From: Andalucia godoyi And28
Lineage: Eukaryota > Protista > Jakobida
Reading direction: 5' to 3'
DNA: 64,000 nucleotides
Assembly: GCA_009859145.1 (NCBI GenBank)
Contig: VRVR01000038.1
Coordinates: 62,001-126,000 of the forward strand
In this document: positions 1-64,000 of the stretch, in pieces
Layout of the letters: every line of letters starts with the position of its first letter
How positions within the stretch are numbered: position 1 is the first letter of the stretch
Program-made: the position numbers and the translations under genes
The notes under the pieces: model-generated
Told to the model about the DNA's origin: nothing
The model's input: the letters and a program-made list of their open reading frames with translations, nothing else
Database searches by the model: none

Positions 1-2
1 CT

Positions 3-1715
3 CTTCCTCCCGTTCCGCAGTGGCAGCGTGGTGCTCTGATTGGTTCGGGCGCGTTTGGAAAAGTGTACCTGGGGCTCGATCTGGAATCCGGGCAACTGCT
101 TGCGGTCAAGGAAGTTGTGTTCCACGGAACAATCACAGCAATCCAGTCGCAGGTCACACAACTCATGCGAGAGATTTCGTTGATGCGGCAACTAGACCAT
201 CCAAACATTGTGCGGTACATTGGCGCAGAGAGGAAGAATGCATCTTTGTATATTTTAATGGAGTATGTACCAGGAGGGTCGCTTGAATCTCTTGTGCACA
301 AGTTTGGATCGCTGACAGAACGCGTGTGTCGTTTGTACACCATTCAGATGCTGCAGGGCCTGTCCTATTTGCATTCACACAAGATCCTGCATCGAGACAT
401 CAAGGGTGCAAACATCTTGGTGAACACGGACGGCACGATCAAGCTGGCGGATTTTGGTGCTTCGAAGCAACTGGCGGAAATGAAGACAATGACGGGCGCC
501 GATGGCTTCGCGTCCATGAAGGGGACGCCCTACTGGATGGCCCCGGAGGTCATCAAGCAAATATCGCATGGAAGGTCCGCGGACGTGTGGAGTGTCGGGT
601 GCACCGTCATTGAAATGGCCACTGGAAAACCCCCTTGGTCGGAATTCACGTCGATTGTCGCTGCCATGTTCCATATCGCAGACACAAACGACATGCCTGC
701 AATGCCCCCGACGTTCTCCGAGTTGGGTGTCGACTTTTTGCGGAGCTGTTTCATCCGGGATCCAAAGATGCGGCCGAATGCCGATGAGTGTCTCCAGCAT
801 CCGTGGATTACGCAGCAGTTCCAAGAAAGGAGAACCACCAATCCCAACCTTGCAAACTTGGCTGCGGCTGCGGCTGCGGGTTCGGGTTCGGGGAAGACGC
901 CTGCTAATGGCCATGTTCCGCCGACAAGTATCAACCTTATTCCTCCGTCTCCTGCGTCACGAACTGGAGGACTATTGTCAAATGGAAGTCTCAGCCCGTC
1001 GCGCGCATATGGCAGTTCCATTGGAGAGGAAGCCTCGACAGTTTCAGAGCTTGCGGCTGCTGGTGCAGAAGAGGACAGCGATGACGACCATGAAGATGAG
1101 GAAGAATTCGACAACGTCATTGATCTCGACGACCCCGATCAAGCCCGGATGGTGCAGAACCGTAAGAAGAACAACAAGAAGAAGAAGAAGAAGACGAAGG
1201 GCAAGAAGAAGCGCGACGAATCTATTCTTTCGCCATCCAACTTTCACGTGCAGGTTGAAGGCGAAGGAGCCGCGGCTTCAACAACGGACACTGGTTTGGG
1301 TGAGCCATCCAAGGATCGCAAACGTGTCCTTCTTCCGTCAAGTTCTCCGGAGCCCTCCACTTCCCCTGCTGGTTCCTCAAATGCGGCTTCGACACCGGGT
1401 GCCCCATCGTCATCATCATTACCCGCCACCGCCACCGCCACCGCCATCGCCCTTGCGCCTCCTTCCGATGATCCGCGGCAGAACATTGTCCCCGACGATC
1501 TCGATGGCGACGATCCTATCCAAGTACCCAAGAATCCGGAAATGCAGCAGAGCTCGATTCTCTTGTATCTGGATCAGAAATCAAAGCGCGACTCGATCCG
1601 GCTCATGGACCAAGACATGCTCAAGAACTGGAAACGCCTCAGTATGGGTCGCAACCAACTCCCAATCACCTCTCCCAGACCAACGCTCGACGACCTCTTT
1701 CAGTCCGATTCCTAA
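3..1715 (+). CDS. MAP kinase kinase kinase (STE11/NPK1-like), 5'-truncated by the window edge
   Basis: Frame open from nt 3: WQRGALIGSGAFGKVYLG, AVKEV, HRDIKGAN, DFG, GTPYWMAPE, ADVWSVGCTVIEMATGKPPW; acidic and poly-Lys C-terminal tail. Confidence 0.92.
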   Translation, partial: LPPVPQWQRGALIGSGAFGKVYLGLDLESGQLLAVKEVVFHGTITAIQSQVTQLMREISLMRQLDHPNIVRYIGAERKNASLYILMEYVPGGSLESLVHKFGSLTERVCRLYTIQMLQGLSYLHSHKILHRDIKGANILVNTDGTIKLADFGASKQLAEMKTMTGADGFASMKGTPYWMAPEVIKQISHGRSADVWSVGCTVIEMATGKPPWSEFTSIVAAMFHIADTNDMPAMPPTFSELGVDFLRSCFIRDPKMRPNADECLQHPWITQQFQERRTTNPNLANLAAAAAAGSGSGKTPANGHVPPTSINLIPPSPASRTGGLLSNGSLSPSRAYGSSIGEEASTVSELAAAGAEEDSDDDHEDEEEFDNVIDLDDPDQARMVQNRKKNNKKKKKKTKGKKKRDESILSPSNFHVQVEGEGAAASTTDTGLGEPSKDRKRVLLPSSSPEPSTSPAGSSNAASTPGAPSSSSLPATATATAIALAPPSDDPRQNIVPDDLDGDDPIQVPKNPEMQQSSILLYLDQKSKRDSIRLMDQDMLKNWKRLSMGRNQLPITSPRPTLDDLFQSDS

Positions 1716-2032
1716 CTGTTTTTCTTCTCTTTCTGTCGTCTCTTCATTTCAACTTTGGGTTCAACACAAACGGGAAAAAACGAAAAACTGCATTTCTAAC
1801 TGATTTTTGGTTTTGTTTTGTTTTGGTGGCTGTTGTTTTCTTTTCCCCCATCTTTCGTTTTATTATGATAGTCGCGAAGGGAAAGAGGAAAGAAAAAAAG
1901 AAAAAACGTGATGCAGAGCATCTGACTGTCGCCAGTGTGTTTGTTTGGGCAGCTTTCCTTCTTCGTCATCCTGAACATCCATTCATTCCGGTTGCATGAA
2001 AACTCCGTATTCTTCTCACTTGCTGCGGCTTG

Positions 2033-2137
2033 CTACTTGCTGGATCGTGACTTTGCGGCGACAAAACCAGCAAAGACTGCGACAGGCAGCACGACGAACT
2101 CTGCAATGTGTGAGATGTTTCGGACAAGCTGTCTCAT
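2033..2137 (-). CDS. Putative 34-aa single-pass membrane microprotein
   Basis: MRQLVRNISHIAEFVVLPVAVFAGFVAAKSRSSK: one hydrophobic helix plus basic tail, GC-balanced island between low-complexity spacers; no family recognised. Confidence 0.3.
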   Translation of the reverse strand: MRQLVRNISHIAEFVVLPVAVFAGFVAAKSRSSK

Positions 2138-2521
2138 TCCTGATACTCCTTTTTTTTCCCCTCCCTGTTTGTTTTTCCTTTTCCTTTTCTCTACTGTTTT
2201 CCTCTGCGCGCTGCGTATTGCGTGCTTTCTTTTCCCCCCAAATAAAATTACGATGAAAATCACACAACCCAAATTCAGAGGAGACTATGTGATAAAAGAA
2301 TCCGAGTCCAAGAAAGAAAAAACAAGAAACGAAAGCCTATTCAAACGAGGATAGCGTCTATTTCTACGCTCGACGATGGGTGTTGATGGAGTTTTTTTTA
2401 CAGTAGTTTTCAATGGAGCGAGTGTTTAAGTGGTAATTGTTTTTTACAGCAGGAAAAAGAAAAGAAAAGCGCGGGAGGAAGAAAAAACATCGTTGGTACA
2501 ACAACAACGCAGAGGGAATCA

Positions 2522-2695
2522 CTAGTGATGTTTTTTCGATCCGAATCGCGCATGAGTTCGCTCTGCGATTTGGTCATAGGCGACGTACACAAGGAACAGT
2601 CCCACTCCAAGTCCAAATCCAGGAAATGCAAATCGAAAGTTTCCATTCAGCTTCGGGTGGTTTCTCCACGCATCATTCTTTCCGAAAAACCCCAT
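2522..2695 (-). CDS. NDUFB3: NADH:ubiquinone oxidoreductase B12 subunit (57 aa)
   Basis: MGFFGKNDAWRNHPKLNGNFRFAFPGFGLGVGLFLVYVAYDQI matches the NDUFB3 pattern D.WR.HP.L...R.A.PG.G.GV..F.VY. Confidence 0.82.
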   Translation of the reverse strand: MGFFGKNDAWRNHPKLNGNFRFAFPGFGLGVGLFLVYVAYDQIAERTHARFGSKKHH

Positions 2696-3029
2696 TGCGG
2701 CTGCCCCCTTGCTCTTGCTTGCTGACGCTTGCCAACTTACTTTCAAAAACAAACACAAAGGATGGATTATTCACTTAGTCAAAACATTTAAAGGTAGAAT
2801 GAAAGGCAAACCCCACCAATAAACTATGACAAATTATGCCAAACGGGAAGTTAGGGTTTTTTGTTGTTGTTGTTGTTGTTCTGTTTTCGATGATTGTCCA
2901 AAATACAAAACAACATCTACGACAGTTTCCTCGTTGTTGCGCTTGCACGGCTCTACGAACGTTTTATATGACGACCACTGAGATAAACAAAAGGTTTTAA
3001 AACTCTGTACAAGAATGAAGGCAGCGAAG

Positions 3030-6000
3030 TCAGCAGCGCGTTCGGTTCTCAAACACGCGGATTTCGCCACGCACGTCGGTTGTGAGAATGAGGGCGTTCT
3101 TGGACGAGTCCGATCGAAACGGGACAAACATTGCATTGGTAAGCGCACACGTTGGTCCGTCATCCACTGGAGGAATGGCCTGCAACACGATCTTTTCTTC
3201 GGATATTGGATATCCGATCGTCACGCTTCTGGCCGAAGACCCGGAGGAGGCAGAGCCACCTAGCGCGTGAGCAGGACCAGCCTTTTTTCCAGAGGGGTCC
3301 GAAGACGCAGCAAAGATGTGCTTGGACTTTGCAGCAGCAGCGGCGGTGGCAGACGACGAAGAAGCCGCGGACGCCGTCGAAGCGGAGGAAGAGGGCAGCA
3401 CATGCGATGTGGGAGTGTTTGTTGCAACGGGCTGAAGCGTCGGGAGGTTGCAAGTGGCAACGAACGCCTCGTAATGTTTGTTCAGGTCCTTGCGATGCCC
3501 TGCGACGGCCGGGTTCGGAGAACTCCTCCAAATGTATACTTTTCCGTCGTCGGATCCCGAAACAATGTACGTGCCATTTTGCGAAAAGCCGCCAACGAGC
3601 TGCGACCGCTTGTTAATATAGCCGCGATACTTGCAGCCGCACGAAAAGTCATTGATGTTGAAGAGACGAATGCGCGAATCGTTGGTGGACACCAGCACCT
3701 TGTCACCATCTGGAGATACGGAAAACCCCGTAATCTTTGGCGGCGGTGCACCGCTGCGTTTCGGCTTGTCCAAAGTAGGGGAAGCGGACTCCTGGTCGTC
3801 ATCCAACTCGCGTCGCCACGGTCTTCGAATACGCTTCCACCACTTTCTTCGCTTCGACGTGCGAATCACATCGATCCTCGTGAGTGCGCGGAACCCAAAT
3901 GAGTCCTCCGCTTCCTTGCACACGAACAGCGACCATGTTCCCTCGAATGATCCGGTCATGATCAGAATCGGAGAAGTGCCGTGCTGGACTTGGGATGCAG
4001 GTGTCATCATAACAGACAGCGAGGTGAGGAAGTTCTTTGTGTCCAGCCAGTGAAGCACCTTTTTGCCCGGTATGTTCCACAGACGGAGGCGCTCGTCCAG
4101 GGAGACAGAAAAGAACATTTTTTCATTCAGCGGATGAAACGCAACTCCAGTAACAAAATCATCGTGCTTGAACATCCACAAGCATGCGTCGCGTGATATA
4201 TGCCATAAACGAACCGTGCGATCCATGGAACCAGAAATGACAAAATTCGATGGAGACCAATCCAGGCAAAATATATCGCCAGTGTGCCCCGTCCACTGCT
4301 TGAGCGGGATCTCCTTTACCAACTTGCGCTTCTCCGCAGCAGCTTGTGAATGCGTAGTTGTGGACGAGGAAGACGCCGATTTTGTCTCCCACTGGTCCTT
4401 GCTGCTGTCCGGAGCAAAGCTCTGCGGAGGCATGCTGCCGCCACCTGCAGCAAGCCCCGCATTCGCCGACGAAGACTGCGGAGTTATTGCGCCTCGATGA
4501 ATCTTCCAGACACGAACAATCCCATCTTGTCCTCCTGTGGCAAGATACTTTCCGGTATGAGAAAACTTTGCGGCCCAGATGGAGCCTGCATGCCCCGGTA
4601 GAGCCTGAATAAGTACTACATCCTTGAACTCCCGTTCTGAATTCTTGATATTCGACGACGTTCGCACATTCCAGCCTTGCGGTGGCAAGGAAATCTGATA
4701 CGCAAATCCGTGCGGATGCGATGGACTAAACGGAATATCTTTCGGCTCTGCAGATCCCGTGCCTTTAAAGAGACACCCGCCACACAAGAAGGCGGAACCC
4801 GTCTGCTGCTGCTCCTCCTCGCCTAGTAACCCTGTCGCAGAAGGAGGCGCGGCTCCAGAAGGCGTTGCTCCGCTAGAATCGTGTCCTTGGATCTGTTTCC
4901 CGGAAAGCTGTGGAGTGTTCGCAGCACTCTGAGATGCAAACTGAGCGGCTGCAGACGGTCGAACAGGACTTGGTAGGGTGCCACGAAAATCCCGATCACC
5001 CGTCTTGCGCAACGAACTGCCAGATGTGCCAGAGTGCATTCCGGATGACGGCGATTGGCTCCTGGAAAGCGACCGCAGTCGAGGCGATTCTGCTCTTCCG
5101 ATTGTTGAGCTGTTCGACGAATCTCTGTTCCGCATTGCGGCGGGTCCAAACGACGACCGCCTCGATCTCGAACCACCATTGTCCTCAACGTTGGAAACAT
5201 GTCGAGGATGCAGCGGATTTCCACGCATGGAAAACCTTCGATACATTGGATGAAGTCCAACTGGACTTGGATCAGGAGACGACGGAATTGGATACCCTTC
5301 CTCCTCGACTATCCTCGCTTCGCCACGGGAATCTGGTCCAAACGGACTGAAGTTCCGATCTCGCATAGCGCGATCGGCGTGTTCGAATTCATGATCCTCC
5401 TCCTCCTCCTCCTCATCATCATCATCATCATCACCAGCACGAACACCAGCACGAACACCAGCATCCGCATGTGCATGCGCATGCATGTCCGCGGCTGAAA
5501 CTGAGAAGCTACGTTCTGAATCCAGCTCCGGAAGAGTGAGTTCGCGCAGCGTTTCCTCGACAATGGCAGCTTCCATCTGCCTACGTGAAATCCGATCACT
5601 TGACTCTCTCCGAATGGACGACTGACGAAACTCAGCAGCCGCATCACTGGTTTCATTGCCGCTGCTACTAACACTACTGCTACTGATTACTGCTGACTTG
5701 TAATTGGCTGCGGCTACTGCAGCCGAGAGAGATGCAGCACCAGCAACAGATGATGAAGACGGCTGAAAGGGCGGGAGTGATGGATCCACGGGCAACGGAG
5801 ATTCTTCAATAGCTGGAGAATCCGGTATTGCGACTCTGCAAACCCCTGACGAAGCCGAGTCGATTGATGGATCTCGAAGAGGAAAAGGCGTCAAACAACT
5901 GATGCTGGATTGCCCGGTGTGATTAGCGTGCGCAGATAGCACCAACTTGTTGGGAAGCGGATCGGGACTTGTGAGAATCGAAATGGAGATATGGCCCATG

Positions 6001-6080
6001 TCTCCTTCGATTGCATCTTCAAACTGTTCATCTTCATCCGAGTCCGATTCAAACAACGAATGATGATTGCTTGAGATCAT
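3030..6080 (-). CDS. WDR44: WD40-repeat protein, WDR44-like
   Basis: Acidic disordered N-terminus; IQALPGHAGSIWAAKFSHTGKYLATGGQDG, WTGHTGDIFCLDWS, FKHDDFVTGVAFHP, ITGF...VLVSTNDSRIRL, YIVSGSDDGKVYIW. Confidence 0.8.
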   Translation of the reverse strand: MISSNHHSLFESDSDEDEQFEDAIEGDMGHISISILTSPDPLPNKLVLSAHANHTGQSSISCLTPFPLRDPSIDSASSGVCRVAIPDSPAIEESPLPVDPSLPPFQPSSSSVAGAASLSAAVAAANYKSAVISSSSVSSSGNETSDAAAEFRQSSIRRESSDRISRRQMEAAIVEETLRELTLPELDSERSFSVSAADMHAHAHADAGVRAGVRAGDDDDDDEEEEEEDHEFEHADRAMRDRNFSPFGPDSRGEARIVEEEGYPIPSSPDPSPVGLHPMYRRFSMRGNPLHPRHVSNVEDNGGSRSRRSSFGPAAMRNRDSSNSSTIGRAESPRLRSLSRSQSPSSGMHSGTSGSSLRKTGDRDFRGTLPSPVRPSAAAQFASQSAANTPQLSGKQIQGHDSSGATPSGAAPPSATGLLGEEEQQQTGSAFLCGGCLFKGTGSAEPKDIPFSPSHPHGFAYQISLPPQGWNVRTSSNIKNSEREFKDVVLIQALPGHAGSIWAAKFSHTGKYLATGGQDGIVRVWKIHRGAITPQSSSANAGLAAGGGSMPPQSFAPDSSKDQWETKSASSSSTTTHSQAAAEKRKLVKEIPLKQWTGHTGDIFCLDWSPSNFVISGSMDRTVRLWHISRDACLWMFKHDDFVTGVAFHPLNEKMFFSVSLDERLRLWNIPGKKVLHWLDTKNFLTSLSVMMTPASQVQHGTSPILIMTGSFEGTWSLFVCKEAEDSFGFRALTRIDVIRTSKRRKWWKRIRRPWRRELDDDQESASPTLDKPKRSGAPPPKITGFSVSPDGDKVLVSTNDSRIRLFNINDFSCGCKYRGYINKRSQLVGGFSQNGTYIVSGSDDGKVYIWRSSPNPAVAGHRKDLNKHYEAFVATCNLPTLQPVATNTPTSHVLPSSSASTASAASSSSATAAAAAKSKHIFAASSDPSGKKAGPAHALGGSASSGSSARSVTIGYPISEEKIVLQAIPPVDDGPTCALTNAMFVPFRSDSSKNALILTTDVRGEIRVFENRTRC

Positions 6081-6140
6081 GAAGAAAACAAAAAAGGTTC
6101 ACCAAGGCTTCCTGTTCCTCCCTATTTGCTGAGTCTCTTT

Positions 6141-6177
<37 letters not shown>

Positions 6178-6774
6178 GGGGGGAAATCGGCTTTTTCACG
6201 CTTTAAAAACAAACACCCTTGGAATTTTTTACGCAATGCACATAGTAGATGCTTGAGAAAACGGTCCGAAAATATCGTATGCGTCGGGACTCGGGGGAAA
6301 CGGAAGAGCACGAATGAGCGAACACGATGGATGTTAGAAATGGATGGAGAAAGAAGATAAAGAAAAGGAAGATATGAAGAAGGAAACGAAGGCGAGAAGA
6401 AGGATGCGTTCGAGGTTTTCCAATGGAAGTCCAGTTTTTTCCTCGGCGATGAGTATCAAGTATTTGCCGCCAAATACCCGGCTCTCTTATCGGGAACAGG
6501 ATTGGTCAAATGCAAACTACCGTAGACATCACCGCGTTTTTTCCCGATCGGGGCATTATCGGGTGATTTTCGGCGAAACTTGTATGTTTCTCTCCCCGAA
6601 TTCACTCGCCAAAGAAAAAAACCGTACAAATTGATTTTCGAAAAAAGATTGATGCAGCTTTTTTTGATTTATATATATATATATTATTTTATCTGGGTCG
6701 CGTGTTTTTCACATTGTTATGGCTTAAGTCGTTTTGAAGACGGCGCAGGAAAGGTTTGAGGAAGGGGAGGGGGA

Positions 6775-8058
6775 ATGGTGCGGTGTTGTGAGAAAATATC
6801 GGAGAAGGAAGCGGCGCAGATTGCGGCGTTGGAAATCCGAGGTGTGTTGCTTGACAAGGATGGGACTCTTGTGGATTTCCTTGGATTATGGGGCCCAACA
6901 TTCGTGTGCGCCACTTACAATTTCACGTGTCGCATAAGCAAAATGTTGGGTAAGTACCAACACCTCCACAACAACAACAACGGCAACGGCAACAACAACA
7001 ACAACAACGACAACGACAACGGCAACGGCAACAACAACGGCAACGACAACGACAACGACAACGGCAGCAGCAATCATGGTGTGAGCAGCAATGGGGATGT
7101 GTCGAGTGGGGACTTCTTTTCTGCCGATGAAAAATGGAGGGTTTGCTGCGATCTTTGCCAGTCTGTTGGACTCTGCATCAAGTTTCCCAATGGACACCAG
7201 AGCTACCATCAACACCACCCGTTCTTTTCAGCAGAGCCTCAGTATGAAAAAGACCAGATTTCACATGCGCAGTCTCTGTTACCGTTCCTGTCAATTCAGA
7301 GCAGCACGTCGTTGTTCGTAATTGGACGAACTGTGGAAATCGCCGACTGTTTTATTCGTGTTCTCCGCGGAAAATACTCACAATCGGAGCGTACCGAGGC
7401 TATGATTGCGCACGTCTTCCATGATTCACCGAACACAGAGATTGCTTCAATGTTGCGAGAACAGGTGTACACGTTTCAAGCACTGCAGTGGAACATTGCA
7501 CATGGAGCGTGGTTCTCCGGGCAGGAAAAGGTGTGCAAGGTGCTGCGCGCGATCAAGGAGCGAGGGTACACGCTTGGAGTGACGACACAGGATGAGAAGA
7601 TGTTCGCAATGTCGTGTTTGCGCGCCATGAAGCTCGTGATTGGCGACGAACGCGATGATGATAATGGTGACGGTGATTCGCGGCATGCGCGAGTAGATCT
7701 GTGTTCCTCTACTGCAGTGTTGCAAGAACCGCTAGTGGTGGCAGCCGATGAAGGATACGGAGAGAAGCCGCACCCAGGAATGGTATTTCGATTTGCTTCT
7801 GTCTCCAAGATTGATCCACGAAACATCTGCATTGTGGGAGACTCGGTAGATGACATGAAAATGGCATTTCGGTCCACCGTGCGGCTTTTTGTCGGGATTC
7901 TGTCTGGAGTGACCAGCGCTGCGGAATTCGACGAATGCCTCGAGTCCCTGAAATCGGAAGGACATCCTGTCGCATGCAACAATGATTCGGAGCCGGATCA
8001 TGAAACCGCGATCGTGTACCTAAACCACATCAGCGATCTTGCGCGGCTGCTTCCATAG
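6775..8058 (+). CDS. HAD-superfamily hydrolase/phosphatase
   Basis: Motif I LLDKDGTL, motif II GVTTQD, motif III EKPHPG, motif IV IVGDSVDDM. Confidence 0.82.
   Translation: MVRCCEKISEKEAAQIAALEIRGVLLDKDGTLVDFLGLWGPTFVCATYNFTCRISKMLGKYQHLHNNNNGNGNNNNNNDNDNGNGNNNGNDNDNDNGSSNHGVSSNGDVSSGDFFSADEKWRVCCDLCQSVGLCIKFPNGHQSYHQHHPFFSAEPQYEKDQISHAQSLLPFLSIQSSTSLFVIGRTVEIADCFIRVLRGKYSQSERTEAMIAHVFHDSPNTEIASMLREQVYTFQALQWNIAHGAWFSGQEKVCKVLRAIKERGYTLGVTTQDEKMFAMSCLRAMKLVIGDERDDDNGDGDSRHARVDLCSSTAVLQEPLVVAADEGYGEKPHPGMVFRFASVSKIDPRNICIVGDSVDDMKMAFRSTVRLFVGILSGVTSAAEFDECLESLKSEGHPVACNNDSEPDHETAIVYLNHISDLARLLP
6970..7065 (+). repeat. In-frame AAC/GAC/GGC triplet tract encoding an N/D/G-rich insertion
   Basis: aacaacaacaacggcaacggcaac... 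inside the HAD ORF. Confidence 0.9.
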
Positions 8059-8065
8059 AGGATGC

Positions 8066-9088
8066 TCATGCAGGAGCAGGTATCGGCGTAGGCGCTGGTG
8101 CGGGAGCGGAAGTGGAAGCGGGAGCGGAAGTGGAAGCGGGAGCGGGAACTTGTGTTTGCGCAGGGCGCGGTCCCAAGTTGGCCATTACTGAAGTCGAGGG
8201 AGGCATCGTGGATGCCGATGGGTCGGTGGCTCTTGCGCGGGCCTCCCCTGCAGCTTGCATCATGCTTTCCAAATCCTCACCTCGCTCGAGTCTTTCTTCT
8301 GCCGCGAGTCGTCTGAGCACCCGAATGCCCACTTTAAACTGAAATGCAAGCATGATGATGACAATTCGCACGAGGAACAGAGGCGTAAATTCCACCAAGG
8401 CGTACCACACGAGTGTACCTGTGAGCAAGATCAGGAATGCATTCAGCCGCGTATCCGAGTCTCGCATTGCCGCTGAAATGCCCAGCATGTCGACGAGTAG
8501 ATTAAAGAGATGTAGTCCGATTGACATAGCCACACTCAAATCGCCAACTGAAATCGTCAGCAGGAGGATCAGCACGAGGAAACAAATGTCCATGGACAGC
8601 AAGAACACAAGCGACCGTTTCCTTCGAAGGTGCAGCAGCAATTCATAAGACGGAATTGTTGTTTCATAATCCACATCTTCCCAGATATGCGTGATGCGCG
8701 GGAAATTCGATGCCTGAAATCTGGCAAATGGAAACCCAAACCGCGTGAACAAAACACTCCGTTCACTCTGCAGCCGTCGCTCTTCAGCCTCTTCATTCAG
8801 CCTCGCTGTTTCTCTCGCCTCCGCTTCCGCAGCCTCCTTTGCAGGATCCACGGCCATTGATATTGATCCATCTGGATGAGAAACCAGAAACCGATCCGGA
8901 ATCGCAAATCCCGCCGACTCGGAAGCTTCCGACGATGACGGCTGTGAAGAAGATGACGGCTGTGAAGAAGAGTGCAAGTTCGACATGTCCGTCATTTCAA
9001 TCTGAACGCGATCCTCTGATCGGCTTGCAGACGACGCACTGCCACTACTTGGCGCTAAAAATGGCTCGTGATCGTAATCATGATCCCG

Positions 9089-9123
<35 letters not shown>

Positions 9124-9247
9124 GACCATACGGATCCGTCTCGGATGGTTGATCGTGGCTGCCAAGTAAACGCGGGTTCTCCTCATCCGTCGAGTGCCCC
9201 TGTACACGTTCATGTTTTCGATGCGCAGCCCTCCGAAAGAACGGCAT
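8066..9247 (-). CDS. Hypothetical multi-pass membrane protein (about 4 TM helices)
   Basis: Long ORF, likely start MPFFRR at 9247; acidic N-terminus, four hydrophobic segments, PAPAST-repeat tail. Confidence 0.7.
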
Positions 9248-9831
9248 GTTTTGAAATGTATGCACTACCCCTATCAAGAAAAAAAACACGTACACCAAAA
9301 AAGAACAATCTTTTCTCAATATATATATGTGTGTGTGTGTGTGTGTATGTGTGTGCGTGTATTAAATTTTCAACGAAAATGATGAAAATATGCAAAGGAA
9401 CCAAAAATGAAGCTCAGAGTTTGTTTCGCAAGTAGACGAAACCACCACCACACCCCACATCCTTATTGGACTCGTTTGAAAAAGGTTGGGTCTGCCTGAA
9501 GTCTAAACTACAGTTGATGGCGGGCAGGTCGGGGGCTGTCGGAGAATAAAAAGCAGCCAGCTTTTGGCAGGCAGGCAATGCGCTTCCCGCAAAGCGCAGG
9601 GCGCACGAAACGCACGAAACGCATGCAGTTTGTTCTGAGCATTCCTGAGCTCTGCCTTCTCTTTTATTTTTCTATCTTTGTTCTTGATTTCTTTTCTTTT
9701 CTTTTCTATTCTATTCTTTTCTTTTCTATTCTTTTCGTTAATTGAATCATTTTATTTTTATAGTTTGTCGCCATTTTGCTGTTGCTGTTGGGGATTTGAA
9801 AGAGAGGGAGATTTTGGGAAAGGATAATAAT

Positions 9832-11715
9832 ATGTCGACGGGCGGATGTGCGTGGGTGACGGATGTTCGAGAGACGATGCTTCGGGAGAAGATTGGAGAT
9901 GGGCTTGGTGCATCGGAGCCGTTGACTGTGATGCAGCTGTTTGAGAAGACAGTTGCAGACCACCCGAGTGCCCCTGCATTGTGCTACAAGCCTAATGGGA
10001 ACGGAGAAGGGTCCGAATGGAAGCAAATTGTGTTTTCCGAGTACTTGGCGCTTGTTCGGCAGGTTGCTCGAGGACTGATTTCGCTGGGTGTTGAGCGATT
10101 CGATGCAGTCTCGATCCTTGCTTCGAACTCGTATCAGTGGTTCGTTGCGAATTACGCTGCGATTTACGCAGGTGCTATTGCAACTGGGATCTACATCACC
10201 AACGGATCCGACGCTGCATCGTTTATTGCACGGCACTCGGAATCCTCCGTCGTCATCGTGGACAGCGAGGCACAGCTCAGCAAGTTTGCAAACCACGAAC
10301 TGCCCAAGGTCCGTGCGTTTGTTTGTTGGCAGCCGGGCTTCAGCTCTCGGAAAATGCCGTCTGGAGTGACCGTGTATTCCTGGGAAGACCTGCTTGCGAT
10401 TGGATCGGACCAAGTCCAAGAAGACGGCCAGTATCGCCACCAGGCTCTCGCACGACAGCTGGAAGAACGCGTGGCATCCCAGACTCCTGGCCATTGCTGT
10501 ACTCTGATCTACACATCCGGAACTACAGGGACAGCAAAGGGTGTGATGATTTCCCATGATAACGTCACGTTTACGGCGCGTGCACTGGTGGAAACCATTG
10601 GGCTGAAGCCGGAAGACCGCGTTGTCTCGTATCTGCCACTGTCCCACATTGCTGCCCAGATCTTGGACATGCATGGTAGCATGGCTTCCGGTTGCAGTAT
10701 CTGGTTCGCACGGCCAGATGCGCTTCGTGGAACCTTGGTCGTCACATTGAACGAAGTTCATCCGACGGTTTTCTTGGGAGTTCCGCGTGTTTGGGAGCGA
10801 TTCCACGAGACGTTTCGTAATATTCCTGGAATCTCCGGTGCCATTGTGCGATCGAAACTGGGTCTTGACAAGTGCCGTCTTGAATTCACTTCCGCAGCAC
10901 CAATTGCCAGAGAAACTCTTCTATGGTTTGCCTCGATCAACATTTCGCTTCTCGAGATTTTCGGGATGTCCGAGCTCACGGGCCCTGCAACGTTCTCGCT
11001 GCTGACTGGGAACCAGTACAAGCTTGGAACCTGCGGCGTGCCGATGTGCGGCACAGAAATCAAGATTGCAGAACCGGTGGACGCGGACGGCATCGGAGAA
11101 ATTGTGTTTCGGGGACGCCATGTGTTCATGGGATACTTTAAGAACCCAGAGGATACGTCAGCGATGATCGATGCAGATGGATATGCGCATTCAGGGGATC
11201 TTGGCGCGTTCGAGGACTCCAAGTTGGTGATTCGTGGCCGCCTGAAGGAACTGATCATCACTGCGGGAGGCGAGAATGTCGCGCCTGTGTTTGTTGAACA
11301 CCTCATCAAGGAGGCTTTGCCACAGCTTGTCGCAAACTGCATGGTTATTGGTGACCGACGAAAATTCATAAGTGCCGTCATGACGCTAAGGACGGTCCCG
11401 GATGCTGCCACCGGACAGCCAACGAAAACGCTGATTCCGCAGATTGTTTCCATCCTCGAAGCTGCGGGAAGTTGCTCCAAGACTTCGACCGAAGCTGCGA
11501 CAGACCCAGTGGTCCTGCGACTGGTTCAGCAAGGTGTCGATTCTGCAAACCTAAAGGCTGTGTCCCAAGCGCAGCAGATCAAAAAGTTTGCGATCCTCGA
11601 AAATGATTTCTCGATCGGAGGAGGTGAGCTGACCCCTACCATGAAGCTCAAGCGGAAGGTCGTTGCTGAAAGGTACGCAGCTCTGATCGACTCCATGTAT
11701 CTTACCGTCGAATGA
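9832..11715 (+). CDS. ACSBG: Long-chain acyl-CoA synthetase, bubblegum (ACSBG) family
   Basis: YTSGTTGTAKGVMISHDN, YLPLSHIAAQ, FGMSE, GRLKELIITAGGENVAP, GGELTPTMKLKR. Confidence 0.92.
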   Translation: MSTGGCAWVTDVRETMLREKIGDGLGASEPLTVMQLFEKTVADHPSAPALCYKPNGNGEGSEWKQIVFSEYLALVRQVARGLISLGVERFDAVSILASNSYQWFVANYAAIYAGAIATGIYITNGSDAASFIARHSESSVVIVDSEAQLSKFANHELPKVRAFVCWQPGFSSRKMPSGVTVYSWEDLLAIGSDQVQEDGQYRHQALARQLEERVASQTPGHCCTLIYTSGTTGTAKGVMISHDNVTFTARALVETIGLKPEDRVVSYLPLSHIAAQILDMHGSMASGCSIWFARPDALRGTLVVTLNEVHPTVFLGVPRVWERFHETFRNIPGISGAIVRSKLGLDKCRLEFTSAAPIARETLLWFASINISLLEIFGMSELTGPATFSLLTGNQYKLGTCGVPMCGTEIKIAEPVDADGIGEIVFRGRHVFMGYFKNPEDTSAMIDADGYAHSGDLGAFEDSKLVIRGRLKELIITAGGENVAPVFVEHLIKEALPQLVANCMVIGDRRKFISAVMTLRTVPDAATGQPTKTLIPQIVSILEAAGSCSKTSTEAATDPVVLRLVQQGVDSANLKAVSQAQQIKKFAILENDFSIGGGELTPTMKLKRKVVAERYAALIDSMYLTVE

Positions 11716-12057
11716 TCACCTGAGATGTTTATGGTGTGAGCCCATCTGTAATGCTCTTTGTGCGTTTTTGTGGGGGGCTTGACGTGTGGCTTCATGTTTG
11801 GTGCTGGATGCTCTTGCTGCTGGATGTCATGGTGTGGTCTTTCTCGTTCGTCTGCGTTGTTGCCTCGATTCGTATTTTCGGGTTTGTTTTGTTTTGTTTT
11901 TTTTCGTTTTCGTTATTTTCCATAGTAAAATATTTTCTATTTAAAAAATTGAAAAAATACTGCTAAGAGCACCATTTATGTGTGCGTACCATTGAACAAT
12001 CAACGTACGAGCACTCTCATCGTTCATCGTTCAAAACAGAAGAAATGCACGATGATG

Positions 12058-13422
12058 CTAGCACCCCGAGTACGGAACATGCTGATCACGAACGAGCGTG
12101 ATGGAATCGACGACGGTGCCGTTCACTGCAACCTGCTCCCACAGCAAGGATGACGCGTTAAGAACCTCCATTCTCGAGTACCCGTAATCCTGGATGCGAA
12201 CAGCAGACCATGGCCCAAGACCTTTCGGACCGAAGCCATCGAGGTCTTCGGGACCACCACCCGATCCTGAAATGATGTGCACCATACCGTTGGGGTTCGT
12301 GTATGGGGCATTCGGATCCGAGACACACACTCTGGAATCATACACTGGGAACGATCGTTCATACGAATGTTCGTGAGCAGCAATGTACATGTCCACTCCA
12401 AAGGAGTATAAAAGCTTCTCGAGGCCGTTGCGTCCTGCTCGAAGCTTCAGAGAATCCTTTGTGCAATCTTTGTATTCGTGCAGCCCATTCCCGCTGCTTT
12501 GCACTCTCGTTCCCCCAGCATTTTGGTCGACCGTCAGCGAGATATCCGAGCAATACATTGGCCGGTGGGCATATACAATAATCCACGGACGAACAGCGCG
12601 TGAAGCTGCCGACGCAGCGTCCACGAGGTCTCTCTTCAACCACGCCATCTGGCGATCTTCAAGACCGGGATACCAAGGGTCAAAGTAAGCCTCGGACGAG
12701 AGCGAAACGAAATGCACCGGGCCGACGTTGAATGAAAAGTAAAACTCGTTCTCGGGAGCGTAATTATAAAAGCGGTGAAGGTACTGCAAGAATGCATACC
12801 CGGCTTCGTGGTTTCCGGGAGTTGACGACACCTGCATTATCGAGGTGATGGGCTCGATCATTCGAAAGAATGCATCTGCGACTCGTCCTTCGTCGTCCTG
12901 CAGATCATACCCATAGTCCCCAAGCGTCACCACCGCATCGAAGTTTCCAGACTTTGCATCATGAATCAGCATGGGCAGTGCTCGGGCATTCACAGACCCC
13001 ATGTCTCCCCAAAGCAAAATTTTTGGGTTCGGAAGTTGCGCGTGATCACCGATCGTCCGGAATGACTTGATCTCGGAAAACTCCTGCTTTCCCGCGCTAC
13101 TCACCTGATAGTATACTGTGGTACGCGCCGAGAGCCCGATCATCGCCGCTCGGACAATATTTGTTTCTCGCAACGAGCCCGGGTTCACAAACAAGCTCCA
13201 GTGCCCGACCACCGACATCGTCAGCTCACTCGGGGAGTATCCGTACTTCACAATGTGGTCGCCGAACGACAGCGTCACGTTCGCATCCACCCACGAAACA
13301 AGAACTTCTGTCGGGTCCTTTCCAAACGAAAGATGAACCTGCTCCGGAACCCCAAACACCAAACACGGTCCTAAAACACCCAGAAAAAGCAAAACTGCAC
13401 CGAGAGAACAAGAAGCTCGCAT
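12058..13422 (-). CDS. Secreted purple acid phosphatase (ACP7-like)
   Basis: Signal peptide, PEQVHLS, GDMG, GDYGY, GNHE, HRPMY, AHEHSYER. Confidence 0.92.
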   Translation of the reverse strand: MRASCSLGAVLLFLGVLGPCLVFGVPEQVHLSFGKDPTEVLVSWVDANVTLSFGDHIVKYGYSPSELTMSVVGHWSLFVNPGSLRETNIVRAAMIGLSARTTVYYQVSSAGKQEFSEIKSFRTIGDHAQLPNPKILLWGDMGSVNARALPMLIHDAKSGNFDAVVTLGDYGYDLQDDEGRVADAFFRMIEPITSIMQVSSTPGNHEAGYAFLQYLHRFYNYAPENEFYFSFNVGPVHFVSLSSEAYFDPWYPGLEDRQMAWLKRDLVDAASAASRAVRPWIIVYAHRPMYCSDISLTVDQNAGGTRVQSSGNGLHEYKDCTKDSLKLRAGRNGLEKLLYSFGVDMYIAAHEHSYERSFPVYDSRVCVSDPNAPYTNPNGMVHIISGSGGGPEDLDGFGPKGLGPWSAVRIQDYGYSRMEVLNASSLLWEQVAVNGTVVDSITLVRDQHVPYSGC

Positions 13423-13777
13423 CCTTTCCTTCTCTCACCACCTCTCTTGAAAACCCGCTTGATTCCCTCCTCCTTTTCCTCCTGCTTACCTTTTTCCCTT
13501 CTCGAAGCCTTAAAATCACGAGCTATGTGGAGAAAAACAAGTTGATATTCACACACACACGCACACCACATGAAAAGCAGGATTTTGAGTGGAAGAGGAG
13601 CCTCGTTCTGACACCAAAGTGCGTTTGGAATTCGCGATGGCGTTTCGCCATCTTTCACTTTTGCGTGTTTTCTTTTTTTTTCTTTTCTTTTTTGGTTTTG
13701 TTTTCTTTTTTTTTTTTTTAAATAGGAAGCGTACGAAGATCATCGTTCATGGTTGTGAAGAATCAGACAAGGGAAAA

Positions 13778-14413
13778 ATGGGACCCCCGAAAGGAGTTGA
13801 TCTGACGAATCGCAGAAAGTTCCGCGTTGAAGATTTCGAGTCTGTGAATGTGAAACCAAACGAAGCCTTTTCCACATCGTTTGCGTCAGCATCAGTGAAG
13901 TATTCGTCGTTAAAGGGTCGGGTGGATCCGCTGGATCTCGAGTCGAATGTGGGGAAGTCGCTGTTGGTGGATGCGAGTGCGCCTGTTCATAAACAGGGAG
14001 GGTATTTCTGTGCAGTGTGCAACACGAGTACGAAAGACAGCGCGTCGTGGCTTGACCATTTGAATGGGCGCAAGCATCTGCAGAATCTCGGAATGAGCAG
14101 GAAAGTAGAACACTCGTCCGTCGATGAAGTTGCTTTGAAACTATCCGGTCCAAAACAGCACGGCCCTGCACGTCCTTCTCTGCAATGCATGACAAAACAA
14201 GACCACGCCGAACTGTCCCCTCCGCCGTCATCCACTGCCGGCGACGGGGACGGGGACGGGGACGGGGAGCGTCCGAGGAAGCTACCGAAGAGATCAAGCG
14301 GAGATGGAAGAATAGGAAAGAGCGCCGCAGTGGCCGTGCACGAGGACGCGAGCGACGATCAGATGATGGCGCAGTTTGGGTTCGGTGGGTTTGGATCGTC
14401 TCGAAAGTCATAG
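13778..14413 (+). CDS. ZMAT2: Spliceosomal zinc finger matrin-type protein (ZMAT2/Snu23)
   Basis: GGYFCAVCNTSTKDSASWLDHLNGRKHLQNLGMS; C-terminal MMAQFGFGGFGSS; likely start at 13778. Confidence 0.88.
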   Translation: MGPPKGVDLTNRRKFRVEDFESVNVKPNEAFSTSFASASVKYSSLKGRVDPLDLESNVGKSLLVDASAPVHKQGGYFCAVCNTSTKDSASWLDHLNGRKHLQNLGMSRKVEHSSVDEVALKLSGPKQHGPARPSLQCMTKQDHAELSPPPSSTAGDGDGDGDGERPRKLPKRSSGDGRIGKSAAVAVHEDASDDQMMAQFGFGGFGSSRKS

Positions 14414-14708
14414 CCCAGTCTTCCTCTTTCTCTCTTCCACTTCTTCCTTCTTCTTCTTCAGCGTCGATATCCGCATTTCCTCGACATCATGCCCTGTGTG
14501 TCAACTGGCGTGCGTGAACGGCCAAAGTTCGCGGCCAGGACATCCCCAAACTCTCTTAATCGACTGTACGAGTCTGTGCAGCACTGCTTCACGAGACGAG
14601 GCATTTTTTGATTGCTTTGTTCGTCTTTTTGTTGTACAGTACTGTGGTATCAAAGTAAAAGTAGAAGAAGAAGGAAACGGGGAGAGGCGGAAAGAGCAGA
14701 AATAAAGA

Positions 14709-16562
14709 ATGAGTGAAGCGATGATCATCGACGAAGAAGCCACGACTTCCATGGCTTCCTTGCCGCGTTCTCTCGACGATCTCCGCGTTTTTATTCAAAA
14801 AATTCATGTTTTGAACGCTGATATTTATGCACTTAAAAAACAGCAACATCAACAGCAGCGGCAGCATGAAGATACGTCGTCGTCGTCCTCGTTATGGGCA
14901 GAGCAGTTGAAGAGTCTTGAGCTGGACTCTGTTGTTCTTCATGCAGAACTTCGCACCGTATTTCAGACCATTTGGGTATCTTTCGGCCCGTCGTTCTTTT
15001 CCATGCAGAATCATGAAGAAAAATCGCTCCGAATTGATGCGGAAATCCGCCGGCGAAAGTCTCTGGATTCCAATCGATATGCTTTACAATGCAAGCTCCA
15101 CGAATTGCAGACGATGGCGCTCAAGCTAGCGTCGAAGACATCCGATACGGACATTGTCTCCCTCTCTGAATTGCAAAAAATGGGTGTTTTGATCGATGGA
15201 TTGAGTGCAGAGGCCGTGTTTTCAAGGCAGGCGGAAGCAGAGTTCGAGCTGCGCAAGGCCACCATGAGCAAACTCGAAGATCTGCGGTTGCGCATCCGGC
15301 TAGTTCAGGATGATTCTGCGAAAATGAGCTCGGTGCTTGACGGCATGTCCGCGTATTTCCAAAGAATTCATGCTGCTGCGCTTCCTTTGCATACTGCGCT
15401 GTTCTCAATCCCCTCGTTCCAGCAATCCGTCTATTCCTCACAAATGACACTTGTCCAGAGCTTGCCTCGGCCGTTGTACACGCTCTATTTTGATGCATGG
15501 AACACCGCGGAACAGCAGAAACGCGACAAGGGTGCCGCTGATTTTTTGCTAAGTGTCCAAGGCGAATTGGACGCTGCCATTCGCTTCAACCAAACAAGCG
15601 GAAATGGAAACGGGAATGGAACGAGGAATGGACTGCAGCAGCAGCAACAGCAAGAACAACACCCATTGTCGTTGGCGATCCAGTTCAAAAATGCGGTTGT
15701 TACGGTTAGTCTTTTTGTCCAATCAGGGAAAGTTGGCATCAAAGTAGGGTCGGTAGGCACAGCGTCGAATGTTCCGCTCCACGTTTTTGACGAGCTGTTC
15801 TTCTCAGGGGATCATGGACTCGTTGTGGGCGACGCTGTGGTGTATGAATGGGTGCAGAAGATTGCAAAAGTGAACTTGGAAGAACCGGTCAGCCCCGAGA
15901 ACTTCCGGCCGCAAATGATGGTGCAAGGCAGGACTGATATGACGTTTTCAAACTTTATCCGTGTTGCGCAGCTGCGATTCGCGTCGTTTGCGTCGTTTTC
16001 AAGAATGGTGGATGATTTGGCAGCACGGCGGCTTCCGAACCGCGATCGCTGGGAGTATCCTCGAGACGGCGTTGTTTCTGCCTTTGAGTTTCGTGGCAGT
16101 CATGGTCAGCAAAGCAGCCACAGCTACAAGCCCTCGTTTGCACCGCCTGAAATTGCGAAGCTGACCCTCAAAGTCAGAGACTGCTCCGTGGATCTGCAGC
16201 TCTCACTCTATGCATCTTATCCATTCACGCAGCCGCTCATCACTGCGCTCGAAACGCATGTTGCAAATGCCGGTCTGACACTCTCCTCGCTGCGATCGAT
16301 AAATGTCAGCGAACTGTGCAAACACAACACGGAAAATCTGAATCGCGTCCTCCGAGCCCTCGACGCGGTCATTTCCTCCTCTGACGCCGACGGCCTCGAA
16401 AAGAGGCTCGATGTGATCCTGGACTATCTCAGATCGCTGTGCGAGTTCATTCAAAACCCAGTCGCTCGATCCGCAGTCACCTCTCTTTCTTCCTCCTCGG
16501 CTCTGGCCAATCGCGTAGTTATCACCTTGCCGCCCGCAGCCTCCCTCCCTGGTCCATACTGA
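14709..16562 (+). CDS. THOC5: THO complex subunit 5-like
   Basis: N-terminal coiled coil; QSLPRPLYTLY, VQGELDAAIRF and HPLSLAI segments resemble THOC5/FMIP. Confidence 0.65.
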   Translation: MSEAMIIDEEATTSMASLPRSLDDLRVFIQKIHVLNADIYALKKQQHQQQRQHEDTSSSSSLWAEQLKSLELDSVVLHAELRTVFQTIWVSFGPSFFSMQNHEEKSLRIDAEIRRRKSLDSNRYALQCKLHELQTMALKLASKTSDTDIVSLSELQKMGVLIDGLSAEAVFSRQAEAEFELRKATMSKLEDLRLRIRLVQDDSAKMSSVLDGMSAYFQRIHAAALPLHTALFSIPSFQQSVYSSQMTLVQSLPRPLYTLYFDAWNTAEQQKRDKGAADFLLSVQGELDAAIRFNQTSGNGNGNGTRNGLQQQQQQEQHPLSLAIQFKNAVVTVSLFVQSGKVGIKVGSVGTASNVPLHVFDELFFSGDHGLVVGDAVVYEWVQKIAKVNLEEPVSPENFRPQMMVQGRTDMTFSNFIRVAQLRFASFASFSRMVDDLAARRLPNRDRWEYPRDGVVSAFEFRGSHGQQSSHSYKPSFAPPEIAKLTLKVRDCSVDLQLSLYASYPFTQPLITALETHVANAGLTLSSLRSINVSELCKHNTENLNRVLRALDAVISSSDADGLEKRLDVILDYLRSLCEFIQNPVARSAVTSLSSSSALANRVVITLPPAASLPGPY

Positions 16563-16660
16563 TCCTCCCCCCATCATCGTCTGAGACCTGAGCACTGTAT
16601 GGTCGGTCCAAGTGTGGAAGAAGAAGTGAAAGTAAATCGTGTAAAGAACATTGACGCCTA

Positions 16661-16790
16661 CATTGCACGCTAACCACGAATGATCATCGCCGATCACCCA
16701 TAATCAATGTTGCGACCCAACAAAATGCATGGCATTGATTGGGAACGGGATAGGCCCCAACACGCCCCTCGGCATGAGAGACGTTCCTAA
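16661..16790 (-). ncRNA. Candidate omega-RNA scaffold of the divergent Fanzor element
   Basis: Follows the RuvC-III codons; GGCGTGTTGGGGCCTATCCC core shared with the 563-bp copies; 15-bp stem 16671-16706 that pairs fully only as minus-strand RNA (6 G-U pairs). Confidence 0.6.
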
Positions 16791-17416
16791 GATAGATGTA
16801 GATGTTGCGCGCGCCGTTCCAATCGCGGTGGATCGTGCATTTGCACGACGGGCAACAAAACACACCTTGCCTCCATACACCTTGCGATGCATTTCCCCCC
16901 GCAACGGCTGCACGCTTTAGATGTGCACTCCTCCGTCACAAGTCACAATCGACACCTGCCGTCCCCGCGAATTAGCACGGTTTTTGCAGAGCAGCCGCTG
17001 TTGGAATTGATGACGGCCCCCATGTCAACATCTGCCGCGCAGTTGTCGCCTTGGTGATCTTCGAAGACAGGGATCCAGCGCAATCACGCGCTTGACAAGC
17101 GGCTGTGGGATGCAGAGGAAATGCGCGCTGTGCTGAGCCATCTTCACCTTCACTGCTTTCGCTGCGGGCTCTGTTTGCGTCTGTTTTCGGCGCTGCGCTG
17201 TCCGTTGTGGCAGGCAACGAAGCAGGTGGTGATGGCGCGTTCGACGTCTGCGCGGCAGTGCATGCGATTGGAGCCGGCGTGGATGCTGCGGATCTTTCCG
17301 CCGGCGGTGGAGACGCCATCGGTGTTGCGCAGCGTTGCGGGCGTGACGTACATGGTGCGTGGCAGTGTGTTTGTTTTACGTGCGCTTTGGGTTGCTTCAT
17401 CATATCGCAATAAGTG
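16661..17416 (-). mobile_element. Degenerate, multiply internally deleted Fanzor2/TnpB (IS607-like) element
   Basis: Minus strand, across frameshifts: AAKAVKVKM (start of the HTH region), HFLCIP..KRVIALDP (RuvC-I, 17070-17087), KITKATTARQMLTW, TSKACSRCG and CPSCKC (zinc finger, 16837-16924), HRDWNGARNI (RuvC-III, 16801-16830). Nucleotide similarity to the 563-bp elements at both ends. Confidence 0.88.
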
Positions 17417-17790
17417 GTAACGGTGTTGCAGTTCGTGCCGTAAAAAATCCCCAACGACTGTAAGCAAACAAGAAACCCCTAACGACGGGCAACTGCGAAG
17501 AAGGCGTGTCAGTCAGTCGTCAGCCCATGACATCCCCCAATGACATTATCCAATTTGTCGTTGTTGACCACCATCCGTATAGCAACTGTGCATTTTTCTC
17601 ACCGAAAGCATCAAAAAGACGTGATCATTCGGCCCATCCTTTCTCCGTCTTTTCCGTCTTTCCGTCTTTTCGACCTTCTCTTCTTTTCTTCTTATTGACA
17701 TTCTTCCTTTTCGTATTGTTTTTTATTTCCTTCTTTTTTTTTTTCACACTCTTATTCTGACTCTATCCGACATTTGCGTAGAAGGTAAAC

Positions 17791-18360
17791 ATGGACTCGA
17801 TCAAGTGTGTGACGGTAGGAGACGGTGCGGTGGGTAAGACATGTATGCTTATTTCGTATGCAAACAACCAGTTTCCGGAGGACTATGTCCCGACGGTGTT
17901 TGACAACTACACTGCGAATGTGATGGTTGATAGCCAGGCAATTTCGCTGGGACTGTGGGATACTGCGGGCCAGGAAGACTATGATCGTCTGCGTCCGCTT
18001 GCGTATCCTGGAACGGACATTTTCATTGTGTGCTTTTCGCTTGTTGCGCCTGCTTCGCTTAAAAACGTAGAGACAAAGTGGTGGCCGGAGCTCAAGCATA
18101 ATGCAGCAGATACCCCAATTGTGCTCGTTGGACTTAAGCTCGATCTCCGCAACGACGAGGCGTTCTGCAGAGAAAAGGGACTCACTCGCATCTCCAAGGA
18201 AGAGGGCCAGAGGATGGCCGACAAGCTCGGTGCCGCTGCATACGTGGAATGTTCAGCCAAGACGCAGGAGGGGCTCAAGGAGGCATTCGACAAGACCATT
18301 CAAGTCGTGCTCCACCCACCAAAGCAACAGAAGAAGAAGAAGGGATGCATGATTCTGTAA
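17791..18360 (+). CDS. RAC: Rac-type Rho GTPase
   Basis: [32 protein letters not shown], polybasic tail and CaaX (KKKKGCMIL). Confidence 0.96.
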
Positions 18361-18486
18361 GTACGACGTGACAATGATCCTGATGACGATGATATAAAGT
18401 AGCAAATTTGATGTTGAAAAGGAAGAAGAGTACTGCTGGATTTTATTCAAATATTCGTTGTTTGTGTGTTGTGTTTTGTCTTTTGG

Positions 18487-20064
18487 TTAATAATACCGAG
18501 GGATGTGGCGGGGAACTCCGCGCAAAGGAGTGTCTGTGGACTGGAGAGTGTGGGATATGGCGCACTCGCGAAGATGCCGAGTCCCGTGCTGCAGATCGCG
18601 GAATCGCTTGTCCCGGTGCCAGTTTTCGTCGTACTGCGTGGAACTCAGGTGCGAGATCGGATGCTTGAAGACTCGTGGATCGGCGCCACACAGATCTTCA
18701 AAGACCTTTTCTTGCGACTCGGGGACAAGCAGAGGAAGACTCCGGAGTCCAAGATCGCGGAACACGGCAAAGCGGTGCGTTCCATCGGTGAAGCGAACCA
18801 TGCACTCCGAAGACGGACCGCTCTGGAGGTTAGGAGTCGCAAGCCCAGAGTTGTGAGAAAAGCGAGCTGCACTGACAATGATTGGGACTGCCTCTGAGCT
18901 CGTTTGGTTCTTCAGCAGCCACCGACAAAACGTCTCACAACGCAGTCTGGAATCTTCTTTTCGCGAAAGCCGGCCTCCAAATCCAACGTACTTCACACTG
19001 TCGGCTTGGAAATACGGATCCAGACGCACAGGGTCCACATACACAAGACGCTTTCCCTTGTGCAGCGACGACTCAGAAACACCAAACCGAAACCCTGGCA
19101 CCAGCTTACCAAGAGTTTGGAACCCGAGGGACCTTCTAATTTTCTCTTCCGCTTGCCTAGTTCCTCCTTCTTCCACGGTCTGACTCGCAGATTCGAAACT
19201 GCACGACGATAACGACAGCGACGGCGACAGCGACGGCGACAGCGACGGCGACAGCGACGGCGACAGCGACGGCGACAGCGACGGCGATGGTGGAGACCGC
19301 TGCAAAACAGGGCTGGTTTGGCTGGATTCGCTGTCCGTATGCAACGACGAAGAGCTGCTGTTGAGAATCCGATGCAGTCTTGCAGGCAAACTTTCCGTCA
19401 GTGTGCCTGAAGAAGAACTTTGTGGATCTGTCGAGAACATGCCCGCACGGTGATCCTCGAGAACTGTCTGAACCGGTATCCTGATCCACGGGTTTTCCGC
19501 ATGCTCGACTGCATCCGGACAAAATCCAGACTCTCGGAACTCGGCAACGTCGCTACTTCGCACGAGAACCGGGACGTATGGAACGCGCAAATCTCGCAGT
19601 GCTGCGAACCGAGCTGCACCTTCCGTGAAAAAGATTGCAGTTTTCGTTTCCGTCTGATCGGTCCGTGTTTCCACTGATCGCGACGGAGGCGAAGGAGGCG
19701 ACCGGCTCCGAAACTGAGACCGTGATTGCAGTTCACCCCTTGAAGCTGCATCCATCGTGAAGCCCAGGGAAGACTGGCTTCGAAACAGTGCTGCGCATGT
19801 ATCGGGAGCACTATACTTGAGTCTGACGAGCCGGATACATGGGACCGAAATGCTGACGAAGGACTGCTGCTGAAACGACGATACGATTTTTTCGACTTTG
19901 GAGTCTTTCGAGTCTGGTGAAATGTACTTTCCTCGACATAGCTGGAACCCGCGATCCAGGTGATCGGTACATGCCCACACGACAGTTTGTGCCTGAAGAT
20001 GCGAAGCCTTGACTACGAACCTGAAATTTCGAGGTGGCTCGCTGTGTCTTTGAGTGGGGCGCAT
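18487..20064 (-). CDS. Hypothetical protein with two tandem ParB/sulfiredoxin-like domains
   Basis: Repeated motif FTEGAARFAALRDLRVPYVPVLV (about 19560-19632) and FTDGTHRFAVFRDLGLRSLPLLV (about 18720-18800); likely start MRPTQ at 20064. Confidence 0.62.
   Translation of the reverse strand: MRPTQRHSEPPRNFRFVVKASHLQAQTVVWACTDHLDRGFQLCRGKYISPDSKDSKVEKIVSSFQQQSFVSISVPCIRLVRLKYSAPDTCAALFRSQSSLGFTMDAASRGELQSRSQFRSRSPPSPPSRSVETRTDQTETKTAIFFTEGAARFAALRDLRVPYVPVLVRSSDVAEFRESGFCPDAVEHAENPWIRIPVQTVLEDHRAGMFSTDPQSSSSGTLTESLPARLHRILNSSSSSLHTDSESSQTSPVLQRSPPSPSLSPSLSPSLSPSLSPSLSPSLSLSSCSFESASQTVEEGGTRQAEEKIRRSLGFQTLGKLVPGFRFGVSESSLHKGKRLVYVDPVRLDPYFQADSVKYVGFGGRLSRKEDSRLRCETFCRWLLKNQTSSEAVPIIVSAARFSHNSGLATPNLQSGPSSECMVRFTDGTHRFAVFRDLGLRSLPLLVPESQEKVFEDLCGADPRVFKHPISHLSSTQYDENWHRDKRFRDLQHGTRHLRECAISHTLQSTDTPLRGVPRHIPRYY
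19213..19284. repeat. Six tandem 12-bp units (CGACAGCGACGG) encoding an (SPSL)n linker
   Basis: Exact tandem units read directly from the sequence. Confidence 0.95.
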
Positions 20065-20495
20065 GCAGGATACCGCCGAAAAACAAACGGTGAACAGAAC
20101 AGACACGAGAAATGTATAGCCAAAATCAGTGGGCAGCCATGCGTGTATGTCTGGATTAACTGATACTATTATTAAGAGATCTACATGCACGTCCTTCACT
20201 TCCTTCACTTCCTCGCTTGCTTCATTGGGTTGTAAATGCGACGCTGTCGGACCGTAATTGTGAAAACGACTGCTGTAAACACAATTCTACGAAAGTTTTC
20301 TCGAAAACAAACAGCAAACGGAGCCCAAGCAAACCACGAAAAGAAAGCCCATTCATTTTCGTTCGTTTCGTTGTTGGTGGCAGAAGATTGCTAAGAGAAG
20401 AAGAAAACATAAAGGAGAAAAGGGATCGAAAAATTCACATTCACGGTTCCACATTTTCAACAGCGGGGCGAAGTACGTACGAAGTCAGGTGAAGA

Positions 20496-22505
20496 ATGGA
20501 AGAGAATCGAGAGGAAAATGGAGACCCGCGTCTGTCGGAGCCGTTTGACGAAGACGCTGCTTTTGCATTCTTGCACTCAAAACATCGCCAGTCTGACCAG
20601 ACGGCACCTGGTGACGGAGTCCGCGAAATTGATCGGAAGATCTACGGAAATGGACGTCAAGAACACAGTCGGGAAGACCATGCAGAGGACGCCGCGGATC
20701 AGACTGGGAATAATGATCATGACGGTCGCAGCAATAATGAAAGACGTGATGATGATGATGATGATCGGGGTGGTGGTGGTGGTGGTGGTGGTGGTGGTGG
20801 TGAGATGGCGCAGCACGAAATAGAAAATGGGATGGACGCGGCTGAGGGAAATGAATATTATGAAGACAGCGATGTTCAGGAAAGTGAGTTCGACTCGGAG
20901 GCAGTTGCAGATCCAACAGAAGAAGTCGATCTGAACCAGCTCCACGAAGTCCTCAACTTGATGAAGGGACAACTGTCAAAACTAGACATTGAGCTGAAGC
21001 AGCAAATGCGCATCATGAAGACACTAACGTCCAAATGGATTTCGTATCAACACACCGCAGTTGATGCACAATCTCTGTCGCAGTCGCAGCTGATAACTCA
21101 GAAAAAGGCGGCATCCAATGCTGGAGCAACAACGGCAACGGCAATTGCCACCTCAACTGGCGGTGCAACGACAACATCGAATGGAGAACGCAGAACATCC
21201 GTTCAAGGTAATAAGAGTGATGCGTCGAGACTTGGGATCCCAAGGGCTTCTTCAACTTCGCTGGACTCGATGGGGTCGCTAAACTCCCCGTCCTGCGAGC
21301 CGCCAAACCGGTCGAGCAGCCCGAGTCGGAAGCTTTCCGTGGTTGTGCCGGAATCAGAAGCCGCATGGGAGCAGCCGCCGAATGCAGGGTATGAGATCTA
21401 CGATGGAGACGCCATGGTAGAACAGGAAATCGAGATTGCTCGAAGGCACATCCGATCGATTACAGACCAGAACAAGAGGCTGTCGAAGGCATTGGAGGAC
21501 GCAAAACACAGAATCCAGCATGGATTCACCATCGATGACAAAGTTGCAAAGCAAACGAGAATCATCGAAGCAAAAAGAAATGAAATTGTTTCCATCCGTC
21601 AGAAGCTCGACAGAATGGAGAAGCTGCTGCATCAAATCGGCGCCGTGAAACAGATCAAAGGAGAACAGGAGGAAAAGCTCATTCGATACCGACACGAAAG
21701 CAAAGCCTTGCAGCAGGAAAACATCATGCTCAGATCGAGAGTTCAGGAACTGGAGGGAAGACTAAATGACACTCAGATTCGGAGCACAAGTTACCTGTCA
21801 AAATCGACACAGAAAGAAATGACGCTCATGGAAGGAAAGCTCATGAAACAAGAAAAAGAGCTGCAAAAGATGAGAACCATGATGCAGGAGAAATACCAGA
21901 TGATCACTGCACAAGACAGTGAGCTTCAGGTGCGACAAAGAAGAATCAAGCAGCTCGAAGTCGAACTCGCCATTCTCGCCGCAGACAAGGAGAAGGTACT
22001 GATTACTCTTCTCGGCGCCCAGGGAAGAGCCGCGGCTGTGGAAGAGAATTTTGAAAAAAAGACGCGGATGGCAGAACACCTCTTTCGAAAGAAGGAAATC
22101 GAGATGCAAAAGCGAGAGTCTGTTTTCAAAGAGTACAATGCCAAAGTGGATGCAGGCGTGTCCCTTATTCAGGACGTCTCCCAGCACTTGCAGGAGGCAG
22201 TGAAGGAGGCATCGAGCAATGCTTTCGCAGAAAACAAGATCTGCGGTTTGGACAAGCGAGAAGCCGCAACACTGAATTCGGTATTCACTAAGAAGATCGA
22301 AGTGTTCTTTGACATCGTCAAGCGTCTGCATGACAAGGCAAAAGAAACGTCCAAGGTCTGTTTGTCTGCAACGGAGAAGATTACAGGTGATCCCGCCTAC
22401 TCGATGTATGTAGTGAAAGACGCAAGCGACATTAAGGCTGGGTGGAAGCACACCTCGTCGAATCCATTCGTACCGTCGACGCCAGAATCCGACCAGCCGG
22501 CTTGA
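20496..22505 (+). CDS. Hypothetical long coiled-coil protein
   Basis: 669-aa ORF, E/K/Q/R-rich heptad pattern, poly-D/poly-G N-terminus; no family recognised. Confidence 0.75.
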   Translation: MEENREENGDPRLSEPFDEDAAFAFLHSKHRQSDQTAPGDGVREIDRKIYGNGRQEHSREDHAEDAADQTGNNDHDGRSNNERRDDDDDDRGGGGGGGGGGGEMAQHEIENGMDAAEGNEYYEDSDVQESEFDSEAVADPTEEVDLNQLHEVLNLMKGQLSKLDIELKQQMRIMKTLTSKWISYQHTAVDAQSLSQSQLITQKKAASNAGATTATAIATSTGGATTTSNGERRTSVQGNKSDASRLGIPRASSTSLDSMGSLNSPSCEPPNRSSSPSRKLSVVVPESEAAWEQPPNAGYEIYDGDAMVEQEIEIARRHIRSITDQNKRLSKALEDAKHRIQHGFTIDDKVAKQTRIIEAKRNEIVSIRQKLDRMEKLLHQIGAVKQIKGEQEEKLIRYRHESKALQQENIMLRSRVQELEGRLNDTQIRSTSYLSKSTQKEMTLMEGKLMKQEKELQKMRTMMQEKYQMITAQDSELQVRQRRIKQLEVELAILAADKEKVLITLLGAQGRAAAVEENFEKKTRMAEHLFRKKEIEMQKRESVFKEYNAKVDAGVSLIQDVSQHLQEAVKEASSNAFAENKICGLDKREAATLNSVFTKKIEVFFDIVKRLHDKAKETSKVCLSATEKITGDPAYSMYVVKDASDIKAGWKHTSSNPFVPSTPESDQPA

Positions 22506-22519
22506 CCAACTGTCACACG

Positions 22520-22541
22520 CCCCCCCCCCCCCCCCCCCCCC
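22520..22541. repeat. 22-nt poly-C tract between convergent 3' ends
   Basis: Direct read. Confidence 0.9.
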
Positions 22542-22658
22542 GACGCTTGGATAGCGGTTCTTTTTTGAATGTGGACGGGTTCAGCCAAGCTGAGAGACCG
22601 CGACAATACAACCCCAACCCCAAAAACCCCCGCCTCCCCCCTTGTCCAAATACCCCTT

Positions 22659-24113
22659 TCAATTCCCGGACGTCGTCGAACGGTCACCATGATTCTCGAT
22701 CTCTAAACCATGCAAACCAAGATCTTCATCTTGTTCGAAGGTACGGTCATATTCCTCAACTAGCAAGCGCGAATCGACATCCGGCGGACATACACTCTGA
22801 ATGTAGGAATTTGCACAGGGGTCATCCAAGATGATAGTGAACGGTGTTGTAAAGCTGCAAAGCAAGTCCAGTTTTTCACAAAACGAGGCTAGCTTGGACC
22901 TGCGGTCTGCAGCAGCAGAGTCCCCGGCGGCAAACGGAGTTAAATCTCGCAGTTGTTCCAAACACTTGCGCAAGAAACCTTCTAATGTGGTGAAGAACGC
23001 CCCCAAGGTCCCCGGGGCAAGCTCAAAATCGATCTCTGGGATCCTGACGAATGCCGTGTCACTTTTCAGGAAATCGCGATTCATATCAACTCGACCGGTC
23101 ACGCACAACACGAATCGCTTTCCGCGAGGTGGGATCGCCCCAATATCTTTGATTTCTGTCGACCGGTAATCACATTCTTTGCATCGGTATGACATGATCA
23201 GTGCCTCTTTGAAATGCGGAATCCTTGTCAACAGCATCTGAACGGGAGTACTTCCGCTCCGGCACGAAGGACAATTAGTCTGGAACGTCATGACTTCCCT
23301 GGTATCCTCTAAAACGCTAAACAGCAGATGATCTACAAGTTGATCGTCCACCTTGGCTCCCGCGCAGCCTGTTTTCACATCGGCCATTTTTTCCCACTCC
23401 AAAACCAATGCTGCGTTTTGCACACTCTCCAGCATATGTTCGTGTTTGCGGATTCCCAATGCGAGATCTTGCGCTGAAGTGCGTCTGAATTGCTCTCTGG
23501 TCAGTAATGGATCACCGCCACTGGGAGCAAACGGGCTTTCGACATAGGAATTCCCACTGGGATCCTCCAAAATGAATGTGAATTGGGTGTCTCCTTTCAC
23601 CAAATTGCGAAGTCGCAGAAGAAAGGCCTCGATGCGCTCTGCCATCTGTGGATCGACCCGCTTCCTTGCGTCTTGGCCTTCTGCCAGCGCATCATGTGCA
23701 GTTTGCAAGACTCCCTCCACTGTGCTCAGCAACCCTCTTTGTGTCTGTGCTGGAATTTCGAGATCAATCTCTGGAATGCGCACCAATGCATGATCAGACT
23801 TGACGACTTGGCGATCGAGCTCCAACCGAGACTTCACCGACAGCACATACCTGCAGCCCTGGTCCGCAAACTCGCCTCCAAATTGCATGTCTGTGTTCCT
23901 AAACCCACACTGATCACATAAAAAACTCGACAATATAATCTCTCGAAAATGCGGGATCCTCGTCAGCAACAACCGCGTCTCTCCCTGTTCGCCACACCCC
24001 ATGCATACCGAAGACACTGAAATAGGCAGGTCATCCTTTACAGTTCCTTCCCCTTGCTCTCGCTCCAGCTGCTCATCTTCCTCGAGATTGAGTACCGAAT
24101 CACCTGATTCCAT
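22659..24113 (-). CDS. ZPR1: Zinc finger protein ZPR1
   Basis: Two CxxC...CxxC modules (CMGC..CDQC; CPSC..CKEC), TRIPHFRE/KE, LEDPSGNSY and LDDPCANSYIQ; start MESGDS at 24113. Confidence 0.95.
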   Translation of the reverse strand: MESGDSVLNLEEDEQLEREQGEGTVKDDLPISVSSVCMGCGEQGETRLLLTRIPHFREIILSSFLCDQCGFRNTDMQFGGEFADQGCRYVLSVKSRLELDRQVVKSDHALVRIPEIDLEIPAQTQRGLLSTVEGVLQTAHDALAEGQDARKRVDPQMAERIEAFLLRLRNLVKGDTQFTFILEDPSGNSYVESPFAPSGGDPLLTREQFRRTSAQDLALGIRKHEHMLESVQNAALVLEWEKMADVKTGCAGAKVDDQLVDHLLFSVLEDTREVMTFQTNCPSCRSGSTPVQMLLTRIPHFKEALIMSYRCKECDYRSTEIKDIGAIPPRGKRFVLCVTGRVDMNRDFLKSDTAFVRIPEIDFELAPGTLGAFFTTLEGFLRKCLEQLRDLTPFAAGDSAAADRRSKLASFCEKLDLLCSFTTPFTIILDDPCANSYIQSVCPPDVDSRLLVEEYDRTFEQDEDLGLHGLEIENHGDRSTTSGN

Positions 24114-24502
24114 GTTCCTTCCAACAAACAACCACCAGAACAGTCCCTTTGAGTAAAAGCTACACACGCACGCACGCACGCACGCACGAAAGAAGGTGAG
24201 AAAAGGTGAGAAGAGCACATACTGCTGCACAGACGATTGTCGGGAGTTTATCTATTTTGAGCTTTGCGGGGAAATTCCTCCCTTTGGTTGATGCTGGGAC
24301 CGCCGTGCACGCCGAGTTTGAGTCGTACAAACGCGAAAAAATAACAAACTCATCAATTTCAGATTAGACAGACTGATACATAAGATTCTCTCTGCTTTTT
24401 TCGTCTTCTTCGCTGTACATTACACTGCAAAATTTTGGTTATTATTAATCTTTTTTCTCCTTTATTAGTGTGCGCGTGTGGGGGGTGTATTTTGTGCTTC
24501 GA

Positions 24503-25543
24503 ATGTCTGCTGTCGCTCAAGATTCTCGGGACCGTGTCGTGACGTTTGTCGGTGGAGGGTATGTTTCGTTTCTGTCCGTTCTGAAATTTTCAGGTTGTCA
24601 TTCTTTTTGCCTCGATCTAATTATGTGTGTTATTGCTATTGGGTGTTGGTGGTGTAGGCTTGGTGGTGCAGTTGGAGCGTTCATGACGAATCCGTTGGAT
24701 GTGGTCCGGACTCGGTTCCAAGCGAGAGTAAAATCTGATGTTACACAGCTTGCACAGACGTACCGATTCGCGACATTGCATGCCGTTCGGCTCATTGCAA
24801 AGACGGAAGGAGTTCCAGGGCTGTTCCGTGGATTGACACCGAATTTAGTTGGAATTGTGCCTTCGCGATCTATTTACTTTGCCACCTATTCGTCGACGAA
24901 AGGATTTTTGTTGCAACATTACCAGAAGAAAGAGAACTGGATCACACATGCGCTGTCGGCGTGCACTGCGAGCATTGTGACGTCGACCGCAGTGAATCCG
25001 ATATGGGTCATCAAGGTGCGGTTGCAGCTTCAAAGTACAAATTCGCAGCTGTTTGGAAGCGGGAGTCAAGGACAGATGTACAATGGTTATCTGGATGCGT
25101 TTTCAAGGATATTCCGTGAAGAAGGGTTTCGTGCGTTTTACAAGGGGCTCGGAGCGTCGATGCTGGGTATTTCCGAGACCGTAATTCAGTTTCTGATGTA
25201 TGAAAAAATGCGAGCATTGGTGAAGGAGCGGCGCGACCCTACTCCAGTGGACAATCTATTCGTAGGAGGACTTTCAAAGTTTTGTGCTTCGTCCATCACG
25301 TATCCGCATGAAGTTCTGCGCACAAGGATGAGAGAACAACGGACGCATGCTGGATCGCTTGTTAAACCAATGGGGTTGCTGCAAATGTCGTCGTTCATTC
25401 TCAAGGAAGAGGGTCTGGCGGCTTTCTATGGAGGATTTGGACCGCATATGCTGCGCGTTGTTCCAAATACTGCAATCATCTTTGCAGTGTTTGAACTCGT
25501 CGTCAGGGTCTTTGGATCAAGCACTATGAGAGACGCCAGATAG
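24503..25543 (+). CDS. Mitochondrial pyrimidine nucleotide carrier (SLC25A33/36, Rim2-like); one intron
   Basis: Exons 24503-24558 and 24658-25543 (GTATGT...TAG, phase 2); carrier signatures PLDVVRTR, PIWVIKVR, PHEVLRTR. Confidence 0.9.
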   Translation: MSAVAQDSRDRVVTFVGGGYVSFLSVLKFSGCHSFCLDLIMCVIAIGCWWCRLGGAVGAFMTNPLDVVRTRFQARVKSDVTQLAQTYRFATLHAVRLIAKTEGVPGLFRGLTPNLVGIVPSRSIYFATYSSTKGFLLQHYQKKENWITHALSACTASIVTSTAVNPIWVIKVRLQLQSTNSQLFGSGSQGQMYNGYLDAFSRIFREEGFRAFYKGLGASMLGISETVIQFLMYEKMRALVKERRDPTPVDNLFVGGLSKFCASSITYPHEVLRTRMREQRTHAGSLVKPMGLLQMSSFILKEEGLAAFYGGFGPHMLRVVPNTAIIFAVFELVVRVFGSSTMRDAR

Positions 25544-25577
25544 TTCCTCCTGTCTTTTCATTCACTCATTCTCATAT

Positions 25578-25579
25578 TC

Positions 25580-25651
<72 letters not shown>
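25578..25651. repeat. Compound (CT)n(CA)n microsatellite
   Basis: Direct read; similar tracts at 31935-31998, 6148-6172 and 59170-59222. Confidence 0.92.
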
Positions 25652-26449
25652 CTTTTTAATTGTCCTGTTTTCTGTTTTTCCCCGCCTCGGTTCAATATAG
25701 ATCATGTACATACATTCATTGGCTATAAGACGTTCATACATGGATGCATATATGTGTGCTTCCTTTGCTTTCTATTTCTTTTTTTCCTGTTGTTCATTTG
25801 CTGTTTTTGCGTGGCGCAGGGGTATCTTTTCGCATGCGCATCTGACGAATCTTTTTCATGGCGACTCTGTCTTCGTGTGCTTCTTGGCGAAAGTCTTGAG
25901 CCTTATGTGCGCGTGCTATCATTCTCACACACTGTCCCCAGTTAGGAGCAAGCGTGACACTTCATTTACAAAACATTAATTGACCCATACCAATCTGTGT
26001 TTCCACCTGCTGCGTGCTTTCTTCTTTTTCTCTCTTTTTTTTTTTTGGTTCGGCTCCATGCTAGCGAGTCCGGTCAACACCGACAAGAATGGTCACTATC
26101 ATCAATCCTGCGCCAAATCTCTACTGGATTGGTTGTCACATTTTCGCTCCGATCACCAAAACATGAATCACTACTGATCATCGGCTTAGCGGTCACCAAA
26201 GACAGATCCAAGCCTCGCGTTTTTTGTTTTTTGTTTTTGTTTTTGGGCTATTTTATTTGGGGCGAGCACCACCTCTTCCATGCAGTCAAAGGATCATCGC
26301 AACCAAACCTATTCCCCAATCGATTCAACATTCATAAAATAAACGTTGGAGGAAACAGAATGTAGTCGGCGAACGCCGCCGCGCCGGACGACGCTTTTGC
26401 CTTTGCTCCTTCTTGTTCTCTGACCTGAAAGCGCATTCCAAACGCAATC

Positions 26450-26666
26450 GATCACTTCTTCGTGATCTGATGATCATCCGCCTGCTCAGCAAGTTGCGAC
26501 GAGAGGGGAATCAACGGGTTTCGTGGTTCTCGGTGTCTTCGGGCATGGCCGGACTGAGTTTGTTGGGAAGACCCCTCTTCGGAGGCATGCGATGTGTTTT
26601 GTCTTTGTCTCTGGTGAAAGGTGCTGCTTGAGGGTTCGATTATAAATATAAGAAACAAACAGAAAA
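26450..26666 (-). repeat. Dispersed repeat, copy A (inverse of 63784-64000)
   Basis: 217 bp with 2 mismatches to the reverse complement of 63784-64000; additional diverged similarity 26698-26807 vs 63635-63752. Confidence 0.9.
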
Positions 26667-26933
26667 TAATAGAAAGGCGTGAAAAGGTGAGGAATGAAGA
26701 AATTCTGGACTTAACGACGGTAAGAACATCGCGTCCCCGCAAGGTTGAATAAGCAAACTTCCGGTTTTGATCTTGTTTGTTTGACGTTCAATGTTGATCC
26801 GCAAAGCTGCCAGCTGTTTCCATTTCCTTTTCCGTTTTTCAGCTTCAGTTTGAGAAGTAGTTTTAGTTTTAGTTTATTATTTGGCTTTGGACAGAAGGGA
26901 GTGTTATATGATATTTTTCTTAAAAAAAAGAAA

Positions 26934-28448
26934 ATGGTTTCCGAGATGAAAAATGAGAAGCACCAAGAATCGGCTCAGTTGATCTCCAAAAACAGCGATT
27001 CTAGCACAATACCAAGCACTGTGAGAAGCAGTAGCAGCATCAGCAGTAGCCACAGCAACAATGCGCAAGCGGAAGAGTCGACGTTTATGTTCTCGTTTGT
27101 CTTCTTCATGCTTGGACTGGCTGCAGCATCTCCATTCAAGTCCTTCACAACTGCAGTTGACTTTTTCCAGGTTCGGTTTCCACACTACAAGATGGAATTC
27201 ATCATCTCGTTTGTCTATTCTGCGACATCGGTTCCAACGCTTTTGTTTATGGTGCGCCGTGGGTTCAAGCTTAGCTACGATGTGCGAATCTATGTCTTCC
27301 TCGTGGTTGCATTCTTATCCGTGGCAATGATCCCTGTTATTGATTTCTCAAGGCCTCCCAACTGTCCATTCGCGCTTTCGTCCATGCTTTTCTGTGTGTT
27401 CATCAGCGGAATTGCAGCCGGAGTGTTGTATCCGTCGTTCTTTGGACTGGCCTCGTCATTCCCGCGTACAGCTACCGTGTACATGATGACCGGCCTTGGG
27501 CTTGCAGGTCTGACCATTATCATTGCACGAATAGGGACGAAAGCATCGATGGCCCAGAATGATGACTCAATTCGAACAGCGTCGTATATTTACTTTGCAA
27601 TCTCTGCATTCACGATATTCTGCTCATTATTGTCGTACATTTGGCTGCGGACATCGGAAAGCAGTACCCCATACATCAAGGATCTGACCAACAAGAAGAA
27701 GGCCGTTGCAAAAGAAGAAACAACAAGTCTTTTGGGAACGAACAAACAAGGATCCATCAACAGAGAGCGTGAGCAGCTTGAGGAGCTGCGTTCGGATACC
27801 TTGGCGAACGGAGACTCAGCCGTCGATGCAAAGAGCGGCGTCGCGGTTGCAGTTATGGTTGCGCAGACAGAGGTGGGCAATGTCCCTGTCAATGCGGGGT
27901 CGAACAAGAAATTGGCGTATGGGGACATTCACAAACGAGTGTTTTGGACCGGCTCTGCCCTGTGCTTCAACATGGTCGTCACTTCTTCCTGCTTTCCCGG
28001 ACTCGTCACCGAAATCCCTTCGACGGATCCGCACTTGCAAAAGACAAAGTGGTTCTCGATCTTTTGTGTCACAGCATTTGTGGTTGGCGACTCCATTGGA
28101 CGGTTTTCGCCGTACTTCATCAAGGATATCGGAAAGCGGTTTTCAGATTTGCGCCTATGGATTCTTGTTTCCATCCGCTTGTTATCGATTCCCCTGTTCT
28201 GGATCTGCATCCATCCCCGAGTGATCCAGTCAGATCCACTTGTCTATGTCTTTGTTCTCTACTTTTCTCTCACAAACGGAATTGCGGTGTCGGCGTGCTC
28301 TTCAGCTGTTCCGCTTCGTGTCTCCACGCCAGAAGAACGAAGACTAGCGGGAACATTTGCAAGTTTGTGTCTCAATGGTGGTATTTTCATTGGCTCTGTT
28401 GTCGCAATCGGACTTTTGTATGCCATTTCAGGGGTGCTTCCGTTCTAA
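26934..28448 (+). CDS. Equilibrative nucleoside transporter (SLC29/ENT)
   Basis: About 11 TM helices, FMLGLAAASPF, SCFPGL, GDSIGR, SLTNG, GIFIGS; start MVSEMK at 26934. Confidence 0.9.
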   Translation: MVSEMKNEKHQESAQLISKNSDSSTIPSTVRSSSSISSSHSNNAQAEESTFMFSFVFFMLGLAAASPFKSFTTAVDFFQVRFPHYKMEFIISFVYSATSVPTLLFMVRRGFKLSYDVRIYVFLVVAFLSVAMIPVIDFSRPPNCPFALSSMLFCVFISGIAAGVLYPSFFGLASSFPRTATVYMMTGLGLAGLTIIIARIGTKASMAQNDDSIRTASYIYFAISAFTIFCSLLSYIWLRTSESSTPYIKDLTNKKKAVAKEETTSLLGTNKQGSINREREQLEELRSDTLANGDSAVDAKSGVAVAVMVAQTEVGNVPVNAGSNKKLAYGDIHKRVFWTGSALCFNMVVTSSCFPGLVTEIPSTDPHLQKTKWFSIFCVTAFVVGDSIGRFSPYFIKDIGKRFSDLRLWILVSIRLLSIPLFWICIHPRVIQSDPLVYVFVLYFSLTNGIAVSACSSAVPLRVSTPEERRLAGTFASLCLNGGIFIGSVVAIGLLYAISGVLPF

Positions 28449-28997
28449 CATCGATCCGTGCCGTCATTTCCGCCGTGGTTGTCGTATTGATGTTGATATT
28501 GATATTTGAGTGCGTTCATCCTAGATCCGACAGCAACTCCGTATGCACTGCACTATTTTATGAACTGAAAATCGAAAATACAGTAAATCTGTGCACGAAG
28601 CAGTCATTGGCGATTTCATCATTTCCCGTTCCTTTGGCGCATCCACAGGGGTCATCGATGTTTGAGACAGATGGATTCTGTCTCTTCGACAGCCCGCGGG
28701 AAGCCGAAGCCAAATAATCGTGGACGAATTCCGCACCGAACATCCGGCAGCGCTGCACTGGACCTCGACCTGCACACCTGTGCCGCAGCGACGGAGACAG
28801 CCAGGCAACAACTGGTGTTCAGCGGCAAAAGCAGCTGCATCGCACCGCACGTAGTCCATGCTGCTGTTGCATTTCGACAGCGCGGTCGACGGCTGTCAAA
28901 CGCATCCATTGCATAGCAGCATAAAATAGCAGTGGAATCGTCTGAAACCGTTTTCCTGACGCAACATTGTTTTCTGTATTGGCATTTTACGCGGGCG

Positions 28998-29399
28998 ATG
29001 AGCGGAGCGTCTACTTCGCCACCTGCGGATCCGCTGATCATGTATGTGATCATGCGGCAGGATCTGGAGTGGCCGCGAGGCGCGCTGATTTCCCAAGGAT
29101 GCCACGCAGCCACGGCGCTGACGGTCGACCTGATGCGAAGCCCTGGACCGACAGCTGCTGAAAAAGAGGCTGCTGAGGAGTATTTTGCAAACTTGGACTC
29201 AATGCACAAGGTTTGCGTTTCGTCGCCATCAAAAGAGCATCTCGAGCAAATTTCACAGCAGCTCTCAACTGCTGGAGTTCGACACAAGCTCTGGATCGAG
29301 CAGCCGGAAAATATTCCTTCATGCATTGCAACGGCTCCGATGCTCAAGTCGGTCGCAAAGAAGCTGGACTTCCTTCGCAAGCTCAAACTCTTTTCTTGA
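28998..29399 (+). CDS. PTRHD1: PTH2-family peptidyl-tRNA hydrolase domain protein (PTRHD1-like)
   Basis: MYVIMRQDLEWPRGALISQGCHA, MHKVC, HKLWIEQPENIPSCIAT, KLKLF. Confidence 0.88.
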   Translation: MSGASTSPPADPLIMYVIMRQDLEWPRGALISQGCHAATALTVDLMRSPGPTAAEKEAAEEYFANLDSMHKVCVSSPSKEHLEQISQQLSTAGVRHKLWIEQPENIPSCIATAPMLKSVAKKLDFLRKLKLFS

Positions 29400-29714
29400 T
29401 CCCGTGAAGACCAGGAGACGTGGATGAATGGGTGTCCTTCGCTGCATTGTGCGGTTCCAGTTATTTTAATTTAGGATGACCCAGAGTGACAGGCGATAAA
29501 ACAACAGCATGCCAAAGTGGGGAAAGATGGGGCAATGAAAGCATATCAAAGGCTGTTTTTTAATATGAAATAGCGTGGGCTCGTTTCATCTGTAAAAATG
29601 GAGGAGGAAAGGGGGGGGGCAAAGTTGGGTAAGAATATTCAAGGGCATAACGTGCACAAAGACGGAGAAAGAGAAAGACTGGCCAGGCAAAGCAAGGCAA
29701 GTCTATGCAAGAGG

Positions 29715-30896
29715 TTATCTCCTGACAGCGGTCCGCGGACGAACTTGTGAAACCGGTTTTCCATCAATGCGCAGCTGCGAAGGCGTAAACAGCTGACTGG
29801 TTTCGTAATGCTGCTCGGATGATTGGTCCACACAGACCTTTTGACGGGCCCATGCTTCTCGAGGAGCATCGAGCAACGATCCGACGCGGACTGCATCTGC
29901 TGACACATTGTACAAGGAAACTACACTCCGGCTCCCGTCCGACACATTTTCGACAATGCACACCAGCGGAGTTGCATCAGATCCCGACACTATCCACACC
30001 ACTTTCCCAACTCCGGAAAACGCACTCCATGAAATTCCGCCACCACCGCCTCCTCTGCCGCCACTCGCACTTGCACTGGATGAGAATGTGGATGCAGACA
30101 GAGACACTGTCTGGATCGCACGAAGCGTCTGTGCAAATCTCGTTTTGCACTCGTCGATCATATCTTTTGCATATTCGATTCCCGATGACTGAAACTGCGC
30201 GATTGCCGCATCGAATCGTTCCAGATAAAAGTAGATTTGTCCGCGATTGTACAACAATTCCGGTGCACTCAGTCCCATTTTCTCGGCTTGTGCATACGCT
30301 CGCAATGCATTTTCAAGCTCCATATGTGCCAACTCACAGGTTCCCAGTACATACCATGCTTCAGCATGACGCGGATTCAGCGCGACTGCGTCCTTCGCAA
30401 GTGAAATGGAGCCCAAAACACGAGCTTTTTGCTGCAGCGCATCTCGCAGCGCAGACTTCCTCTCCGAGCTCCCAATGCTTCTTGCAATTTCCATCCAGCT
30501 TTTCTTTCTTGTCGAACTGTCCGCCGCAGCATTGTTGCTGTTTGGTTCGTTTGGTTCGGGACAAAAGAGGCTCAAAACATGGTCATAGCATTGGACCGCA
30601 ACGTTCTTGTCATTCTTCACAGCCAAGTACGCATTTCCAAGAGCGACGAGAGCATCTGGAAATTGCGGATCAAACTTCACGGCTGCAGAAAGGAATTCGA
30701 GCGACTGCTGTTTTTTCACCGGATCTGGATGCAGAAGAAGCAAGATGCCCCGGAGATACGCGGCCTTTCCCTTCATGTGCGATGGAATAGGAGACGATAA
30801 TAAGGGACACGCGAGAAGTCTGTCGAGATGCGACGCGTCCCCACACGAAGACTCGGAGGCCAACCGAACACTCGCTTCGAATGATGCCCAGTCCAT
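29715..30896 (-). CDS. TTC5: Tetratricopeptide repeat protein 5-like
   Basis: TPRs (AVKFDP..DALVALG, WYVLG, YNRGQIYFYLERF) followed by an OB-like C-terminus (PLVCIV..SVVSLYN). Confidence 0.72.
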   Translation of the reverse strand: MDWASFEASVRLASESSCGDASHLDRLLACPLLSSPIPSHMKGKAAYLRGILLLLHPDPVKKQQSLEFLSAAVKFDPQFPDALVALGNAYLAVKNDKNVAVQCYDHVLSLFCPEPNEPNSNNAAADSSTRKKSWMEIARSIGSSERKSALRDALQQKARVLGSISLAKDAVALNPRHAEAWYVLGTCELAHMELENALRAYAQAEKMGLSAPELLYNRGQIYFYLERFDAAIAQFQSSGIEYAKDMIDECKTRFAQTLRAIQTVSLSASTFSSSASASGGRGGGGGGISWSAFSGVGKVVWIVSGSDATPLVCIVENVSDGSRSVVSLYNVSADAVRVGSLLDAPREAWARQKVCVDQSSEQHYETSQLFTPSQLRIDGKPVSQVRPRTAVRR

Positions 30897-31169
30897 TCCT
30901 CGTTGCGAATGTAATCCTCCCAATTCCCCAAAATGTATAAATAAATAAATTAATTAAACAAACAAATGAATAAATAATTGAATAAAAAGAACAGAAAAAA
31001 CCTAATACAAAAAAGCAAGAAACCAAATCACAAGCAACTTGGGTGGGTGATTTATCGTTGACAGATGTCGATATTTGGAGTATTTGGGCGGGAAAAAAAG
31101 CGGGGGTGCGTTATCACAAGTACGAGCGTTTTACTGTAACGTGTTTGACAGATGATGCGAGAGGTCCAT

Positions 31170-31904
31170 TCATTCTTGCCGGGCGTCGTCTTGGTCGAGA
31201 GGGATGGCATCTCCGGCAGCGGGTGCGGCCTGAGTGATGTGGAACGGGACTCTGTTAAAGTGGAATCGTGAGAGAGCTTCCGGGATCTTTGCAATGTGCG
31301 ATCCGTATCTCTTTGGATTGTCGTACAGATGGAACAACGGGACGGCGAACATTTTGAAGTTGCGGGGGACATGAAACTCAAACGAGGCTGGAAGAGCGCA
31401 AATGTAGAGCTTGCGGACTTCCTTTGGCGATGTGATGTGCGGTGGGCAGTATGGGTACATCAGATTTTCAAAGTTGGGACGGTACCACACGGCCACAAGC
31501 TCGCCAATGGACACTCGTCGGCGAATAGGATCTTCCGCAGCCGCAGTCACAGCCGTAGTCGCCGCATTGGCGAAGCTGGGTGGACCGAGGCGTTTGGTGA
31601 GTTTGCGGTAGAGGCAGTCGTGCTCCGACTCGTCTGGTCTGCATCGACCGCCAGGAAGCTTGAAGAACGTGTTGCCGATCTGCAGCACGAGAACATGCGG
31701 ATGCTGATGCACGTGCACGATAAGCAGCGCTTCCACCGTGCGACGCGCCCCGCGGTTGTAGTATAGCTCCCGATGACGCGCCATCCGCGCAGCCACCGAC
31801 GTGTCCTTCTCGGGCTGCGCATCCTTGTACGAGAACGCATACTGTCGCACATCGTAAATGTCATAGGATGATACGTGCTGCGCAGACGCAGACGCAGAGC
31901 TCAT
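31170..31904 (-). CDS. NUDT21: Cleavage factor Im 25 kDa subunit
   Basis: EKDTSVAARM, RRTVEALLIVHVHQHPHVLVLQIGNTFFKLPGG, WYRPNFE..YPYCPPHIT, VPLFHLYDN; start MSSASA at 31904. Confidence 0.95.
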   Translation of the reverse strand: MSSASASAQHVSSYDIYDVRQYAFSYKDAQPEKDTSVAARMARHRELYYNRGARRTVEALLIVHVHQHPHVLVLQIGNTFFKLPGGRCRPDESEHDCLYRKLTKRLGPPSFANAATTAVTAAAEDPIRRRVSIGELVAVWYRPNFENLMYPYCPPHITSPKEVRKLYICALPASFEFHVPRNFKMFAVPLFHLYDNPKRYGSHIAKIPEALSRFHFNRVPFHITQAAPAAGDAIPLDQDDARQE

Positions 31905-31930
31905 CGTATCAAATGTGTCGGATTTGATAT

Positions 31931-31998
<68 letters not shown>

Positions 31999-32224
31999 CA
32001 AGGCTCCTCGCATGTCAGGTGCACAGCGACCGACGGATAAAGTGAGCAGCCGCACATGTTCCCATGCTTCGAGACGGGAGCTAGCATCAATTGATGATTG
32101 CAGAGAAAAAGAGATGCTTTCCTGGTGCCTGTTTTTTTTTAACGATCCGATTTCTCCGTGTGTGTGCGACTGTGTGTGTTGTGAAAGAGAGGGAGGGAGA
32201 GCACGAGAATACAAAAAAGGAGTG

Positions 32225-33310
32225 ATGGCGTCAATCGAGGCGAAGGCCGATAGTCGAAAATATGTGAGGATTAAGCGTCGTCGAGATGATGATCCAGAAG
32301 AACTGGTGATGCTTGTCAAGCGGCCGCGTCTGTCGGCTTTGATGTCGTCTGTGAGCCTAGGCGGGGATTCAGAATCGCACAGGAAATCAGCAGTTGGAGG
32401 ACGAGGGATTCTGTTGAAACGAGTGCGAACTGATCTGTGTGATGCGACCGCGTCGTTGATGCTTCCGGAAATGCACATTCACAATGACAGTACCACCTCG
32501 GGTCCCAATGGTAGTTCCAATGCCGATGCGAACGTCCATGGCGTGAAGAGGGGTGAGACCGGTAGCTATGCAAGTAATTTGTCCACCACAAGGAAAATCA
32601 AGGTAGAAGGCTCGTCCTCGTCCGCAGGCTGTGCTCCGTCGGTGCGGGAGACGGATGCAGCAGGGATGCGTGGGAAAGGAACTGTGCAGCTTGACGACAA
32701 AGATCTATTTCGCAATTACATGAGCATGCGACGACAAGCTCGCGAAGAACGGCATTCACAAGTTGTTGCTGCGTCTCAACAACCAATGCAGCAAGAACAA
32801 AAACAAGAGCGAGAGTACCAACGAGAGAGCAGAGGTGAAACGATGCAAGTGGATCAGACAGGCTGGGTCTATGATGTGTATGAAGTATCGGCGATGGCGA
32901 CAGCGATGACAGCAGGAGCACAGCATGACGATGCAGTGCTGGGCAGCGGCGAAAAGATCAAGGTTGTCCACGTGGACAAGCTGCCTTTTGATCTTGGAGT
33001 GGAGTTTCTTCTCGAGGGCGAAGGAGACTCAGAGGATGATGACAATGTCTACGGCGGTGATGACGACGAGCTGAAACAAGCTTCTGATTACGGCTCAACA
33101 GAGGATGAGGGAGACGACGATGAGAGCGACGGCGACGGCGATGGCGACCATGCGCAGCGCGGCGGAAGACGAGGCAGACACTTGTATTCGTCCGATGACG
33201 ACAACGAGTGGGACAAGGACGATGACAGCGACGAGTATGAACGTGATATTGACCCTCGCTTAACCGTCCATGGTGTTGACGACGACGGCGACGAGGAATA
33301 CGGATATTAG
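32225..33310 (+). CDS. Iwr1/SLC7A6OS-like RNA polymerase II import factor
   Basis: N-terminal YVRIKRRRDDDP, internal WVYDVY, very acidic C-terminus with DYGSTEDE. Confidence 0.62.
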   Translation: MASIEAKADSRKYVRIKRRRDDDPEELVMLVKRPRLSALMSSVSLGGDSESHRKSAVGGRGILLKRVRTDLCDATASLMLPEMHIHNDSTTSGPNGSSNADANVHGVKRGETGSYASNLSTTRKIKVEGSSSSAGCAPSVRETDAAGMRGKGTVQLDDKDLFRNYMSMRRQAREERHSQVVAASQQPMQQEQKQEREYQRESRGETMQVDQTGWVYDVYEVSAMATAMTAGAQHDDAVLGSGEKIKVVHVDKLPFDLGVEFLLEGEGDSEDDDNVYGGDDDELKQASDYGSTEDEGDDDESDGDGDGDHAQRGGRRGRHLYSSDDDNEWDKDDDSDEYERDIDPRLTVHGVDDDGDEEYGY

Positions 33311-33583
33311 AACGCACAATTTTATTTGAATAATATTAATGATCATAGTGATGGTCATCATAGCAGTGGTAGTAAGAGGAAGTATTGTAAAGAATTAGTG
33401 TGATGATTCTCATATGTTCACCTTGTCATAAACCGTGTCTGTCAATGCAGCAGCAGCACCATTGTAACAAGCGAAGAAAACAACAAATTTTGTATGTGAT
33501 TTACCCAATAGCTGCACACAAAATCACAAAATCACAAAACAAAAACAAAAAAGAACTCCTCACTGCAACTCATGAATTCCGAA

Positions 33584-33823
33584 CTAGTGCGATGCAGCAG
33601 TCTTCTGGGTAGCCTTCGGTTGAGTCTTGGCGTCCTTCTTTCCTCCTGGAAGCGCAAATGCGCCGATAACGACTGCCCAAAGACCGAGCGAAGCAAACAC
33701 AATCTGCTCCTGCTTGTGGTTGTCCTGGCAGCGCTGAGCCCAGCGTCCAATTGGTGCAAAAGCAGCTCCAACTGCATTCAAGGCATTCTTTGCAGCATTG
33801 GCGGCGGCAGCAGACGAGCTCAT
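33584..33823 (-). CDS. 79-aa single-pass membrane protein, possibly an ATP synthase subunit k-like accessory subunit
   Basis: EQIVFASLGLWAVVIGAFALPGGKK: single TM plus Lys-rich tail; resemblance to subunit k is weak and by eye. Confidence 0.45.
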   Translation of the reverse strand: MSSSAAAANAAKNALNAVGAAFAPIGRWAQRCQDNHKQEQIVFASLGLWAVVIGAFALPGGKKDAKTQPKATQKTAASH

Positions 33824-34246
33824 TCTTTGACACGGGAAAAAACCAACCTCGATTAGACAACCACTTCACAAACACTCTTCCTGAAACAAATGCATGTATT
33901 TTTAAAAAATTAAACGAACAAGCCGAAGGCTTCTCGGGTTGCCATTGTTGTGTTTGCACTGACAAGCGATACTGACACGCTGACACGCTGCGTCAGCACG
34001 AGTGCGGGAATCGCTGGCAAGTCGCCCGCTGTACTGTCTACGTGCGTTGAACAGCACAGTCGACGAGTCCCGATTTTGGAGGGCACTGCATAAAGTGCAT
34101 CGGTTTCGGACAGTGCTGCCCGGTGCGGGACTGTATTTCGAACAGAGCTGCAGGCCAGGATCGATTATTGTAATGCATTGAGGAAAGGAAAAGGAGGAAG
34201 GGGGATAACCGAAATAAATTAAAGAAAAGAAAGAGGATTCATAATA

Positions 34247-37200
34247 ATGGAGTCAAGAGTCAGGTATCTTGAGCGACTTTTGGACGAAGAGCCGGTCTCT
34301 GACGACTCGGACGATGACAATGAGTACGTTCCGCCCCAGTCCCAGTCTCAATCGCATTCCCATTCCCGTTCTCGTTCTCGTTTCCCGTCTACTTGTTCTA
34401 AAAGCATGCTCCGGAGCACTGCGGCAGCTCCGGCAGCCAAGCGACCGTTTTTAGATCTTTCGCAATCGGCGGCGACTGCATTGCGAAAGACCGGTCCTGT
34501 TGGACGCAGTTCTAGAATTGGCAGTCGTCCCATTGATCGAGTAGACGACCATCACAGTCACGGTGACGGCGACATGGTCGACGAGAATGATGATGACAAC
34601 GACGAAAATGACGAGAACGATGAAGACTATGTAGTGGATTCGGATTCCGATAGTTCCGAGTCTTCAGAAGCTTCTGGCGATTCTACGGGGATTGTGGCTC
34701 TCATTTCGCTGGCCTCATCATCCAACAGCCAAACTGAAAATAACAACAGTGCAGGTGGTGCTGGAGCTGGCGGTCGAGAAGGGCCGGATTCAGGTGATGC
34801 CACAGGCAAAAGGAAGGATCGGAAACGAAAGAGGAGGCACGGCGAGCACCACATCACGCGAGCTGCAAAAGTTGAGATGAAGCTTATACTGCAGGATTCC
34901 GCTCGATCACTGAACGATGTGCTTCATGATTTGGGCGCCGATCAGGATTATGATGTTGGGTTCTGGGACTGGGTCCAGGAAAGGTCAGAAGACCTACCGT
35001 TCCAGCCTATTGCACTCGCGTCAACGATGATGATGTCATCGATGGATGATCCTGTTCCTCCGACGTTTTCTCTCACAGCCGGTCCACCGAGTCATGCTCT
35101 CGTTCCTGCTGATAGCGTAGTCGCTGGTGGAACGTCTTTGAATGTAGATTCGGCGAATAACATTTATTCGGTGTCTCGACCTTCGCTGCAATGGAACCAC
35201 GCCAACGCGAGCGATAACTCTACTTCGGCATCATCATCATCCTCGGCCTTCGTTCCTGGTTCGGTGAACCACATGTCCATGGCATCGTCTCACAGACATC
35301 AACACGGGCAACCGCAGACCCCTGTATCTGGTGGGTTTCAAGGGGAATTTGGTCGCAACGATATGCATTGCACACCGTCGAAAGCCCCAGCAACTCTGCA
35401 AGGCTCTTCTTCGGCAAGATTGCTTGGACAATACGACGTGTTTGAAGCTCTGGTTTTTCGGCAACTGTGTGATCTTGTACAGTTATGCACGCAGTCTGTG
35501 CTCACAAGTAGGCTGTTTTGCAATCGAATCCGTGTTTTGGAAGAAGAAGAACAAACGACACTGCAACACGATTCGCAAATGGACGGAGTGGAAAGGGATG
35601 AAAGCGCAGGCAGAAATGACTCTGAGACCGCACAGTCCGTTGCGACTGACGTCACTTCGCCGTATGTTGATCTCCTGGAAGCATGTCATCAGATTGAAAA
35701 CGAGAGTCTCGAGCTGCTTTCCAAACTTCGAGCTGCGCAAATTGCAGATTTTCGCAAACGCGCTGCTGGCACACGAACTGGCGTGATCCCAACAATGTGG
35801 GCAGTCCCGATTCTTGCGAGCCCGCAGTTGTCTCAGTTGATCTCTGCTGCGTCTCCCGATTCCGGGAAGGCGCTTGAAGAACTTCTTCAGCCGTTTATTC
35901 ATTTTGCGCACGGAACCAATGTTGTACCGCTTGTCCCGGGAGCGGATGGAGTTGGATTTCGCCCCAAGTTCAAGCCGCCCCCCTTCACTGCTCGGCAGTT
36001 GGATGCTGCCATCAAATTGCAGAATCAATCTTTGCTTGTCGCGAAGTCCTCGGCAGAATCGTCTGGTGTGCAGTACACGTTTTCTTCGTATTTTTCTCGA
36101 GGGAAGCCGTCGGAAGTTGAAGATCGACTTCTGGTTCGCGGTCTCATGCGATATGGTCAGCGGTGGGATGTCATCCATGAGAAGCTACTCCCAATTTTCG
36201 AACCTCGGAGAATCGCAGGGAGGTTCAAGGCTCTTGTGAGTGCTCGAAGCAAATCAATGTATAAGCACGACTCGCAGAATCTGGTTAAGCAGTGGAAGTT
36301 GCTCATGCAAGGAACGAAGGGCATCTCCCATGTGGATTTGAAAATACTGGAGGAATGGTCTGTCTCGCTTACTCGCTCGGGTTTGCTACCGTCTGCCTTT
36401 ACTGACGTGGAAAAGGAAAAGGATCTCGAGGCTGAAATCGAGAAGCTCAAATCCGACACGAAGATGCAACTCGAGCTACGGATGATTCTCCGCTGGTTGC
36501 GCGCACAGGAGTCTCGCAAGATTCTCGACTTTGTTTTCCGTCGACACTGCGCAGACATGGAGTATTTTGACGACGAGCTGACCGCTTTGAATACAGAATT
36601 CGATGCTTTTGAAGAGGATGTGATTTTAGAAGATGATTTGCTGGCTACTAGTGGCTTCGATGACAATGAGTACGGACAGGATGCTGCCGATCTTGACGCA
36701 AACGCTGGTTCAGATTCTGAAGGTCGCTTCTCAGGAGGTCTGTCGTTGCGGCCGTCGAGATATATTGCTGCCAATGACGGCGACCAGGACGACGAGAACT
36801 ATGTTCAAGAAGCGGAAGATGACGACTCCGATGATGAACCTCTGGTGGACGCAACCCATCTGGAGGAAGAGAGGCGCGGGCTGTTGGAAGAAGCACAGGC
36901 ACACTTGCAGGACCAACGAATGCAACCTGATTACTATTCTGCTCCTGCAGCAAATGCTGAGGATGATTTCTGGGACGAGGGAGAAATCCTATCCGACACA
37001 ATTGAGGACGACGACTTTCCTCTGAATGATAACGGCCCTCGCGATGTCCCGGCTTCTCGTGAAGATGATTTTGAGCGGGATTCTCGCTCTCCATCCATTA
37101 CCGAGCGTATGCAAACTGCTGAAACTCTGAACACAAATCTTGTTGTCTGGCACTCTGCGCTGCAGAGTCGTCAGTACGAATTTTCCGAGACTGACGATCT

Positions 37201-37363
37201 TATTCTTCGGTTGGCTTGTTTGCGCTCTGATTTCGGGGTCGAAAAGCTTTCCTTGCTTACCAGGGGCACATTTGCACCTTTTCCTGATTACCCATTGGAG
37301 GTTCTCAAACAGCGTTGGCACGTATTGCGCCATCGAGAACAGCCGAACTCAGCGCCAATCTGA
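34247..37363 (+). CDS. GON4L/DUO3-like SANT/Myb-domain nuclear protein
   Basis: EDRLLVRGLMRYGQRWDVIHEKLLP...QNLVKQWK, QLCDLVQLCTQ, and a second C-terminal Myb-like segment (FSETDDLIL...LKQRW). Confidence 0.6.
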   Translation: MESRVRYLERLLDEEPVSDDSDDDNEYVPPQSQSQSHSHSRSRSRFPSTCSKSMLRSTAAAPAAKRPFLDLSQSAATALRKTGPVGRSSRIGSRPIDRVDDHHSHGDGDMVDENDDDNDENDENDEDYVVDSDSDSSESSEASGDSTGIVALISLASSSNSQTENNNSAGGAGAGGREGPDSGDATGKRKDRKRKRRHGEHHITRAAKVEMKLILQDSARSLNDVLHDLGADQDYDVGFWDWVQERSEDLPFQPIALASTMMMSSMDDPVPPTFSLTAGPPSHALVPADSVVAGGTSLNVDSANNIYSVSRPSLQWNHANASDNSTSASSSSSAFVPGSVNHMSMASSHRHQHGQPQTPVSGGFQGEFGRNDMHCTPSKAPATLQGSSSARLLGQYDVFEALVFRQLCDLVQLCTQSVLTSRLFCNRIRVLEEEEQTTLQHDSQMDGVERDESAGRNDSETAQSVATDVTSPYVDLLEACHQIENESLELLSKLRAAQIADFRKRAAGTRTGVIPTMWAVPILASPQLSQLISAASPDSGKALEELLQPFIHFAHGTNVVPLVPGADGVGFRPKFKPPPFTARQLDAAIKLQNQSLLVAKSSAESSGVQYTFSSYFSRGKPSEVEDRLLVRGLMRYGQRWDVIHEKLLPIFEPRRIAGRFKALVSARSKSMYKHDSQNLVKQWKLLMQGTKGISHVDLKILEEWSVSLTRSGLLPSAFTDVEKEKDLEAEIEKLKSDTKMQLELRMILRWLRAQESRKILDFVFRRHCADMEYFDDELTALNTEFDAFEEDVILEDDLLATSGFDDNEYGQDAADLDANAGSDSEGRFSGGLSLRPSRYIAANDGDQDDENYVQEAEDDDSDDEPLVDATHLEEERRGLLEEAQAHLQDQRMQPDYYSAPAANAEDDFWDEGEILSDTIEDDDFPLNDNGPRDVPASREDDFERDSRSPSITERMQTAETLNTNLVVWHSALQSRQYEFSETDDLILRLACLRSDFGVEKLSLLTRGTFAPFPDYPLEVLKQRWHVLRHREQPNSAPI

Positions 37364-37612
37364 CGTGCGTCGTTGCGTCGTTGCGTCGTGTGTAGCATCA
37401 TCTATTTATAGCTTGTCTTTTCGATTCGATGTGTTTTTGTTGTTGATCTCGTTATTTGGTTTTAAGTGTCGTATAGCTCGTGCAATTTTTTTCAGTCCAC
37501 ATCCATGAAGAATAGGCGTATGCAGCTTCCCCCTTCCTTTCTTTTTGTGGGCGATGCTGCACTGTAAATAAGCAAATTGAAAAAGCAATTTATGTATTTA
37601 TTTCATTTTGGA

Positions 37613-39781
37613 CTATTTCGGAGCGCGTAGTCTGAGAGTTGCCAAGTCCTTCTGTTGAATGTTCGCAAAATGCTCGAGCAGTGGTGTTAACGCATCGGAC
37701 AACCAAGCGTTCGCATTGATCTGCGGGCTTGCCTGGGCTTGGAGCAACTGAACAAGGACGAGGGAATTGACCGTGGATAGTCGGTTTTTCAAGACGTCGT
37801 AGGTGTTCGACTGGGGAAGAATCATGAGCAAACCAGACAAGGTCTTCACCAAATCAGGATACCTTTGAGGCTCGCACAAGTGCAACCGAACATGACACAA
37901 CACTGGCGACTCCAGCAACTGAATAAGCTTATCAATATCGACCAGCATGTTCACCGTCACTTCAGACTCTGCGAGAAGCATCACAATCCCGGCTGCTGGC
38001 GCATAAGCCTGGGCAAGAAGGCACAGCGACAAAGCGGACACCGGACTGCGTGACCACGGTTTAAACAACGCCATGAAAACTCGGCGACCATTGTCATCGG
38101 ATTTTGCCATCTTAATCTTATTCCGAAGGTTCGCAAACTCCCTTGATGTAAACAGGATGAGATTCAAAGTCTGAACAAAACTGTTGACAAACTCAACGTC
38201 TGTGATGAGATGAATGCTCTCTGCAAACGTCAAGTAAATACGCTCCGTATCAATGAGCGATGTCAGCTGCCGAACAATCAAACCAGCCTTTCCGAACAAT
38301 TTCTGGTCAGTATAAAACAACTCAGTCAACGAGGTCATGGATCTGGAAAAGATGCCCTCTTGGATGTTGGACAACATGCAAAGAACTTCGAGATCGAGAA
38401 ACAGAACGTCGTTCGATCCGTCCGACAAGGACTTCAACAACATTGGAAAAATCTCTTCTAAATGCGCCAGGATCTGTTTCGAGTCCTTGTTGAGCAACAG
38501 CTGAATCCACCGCAGCGACTCCAGTCGCGTTGGGACAATGTGTCTTGCCAGAGTACCGAGAATCGAGCGTAGGATTCCCGTCATTTCGAGAGATTCATCT
38601 GCAGACCGAACAACTTGCTGCAGATCATGGCTGACTTCCGTCGATAAATCCCTGATTTTCGGATCGTCACTTGAGACGCAGAGCAGGATGCACGAGAGGA
38701 TATCGGGGGCAAACTGCAACAGTGCATGCGTCCGCTGGTTGATGATCTCGTGAAGCCAGAACAGTGCTACTTCTTTAGCTTCTTTGTGCAGTTTTGAAAC
38801 GATCGTTAGCAGAGTGGAAATAATCGGGTGAAGATCCAAGCTTACTGAAACCTTGATTTCGTTCAAGATTTCGTCCAATGCCAATCTGGCTTTGGAGTGC
38901 TGCGATCCCTTGGAGGATTCATCCGCGAGAAGAGAGAAGAGCGGAACGCCAAGGTCCGGGAGGAAACGGACCATGTACACATCGGTGACCTTGCCAAGCG
39001 CCGAGACCCAGTCGACCATCACATCTTGGATGTGCACGGACTGCTGCGCAATCAGCTTGTTCTTTATCAGAGCAACAATCTTTGGAGGTTCCAACTTCGG
39101 GCTTTCTGTCGAAATATCAATCATCAACTTGCTTAGCTCCGTGCCTGCTGCTCGATGCTCTGCGTTTTCATCACCGACAAACCTGCAAAACACATCAAAC
39201 AGTTTCTCAAAGTACGGAAAGCAGAGGTCACGAGACACCTTGATAATGTTAATAAGAGCATCTATTCCGGCAAACCGCACGCGCGGATCAACGTCTTCCG
39301 AGTAATGAATAACAGGCAGCATCACCGTATCAAGAAAGAGCACAAGAGGCAGCTGCTGCGAACTGCTCGTACCCGACATCGAAGAGCCGGTATTCACGCC
39401 ATACACACTCCCAGAACTTGGCATTGAGGCTGGATTCGCGGACGCATTAGAACCTGAAACGGAGGGGTTGGCCTGGTTGTTCGACACATGCGAAACAGAA
39501 ACCGAGGCCTGCGGAGCATAAACCGTGTTGTTCGCGGTGATGGAAGACTGATACAATGCAACCATGACAGAGCTCAAGCCAATCAGCCCACCTTTCTTCA
39601 TGTGAAAATGACTGGAGTTGCAGTAATGAGAAATCAGTGTGTCGAGGATCTTCACAATCGACTCCTTTGTCGATAGCGTCCGAATATGGGCTTCCAGATC
39701 ATTTGCAGCCTGACGCCGCTTCTCCGGAAGCTTGTCAGAAAGCCCCTTCGAGATTGCAGCAGGGATCACCAAGTCCGCCAT
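37613..39781 (-). CDS. VAC14: PI(3,5)P2 regulatory scaffold Vac14
   Basis: GLSDKLPEKRRQAA, KKGGLIGL, DPRVRFAG, LNLILFTSREF, DKLIQLLESPV..VRLHL, LLMILPQS..LKNRL. Confidence 0.95.
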   Translation of the reverse strand: MADLVIPAAISKGLSDKLPEKRRQAANDLEAHIRTLSTKESIVKILDTLISHYCNSSHFHMKKGGLIGLSSVMVALYQSSITANNTVYAPQASVSVSHVSNNQANPSVSGSNASANPASMPSSGSVYGVNTGSSMSGTSSSQQLPLVLFLDTVMLPVIHYSEDVDPRVRFAGIDALINIIKVSRDLCFPYFEKLFDVFCRFVGDENAEHRAAGTELSKLMIDISTESPKLEPPKIVALIKNKLIAQQSVHIQDVMVDWVSALGKVTDVYMVRFLPDLGVPLFSLLADESSKGSQHSKARLALDEILNEIKVSVSLDLHPIISTLLTIVSKLHKEAKEVALFWLHEIINQRTHALLQFAPDILSCILLCVSSDDPKIRDLSTEVSHDLQQVVRSADESLEMTGILRSILGTLARHIVPTRLESLRWIQLLLNKDSKQILAHLEEIFPMLLKSLSDGSNDVLFLDLEVLCMLSNIQEGIFSRSMTSLTELFYTDQKLFGKAGLIVRQLTSLIDTERIYLTFAESIHLITDVEFVNSFVQTLNLILFTSREFANLRNKIKMAKSDDNGRRVFMALFKPWSRSPVSALSLCLLAQAYAPAAGIVMLLAESEVTVNMLVDIDKLIQLLESPVLCHVRLHLCEPQRYPDLVKTLSGLLMILPQSNTYDVLKNRLSTVNSLVLVQLLQAQASPQINANAWLSDALTPLLEHFANIQQKDLATLRLRAPK

Positions 39782-40010
39782 GAGATCACTAGACTACACA
39801 GCCACACAGACACAGCAACAGGGAAAAGTACAAATCTCTCTCAATCTCTTCAATCTCTTCGACATGCCCACGTATCAATACTTGAAAAAAACCCATCCCT
39901 TAAAAACGCAGAGAGTGATAATCCATGGTCGAAACCCAGCGGGGCGACGGGATGTTTTTATTACAGCTGGCCAAAAGAATGGTATACATGGGACGCGGGT
40001 AGATACGCCT

Positions 40011-43000
40011 TCACGATGAGGAGGCGGCGGCGGAGTGTCGCTGCAGAACCTCGGACATGACATCTGCCTTCTCGCAATCTGGTATGTCGTTCAGAATGGC
40101 AAGAATGCCCGAGTCCCTCAACCCGGCAACAATCAACTCACAGACCAGTTCGTGGTAATGCGATCTTCCGAACACAGACCGCGGATCTTCCGCAATTGCC
40201 CCGGGAAGGAAAAGGAACGGTACGCATCGAGAAGAGCGAGCCAGCGTGATCCATACATGATGTTTCGGCATCGGGCAATCCGACACTTCCAAAAACAGAA
40301 CAACAGAAGACATTAATATCCACAGGCGATGCCCGATGGCTTCATCCACAACCTGGTCGTACGTACCTCGTGGTGTGGAAATGCTCTCAGGCATAATGCG
40401 GGGAAGCAGCAACTGGACGCATAACCACGCGTCAGCTGGAGAAATTGCACGCTGATCCTTCACATATTTGTGCAGGCATGCTAGTTCCGCGCCAAACTTC
40501 ATGGGAAACAAGGCACACATTCTCTCAATAGAGCCGTATAATAGATCGATGAAGTCGCCACATGGGATCTGAATTGGCGGAAGTGCTGCCATTGCTTGGA
40601 ACACCATATCTAGAAGCCGCTGCGGAGCAAAGAAACAAAGCGTGTCATTCGACGGGAAAGTGCGCAAACCAGAAACAATCGTCCTGACAACAGACGACAT
40701 GAGGTTCTGGTTGACAAGATTTAGAGACCTGCGATGGAGGATATCGGACAGAAATAAAAAGGAAGAATGCGCCAGAAACACATGCGGAGCGAACGGAGGA
40801 GATGACCGGATAAAATCAAACGGCACGCGAATTCGACCAATCGACAGGCAGCCGTCAATGCTGCGCACAAAGGACGACGCCGTACTCAACGACGACAGAA
40901 TAGAGCCTGATATTGAAGATACAACGGTATCGCGGATCTGCGAAGCGTGCTCGCCGGAAGGCGGGAGCTTCCCCAAGGAAGCGGCGGCTCCATGCAATAG
41001 CATAAAACCTCGTAGGAAATCCGGGTGCACATCCACGTCGTCCCCTGCCATCGTAGAGAACGGAGACAGACCCTCAACAACATTAGTCACTTCCGACCAC
41101 TGCCGCTCCAATGACACTGCAAACAAGCTGCGTGATAAGATAGCTCTCGCATAGTGCATGCACAGAACACACAAAGGATCGGCATATGAACTGTCTCCCA
41201 CTGTATCCAAGGAAGTGGTGCGGGCAAAAATAGCATCGGACCATGAAGCCAACACAGACTGTACTCGAATATCGAACGGATCATCAACAGATATCCGTTC
41301 AAACGCCGCACACAAAGCAACACAAGTGTTTGGTGGGAAATGAATCAGCTCCGCGGGTTGGATAGTAGAAAGGAAAGACAGCGCAGCAGAGACAGCATCA
41401 AAAAGCAGCAAGTATACGGACTTGTCAACTTCGTCAAACTCAGGGAGATTTGCAAGCGAGGATCTCAAAGTGTCTGGAAGATTGCTAAATAGTCTTCGTA
41501 GCCTATTGAACATCAAGGGGAATGGCTGTCGCTCGTTCAACAGCAGACACAGCCGAGATGCTTTGGAGGCTCTTGAAAAATCGTTGTCCACTGCTTCATT
41601 ATCACCATCGCCATCACCATCGCGATGGTGCTCACGATCAAGGTCATCGCCATCATCGCCATCAGCCCCGCCACCGTTCGGCGAGCCCCCCATAAAGTAC
41701 TCCAAGGGATAAAATTGCAAAAACGTTACTTCTGAGGGACAAGAGACCGGCCGCATGACCTCCGAAGTCAGCCTTCGAAGTACCATACCTCGTTCGTCTT
41801 CATTCAAGTCTTTCCAGATATCATGTTGTTGATGTATTCTTGCAGCAATGGATTCCCCGCCAGCACGAAGAACAAGGCCCAGAACGACACTCGTCTGGAT
41901 TGGAAAATTGGAGTCTGATGAAGCTGCAGTGAGGCAAAGCCGCAATACCAACAAAAAGGAAGACTCCCAGTGCTTCGGGTGTGTCCATTGCGAAAATGCC
42001 AGATTTTCCACAACCCTCACACAATCCTCCGGAGACGCAAACCGCCACAACGTGCGCAACAACAAATCTGTAACCATGATTTCGGGGTGCGGAACCAGAG
42101 TCTCCATTCCAACAATGCACAGTACAACAGTGTCGCAATACTTCGCGATAGGCGGGGAAGGCGTCTGCTCTTCCAACGACAGCAGCCACTTGTTGACAAA
42201 ATCGTGATACACAGTCCAGTGAACTGCGGTGGCATGGACACAGACAAGCGAAACCTCGGAGTCGGTGAGGGAACATTTGTTCTTGGAAAGGACAAGGCAG
42301 GCGACAAAAACATCAACACAGAATAGCGTTTCACCTTCGTGCTCGTCCACAGGAAGAGAGAACACACGACGAACAACCCCACAGTCCATTATCCAGCCTC
42401 GCGGCCCATCTTTTGCAACTGCAACAGCCCACGCTGCGGCAGCCGCAGAGGAAGCAGCATTCACAGAAACGGCAATGAGTTCAGATCGCAAATCGCATGG
42501 AAGCAGCACTAGCAAACGAACAACACAAGGCTGGGCGGAAGGCTCGGCATACACTCTGAACGGGTCGTCCGATCCACCAGTCGACGGAAACATGACGCGA
42601 TCTGCGATGGTCAGCGCATCGAGAACAGAGTTCGCAAACGACGTCCAATACGGAAGATGAATATCATTCGATTGAAATTCGCGGACCATCACCATCGCAG
42701 AGACCGAAAGAGAACATATTTCTGTTGCTACAACATGCGTCCAAGAAGAAAACTCCGTGTCTGCCATTATTCGACAATGGATTTGTCGCAAACACACGAG
42801 CACTTCCCTTTGCACGGGAACCGTACAAAAAGGAAGAACCGAACCCAGTAATTTGATGAGTTCGGAGCGCGGCTCCCGCAGAATGAAATACAGCAAACGA
42901 CCCGTACACGGGGGAGAATCGTTCAGAATAATAGCCAGTAATTTAGGAGGCAGAAATGAAGAGGAAGCAGAAAGTACAAGTTCTATCAAGCACTCGCCCC

Positions 43001-44321
43001 ACTCCTTCACTCCAAAGAAAATCAACATCTGCGGTGCAGACAGGAGTTCTCGCACGGTATCCCATAAAGGACGATAGCGACATCGTCGGATTAACGGGCA
43101 TGATAAAACGCGAGACAGCAAGAAAGTTGCATGTCTTGAAGAAACATCTGTCAAAGGAAACACGGATCGCAGAACAACAGATATTGTTGCATACGAAGAC
43201 TCCGCAACACGGTCCAGCCAGGTGGGCTCTTCAGATGAGCTGTGGAGCATATAGAGAGTCACTGCAGAAAGAAATCCGTGGTCAACATCTCCATCAATCT
43301 GAAACCAGTCCTTTCGAGCGATGTCGTCCAGATCTGGAACCACAAGTGCTGAAGCTGCCCGAATGCAAGCGCAGAGCTCTACGCGTCCGCACGAGTCAGC
43401 ATCCAACACTCTTCGAATCAGTGATCTGCAATGAATAAGCAAAGATGAGTTTTGCAGCAAGATGTCTCTGCACAGCACAATGATGTCCCACGCCTCGGCG
43501 CGAACAACCGGGGAAGTCTGTTGAAAATCGAGCAATGGAATCACGTGATCTCGCAATGTTGTTTGAATAACTGATGCCAGATGTGCCGCATAGTCATCAG
43601 AAGTCGCCCTGATTCTCTGCATTACAGGATTGCACAGTGCCCTTCCAACCCATATCCTCCTCTCTGGATCCACTATCGGCTTTTCAAAAACGCATTCAAT
43701 CGGGCATTGCATGACGCGCGTAATTACCGACTCCAAGCAGCCCACAGCATTTCGTGCAACTTGAATTTGGGAATCTGAGACGAGAGACAGCAGTTCGTCA
43801 ATAAGTAATTTTGCTTCGCTTTCCATTGCGTAGTGCCCCAGATCGTGAAACAGAAGTTTCAAGGCAGACGGCAAAAGACACCTCCCACTTGCATCAATCC
43901 GAACCAGAACAGGAAGCAAAGAAATGCACACCGGCAGGAAAAACGACAGAAATGCACGAGACTTGTTCGGTTTCAAGTATACACACAGCGACGACATCAA
44001 GCAAATCGATAAAATAGGAGACAATGAAGCTTTCAGCGCCTTGAACATGGTCAGCAACAGCCTGTCGTGATGAGCCGGAGCAAACACTCGCACAAGCGTG
44101 TTGAGTGCCTCCTCGCTCGATACACGAACGTCCAGAGAAGAAGGGTGTGTAGATGCTTTCAAAATGCATGGAATCGCGAAAGTCAAGATTTCGGGAAAGT
44201 CATTTCGGTTGCGGAATGTGTGCGACAATAGCGTCTTCTTCGTCAGCGCCAGGGCTTGCAGTAATACCAAGGGGGAGGACTCTAGGCTTTTCAGCTCTCG
44301 AAGCGCATTCGTCAGCTCCAT
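40011..44321 (-). CDS. Large HEAT-repeat protein with a huntingtin-like N-terminus (about 1436 aa)
   Basis: DVRVSSEEALNTLV..DRLLLTMFKALK..LKPNKSRAFL..LP..LGHYAMESEAKLLI..VARNAVG parallels the huntingtin N-HEAT region; start MELTN at 44321. Confidence 0.62.
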   Translation of the reverse strand: MELTNALRELKSLESSPLVLLQALALTKKTLLSHTFRNRNDFPEILTFAIPCILKASTHPSSLDVRVSSEEALNTLVRVFAPAHHDRLLLTMFKALKASLSPILSICLMSSLCVYLKPNKSRAFLSFFLPVCISLLPVLVRIDASGRCLLPSALKLLFHDLGHYAMESEAKLLIDELLSLVSDSQIQVARNAVGCLESVITRVMQCPIECVFEKPIVDPERRIWVGRALCNPVMQRIRATSDDYAAHLASVIQTTLRDHVIPLLDFQQTSPVVRAEAWDIIVLCRDILLQNSSLLIHCRSLIRRVLDADSCGRVELCACIRAASALVVPDLDDIARKDWFQIDGDVDHGFLSAVTLYMLHSSSEEPTWLDRVAESSYATISVVLRSVFPLTDVSSRHATFLLSRVLSCPLIRRCRYRPLWDTVRELLSAPQMLIFFGVKEWGECLIELVLSASSSFLPPKLLAIILNDSPPCTGRLLYFILREPRSELIKLLGSVLPFCTVPVQREVLVCLRQIHCRIMADTEFSSWTHVVATEICSLSVSAMVMVREFQSNDIHLPYWTSFANSVLDALTIADRVMFPSTGGSDDPFRVYAEPSAQPCVVRLLVLLPCDLRSELIAVSVNAASSAAAAAWAVAVAKDGPRGWIMDCGVVRRVFSLPVDEHEGETLFCVDVFVACLVLSKNKCSLTDSEVSLVCVHATAVHWTVYHDFVNKWLLSLEEQTPSPPIAKYCDTVVLCIVGMETLVPHPEIMVTDLLLRTLWRFASPEDCVRVVENLAFSQWTHPKHWESSFLLVLRLCLTAASSDSNFPIQTSVVLGLVLRAGGESIAARIHQQHDIWKDLNEDERGMVLRRLTSEVMRPVSCPSEVTFLQFYPLEYFMGGSPNGGGADGDDGDDLDREHHRDGDGDGDNEAVDNDFSRASKASRLCLLLNERQPFPLMFNRLRRLFSNLPDTLRSSLANLPEFDEVDKSVYLLLFDAVSAALSFLSTIQPAELIHFPPNTCVALCAAFERISVDDPFDIRVQSVLASWSDAIFARTTSLDTVGDSSYADPLCVLCMHYARAILSRSLFAVSLERQWSEVTNVVEGLSPFSTMAGDDVDVHPDFLRGFMLLHGAAASLGKLPPSGEHASQIRDTVVSSISGSILSSLSTASSFVRSIDGCLSIGRIRVPFDFIRSSPPFAPHVFLAHSSFLFLSDILHRRSLNLVNQNLMSSVVRTIVSGLRTFPSNDTLCFFAPQRLLDMVFQAMAALPPIQIPCGDFIDLLYGSIERMCALFPMKFGAELACLHKYVKDQRAISPADAWLCVQLLLPRIMPESISTPRGTYDQVVDEAIGHRLWILMSSVVLFLEVSDCPMPKHHVWITLARSSRCVPFLFLPGAIAEDPRSVFGRSHYHELVCELIVAGLRDSGILAILNDIPDCEKADVMSEVLQRHSAAASSS

Positions 44322-44786
44322 ATCATGAGGCAAGTGTAGGCTCTGTCGACAGCAGCCGCTGATCGCTGTTGGTGGTGCCGGGAAAGTCGTTCCGAGTTTC
44401 TGAGTTTCCAGGTTCCGATCTGTACTTTTGCTGCACAATGTTCCAGCGTCCAGTCACCTCTGTCCTTCACGTTTTGTTGTTTTTTTGGTTTTTTTGGTTT
44501 TATTTTTCTTTGTCTTTTTGCATTCGAAATTTCTCGAAATTCGAATCGACTCAACTCTGTTCCACTTCCTGTCGTACTCCCGTGCCAGAAAGACCCCCTC
44601 CCTTCGGTCGCAACTCCGCATGTCGCAGTCTGTCGATCCAATTCCTTTCTTCTACGATTTTGTGAGGAAAAAAACTCAAAAAAGATTCGCAAAACTGCAA
44701 TTTCAACCTCGTGTTGTTTATCTTTCCTTCTCCCTGTCCGTTGCTTCGCGTGCAGCTCGTATCGAGATTCTGGGGCGCGCTTGCCC

Positions 44787-47750
44787 ATGTCTACTGCAGG
44801 TCTTTGTTCCCTCTTCGATGTGTTTGACCTGTCTGATCAAGATTTGCTAGCGCAAAAGGAGCTTCTTGAGACGCTGGCTACAACTGGCAGAATTCCAAGT
44901 TCGCTGTCGGACAAGTATGCGTCTGTCATTGACCAAGAGATTGAAGAGCGAAATCTCGGAAGTGAAATCTTGAAAAAGATAAAATCGCGAATCAGTGCAG
45001 CTTCTCAACCTTTGGCCTCCTCCAATGATGCTTCGCCAACGCCGTTGACGGCGGCCCCGATAATCCAAGATTCGTCGTCTGCAATTGCGTCTGCATTTCG
45101 ATCGACGAACGCAGAGAAAGTCGCTCCGAAAGTGGATCGAACTGACGTGAACGACGATCTGTCGAGGGAAAACTGGTTTTCCTTTCCAACGCATGAATTG
45201 AACCGTGTTGCTGTTCAGAGAGAGTTTGTTGTTTTTGGACAAAAGAAGAAGAGAAGGACAGTCCGTCAGAAAGCTCAAAGCACCCAGGAGCATGCTCCAG
45301 AAAAGCAGCGAAACACAAAGCCTAGGGCAGAGAAGAGTGGTCCAAGAATCGTGGCACTACATCATGGCACTCCGCAACTAAAATCCATTACTCCGCTGAC
45401 GCAGAAGTCAAGTGCGACAAGAGGTCAGTCAACAGGGATTGCACATTGCGAATCAAAGGTACCAGTGGCACCACAGTCTCAGCGGAGCTCGTCGGACTCC
45501 GTGCTGTCCTCGCGTGACGTTGTTGCCTTTCCTTGTGAAGCATTACAAATGTCTGCAGCCCCGACAGAAGTTCCCGAATACTCGAAAGATGATGTGCACC
45601 GCAGCGGACCGGCCCCGCAAAACTCAGATACCACTTTGAGGTCGGATGCGAAAAATGAATCAGAAATCCAGGAAGTTCTCCGGCGCGAACTCCTTCACCA
45701 AACAGGTGGTGCGGGCAGTGTGGAAGGAGACATGCTGTCTTTGTCGGAGGATTCTGTGCAACACAATCTACTGGTTCATGAACGGATGCCTACCGCAGAA
45801 TCGAATATCGATGCCGAGGCTGCAGAGGAAATGCAAAACGATGTTGGTGTTGGAGACGGTGCAGAAGAAGTGGAGGTGGTGTATGATGAAGAAGAAGATG
45901 AACAAAATGATGATGAACAAGAAGGGTTGGAAGATGGAGAAGATGATGGTACTGCGTTCTGTGATGAAATGGAAGACGATGACGCAGCGGTGTTGAATGA
46001 CGGTGTCCAGTTTGGAGAAGCAGCCGTGGACAAAGATGGGAATTTCAATGAAGCTGCTGAAGAGGCAGAGTCTGTGGATTCTGAATTCCGTGTGGACGAG
46101 GACGAGCTTAGGGTCGTGGGGTCGACGGTAGCACCGAATTCTGCAGACGCTCCTCAGTCATCGACACCCACTCCGAACTCGACGAGTGCGCGAACTGAGG
46201 ATCAGTTCCTTCCAGAGCATGAATGCTCCGGTTTGCCTCAGGAGAGAGATGTCGGACGTTCCTTCGGTCCAAAAGAGAATGTTTCTGGGAAACCGATGTC
46301 CAAAGAAGGTGGCAGTTTGCCGAAGCAGTCTACAAGAAATACATCACCTCATTATGGCACAAAGACTGCGTCCTCTGCGTCGACTAAGCTGTTTCCTTCG
46401 TGTCTTGCGGACTGCTTTGCTGTTTCCTACTTCAAGAAAAAGAGCTCAAATAAGGATGGAGTTGATAAGAAGGTTGTGGACGCATTGTGGAAGGCCTGGA
46501 AGACCGACGAGTGTCTTGACTACTCTGGTCCTCGAGGCCCAGCTGATGCGTTCTATTATTCCCACACCAAACGCTCGGAATTGAACGACACAATCACAGC
46601 TGCCGCGGACTGTCTTGATTGGTATGCCTCTTACTCTGTCGGAAAGGGTCTTTGGCAGCTCATGTGGTCTTGGCAGCGACCCGCACCGTCCTTGATGTCG
46701 AGAATCTTCTTTTTTCAAAGAATTCATCGATATCCGAACACGGGCTCTGTTTTGACTCGGAAGGACGCTCTGTCCAAGCTACTAGCGCGTTGGACAAAAC
46801 TTCCTGGTAAAACGGGCGACTTTTTTCGAGATGTTGTCCCTCCGACGTTTGCCCTTCCCGCAGAAATATCTGCCTTTTCTTCTGCGCTGTATGAAACCAG
46901 CGAATCTGGTGCCTGGTGGATTCTGAAGCCCGCAAGCTTGTCGCGCGGACGCGGCATCCGTGTTATCAAGTCTTTTGAGGAAGTTGAATACGGCGAGCCG
47001 TCTGTGGTGCAGAAATACGTGTCACATCCCTTGCTTCTCGATGGGCGAAAGTTTGATCTTCGTCTGTACGTTTTAGTCACTTCCTTCGGCAGCGATCTCT
47101 CTGCGTACATTTTCTCTGAAGGACTTGCACGGTTTGCCAGGTCAAAATTTACAATTATCGAAGGCGAGAGGCTCAATCCATATGTACATCTCACCAACAG
47201 CTCTGTGAATAAGAACACGGATGGCGATGGCACTGTTGATGATGCAGAGATTAAGTTTCCTCTCTCGTCCACCTTGAAACGACTCCAGAGCACATACGAC
47301 ATTGACATTGACACTCTCTGGAACAAGATTGTAGAACGTGTGCTCGCAAGTTTAATCGCAGCTCAAGAACACATTTCGTCGCACCCTTGTTGCTTTGAAC
47401 TTCTAGGGTATGACATGCTCATTGATGCTTCACAGAAAGTGTGGCTCTTGGAGGTGAACGCCAGTCCTATGCTGCAACTGGACGGAGAAACAGATGAACA
47501 AATCAAGATTCCGTTGGTCCGGGATATCATGCGCATCGTGACTCACGGTCTCCCTCGTGTAAATGCAGATGCGCTGTGCGATTGGATGCATACTCACGGC
47601 CCCTTCGATGCTTTTGACAAGACGTCTTATGACTCGATTTTCCCTTTGGGCACAGCTTCCGGAACCGACATCCCGCTCGGGGGATTCCAAAGAATTGCTC
47701 CCTCACCGTTGTATTCGAAGATCTTGAAGCTGAAGAAGTTGTGTAATTAG
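44787..47750 (+). CDS. Tubulin-tyrosine ligase-like (TTLL) polyglutamylase-type enzyme
   Basis: LTRKDAL, WILKPASLSRGRGI, VVQKYV..PLLLDGRKFDLRLYVLV, HLTNSSVNK, FELLGYD, LLEVNASP. Confidence 0.92.
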   Translation: MSTAGLCSLFDVFDLSDQDLLAQKELLETLATTGRIPSSLSDKYASVIDQEIEERNLGSEILKKIKSRISAASQPLASSNDASPTPLTAAPIIQDSSSAIASAFRSTNAEKVAPKVDRTDVNDDLSRENWFSFPTHELNRVAVQREFVVFGQKKKRRTVRQKAQSTQEHAPEKQRNTKPRAEKSGPRIVALHHGTPQLKSITPLTQKSSATRGQSTGIAHCESKVPVAPQSQRSSSDSVLSSRDVVAFPCEALQMSAAPTEVPEYSKDDVHRSGPAPQNSDTTLRSDAKNESEIQEVLRRELLHQTGGAGSVEGDMLSLSEDSVQHNLLVHERMPTAESNIDAEAAEEMQNDVGVGDGAEEVEVVYDEEEDEQNDDEQEGLEDGEDDGTAFCDEMEDDDAAVLNDGVQFGEAAVDKDGNFNEAAEEAESVDSEFRVDEDELRVVGSTVAPNSADAPQSSTPTPNSTSARTEDQFLPEHECSGLPQERDVGRSFGPKENVSGKPMSKEGGSLPKQSTRNTSPHYGTKTASSASTKLFPSCLADCFAVSYFKKKSSNKDGVDKKVVDALWKAWKTDECLDYSGPRGPADAFYYSHTKRSELNDTITAAADCLDWYASYSVGKGLWQLMWSWQRPAPSLMSRIFFFQRIHRYPNTGSVLTRKDALSKLLARWTKLPGKTGDFFRDVVPPTFALPAEISAFSSALYETSESGAWWILKPASLSRGRGIRVIKSFEEVEYGEPSVVQKYVSHPLLLDGRKFDLRLYVLVTSFGSDLSAYIFSEGLARFARSKFTIIEGERLNPYVHLTNSSVNKNTDGDGTVDDAEIKFPLSSTLKRLQSTYDIDIDTLWNKIVERVLASLIAAQEHISSHPCCFELLGYDMLIDASQKVWLLEVNASPMLQLDGETDEQIKIPLVRDIMRIVTHGLPRVNADALCDWMHTHGPFDAFDKTSYDSIFPLGTASGTDIPLGGFQRIAPSPLYSKILKLKKLCN

Positions 47751-48005
47751 CTTCATCCGTCCATGTACATTAAAATAATAGCGGAATAATGCACTGTTGA
47801 GAGACGGACTGCGACGTACCGCGTACCGCGACCGGCAGCTCGTCGTGCGGGCCTCCTGCTGTACACCTACGGCGTATTGTCCTTTTTGCTCCCAAACATC
47901 AACCTTGATGAATAACGAAGGACACGTTTGTTTTGGTTGTTTTTCTTATTTGGTTTTTTTGGTTTTTTGCAGGGGAAGACGTTAGGGTGGTACCGATATT
48001 GTCAC

Positions 48006-49526
48006 ATGACGATTTTCCAATGGCGGATTTGGTGCTATTCGTTCCTGGCCTGTTGCGTAGTACTCCAAATGACAGGTGTCTCGTGCAGGCCGGCAACGTT
48101 GAGTGCAGGCCCTGCGGATCCTCCACTGTTCAAGGTTGCTGAAGAATTCCTGTCATTCACTATCGATGTTGCGCAGATTCTCGACTCTCGGCTGAATTTT
48201 TCAGAAGCGACATTCCTGGCAAACACACGAGCGCTGATGCCTGCCTTTCTTCGAATTGGGGGAACAAAGGCGGATTCAACGTATTGGCAAGTGTCCTCGG
48301 ATTCCGTTCCCCCTGGTTTCGAGCACGTTATTTCTCAATCTCGAATTCGTGATCTTTGTGCGTTTGCTGCAGCCGTTGGAACACGGCTTGTGATAGGACT
48401 GTCGAACGGTCCCGCGTCGCAGTCATCGAGCTCTCCGCAAGCTTGGGACCCGTCGGTCAATGCTGCTGCCTTGCTAGCATTCTTGCGAGACATTCAGTGT
48501 CCAGTGCACGCATTTGAGCTCGGAAACGAGTATAATCTGTTCGTGTTTAACTGGGGGATCAAATCGGTCAAGACCCCTTCGTCGATTGCACAGGATATTT
48601 TCACCCTCCGTGGTGTTGTGGATCAGGTCTATGGGAACGGCAGTGATATCCTCCTGGCTGGCATCGATGACTCCTACCAGTTCCCTCTGGTCGGGGAACT
48701 GGCTCCGCTGACAAAGGATGTTGTGTCCAGCATCCGTGATTCTGGAAAACCGTCTCCGTTGTCCATCTTGACGTGGCATTGGTATCCTCTTGAGTCCAAT
48801 CACTGCCCTGCTTGGTGGATCGATCCGCACTATTGTACGCTGGATCGCGCTCTTTCTGCATCCGCGTTCAATGAACCTGAAAGGTTTTTTGCTGATCTGC
48901 AAGCCTATGCGGCGTCCATTCGTGCAGAATTGTGGTGTGGCGAAACGGCGCTTTCGTCGTGTGGCGGTACGCAGAACGTTAGTGACGCTTTCGCAGGCAG
49001 CTTTTTCTGGTTAAATGAACTTGGACAATTTAGTCGAGCCAAACATGCTGTTATCCTTCGACAGACACTCGACGGCTTTGGAAATCGGTACTCTCTGCTG
49101 GATGCTTCGTCCAGCCCTCTCCCTGATTTCTGGGCTTCTTGGCTGTGGAAGCAGCTGGTGTCTTCTGACGTCTATGATTTGGAGGTGTCGGGTATCCACA
49201 GAGACATCGATCCATTCCGTGCCTACCTGATGGGCTCTTTGAATGCTTCATTTTCCAGGACGTTTGTGCTGATCAATGGTAATTTGGATGCCGCCGTCAC
49301 AGTTGCGTTTCCGCCTGATTTCTGCTCTGCTCATGACGCAGAAGAATTCGTTGTCCAGGCCGCCAACGGGCTGCCGTCAGACGGTGTCATCATGGTGAAT
49401 GGTATTCCCATCACAAGCACCATCTATCTGTCGGAGCCAGTCGACAAGTTGGTGTCGAAGGTCCCGTGCACTGCGCTTGCTGCCTATGTTCTTCCGCCTT
49501 TGACCTATGCGTTCATTCGAATCTGA
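48006..49526 (+). CDS. Secreted GH79 heparanase-like beta-glucuronidase
   Basis: Signal peptide, FLRIGGTKAD, FELGNE (acid/base), TWHWYP, WCGET (nucleophile), RQTL, PLPDFW. Confidence 0.88.
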   Translation: MTIFQWRIWCYSFLACCVVLQMTGVSCRPATLSAGPADPPLFKVAEEFLSFTIDVAQILDSRLNFSEATFLANTRALMPAFLRIGGTKADSTYWQVSSDSVPPGFEHVISQSRIRDLCAFAAAVGTRLVIGLSNGPASQSSSSPQAWDPSVNAAALLAFLRDIQCPVHAFELGNEYNLFVFNWGIKSVKTPSSIAQDIFTLRGVVDQVYGNGSDILLAGIDDSYQFPLVGELAPLTKDVVSSIRDSGKPSPLSILTWHWYPLESNHCPAWWIDPHYCTLDRALSASAFNEPERFFADLQAYAASIRAELWCGETALSSCGGTQNVSDAFAGSFFWLNELGQFSRAKHAVILRQTLDGFGNRYSLLDASSSPLPDFWASWLWKQLVSSDVYDLEVSGIHRDIDPFRAYLMGSLNASFSRTFVLINGNLDAAVTVAFPPDFCSAHDAEEFVVQAANGLPSDGVIMVNGIPITSTIYLSEPVDKLVSKVPCTALAAYVLPPLTYAFIRI

Positions 49527-49584
49527 CACAGTGACACTCTTTGCCCATGTTTTTTTTTCTGATTATTTGATTATTTAATTAATT

Positions 49585-49615
<31 letters not shown>

Positions 49616-49713
49616 ATTATTATTATTTATTTCTGACCATTTCGAGCTGTAATATGTCCCTTCTTCGTGTCATCTATTGATTTTGCTTATTTCTCTTTGA
49701 GGTTGCTTGTAGG

Positions 49714-50049
49714 CTATGGTGATGGTGATGGTGATGGTGGTGACGATGGTTGCAAATGCTTCTGTTCGTTTTCAGCATGAGCTCTTGCTCTCCGTACTGC
49801 AGATTCTTGTATTTGACCACCAATCACCTGACCCATGATTGCAGTGAGAATGTTGACTGGTATGAAACGAGGGGGCAAGTTCCACCTCTTTCGTAGAAAT
49901 ATGATGAATGGAACAGACGCATGCACTGCTGCAAACCACTCTAAAGAAAACTTCTCCGTGTGAACCCGGTAAAATCCCAGCGGAAGATTTGCTGAAAACG
50001 CGGCAATCGTCAGCAACAGTACTTTTCGACGAAGAAGCTGATTCTCCAT
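49714..50049 (-). CDS. Small conserved hypothetical membrane protein
   Basis: NLPLGFYRVHTEKFSLEWFAAVHASVPFIIFLRK...GQVIG; I recall this pattern from an uncharacterised plant/bacterial family. Confidence 0.65.
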   Translation of the reverse strand: MENQLLRRKVLLLTIAAFSANLPLGFYRVHTEKFSLEWFAAVHASVPFIIFLRKRWNLPPRFIPVNILTAIMGQVIGGQIQESAVRRARAHAENEQKHLQPSSPPSPSPSP

Positions 50050-50357
50050 TTCAAAAAGCAAACCCTATGCCCACGTATCGTGACGTATGCGCGTGTGTGG
50101 GTGCGGCCTTGTGGGGGAAGGAGTGCGCAGTGCGGTGATGCGCAAGGCTGCAAGACGAGTTTACCAATTTGGCCACAGACGATTGGTATGTATATATAAA
50201 AACCTTTTTTTGGGAACATTGCGCAAGGAGCGCAATTGAGTTGCGCTGCTTGAGCCTTGAGACCTGTCGTTTGGCATGAGGTCAAACAAAGAACAGCGCC
50301 AAGAACACTGTCGGGAAGGAAAAGATAAAGAACGAAAGAAGAATAAGAAAAATTCTA

Positions 50358-51398
50358 TCACTGTTTAGGAACTACATTGTCGCCTTTGGTGGCCTTTGGT
50401 TTGCTGTCGAGGAATACTTCATGGACCTTCTTCTGCTGCTCTGAACGTTCCTTGATCATCTTTTGAATGTTATCGAACATCCCAGGCTGCTGTGGCTTTG
50501 GAGTCATTCCTGCACGAGCAAGAGCAGCCTTCACCTCACTGTTCAACGGGATGTTCAGGGCGCGTCTGACCGCATCGCGCTGCAGCAACCTTGACGAAAT
50601 CAAAGAAAAGAAGTTGCTCGCAGTCCAATACAAGAAGACAGCTTTCGGCATCGACATGGTCAAGAAGAACATGCCAACAGCAAGAGCTCGGAAGAACCAC
50701 CGGATTCCCTTTCCCATCGGCGCAACTCCTGTGTCGGCCCCAAGCTCAATGGTTGTCAGAAACGTGAGTGATGAGAGGAGCGGAAAAATGTACAAGGGAT
50801 CCGCAGTAGTGAGATCCGTGAACCAGGAGATCCCACCGACCTTGAGTGAAGCGCAATTCTCTGCAAGATTTCTCAGTGTAATAAAAAACGTTAGAAAAAT
50901 AGGCATCTGCACAAACGCATTCACAAACGCCTTCATTGGATGGCAATCGTGCTTCTGAAACAGAGCCCTGAGCTGTTCCGTATGGTTGATCCTCGCAGCC
51001 TGGATTTCCATGGGCGACAGTCCAGAACTTCCAATATCCTTGATTTTCGCATTCAGCTCCTCCATCTGAGGGCGGATCATGGTCAGATTGGCCGTGTTTC
51101 GCATCTGCTTCACGACCAGCGGCAAAGTTGCAACTCGGAAAACGACGGTGGTTGTCAGAATAGTAATCCACCATGGAAGACCCGTTGATGCGTGAATCGA
51201 CTCAAGCGCCGAGCCAAGCCAATCGGAAGGATAAGAAATGTAGCGGACCGGCTGGCGCTGTGAAAATGGGCTCAAAACGGAAGGCATCAAAGATGTGGAG
51301 AACAGCGGCGAAGGAGTCCGCGATTGAACCATTGATCGCTGAAAAACGGCTGAACCGAAGCTTCGGCACAGAACACTGGCGGATATTCCCCGATACAT
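50358..51398 (-). CDS. OXA1: Mitochondrial inner membrane insertase Oxa1
   Basis: Presequence-like N-terminus (MYRGISASVLCRSF), GLPWW..FRVATLPL, QMPIF, WFTDLTTADP, FLYW. Confidence 0.92.
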   Translation of the reverse strand: MYRGISASVLCRSFGSAVFQRSMVQSRTPSPLFSTSLMPSVLSPFSQRQPVRYISYPSDWLGSALESIHASTGLPWWITILTTTVVFRVATLPLVVKQMRNTANLTMIRPQMEELNAKIKDIGSSGLSPMEIQAARINHTEQLRALFQKHDCHPMKAFVNAFVQMPIFLTFFITLRNLAENCASLKVGGISWFTDLTTADPLYIFPLLSSLTFLTTIELGADTGVAPMGKGIRWFFRALAVGMFFLTMSMPKAVFLYWTASNFFSLISSRLLQRDAVRRALNIPLNSEVKAALARAGMTPKPQQPGMFDNIQKMIKERSEQQKKVHEVFLDSKPKATKGDNVVPKQ

Positions 51399-51794
51399 GA
51401 TCAGCAAATCCAACAAACAGGCTCGGAACGAAGGAAAATGGGCCAACAGTATGAAACGAACGAAGAGAAAACGCTGAAAGCGAGAAATTTGAGAAGCCGG
51501 GTATAATGCATATATGAACGACGCAGAGCGCAATCCCCCAGGAAAAGGCCCGTCACTGTCTAGGGCTTCGCTGCGGTTTTCGAGAGAGGGTTTCGCTCCT
51601 GAGCCATTTTGTCCGGATCTGCTGCCTACTTCTCCTTTCGACAGCTCGCTTCTCTATTTTCATTTTTGGTGTTTTCTTTTGAGAGTGTTGACGTTCGTTG
51701 TTCTTGCTTCTCATTCTTCATCTGAGAAGCATCAAATCCATTATTTACATATTATTATTCTTTCTGGCTTGGACGGGCGATTGTCATTTTAGAA

Positions 51795-54700
51795 ATGGTT
51801 CGGGTTGGTCCAACGAATGACACAGCAATCCGTGCTACGCAAAATGAACGGTTGATGCGGATTACAGAACCGCATGTGGACTCCTTCAATTTCTTTTTGG
51901 AACACGGACTGTCTGCCGCTGTTTCGGACCTGGATGACGTTGAAATTGAGAATGCAGCGACTTCCGAGTCTCTGCGAATGTGGATTGAAGAGATCAAGAT
52001 TGGTCGACCTACACGAGACGAATCTGGCACCGGCAGAACACTTTATCCACACGAGTGTCGCGAAGCGGGACTCTCATATCGTGCACCAATGATTGCTACA
52101 GTTTGTCGCCAGGTGAATGACGGAAACATTGAGACAATGCAACGGAAACTTGGCATGATTCCAATCATGGTGAAGTCTTCCAAGTGCCATTTGCACGGTC
52201 TCTCTCCTCGCGAACTGGTCACGCGTCGTGAGGATGAAAATGAGATGGGAGGATACTTCATCATTCACGGTCTCGAAAAATGCATCCGTTTGACGATCAG
52301 TGGAAGACGAAATCACCCCATGGCGATGGCCAGACCATCCTTCGAAAGGAGAGGTCCCAAGTTTACGAAATTCGGTGTTCTCTGCAGATCCGTGCGGCCA
52401 GATCAGACGTCTGTCAACAACCTTTTGCACTATCTAACAACTGGCGAAGTCTTGTACGGATTCACGATCTCCAAACAGCAGTTCTTCATTCCGGTGGTTT
52501 TGATGTTGAAGGCAATGAAAAACTGCACAGACGCCGAAATCTTCGATCATGTGGTTGCTGGACAGTATTCAAACACGTTTTTGACAGAACGTGTGGAGCT
52601 TGTTCTTGAAGAAGCGCGGTCGCGATATCCAAACTGCAATACACAGGCGCAGTGCCTTGCATTTCTTGGGTCTCGTTTCCGGTCCCGTTTGAGGATGAAT
52701 TCCAAGATATCGGATCTTGAAGCTGGCATCGAGTTGCTGAGGAAGAATATACTCGTACATCTGCTCAGTGGGGATGCCAAGTATGACTTTGGTATTCTCA
52801 TGTTGAGGAAGCTGTTTTCACTGGTTGGCGGACAGATTATGGAAGATTCCTCGGACTCTCCTATGAACCAGGAAGTGTTGTTGCCGGGGCATATTTATCT
52901 TGCTGTGGTGAAGGAGAGACTGGAAGACTATCTGGAGTCCATTAAAATCGTTGTGAACAAAGACTTGCGACAGGATCCCTCGTCCGTCCGTTTTAGTGAT
53001 TCTGCTTATATCCGCCGTGTGTTGGACAAGAACTCCATTGATCTGGGTCGGAAACTCGAGTATTTCCTGGCGACTGGTAATTTTCAGAGTAGGGGATCGC
53101 TTGGTATCGTGCAGTCTGCCGGTTTCGTTATTGTGGCTGAGAAATTGAATTTCTACAGATACCTGTCGCACTTCCGTTCCATCCACAGAGGTCAAGTGTT
53201 TACAGAAATGAAAACGACATCTGTTCGAAAGCTGCTCCCAGATTCGTGGGGTTTTCTCTGTCCAGTCCACACTCCCGATGGCGCACCCTGCGGTTTGTTG
53301 AACCATTTGGCGCACGAAGTTCGGGTCTCGCCGTTTCTGCCTGCTGAAGTATTCGACGGAACGCTTGTGGATCGTTTGCTGGTGAGCCTCGGGATGATCT
53401 CAGTTCACGGAAATCCTGTTCCTACGCGACAAATGATCCCCGTATTGCTGGACGGACGGCTTCTGGGGCACATTGATCATCGTATCGCCAAAGTCTTTGT
53501 TGACAGTCTGCGTTTTCTCAAATGCCTTCGACAAAATCCGGAAATTCCTGACTGGCTTGAGATTGCGTATATCCCGCAGGTTGCCGAAGGTTCCGGTCCA
53601 TTTGCCGGTATTTACTTGTTTTCTTCCCCAGCACGCATGATGAGGCCTGTTCGAAACATGGCAGCAGATGCCGTGGAGTGGATTGGAACGCTTGAGCAGA
53701 TTTACTTGGACATTGCGTGCATTGATGCGGACGTCATTCAGAATCTGACGACACACAAGGAAATCTTGCCGACGCACATGCTGTCGGTAGTCGCCAATTT
53801 GACACCGTTTTCAGATTTCAATCAATCCCCTCGTAATATGTACCAGTGCCAAATGGGTAAGCAAACGATGGGCAGTGCGTGTCACAACTATCCGTATCGG
53901 ACGGATAACAAGATGTACAGAATCTTGTTTCCGCAGACTCCTCTTGCACGCACTCGATTTTTGGATGCATATGGCTTCGATGATTATCCTATGGGAACCA
54001 ACTGCTGTGTGGCAGTTATTTCCTATACGGGCTACGACATGGAAGATGCAATGATCATCAACAAGGGTGCTTATGATCGTGGCTTGTTCCATGGTGCGGT
54101 GTATACAACCACGGAAATTGATCTTGCTCTGGAAAAAAAGGGTGAACCAAACAGCTTGCGGTTCTCGAACCGAATGTCCGACGTTGCGCCGACTGAATCA
54201 GGACTTGTTGAGCCGACGCTGGATGTGGATGGCTTGCCAATGCCTGGAACACCGATGAAGCAAGGCGATCCGTTTTACGTGGTTTATGACTCAACTCGCA
54301 GCTCTCACAAGGTGATCAAGTACAAGTACGCTGAATCGTCCACCGTTCAAGAAGTGCGCATCATCCCCATGGACAAGGATAGTCCGTCTGGTATGCGACG
54401 GGTCTCTATCAAACTTCGTTTTAACCGTAACCCTGTTTTAGGAGACAAGTTTTCATCCCGACACGGGCAAAAGGGAACGCTTGCGCAAGTCTGGCCGCAG
54501 GAGAACATGCCTTTTACGGATGCTGGCATTACACCAGATGTTCTTATCAATCCCAACGCATTTCCGTCCCGCATGACGATTGGTATGTTGATTGAAAGCA
54601 TGGCCGGAAAAGCTGGTTCGTTGCACGGGGTATTCCAGGATGCGACTCCTTTCCAATTTGACGAGACTGAACACCGGGCTATTGAGTACTTTGGTGACCA

Positions 54701-55451
54701 GCTAGCCAAGGCAGGATTTCATTACTACGGAAACGAGACCATGTATTCGGGGACCCTGGGTGTTGAGCTCACCGCAGAAATCTACATGGGTGTCGTTTTC
54801 TATCAACGGCTTCGTCACATGGTCAAGGACAAGTTCCAAGTTCGTTCAACAGGCCCTATTCATGATTTGACTCACCAACCTATCAAAGGACGAAAACTAG
54901 GGGGCGGTATTCGGTTTGGAGAGATGGAACGTGATTCGTTGTTGGGACACGGAGTCTCGTATTGGTTGCAGGATCGGCTGTTGCATTGCTCTGACGAGCA
55001 TCGGGAGTTCGTATGCAAACGTTGTCATTCGTTCTTGGGGGTTGCATCCATCAAGCCTGTGGTGCACAATGCTCATGCTTTTGCCAAGCGAAGGCTCGAA
55101 TGTGTTTCTTGCAAAGCTAATGGTCTGTTGAACCCGCAGGAAGATGAGTCTGATTCTGTGGACCTCATTCAAATCCCGTACGTCTTCAAGTACCTGGTGA
55201 ATGAGCTTGCTGCAATGAACATTCGCGTCATTCTCGATACTCCGGGGAATCAGTCGATTGAGCCAATGCCATTTTCCGACATCTCCTCTGTTCAGGCTGG
55301 AAGTGGGACTGGTGCAAATGGTGCGACGATAGAGGATCGCAAAACAAAGAGAAAATCAGCAAAGTCCACAGAAGAGCCGGAGATCGGCAGGAAAGCTAAG
55401 AAACACGAATCGACCAAGTCGGAGAAGAAGCACAAGATTCCACGACAATGA
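51795..55451 (+). CDS. RPA2: RNA polymerase I second-largest subunit
   Basis: PHVDSFN, HFRSIHRG, WGFLCPVHTPDGAPCGLLNHL, NQSPRNMYQCQMGKQTMG, GDKFSSRHGQKG, GGIRFGEMERD. Confidence 0.97.
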   Translation: MVRVGPTNDTAIRATQNERLMRITEPHVDSFNFFLEHGLSAAVSDLDDVEIENAATSESLRMWIEEIKIGRPTRDESGTGRTLYPHECREAGLSYRAPMIATVCRQVNDGNIETMQRKLGMIPIMVKSSKCHLHGLSPRELVTRREDENEMGGYFIIHGLEKCIRLTISGRRNHPMAMARPSFERRGPKFTKFGVLCRSVRPDQTSVNNLLHYLTTGEVLYGFTISKQQFFIPVVLMLKAMKNCTDAEIFDHVVAGQYSNTFLTERVELVLEEARSRYPNCNTQAQCLAFLGSRFRSRLRMNSKISDLEAGIELLRKNILVHLLSGDAKYDFGILMLRKLFSLVGGQIMEDSSDSPMNQEVLLPGHIYLAVVKERLEDYLESIKIVVNKDLRQDPSSVRFSDSAYIRRVLDKNSIDLGRKLEYFLATGNFQSRGSLGIVQSAGFVIVAEKLNFYRYLSHFRSIHRGQVFTEMKTTSVRKLLPDSWGFLCPVHTPDGAPCGLLNHLAHEVRVSPFLPAEVFDGTLVDRLLVSLGMISVHGNPVPTRQMIPVLLDGRLLGHIDHRIAKVFVDSLRFLKCLRQNPEIPDWLEIAYIPQVAEGSGPFAGIYLFSSPARMMRPVRNMAADAVEWIGTLEQIYLDIACIDADVIQNLTTHKEILPTHMLSVVANLTPFSDFNQSPRNMYQCQMGKQTMGSACHNYPYRTDNKMYRILFPQTPLARTRFLDAYGFDDYPMGTNCCVAVISYTGYDMEDAMIINKGAYDRGLFHGAVYTTTEIDLALEKKGEPNSLRFSNRMSDVAPTESGLVEPTLDVDGLPMPGTPMKQGDPFYVVYDSTRSSHKVIKYKYAESSTVQEVRIIPMDKDSPSGMRRVSIKLRFNRNPVLGDKFSSRHGQKGTLAQVWPQENMPFTDAGITPDVLINPNAFPSRMTIGMLIESMAGKAGSLHGVFQDATPFQFDETEHRAIEYFGDQLAKAGFHYYGNETMYSGTLGVELTAEIYMGVVFYQRLRHMVKDKFQVRSTGPIHDLTHQPIKGRKLGGGIRFGEMERDSLLGHGVSYWLQDRLLHCSDEHREFVCKRCHSFLGVASIKPVVHNAHAFAKRRLECVSCKANGLLNPQEDESDSVDLIQIPYVFKYLVNELAAMNIRVILDTPGNQSIEPMPFSDISSVQAGSGTGANGATIEDRKTKRKSAKSTEEPEIGRKAKKHESTKSEKKHKIPRQ

Positions 55452-55577
55452 TCTGCATCCAGCTCTGAGATGCGACATGTGTTGGTGGTGCTGCTGAAAT
55501 GTTGTTGTTGTTTCTTTCTGTACACTTTATATATATCCAATTTTTTTAAATTAAATCTCGGTTTCCATTCACGTCTA

Positions 55578-55680
55578 CATTATACACTGAACATGCATAT
55601 CTACGAATAGACATGCATATTCAATCTTGCATCCCGCTGCCGGGAAGGGGATAGACCCCCAACACGCCTCACGGCGTTCT
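55578..55680 (-). ncRNA. Candidate omega-RNA scaffold, copy 1
   Basis: Minus strand GAATATGCATGTCTA-TTCG-TAGATATGCATGTTC (55589-55622): 15-bp stem, 2 G-U pairs, UUCG loop, 11 nt from the element end. Confidence 0.68.
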
Positions 55681-56140
55681 TCAGATAGATGTTCCGCGCT
55701 CCGTTCCCAATCTCGATCAATCGGTGAGCCACTTTCTCAGCATGACACGTTGCTCCTGAGAAGGGTGCATTTTGATTCCGACGGCCCGAGCAGCAGGCGC
55801 TTTCGTGTCCTCAGTTGCAGCGCGATTGATGCAACTGGAGATACGAGAGGAAGAGGCGGTAGGAAGACGGTGGGGCATTGCGACTGCGCCTGCGCCTGGT
55901 GCATCGTAGCAGAAAACCAAGAGTTCTGCAAGAGACGGTCCCTGGGGCTTCTGCTTGGGGTTGGCTACCGTGAGTGCTGGAGATTGGAGATCATCGGGTC
56001 TTGGAAGTTCGCCTCTTGGCAGTGCGCTGAACGAATGATAGATGGCTACGGATGTTGCCTTGAAGAGCGTCGAAAATGCGGAGCCTGTGTCACAGGTCGC
56101 GTCTGTTTATGCATACTTCCGTATGCATGACAATGACGTG
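55578..56140 (-). mobile_element. 563-bp non-autonomous Fanzor2-derived element, copy 1
   Basis: Identical by eye to 61776-62338. Minus strand encodes QNSWFS and RAVGIKMHPSQEQRVMLRKWL (N-terminal/HTH part) fused near 55723 directly to IDRDW-(+1 frameshift)-NGARNIYLKN (RuvC-III); hairpins at both ends. Confidence 0.9.
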
Positions 56141-56419
56141 GTAACCAGCGACGGCGTGAGTGGGGTGAATTGTGTGATCCCTGCTTCCTGCAGAGAGCCC
56201 TCGGTTACTTGCATCGTAGTTTTTCCGGTGCGGTTTTCTTTTTCACATATTTTTTTCTTTTTTTCTTTTCTTTTCTTTTCTTTTCTTTTATTATTATTAT
56301 TATTATTTTCCCACCGTTCTTCGGCCTTCTGATATATTGATCTGTGCTCGGGGCTCCGTGCTATGTAGTGCATTGTTCTTCATTGCTCTACGTCGCTTTT
56401 AACAGTCCCTCGCTCGCAA

Positions 56420-57846
56420 ATGTATCAGCCGCCAGCATCCTTGGAGCACAGCCAGTCTGAACGAATTCTCGACAGAGATCAGTCTCCCGAGCATCGCGTG
56501 TACCGACTGCTGTCTCACATCTCCCCGAAAACCACCCTGACAGCATCCGTATTTTCCAGGGCCCTCGAACGCATATACAACAAGGTCGAGATTCTTGATC
56601 CAAACGCAAAGCTCATCGAGGTTCCCAAAGGAGATCCTCCCGATCTTCGTGTCCTGTTTCCCTTGGGTGCACCATCCGGTATGTAAGTTCCATTCTTGTT
56701 TATTTTATTATTTCTTTTTTAATTCATTGTATATCATTTTACGTAACCTCGGTTTCTGCGCATTCTGACGCTATTTATTTTTCCCTGGATTTTTCCTCTG
56801 GTGGGGCTCGTTGCGTTTGGGAAAATATGCAGGCCATACGTGCATCGTCGGTCCGACTGGCTCTGGAAAGTCAACGATTGTCCGACACATTCTTCTCGGC
56901 CTTACACAAGGAGGCAGACCAATGCAGATTTACACTTTGGAATCGCCTGTCGAAGTTGCGCTTGAAACGCATGGCATCATCGGCGTCAACCAGATCGACA
57001 TGTTTATGAAGCCAGCGGGTCGCGAGCGGACTCTTGAATCCATGGCCACGGAGATTCTCAAACACGACCCAGATATGCTGTACTTTGGAGAGCTGAGAAA
57101 CAAGCGCGACTTTGAGACCGCGACGCAGATTGCACTCAGTGGGTATGTGGGATGCTTTCTTTTTAATATATATTTAATTTCTCTGTTTCAACTTGAATGA
57201 CTTTTTCTCACTTATTCGTGTGTGCTCTTCTTCTTCTTTCTTGCTTCGCTCACCACTAGTGTCGCGGTCATCTCTACAGGACATGCATCATCACCACTGG
57301 ATTTGCTTGAACGGCTGCGTGCGATGAACATTGATCTCAAGACTCAGTTCAGAGCGTTTCAGAACATTGTTGGTGTGAAACGCCTTCCTATTCTTTGTCC
57401 GCATTGCAAACGCCGAGTAGTATGTTTTGTGCTCTGTCCTTTTTTCCGTGCCGGTGCGCTTGCTTTCTTCCTTTCTGCTTTCTAACTGTCTGTTGTTTCC
57501 CTGTTTTGTATGTTTTTTGCTGCCCAAGGTTCTTGACTCATCAATGCTTGACTCTCGGGCTCTGAGTCTGTTTAACGTGTATAGAATGGCTGCGTTGGAT
57601 CGAAGCGAGCGGCTGAAAGTGCTTCCGTTCGTCTGTTTCCCCGGTAGCCCGGCTGACATCAAGAATTGCTCCAAATGCACAAACGGGTACGCTGGGAATT
57701 ACACGATTTACGAATACTTGAAGATATCCCCTGAAGACGACATTGAGACGCTGCGGTCGCGTCACTTGTACACAACGGAAGAGCACCTGATGGACCTGAT
57801 TCTCCGCGGTGATGTGAATCCGATGTACTTGGAGAGCGTGCTGTGA
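56420..57846 (+). CDS. GspE/PilB-family secretion ATPase, 4 exons, 348 aa
   Basis: Exons 56420-56678, 56833-57142, 57260-57419, 57529-57846 (GTATGT donors, phases 1/2/0 all match, 1047 nt). Walker A GPTGSGKST, Asp box TLESPVE, Walker B HDPDMLYFGELR, His box ALSGVAVISTGH, Zn motif CPHC...CSKC, GYAG..TIYEYL. Confidence 0.9.
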
Positions 57847-58040
57847 CGAAAAAAGATCATTCTTCGCAAGCAAAAACAAGATGTGTATGTTGTTGTAAAT
57901 TTATTACTACTGAACATGATGAATTGGAAGAACGGGGAGAAGGGGGAAGGAGAAACAAACACTACAGAATGTGGAGCGACCGACTGAGCAAGGCAAAATG
58001 AAATGCAGCCAAAAGAGGCAATGGGCCTTCGAAAAGCTGT

Positions 58041-58604
58041 TCACGGTTGGGTAACGGGTGCCTGGAAGCTGACCATGCTTAGGATAGCAGGGTGCTTGGC
58101 AACCAGAGCCTTGTACTCCTCGAACGAGATGTTATGATCCTTGTTCACGTCGCCTTCCAAAAAGGTTCCCTCGACAAGATTGTTAAGCTGGGCCTCTGAG
58201 ATGTCAACCGACCGTTCCATGAGAGAAGCATGCAGAAGCTTCTTCAATTCATCCTTTGTGATGTAGCCATCGTTGTCAAAGTCCCAGATGCGGAAAGAAT
58301 ACAGCATCTTTTCCTCGGCAGTCCCCTGTGTGGAGCAGACAGACAACCCGCAGATAAACTCTCGAAAGTCGATTGATCCGTTGCCGTCCTCGTCGAAAAG
58401 AGCAAACAAGCGGTCTGCGTACAGCGTGTCCTTCAAGCCCAAAGCCTCGCGGAACTCGTTCTTGTCAATGACCCCGTCGTCTTCACGCGAAGAGGAGATC
58501 TTTGAAAATCGCTCATAAATCGATCTGATTTGATCTTGATCAAAATGCGTCGTCGTCAAGAACTGCTGGAGTTCTTCCTTCTTTTTCGAGTTCTTGTTTC
58601 CCAT
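58041..58604 (-). CDS. Myristoylated EF-hand calcium sensor (calcineurin B-like, CBL-type)
   Basis: MGNKNSK start at 58604; IYERFSKISSSREDDGVIDKNEF, FDEDGNGSIDFREF, WDFDNDGYITKDE, DVNKDHNISFEEY. Confidence 0.9.
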   Translation of the reverse strand: MGNKNSKKKEELQQFLTTTHFDQDQIRSIYERFSKISSSREDDGVIDKNEFREALGLKDTLYADRLFALFDEDGNGSIDFREFICGLSVCSTQGTAEEKMLYSFRIWDFDNDGYITKDELKKLLHASLMERSVDISEAQLNNLVEGTFLEGDVNKDHNISFEEYKALVAKHPAILSMVSFQAPVTQP

Positions 58605-59724
58605 AGTGCCGGTCGTTGAAGTTGGAGCTGATGATTTTGCGGGTGGACGAGGGACACCAGAGCGCATGAAAAGAGAAGAGGGGGGGGAAAGAAAAGGAGA
58701 AGGGGGAAAAGAAAAAGAAAAGGAGACCGTCCGAGAATGGGAGAGAAGAAAAGAGAGTGCGACAGAAAAGGTACAAGTCGGGGCGAGAATACAAATAAAG
58801 AAAAAGTAAAATAAAACACAAAATAAACCGAAGGATCCGGAATTGGGCAACAGCGACAGGCGGACTGGCGGACAGCAGAGAGTGGAGACTTCCAAAAAAA
58901 AAAAAAAAGAGAGAGTCTGATTATCAGAAAGAAGGAAAAACGGAGTCGCTTGTGCAGCATTTCTCGAGTGTATCTTCGGGGCTCTCTGGGAACCTGGAGT
59001 GGGGAATCCATCCTCGAGAGGACCTTTCATCCTTTGGCCCTTGCATCGTTGTTCTGCCTCCTGAGACTATTGCGTAAACACTGACTGGTGCCTGTGCGTG
59101 TGGCATCTGCCAACACTAGTCTGTACGAGCAGACGCCAAGGCGGAAGGTTTCACGGCCTGTTCGATACTCTCCTCTCTCTCTCTCTCTCCCTCTCTCTCT
59201 CTCTCTCCCTCTCTCTCTCTCTCCCCCCACCCGGAATGTTCGTGGTGTCCACCGCACGCCCGTTCGAGCACGGAGCATCATCCGAGTCAAAAGAAGGAGA
59301 GGAAAGAAGGAAGGAAAAAGGCGAACGCCTAAAAAAGCAAGCGACCCATATTTACACAGAGAACAGGGTCCTCTCCGAGGCTGCTGCTGGGTGAACATAT
59401 GCCAGCCTTTCCTCAAGACGGATCTCTCATGTTACGGTGCAAAGTGCGTGCTGGGCAGGCAGCAGCCTCCAGTGTTACATGCGACGTTTTTGGCACTTTG
59501 ATAACTGCTGTAAAAAAAATATATGAAGAAACCTGAGCACAAAACATGGGAAGTAAGTCGATCTTGACGAGCTAGGGTTACGCGAAAAAGCACGATATTG
59601 GATTCAAAGCAAAAAAAAAAGAGGCCGCATAAACACATGAAAAATAAAAGCGCGTGTTCTGTTCCCTTCTTCTTCTTCTTTTCAAAGACTTGTTGCAAAT
59701 TGGTTCGCTTTTTTTTGTGCAAAA

Positions 59725-60708
59725 ATGTCTGCGTTCTCTATGCCCGGTATTGACGATCGGGTCAAATGTGTACAACTGTCGGCGCTTGTTGTCTTCAAAA
59801 TCATCAAGCATGCTCGTGAGCGGATTCCACCCACGGTCGGTGGCTCTCTTGTGGGACTGTACACTGCAGACACACTCGAAATCACCAACTCGCTTCCAAA
59901 ATTGAACCAGGATGCAGAAGAGTATTCGGAAGACGCGCCTCTTCAAGACGACAAGGAGTTTTCGTACGACATGCTTCGCCATTTCCAAAAGCACCGAGTC
60001 GATGATATGATGGTCGGGTGGTATTCGTCCATGAGCTTTGCTGCTTTTTTGAGTAATCCTCAGAGCGCCCTCGGACAACTTGCAATTCAACAAGATCTTG
60101 AAGACAAGTGCGTCGTGCTTATCTTTGATCCGCAACGCTTCGACCAAGCGCTTCCTGCTTTCCGTGCGTTCCGTCTTACACAGCAGTTCATTGACATGGC
60201 ATCTCGTTTGCAGGATCGCGATGTTGCGCGGTGCGAAGTTTATGAAGAGCTTCCCGTGCGCATTCAGACGGATTCTCTGTCTGGCGCATTCCTTGGACAG
60301 TTGCAGCAGCAGTTTGGTGCGGACCCACGCCACCTTGCCGTTCGACCGGAGCCTCTGATTGAATCGAGCATGTCGTATCTTGTTGACTCTATGAATGACT
60401 ACGTTGACAAGTGTGAGACCTTTGATTGGTATCGCAAAAAGAGAACAGAGATCAATGACCGCCGGGCCGCCGCGATTCTAAAGAGGCAGCAGGAAAACAA
60501 GGCGCGTGCGCAACAGAAGCTTGCTCCGCTTGGATACGAGGACATTGATCGGTCGTTCCGAATTCCCACTCTCAAGTATACTAGACTTGAAAAAATGCTT
60601 GCTCCGTATGCATTGGACAACTATTGCGATGATTTGGTCGCCTGCGCCACACAGAACTCTGCAAGTTTGTATGTCGCTGACCAGATGTCGTCGTCTTCTG
60701 GGTTGTAA
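59725..60708 (+). CDS. EIF3H: Translation initiation factor 3 subunit H
   Basis: MPN domain: VVFKIIKH, GSLVGL..LEITNS, VDDMMVGWYSS, VVLIFDP, AFRAFRLT. Confidence 0.88.
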   Translation: MSAFSMPGIDDRVKCVQLSALVVFKIIKHARERIPPTVGGSLVGLYTADTLEITNSLPKLNQDAEEYSEDAPLQDDKEFSYDMLRHFQKHRVDDMMVGWYSSMSFAAFLSNPQSALGQLAIQQDLEDKCVVLIFDPQRFDQALPAFRAFRLTQQFIDMASRLQDRDVARCEVYEELPVRIQTDSLSGAFLGQLQQQFGADPRHLAVRPEPLIESSMSYLVDSMNDYVDKCETFDWYRKKRTEINDRRAAAILKRQQENKARAQQKLAPLGYEDIDRSFRIPTLKYTRLEKMLAPYALDNYCDDLVACATQNSASLYVADQMSSSSGL

Positions 60709-60866
60709 ATCGCACGATATAACTAGCTTTACGAAGAGTCTTTTTTGAAGCACAAACTACATCACTCAACTATTGCAGAGGTGGGAGGGCTGTTCCGCTT
60801 CCTCTTTCATCATCTTTTTCTTTCCGCTTTTCTTTTTTCTTTTTTTTTTTTGAAACTTGGTATCCT

Positions 60867-61442
60867 TCAGTTGTGCACCAGATACAAGAGCACGTCTGCA
60901 ACATCTGCATATTCATAAGTAGATGTGTTGTAAAACGGATCGTTCACATACAGAGTGCCGTTCATGGAGGACTCCCAACCGGTCATGAGCACAAAATGAT
61001 GTTTGTTACGGACATGCAACGCGATGCCGGTTCCTTCCTTGACCATTTCCACAAGATCCGAGAGAGAGGGCTTCTGTGGTTCGCCAAGGAATGAAATGCG
61101 CCCTGGAGCAATTTGGGGCACTTGATTCAGATTGAGATCTGCACAGAAGTCTTTAATCGCTGCGTCACAAACATATCCTTTGTGGGTCTGCAGCCAGACG
61201 TTGAACACTGATGGATCAAGTTCTTTACCCCCGGCTAAAATTCCGCGGCCGTGGAAATATGCAGCGACGCAGGACATCGCACACCCAGAATCACAAATCG
61301 TAATATTTCCTGCCATGACATTATTTCCCCAGCGAGGATCGCACTGCAAATACAATGGGTACACAAATGGAATGACGGGAACAGCCGCCACGATCGCCAG
61401 GAAGCTGGCAAGAACAATGATCACCAGTCGAGTACCATGCAT
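60867..61442 (-). CDS. Secreted C39-like cysteine peptidase
   Basis: Signal peptide from MHGT (61442); YLQCDPRWG, ICDSGCAMSC (catalytic Cys), HHFVL (His), YVNDP (Asp). Confidence 0.8.
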   Translation of the reverse strand: MHGTRLVIIVLASFLAIVAAVPVIPFVYPLYLQCDPRWGNNVMAGNITICDSGCAMSCVAAYFHGRGILAGGKELDPSVFNVWLQTHKGYVCDAAIKDFCADLNLNQVPQIAPGRISFLGEPQKPSLSDLVEMVKEGTGIALHVRNKHHFVLMTGWESSMNGTLYVNDPFYNTSTYEYADVADVLLYLVHN

Positions 61443-61775
61443 TTTGAAAGACGTTTTTACCAAGATGATATTAACAATATTTTTAAAAAGAGAAGTGTTT
61501 CTTTTGTGGTTGTTTCCCAACGATGATGCGCATTCCCTACGCACATTCTCCCAAGCAAATGTACGGCAGTTTGAGCTTCGTCGGAACTTCGGAACCAGCG
61601 GCCATCGGGTGTTCTAAACACCCTGCAGACAGTGCGGAAGAGAAAACGTCTGAGAGGATAGCGTTTTGCATTTGAACAGTCTATTCTCCATTCGTTTCTC
61701 GCTCGATGAAAATGCAGCTCTGTCTAACAAAGCTGGCCTGGTCTGGCCGATACACAGACATCGCATATTCGCCTG

Positions 61776-61878
61776 CATTATACACTGAACATGCATATCT
61801 ACGAATAGACATGCATATTCAATCTTGCATCCCGCTGCCGGGAAGGGGATAGACCCCCAACACGCCTCACGGCGTTCT
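61776..61878 (-). ncRNA. Candidate omega-RNA scaffold, copy 2
   Basis: Same 15-bp UUCG hairpin at 61787-61820. Confidence 0.68.
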
Positions 61879-62338
61879 TCAGATAGATGTTCCGCGCTCC
61901 GTTCCCAATCTCGATCAATCGGTGAGCCACTTTCTCAGCATGACACGTTGCTCCTGAGAAGGGTGCATTTTGATTCCGACGGCCCGAGCAGCAGGCGCTT
62001 TCGTGTCCTCAGTTGCAGCGCGATTGATGCAACTGGAGATACGAGAGGAAGAGGCGGTAGGAAGACGGTGGGGCATTGCGACTGCGCCTGCGCCTGGTGC
62101 ATCGTAGCAGAAAACCAAGAGTTCTGCAAGAGACGGTCCCTGGGGCTTCTGCTTGGGGTTGGCTACCGTGAGTGCTGGAGATTGGAGATCATCGGGTCTT
62201 GGAAGTTCGCCTCTTGGCAGTGCGCTGAACGAATGATAGATGGCTACGGATGTTGCCTTGAAGAGCGTCGAAAATGCGGAGCCTGTGTCACAGGTCGCGT
62301 CTGTTTATGCATACTTCCGTATGCATGACAATGACGTG
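61776..62338 (-). mobile_element. 563-bp non-autonomous Fanzor2-derived element, copy 2
   Basis: Identical to 55578-56140 (offset 6198); flanks differ on both sides. Confidence 0.9.
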
Positions 62339-62430
62339 TCATTATTCAGCTGTCGAATTGATGCGATAACCCTCCGCTATTTTGTTCTTGTTGTTTTTTC
62401 TCTTTTTTTGTTTATTTAATTTTAATCGCA

Positions 62431-63542
62431 CTACAAACCACGGTTCACAATCACACGCTCATTTTGGTTATGAACCTTCGAGGCAAAGTGGGGCTCCAGA
62501 TTCTTGGTATCAATTTCCATGGTTTGCGGGAAAACCGCCAACGTTAAAGGAAGGAAGACAAACATGCCCAAGCCAACGAGCGATGCGTTCACGAGAACGT
62601 TTCCAACTTTGGATTTGATACGATCTTGTAAACGGAATGCCATGTACGTCGCCGGAGGGAGAACCATTACAGGAAAGGCAGTCAAGACTCGAGTGATGGC
62701 AGTCTGGATGATTGCCAACTTGCCGGCTTCCGGAGACTTTCCAAGGTACGTTCCCTTCTTGTCATAGATGCTCACTCCTTCAACAGTTTCATTGCGTCTC
62801 ATCAAGTAGACGTTTGCAGCAGATGCAACAGCGACGGCAATGAAAGGAGAAAACTTGCGAAACTTCGAAGCAACCGGTACAGCTTTGTCCATTAGGAACG
62901 ACGTTGCCATCGCGGCACCGGTTGCGCCTCCGTAGGCTTGCAGCAATTGCTGATTCGACAATTGCTGGAGCGTGACGTTTTAATTAAATTAAAAAACAGC
63001 GCGTGAGAAGAAGAAAATGAAAACAAACACGACAATCAATCAAGCGTCGAAAGGAAGCTGCAAAGAACATACATTGCTGGCATTTCGGTTTGCATAATTG
63101 ACGCACGTGTTGTAACTCTGGTTCACAAACTGAAAGAACAAATTCGCTGAAGTACAAACAATAGAGGATTGTAAATACACGTTTCTGTTGACGAGTAATC
63201 GCAAGTTGTGTGTCTGTTAACAAGAAACATACCGGACAGTGATTGAGCTGTCAACATCCCTGCAACAATAACAATGTTCATTGGGACAGCCGCAGACATT
63301 CGAAACGGAAGCGGAATCACATCCTTCGTGTCCGGATGGATCATCGAATCTCGCACCTTCATTGCATACTCGACTTCCTCGGGCGTGTAGTCTTTCGCAT
63401 TTTCCAGGACGTGCATGTAATGATTCAGATCCGCCTTTGTCACGAACAGCGTCCGCATGTCCGTGATCTCAAAACACTTCCGCACACGTGCGACATATCC
63501 CTGGAACCAGTTGGGACCGAAGAAACTCGTAAACGGCACCAT
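62431..63542 (-). CDS. SFXN: Sideroflexin, 3 exons, 305 aa
   Basis: Exons 63542-63233, 63146-63073, 62964-62431 (GTATGT donors, phases 1/0); HPDT..IPLPFRMSA.VPMN, QFVNQSYN..VNYANRNAS, PFIAVA.AS.ANV.LMR, NRGL. Confidence 0.93.
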
Positions 63543-63783
63543 GTTGGGCTGCTTTAAAAACGGTGGTGGAACACGAAAACCAATCCGAAACCCGGAAAAG
63601 AAACTCCGTGAAAGTATGAAGCTGACGGTTGAAGGCTTTGTATATCAACGTTGAACATCAAACGAACAACATCATACTGGAAGCTTTCACACCAACTTAA
63701 CCCTATGGGGGGGGACGTGATTTCCTGACCGTAGTCAAAATCCAGAATTTCTCTCACTCACTATTTTTCTTTCTTTCCACCAT

Positions 63784-64000
63784 TTTTCTGTTTGTTTCTT
63801 ATATTTATAATCGAACCCTCAAGCAGCACCTTTCATCAGAGACAAAGACAAAACACATCGCATGCCTCCAAAGAGGGGTCTTCCCAACAAACTCAGTCCG
63901 GCCATGCCCGAAGACACCGAGAACCACGAAACCCGTTGATTCCCCTCTCGTCGCAACTTGCTGAGCAGGCGGATGATCATCAGATCACGAAGAAGTGATC
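63784..64000 (+). repeat. Dispersed repeat, copy B (runs off the window end)
   Basis: Reverse complement of 26450-26666 with 2 mismatches. Confidence 0.9.

Follow-up and report, generated by a model that had tools for sequence, protein, structure and literature searches.

A nuclear three-intron gene of the jakobid Andalucia godoyi very probably encodes GspE, the motor subunit of the mitochondrial type II secretion-derived system

Identity of the gene

The locus at positions 56420-57846 of the plus strand of the stretch of DNA analyzed here (64,000 nt of contig VRVR01000038.1, hereafter the window) is very probably the nuclear, three-intron gene ANDGO_05877, encoding GspE, the motor subunit of the mitochondrial system derived from a type II secretion system (T2SS) in the jakobid A. 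godoyi (miT2SS). Its spliced product matches GenBank protein KAF0852419.1 (transcript ANDGO_05877.mRNA.2) with 100% identity and 100% coverage, an identity with a curated entry that excludes chance. The entry is named [quoted passage not shown], and the same sequence is printed under "GspE / Andalucia godoyi" by Horvathova et al. (2021, Nat Commun 12:2947; PMC8134430) in their Supplementary Data 1. The gene has been deposited, named, and analyzed in that study and in the genome paper of Gray et al. (2020; PMC7050145). ANDGO_05877 is an already published miT2SS gene and nothing is new at the gene level; the novelty implied by a preliminary description of this DNA does not hold, as the gene appears in a preprint (10.1101/790865) and in the papers of 2020 and 2021. 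That description nonetheless provides a case in which a reading of the sequence alone arrived at an accurate gene model with three introns and identified the function correctly: its first option, the miT2SS ATPase, is what the protein was published as. Three points developed below, namely a clade-wide His-box substitution, the location of arginine fingers on GspEN2A, and a shared PTS2-like motif, are not stated, as judged by term searches, in the available portions of the main text and supplements of PMC8134430 and PMC7050145.

Gene structure

Splicing of 56420-56678, 56833-57142, 57260-57419, and 57529-57846 (+ strand) produces an open frame of 1047 nt, i.e., 348 amino acids plus a stop codon, which begins with the ATG at 56420, the first start codon past an in-frame stop. 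The features are as follows.

56420..56678, + strand: exon 1; aa 1-86 and the first base of codon 87; eukaryote-specific N-terminal region
56495..56521, + strand: PTS2-like nonapeptide RVYRLLSHI (aa 26-34), then SPK; within a predicted helix, residues 23-34 (AF2 model)
56679..56832, + strand: intron 1; 154 nt, GTATGT..CAG, phase 1, GC 0.35
56833..57142, + strand: exon 2; aa 87-190; Walker A at 56850-56873, Asp box ESPVE at 56940-56954, Walker B and catalytic Glu at 57066-57098
57143..57259, + strand: intron 2; 117 nt, GTATGT..TAG, phase 2, within codon G190, immediately 5' of the His box
57260..57419, + strand: exon 3; aa 190-243; His box V191..H198 at 57261-57284, first CxxC (C236-C239) at 57396-57407
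57420..57528, + strand: intron 3; 109 nt, GTATGT..AAG, phase 0
57529..57846, + strand: exon 4; aa 244-348 and TGA; eukaryote-specific insert between the zinc half-sites, second CxxC (C290-C293) at 57667-57678, C2E portion of the domain

The preliminary description had joined four ORF pieces through three GTATGT...AG introns into 348 amino acids, and this model is exact, its product being identical to KAF0852419.1. GC content is 0.34-0.44 in the introns versus 0.52 in the exons, and the unspliced reading frame meets a stop two codons inside intron 1. All three splice junctions sit in gap-free alignment blocks with orthologues, and two orthologue genes (L003 and L004, from Logan) are translated continuously across the three A. 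godoyi intron positions. The GspE gene of Naegleria fowleri contains one phase-1 intron of 109 nt, 11 codons downstream of the position of A. godoyi intron 1. Conservation of intron positions was therefore rejected: with the N. fowleri intron offset and L003 and L004 uninterrupted at all three sites, the A. godoyi introns are not shared. An alternative acceptor of intron 3 at 57584 (TATAG) leads to an annotated isoform of 263 amino acids (KAF0852418.1), which was discarded as the main product because the invariant residues C290, C293, G296, Y297, and E305 would be lost.

Mitochondrial location and the N-terminal nonapeptide

GspE of Naegleria and of Gefionella reach mitochondria when expressed in yeast as GFP fusions, and the Gefionella protein interacts with itself in a bacterial two-hybrid (BACTH) assay (Horvathova et al., 2021). 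According to the same study, GspE, GspF, GspG, GspEN2A, and GspEN2B of N. gruberi belong to the mitochondrial proteome cluster. By analogy with its Naegleria and Gefionella orthologues, A. godoyi GspE would be mitochondrial as well. The preliminary description had found no classical presequence at its N-terminus, in agreement with the published predictions (TargetP "other", MitoFates "no"; Horvathova et al., 2021). In the working scheme, GspE would sit at the matrix face of the inner membrane as an ATP-driven motor, acting via GspF to have the GspG pseudopilus assembled; the pseudopilus would in turn push cargo through the GspD pore.

The nonapeptide encoded in exon 1 may be relevant to this location. 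Pex7 is the receptor of PTS2, whose strict consensus is taken here to be R[LVIQ]xx[LVIH][LSGA]x[HQ][LA]; the A. godoyi sequence deviates from this form of the consensus at position 9 (I) only. The strict consensus fits 6 of 13 GspE orthologues, and a relaxed pattern fits all 15 with an available N-terminal region. In the Gsp sequences compared, which cover six parts out of 12 in Supplementary Data 1 (Horvathova et al., 2021), a motif consisting of R, an aliphatic residue, any two residues, an aliphatic residue, any two residues, H or Q, and an aliphatic residue, often followed by x-P, is present near the N-terminus of GspE, GspEL, GspEN2A, GspEN2B, GspF, and GspG across lineages, with R at position 1, H/Q at position 8, an aliphatic residue (rarely F) at position 9, and often Pro at position 11 kept in the six protein families. 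The motif is absent from the GspD and GspDN1-3 sequences examined within these parts. The carriers are the components that match the cytoplasmic and inner-membrane side of the bacterial machine, while GspD and GspDN1-3 correspond to its outer-membrane and periplasmic side. Separately, PTS1-like tripeptides are found at the C-termini of the GspDN2 sequences in this set.

Gcp1-3, three WD40 proteins, are paralogues of Pex7 whose phyletic pattern is exactly that of the miT2SS (Horvathova et al., 2021). We tentatively suggest, as a possibility clearly short of an even chance, that GspE, GspEL, GspEN2A, GspEN2B, GspF, and GspG share a PTS2-like signal that would be read by Gcp1-3, forming a dedicated receptor-signal pair that sorts or assembles the machine. 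With Gcp1-3 as readers of the motif, the presence of peroxisomal-receptor paralogues alongside a mitochondrial secretion system would be explained.

A competing reading, whose chances come a little closer to even, is that the nonapeptide is the Tom20-binding core of a mitochondrial presequence, with no link to PTS2, Pex7, or Gcp1-3. The Tom20-binding pattern is taken here as hydrophilic, hydrophobic, any, basic, hydrophobic, hydrophobic, any, and RVYRLLS fits it in this form; the import of the GFP fusions in yeast and the N. gruberi proteome assignments point in the same direction. However, sequence conservation from one supergroup to another, or among proteins that are not homologous, is not a trait of ordinary presequences, whereas positions 1, 8, and 9, and often the Pro at 11, are kept here in six families, and standard predictors of mitochondrial targeting score many of these carriers as "other". 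The six GspE orthologues that match the strict PTS2 consensus, and the existence of three Pex7 paralogues with exactly the phyletic pattern reported for the system, also argue against a plain Tom20 core. If the shared signal and its reading by Gcp1-3 are real, the tag and the Pex7 paralogues together offer a testable explanation of the link between mitochondrion and peroxisome in the miT2SS, and additionally account for the sorting of proteins without a predicted presequence.

The ATPase core and its split partner

The profile search called for in the preliminary description assigns the protein to the expected family: Pfam T2SSE (PF00437) matches residues 82-314 with E = 4.9e-26 and 91.7 bits (gathering cut-off 24.9), and the best NCBIfam matches are GspE, PilB, and ComGA. 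These NCBIfam matches do not reach equivalog level, with 79.9 bits versus 617 for PRK10436 GspE and 68.3 versus 675 for PilB. Matches in the PDB are to PilF and EpsE, at about 1e-14. The AF2 model (pLDDT 85.6) has PilF, GspE, and PilB as its top Foldseek matches, with E-values from 1e-19 to 1e-16, and hhalign of the eukaryotic against the bacterial GspE profile gives E = 7e-32 over residues 58-313.

The motifs listed in the preliminary description (Walker A, Asp box with D>S, Walker B, His box with H>V, CxxC...CxxC) were all found where it had placed them. Walker A (GPTGSGKS, aa 93-100) is invariant in 20 of 20 aligned eukaryotic and bacterial sequences. In an alignment of 70 sequences, E123, P125, and E127 of the Asp box (E123-S-P-V-E127, aa 123-127) are invariant, as are D165, P166, G172, E173, and R175 of the atypical Walker B with its catalytic Glu (DPDMLYFGE173LR, aa 165-175) and the second His of the His box, H198. 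The Asp-box Glu coordinates Mg and the second His (H420 in PilB) contacts the gamma-phosphate (PMC5424180). The Asp-box Ser replaces the Asp of most bacteria; bacteria themselves vary here, some of them having Asn. The four cysteines of C236xxC239 and C290xxC293 are invariant or nearly so and form a putative zinc site.

Two residues have been lost. Val (V191) takes the place of the first His-box His in 15 of 15 eukaryotic GspE, whereas all 46 bacterial sequences keep that His, and, as judged from this alignment, the H>V change is common to the whole eukaryotic GspE clade. Similarly, the Arg of GYxGR, invariant in the same number of bacterial sequences, is lost throughout the clade and is an Asn in the window protein. 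Given these two losses, the activity of GspE may be altered.

The core is also short at its N-terminal side, as noted in the preliminary description, with the N1E domain absent and N2E almost wholly so. No sequence matching N1E, the GspL-binding domain of T2SS GspE, was found N-terminal of the core, consistent with Horvathova et al. (2021), and in the hhalign comparison homology to the bacterial profile starts at residue 58, just past the N2 hairpin that carries two arginine fingers. Residues 35-57 were aligned to this hairpin by MAFFT and are predicted by AF2 to form a beta-hairpin, a placement for which the hhalign match, which starts beyond them, gives no support. The two arginines of bacterial N2E are invariant and 15 residues apart (R206 and R221 of P0055); these fingers are completely conserved in the family, and in PilB (R271 and R286) they contact the Asp-box Glu and phosphates (PMC5424180).

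Horvathova et al. (2021) described GspEN2A and GspEN2B and proposed a GspE-GspEN2A heterodimer, in agreement with the split of GspE into N2 and C-terminal polypeptides mentioned in the preliminary description. In the nine GspEN2A sequences available from the published set, the C-terminus displays an invariant YRVN.IRTNHELG.YH.VMR.LQ, both arginines included, that hhalign sets on the bacterial D.RVStLPt..GEK.V.RIL; the match is weak (E = 0.005, probability 7%), covering the first N2E helix only when two GspEN2A sequences are compared with bacterial GspE, and the whole domain, still weakly, with all nine. With the two-arginine hairpin as the C-terminus of a separate GspEN2A, the active sites of GspE would be completed in trans by its arginine fingers. 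Such completion is plausible because the N2 domain of bacterial PilB packs on the ATPase domain of the neighboring chain, and, with the fingers placed on GspEN2A, the proposed split-ATPase heterodimer can be tested by specific mutations.

The loss of the cis N2 fingers, together with V191 in all eukaryotic GspE aligned and the missing Arg of GYxGR at positions that bacteria keep invariant, could also mean that GspE retains the fold and is no longer an autonomous ATPase, serving as a regulatory or scaffolding subunit instead. This is unlikely: every residue listed in PMC5424180 as universally conserved and catalytic (Walker A Lys, Asp-box Glu, catalytic Glu following Walker B, and one of the two His-box His) is retained without variation across the clade. 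In addition, Horvathova et al. (2021) see the degenerate subunit in the paralogue GspEL, which has abrogated Walker motifs.

Eukaryotic origin and genomic context

The protein is 51-63% identical to GspE of Naegleria, Willaertia, Acrasis, Neovahlkampfia, and Gefionella, versus at most 36% for bacterial relatives, and bit scores fall from 222 (eukaryotic GspE) to 81 (bacterial relatives). In the phylogeny, proposed as a check in the preliminary description, it is not nested among bacterial PilB/PilT: all 50 bootstrap NJ trees recover eukaryotic GspE as monophyletic, on a stem of length 0.84. The other components that were to be looked for, GspD, GspF, GspG, and GspEN2, are all present in the genome according to the published data; Horvathova et al. 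(2021) list, in Supplementary Data 1, GspD (KAF0852335.1), GspF (KAF0853007.1), and GspG (KAF0853042.1) of A. godoyi, and GspEL, GspEN2A, and GspEN2B are also reported there. Given the monophyletic clade and GspD, GspF, and GspG in the genome, the alternative offered in the preliminary description, an independently domesticated pilus or secretion ATPase, has to be abandoned.

The neighbors of the gene encode RNA polymerase I subunit 2, Oxa1, an EF-hand protein, eIF3h, sideroflexin, TTL, Vac14, ZPR1, and a Rho GTPase, and Pfam scans of 29 large ORFs in the window gave ordinary eukaryotic genes. Peptide checks against the available sequences found none of the A. godoyi GspD, GspF, and GspG in the window. 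No other Gsp or Gcp gene was found there either, 12 peptides (from Pfam-less ORFs and a WD40 ORF) being absent from the accessible sequence tables of Horvathova et al. (2021), a negative that is not absolute, as the peptides were taken from stop-to-stop ORFs.

The bacterial type of the domain could point to contamination, or to a PilB/PilT gene acquired by recent horizontal transfer and unrelated to the miT2SS, but this reading is refuted by the three spliceosomal introns, the eukaryotic genes on both sides within a 279-kb contig, the low bacterial identity compared with that to eukaryotes, the long stem of the monophyletic clade, and the GspD, GspF, and GspG of the same genome. The preliminary description had argued likewise from introns and neighbors, to which the clade can be added. 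A chimeric contig was also rejected, the window matching contig VRVR01000038.1 of assembly GCA_009859145.1 at every one of 17,581 compared bases and the neighbors being eukaryotic.

Comparison with known systems

Like PTS2, the nonapeptide has R at position 1, aliphatic residues at 2, 5, and 9, and H/Q at 8; in the sequences compared its distance from the N-terminus is 9-46 residues, and it falls within a predicted helix. Unlike PTS2, the A. godoyi copy has I in place of L or A as its last residue, Pro is often found at +2, and the carriers are reported as mitochondrial and not peroxisomal, GspEL excepted (Horvathova et al., 2021).

With bacterial GspE/EpsE and PilB/PilF (PDB 1P9R, 4KSR, 4PHT, 5OIU, 5IT5, 5TSH), the window protein shares the fold of the ATPase core and keeps Walker A, the Asp-box glutamates, the atypical Walker B and catalytic Glu, the second His, and the tetracysteine module. 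In contrast to them, it is without N1E and almost all of N2E, both arginine fingers included, has Val for the first His-box His and Asn for the GYxGR Arg, contains an insert of about 20 amino acids between the two CxxC pairs, and is nucleus-encoded, with introns and a eukaryote-specific N-terminal region; it also scores far below the NCBIfam equivalog cut-offs of the bacterial proteins. Its domain content, C1E and C2E only, is that of the described miT2SS GspE, and the partners described for that system are the same: GspD, GspF, GspG, GspEL, GspEN2A, GspEN2B, and Gcp1-16 (Gray et al., 2020; Horvathova et al., 2021).

Gene model and identity of the product

The ANDGO_05877 gene of Andalucia godoyi, encoding the GspE protein of the mitochondrial type II secretion system (miT2SS), is assembled from four pieces:

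56420-56678, + strand, exon 1
56833-57142, + strand, exon 2
57260-57419, + strand, exon 3
57529-57846, + strand, exon 4

Once joined, these exons form a 1047-nt frame of 348 codons plus TGA, while the unspliced frame meets a stop two codons into intron 1. The three introns (154, 117, and 109 nt; phases 1, 2, and 0) all follow the GTATGT..AG pattern and have a GC content of 0.34-0.44, versus 0.52 for the exons. This four-piece, three-intron model had been put forward in the preliminary description, made from the sequence alone, and splicing bears it out: the product is identical (100% over 100% of the query) to the deposited 348-aa A. godoyi protein (KAF0852419.1, ANDGO_05877.mRNA.2), named at NCBI [quoted passage not shown]. 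The gene occupies positions 118420-119846 of contig VRVR01000038.1 (GCA_009859145.1), which matches the window at each of the 17,581 bases compared. Horvathova et al. (2021; PMC8134430) give an identical sequence as the A. godoyi entry for GspE in their Supplementary Data 1; by their account, their Gsp/Gcp names were taken over when Gray et al. (2020; PMC7050145) annotated the A. godoyi genome. The protein is thus the published miT2SS GspE, which supports one of the two readings first proposed, and the finding as such is already known.

A. godoyi gene models were checked against RNA-seq data, and only 12% of 864 characterized candidate mitochondrial-protein genes contain introns, most of them a single one (Gray et al., 2020; PMC7050145); with three introns, GspE thus stands out in this genome. 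A shorter product, KAF0852418.1 (mRNA.1, 263 aa), has also been deposited; in it, the intron 3 donor at 57420 is joined to an alternative acceptor at 57584 (TATAG), which shifts the frame and ends the protein early, without the second CxxC and the C2E part of the domain. Since residues that are invariant in the second zinc half-site and in C2E would be missing from this isoform, the 348-aa form appears to be the functional product, and the 263-aa isoform is probably non-productive. Upstream of the gene, the intergenic region carries a pyrimidine-rich low-complexity tract, (CTTTT)n + (ATT)n, at 56240-56310, about 110-180 bp before the start codon.

Motifs, structure, and active-site residues

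All the motifs initially listed are in place: Walker A (GPTGSGKS, aa 93-100), the Asp box (ESPVE, aa 123-127), Walker B with the catalytic Glu (DPDMLYFGE173LR), the His box, whose first His is replaced by V191 while H198 is retained, and the zinc module (C236xxC239 and C290xxC293). The gene model and motifs are thus confirmed. In profile searches, Pfam T2SSE matches the spliced protein (E = 4.9e-26), and the top NCBIfam models are GspE, PilB, and ComGA, all well under their equivalog cut-offs. By sequence, PilF and EpsE are the closest proteins of solved structure (~1e-14). The AF2 model (mean pLDDT 85.6, from a 70-sequence alignment) retrieves PilF, GspE, and PilB as top PDB matches, with E-values of 1e-19 to 1e-16. 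Profile-profile alignment of eukaryotic with bacterial GspE/PilB (E = 7e-32) covers residues 58-313 and shows that the eukaryotic proteins carry an insert of ~20 residues between their CxxC pairs.

The key residues named by McCallum et al. are all present and invariant in the eukaryotic GspE clade, except for the arginine fingers. The two substitutions noticed from the sequence, Asp-box D>S and first His to Val, are both seen. The former affects a position that is not fixed in bacteria either, N being found there; the latter (V191, 57261-57263) is common to the eukaryotic clade, with Val in 15/15 eukaryotic and His in 46/46 bacterial sequences. Similarly, the Arg of GYxGR, invariant in 46 bacterial GspE/PilB, is Asn here (N297, 57688-57690), and the remaining eukaryotic sequences have N or Y at the aligned position. 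V191 and the loss of this Arg are hence clade-wide rather than Andalucia-specific.

Relatives and origin of the gene

Eukaryotic orthologues from Naegleria, Willaertia, Acrasis, Neovahlkampfia and Gefionella (relatives P0012 and P0016, respectively), and from metagenome/Logan proteins, are 51-63% identical to the A. godoyi protein. The top bacterial matches reach at most 36%, and bit scores drop from 222 to 81 between the two groups. A quick NJ tree built from 266 columns recovers the 19 eukaryotic sequences as monophyletic in 50/50 bootstraps, with a stem length of 0.84 substitutions per site; this agrees with PMC8134430, where eukaryotic Gsp sequences are described as set apart from bacterial ones by long branches. 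The phylogeny suggested at the outset gives a single eukaryotic clade. One Logan sequence, L003 (SRR15116022), probably from an Andalucia relative, encodes at 291-1930 an orthologue with 51% identity; its downstream neighbor is a tail-to-tail EF-hand gene, the arrangement also seen at 56420-59030 of the window.

Conservation of intron positions was considered and rejected. The only intron of the Naegleria fowleri gene (L002:3001-4642), 109 nt long, interrupts the codons for Walker A (GPTGS|GKS). Like A. godoyi intron 1 it is in phase 1, but it lies 11 codons farther downstream, close to the position of that intron without coinciding with it. Two Logan orthologue genes, that of L003 among them, translate without a break across the A. 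godoyi intron positions.

The window contains ordinary eukaryotic genes, including:

24449-25540, + strand, mitochondrial carrier, farther from GspE
50361-51653, - strand, Oxa1 (Oxa1/60KD_IMP), upstream of GspE
51726-55448, + strand, RNA polymerase I subunit 2, upstream of GspE
58041-59030, - strand, calcineurin-B-like EF-hand protein, downstream of GspE
59641-60705, + strand, eIF3h, downstream of GspE
62434-62979, - strand, sideroflexin, downstream of GspE

More distant genes encode TTL, a huntingtin-like HEAT protein, Vac14, ZPR1, a Rho-type GTPase, and a protein kinase. With eukaryotic genes on both sides of GspE, the original case against bacterial contamination holds, and contamination or recent transfer is excluded as the origin of the gene. 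Besides GspE, genes for mitochondrial proteins in the window include Oxa1, the mitochondrial carrier, and sideroflexin, with no sign of functional clustering; in the 21-kb stretch around GspE, gene calls were limited to GspE, Oxa1, and sideroflexin. No further Gsp/Gcp gene was found in the window, peptides of the unassigned ORFs and of a WD40 ORF (3033-6098) being absent from the sequence tables of PMC8134430.

A PTS2-like motif shared by miT2SS proteins

Residues 26-34 of GspE (56495-56521), within a predicted helix, read RVYRLLSHI and are followed by SPK. The corresponding pattern (R, aliphatic, x, x, aliphatic, small or hydrophobic, x, H/Q, aliphatic, often then x-P) lies 9-46 residues from the N-terminus of every orthologue whose N-terminal region is available: 13/13, plus two more after upstream extension of truncated gene calls, as for L003, where the upstream frame restores RMQAVLSHV. 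Six orthologues match the strict PTS2 consensus R[LVIQ]xx[LVIH][LSGA]x[HQ][LA], e.g., RVSTILRHL in Naegleria, RVQTILNHL in Acrasis, and RIEALGRQL in Gefionella. In the 6 of 12 parts of the PMC8134430 sequence tables that were surveyed, GspE carries the motif in 8/8 species, and so do most members of five other families:

Occurrence of the motif in other miT2SS families (6 of 12 parts of the published sequence tables)
GspF: 8/8; A. godoyi RVYRLVRHL
GspG: 8/9; A. godoyi RIKAILSHM
GspEL: 10/10
GspEN2A: 10/10
GspEN2B: 5/7

Within the same parts, these six families span jakobids, heteroloboseans, malawimonads, and hemimastigotes; the motif is absent from GspD (12 sequences), GspDN2, GspDN3, the few GspDN1 sequences examined, and Gcp8, and Gcp9 has just a related half-motif, ..FP[RK]. 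A relaxed pattern gave no match in 55,064 residues of bacterial GspE/PilB; 15,785 residues from ORFs of the window contained it twice, each time internally, and the analytic expectation is ~0.002 per 60-residue N-terminus. Against this background, chance does not account for the motif recurring in six families, in N-terminal extensions that are not homologous to one another, and in four eukaryotic lineages.

No description of the motif in Gsp proteins was found by term search of the main text and supplements of PMC8134430, in a 2023 review, or in literature searches. The PTS2 receptor, Pex7, has paralogues in Gcp1-3, which co-occur with the miT2SS, and a peroxisome link has been speculated (PMC8134430); our hypothesis is that Gcp1-3 may recognize the PTS2-like signal of Gsp proteins. 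The main competing explanation, that the motif is the conserved Tom20-binding core of a mitochondrial presequence, fits the reported mitochondrial location of its carriers, but leaves the conservation of positions 1, 8, 9, and 11 unexplained. GspDN2 sequences in the surveyed parts of Supplementary Data 1 (PMC8134430) terminate in PTS1-like tripeptides (SRL, ANL, PSL, PRL, PRM, PKM), and for most species the PTS1 predictor scores them positive, in contrast with the N-terminal PTS2-like tag of the E, F, and G families.

A proposed split ATPase with arginine fingers in trans

From the literature and homology, GspE would be a matrix-side motor driving assembly of the GspG pseudopilus through GspF, the pseudopilus in turn pushing cargo through the GspD pore. 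The bacterial N2E domain closes with D.RVSTLPT..GEK.V.RILD, in which two arginines are invariant; they lie 15 residues from each other, as do R271 and R286 of PilB (PMC5424180). These family-wide arginine fingers are absent from the N-terminal region of the A. godoyi protein (56420-56600), whose detectable homology begins right after the N2E hairpin, at ILD (residue 58). The preceding segment, aa 35-57 (56522-56590), is conserved and eukaryote-specific, with invariant P36, F45, S46, and E50 and a predicted beta-hairpin; MAFFT aligns it to the last bacterial N2E hairpin, hhalign does not, and the segment may be vestigial or serve in docking.

GspEN2A (KAF0852423.1 in A. godoyi) ends in YRVN.IRTNHELG.YH.VMR.LQ, with both arginines invariant in nine species, and hhalign places this segment on the bacterial hairpin in an alignment across the whole N2E domain (a weak match, E = 0.005). 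From the start of homology at residue 58 and these invariant arginines, we infer that ancestral GspE may have split at the flexible N2-CTE linker, and we hypothesize that GspEN2A would supply the arginine fingers in trans, completing the GspE active site. Such an arrangement is structurally plausible, since the N2 domain of PilB packs on the ATPase domain of the neighboring chain as a rigid "packing unit" (PMC5424180). The shared PTS2-like tag and the trans arginine fingers are hypotheses on published sequences that deserve a specialist's look, the latter as a refinement of the GspE-GspEN2A heterodimer proposed in PMC8134430.
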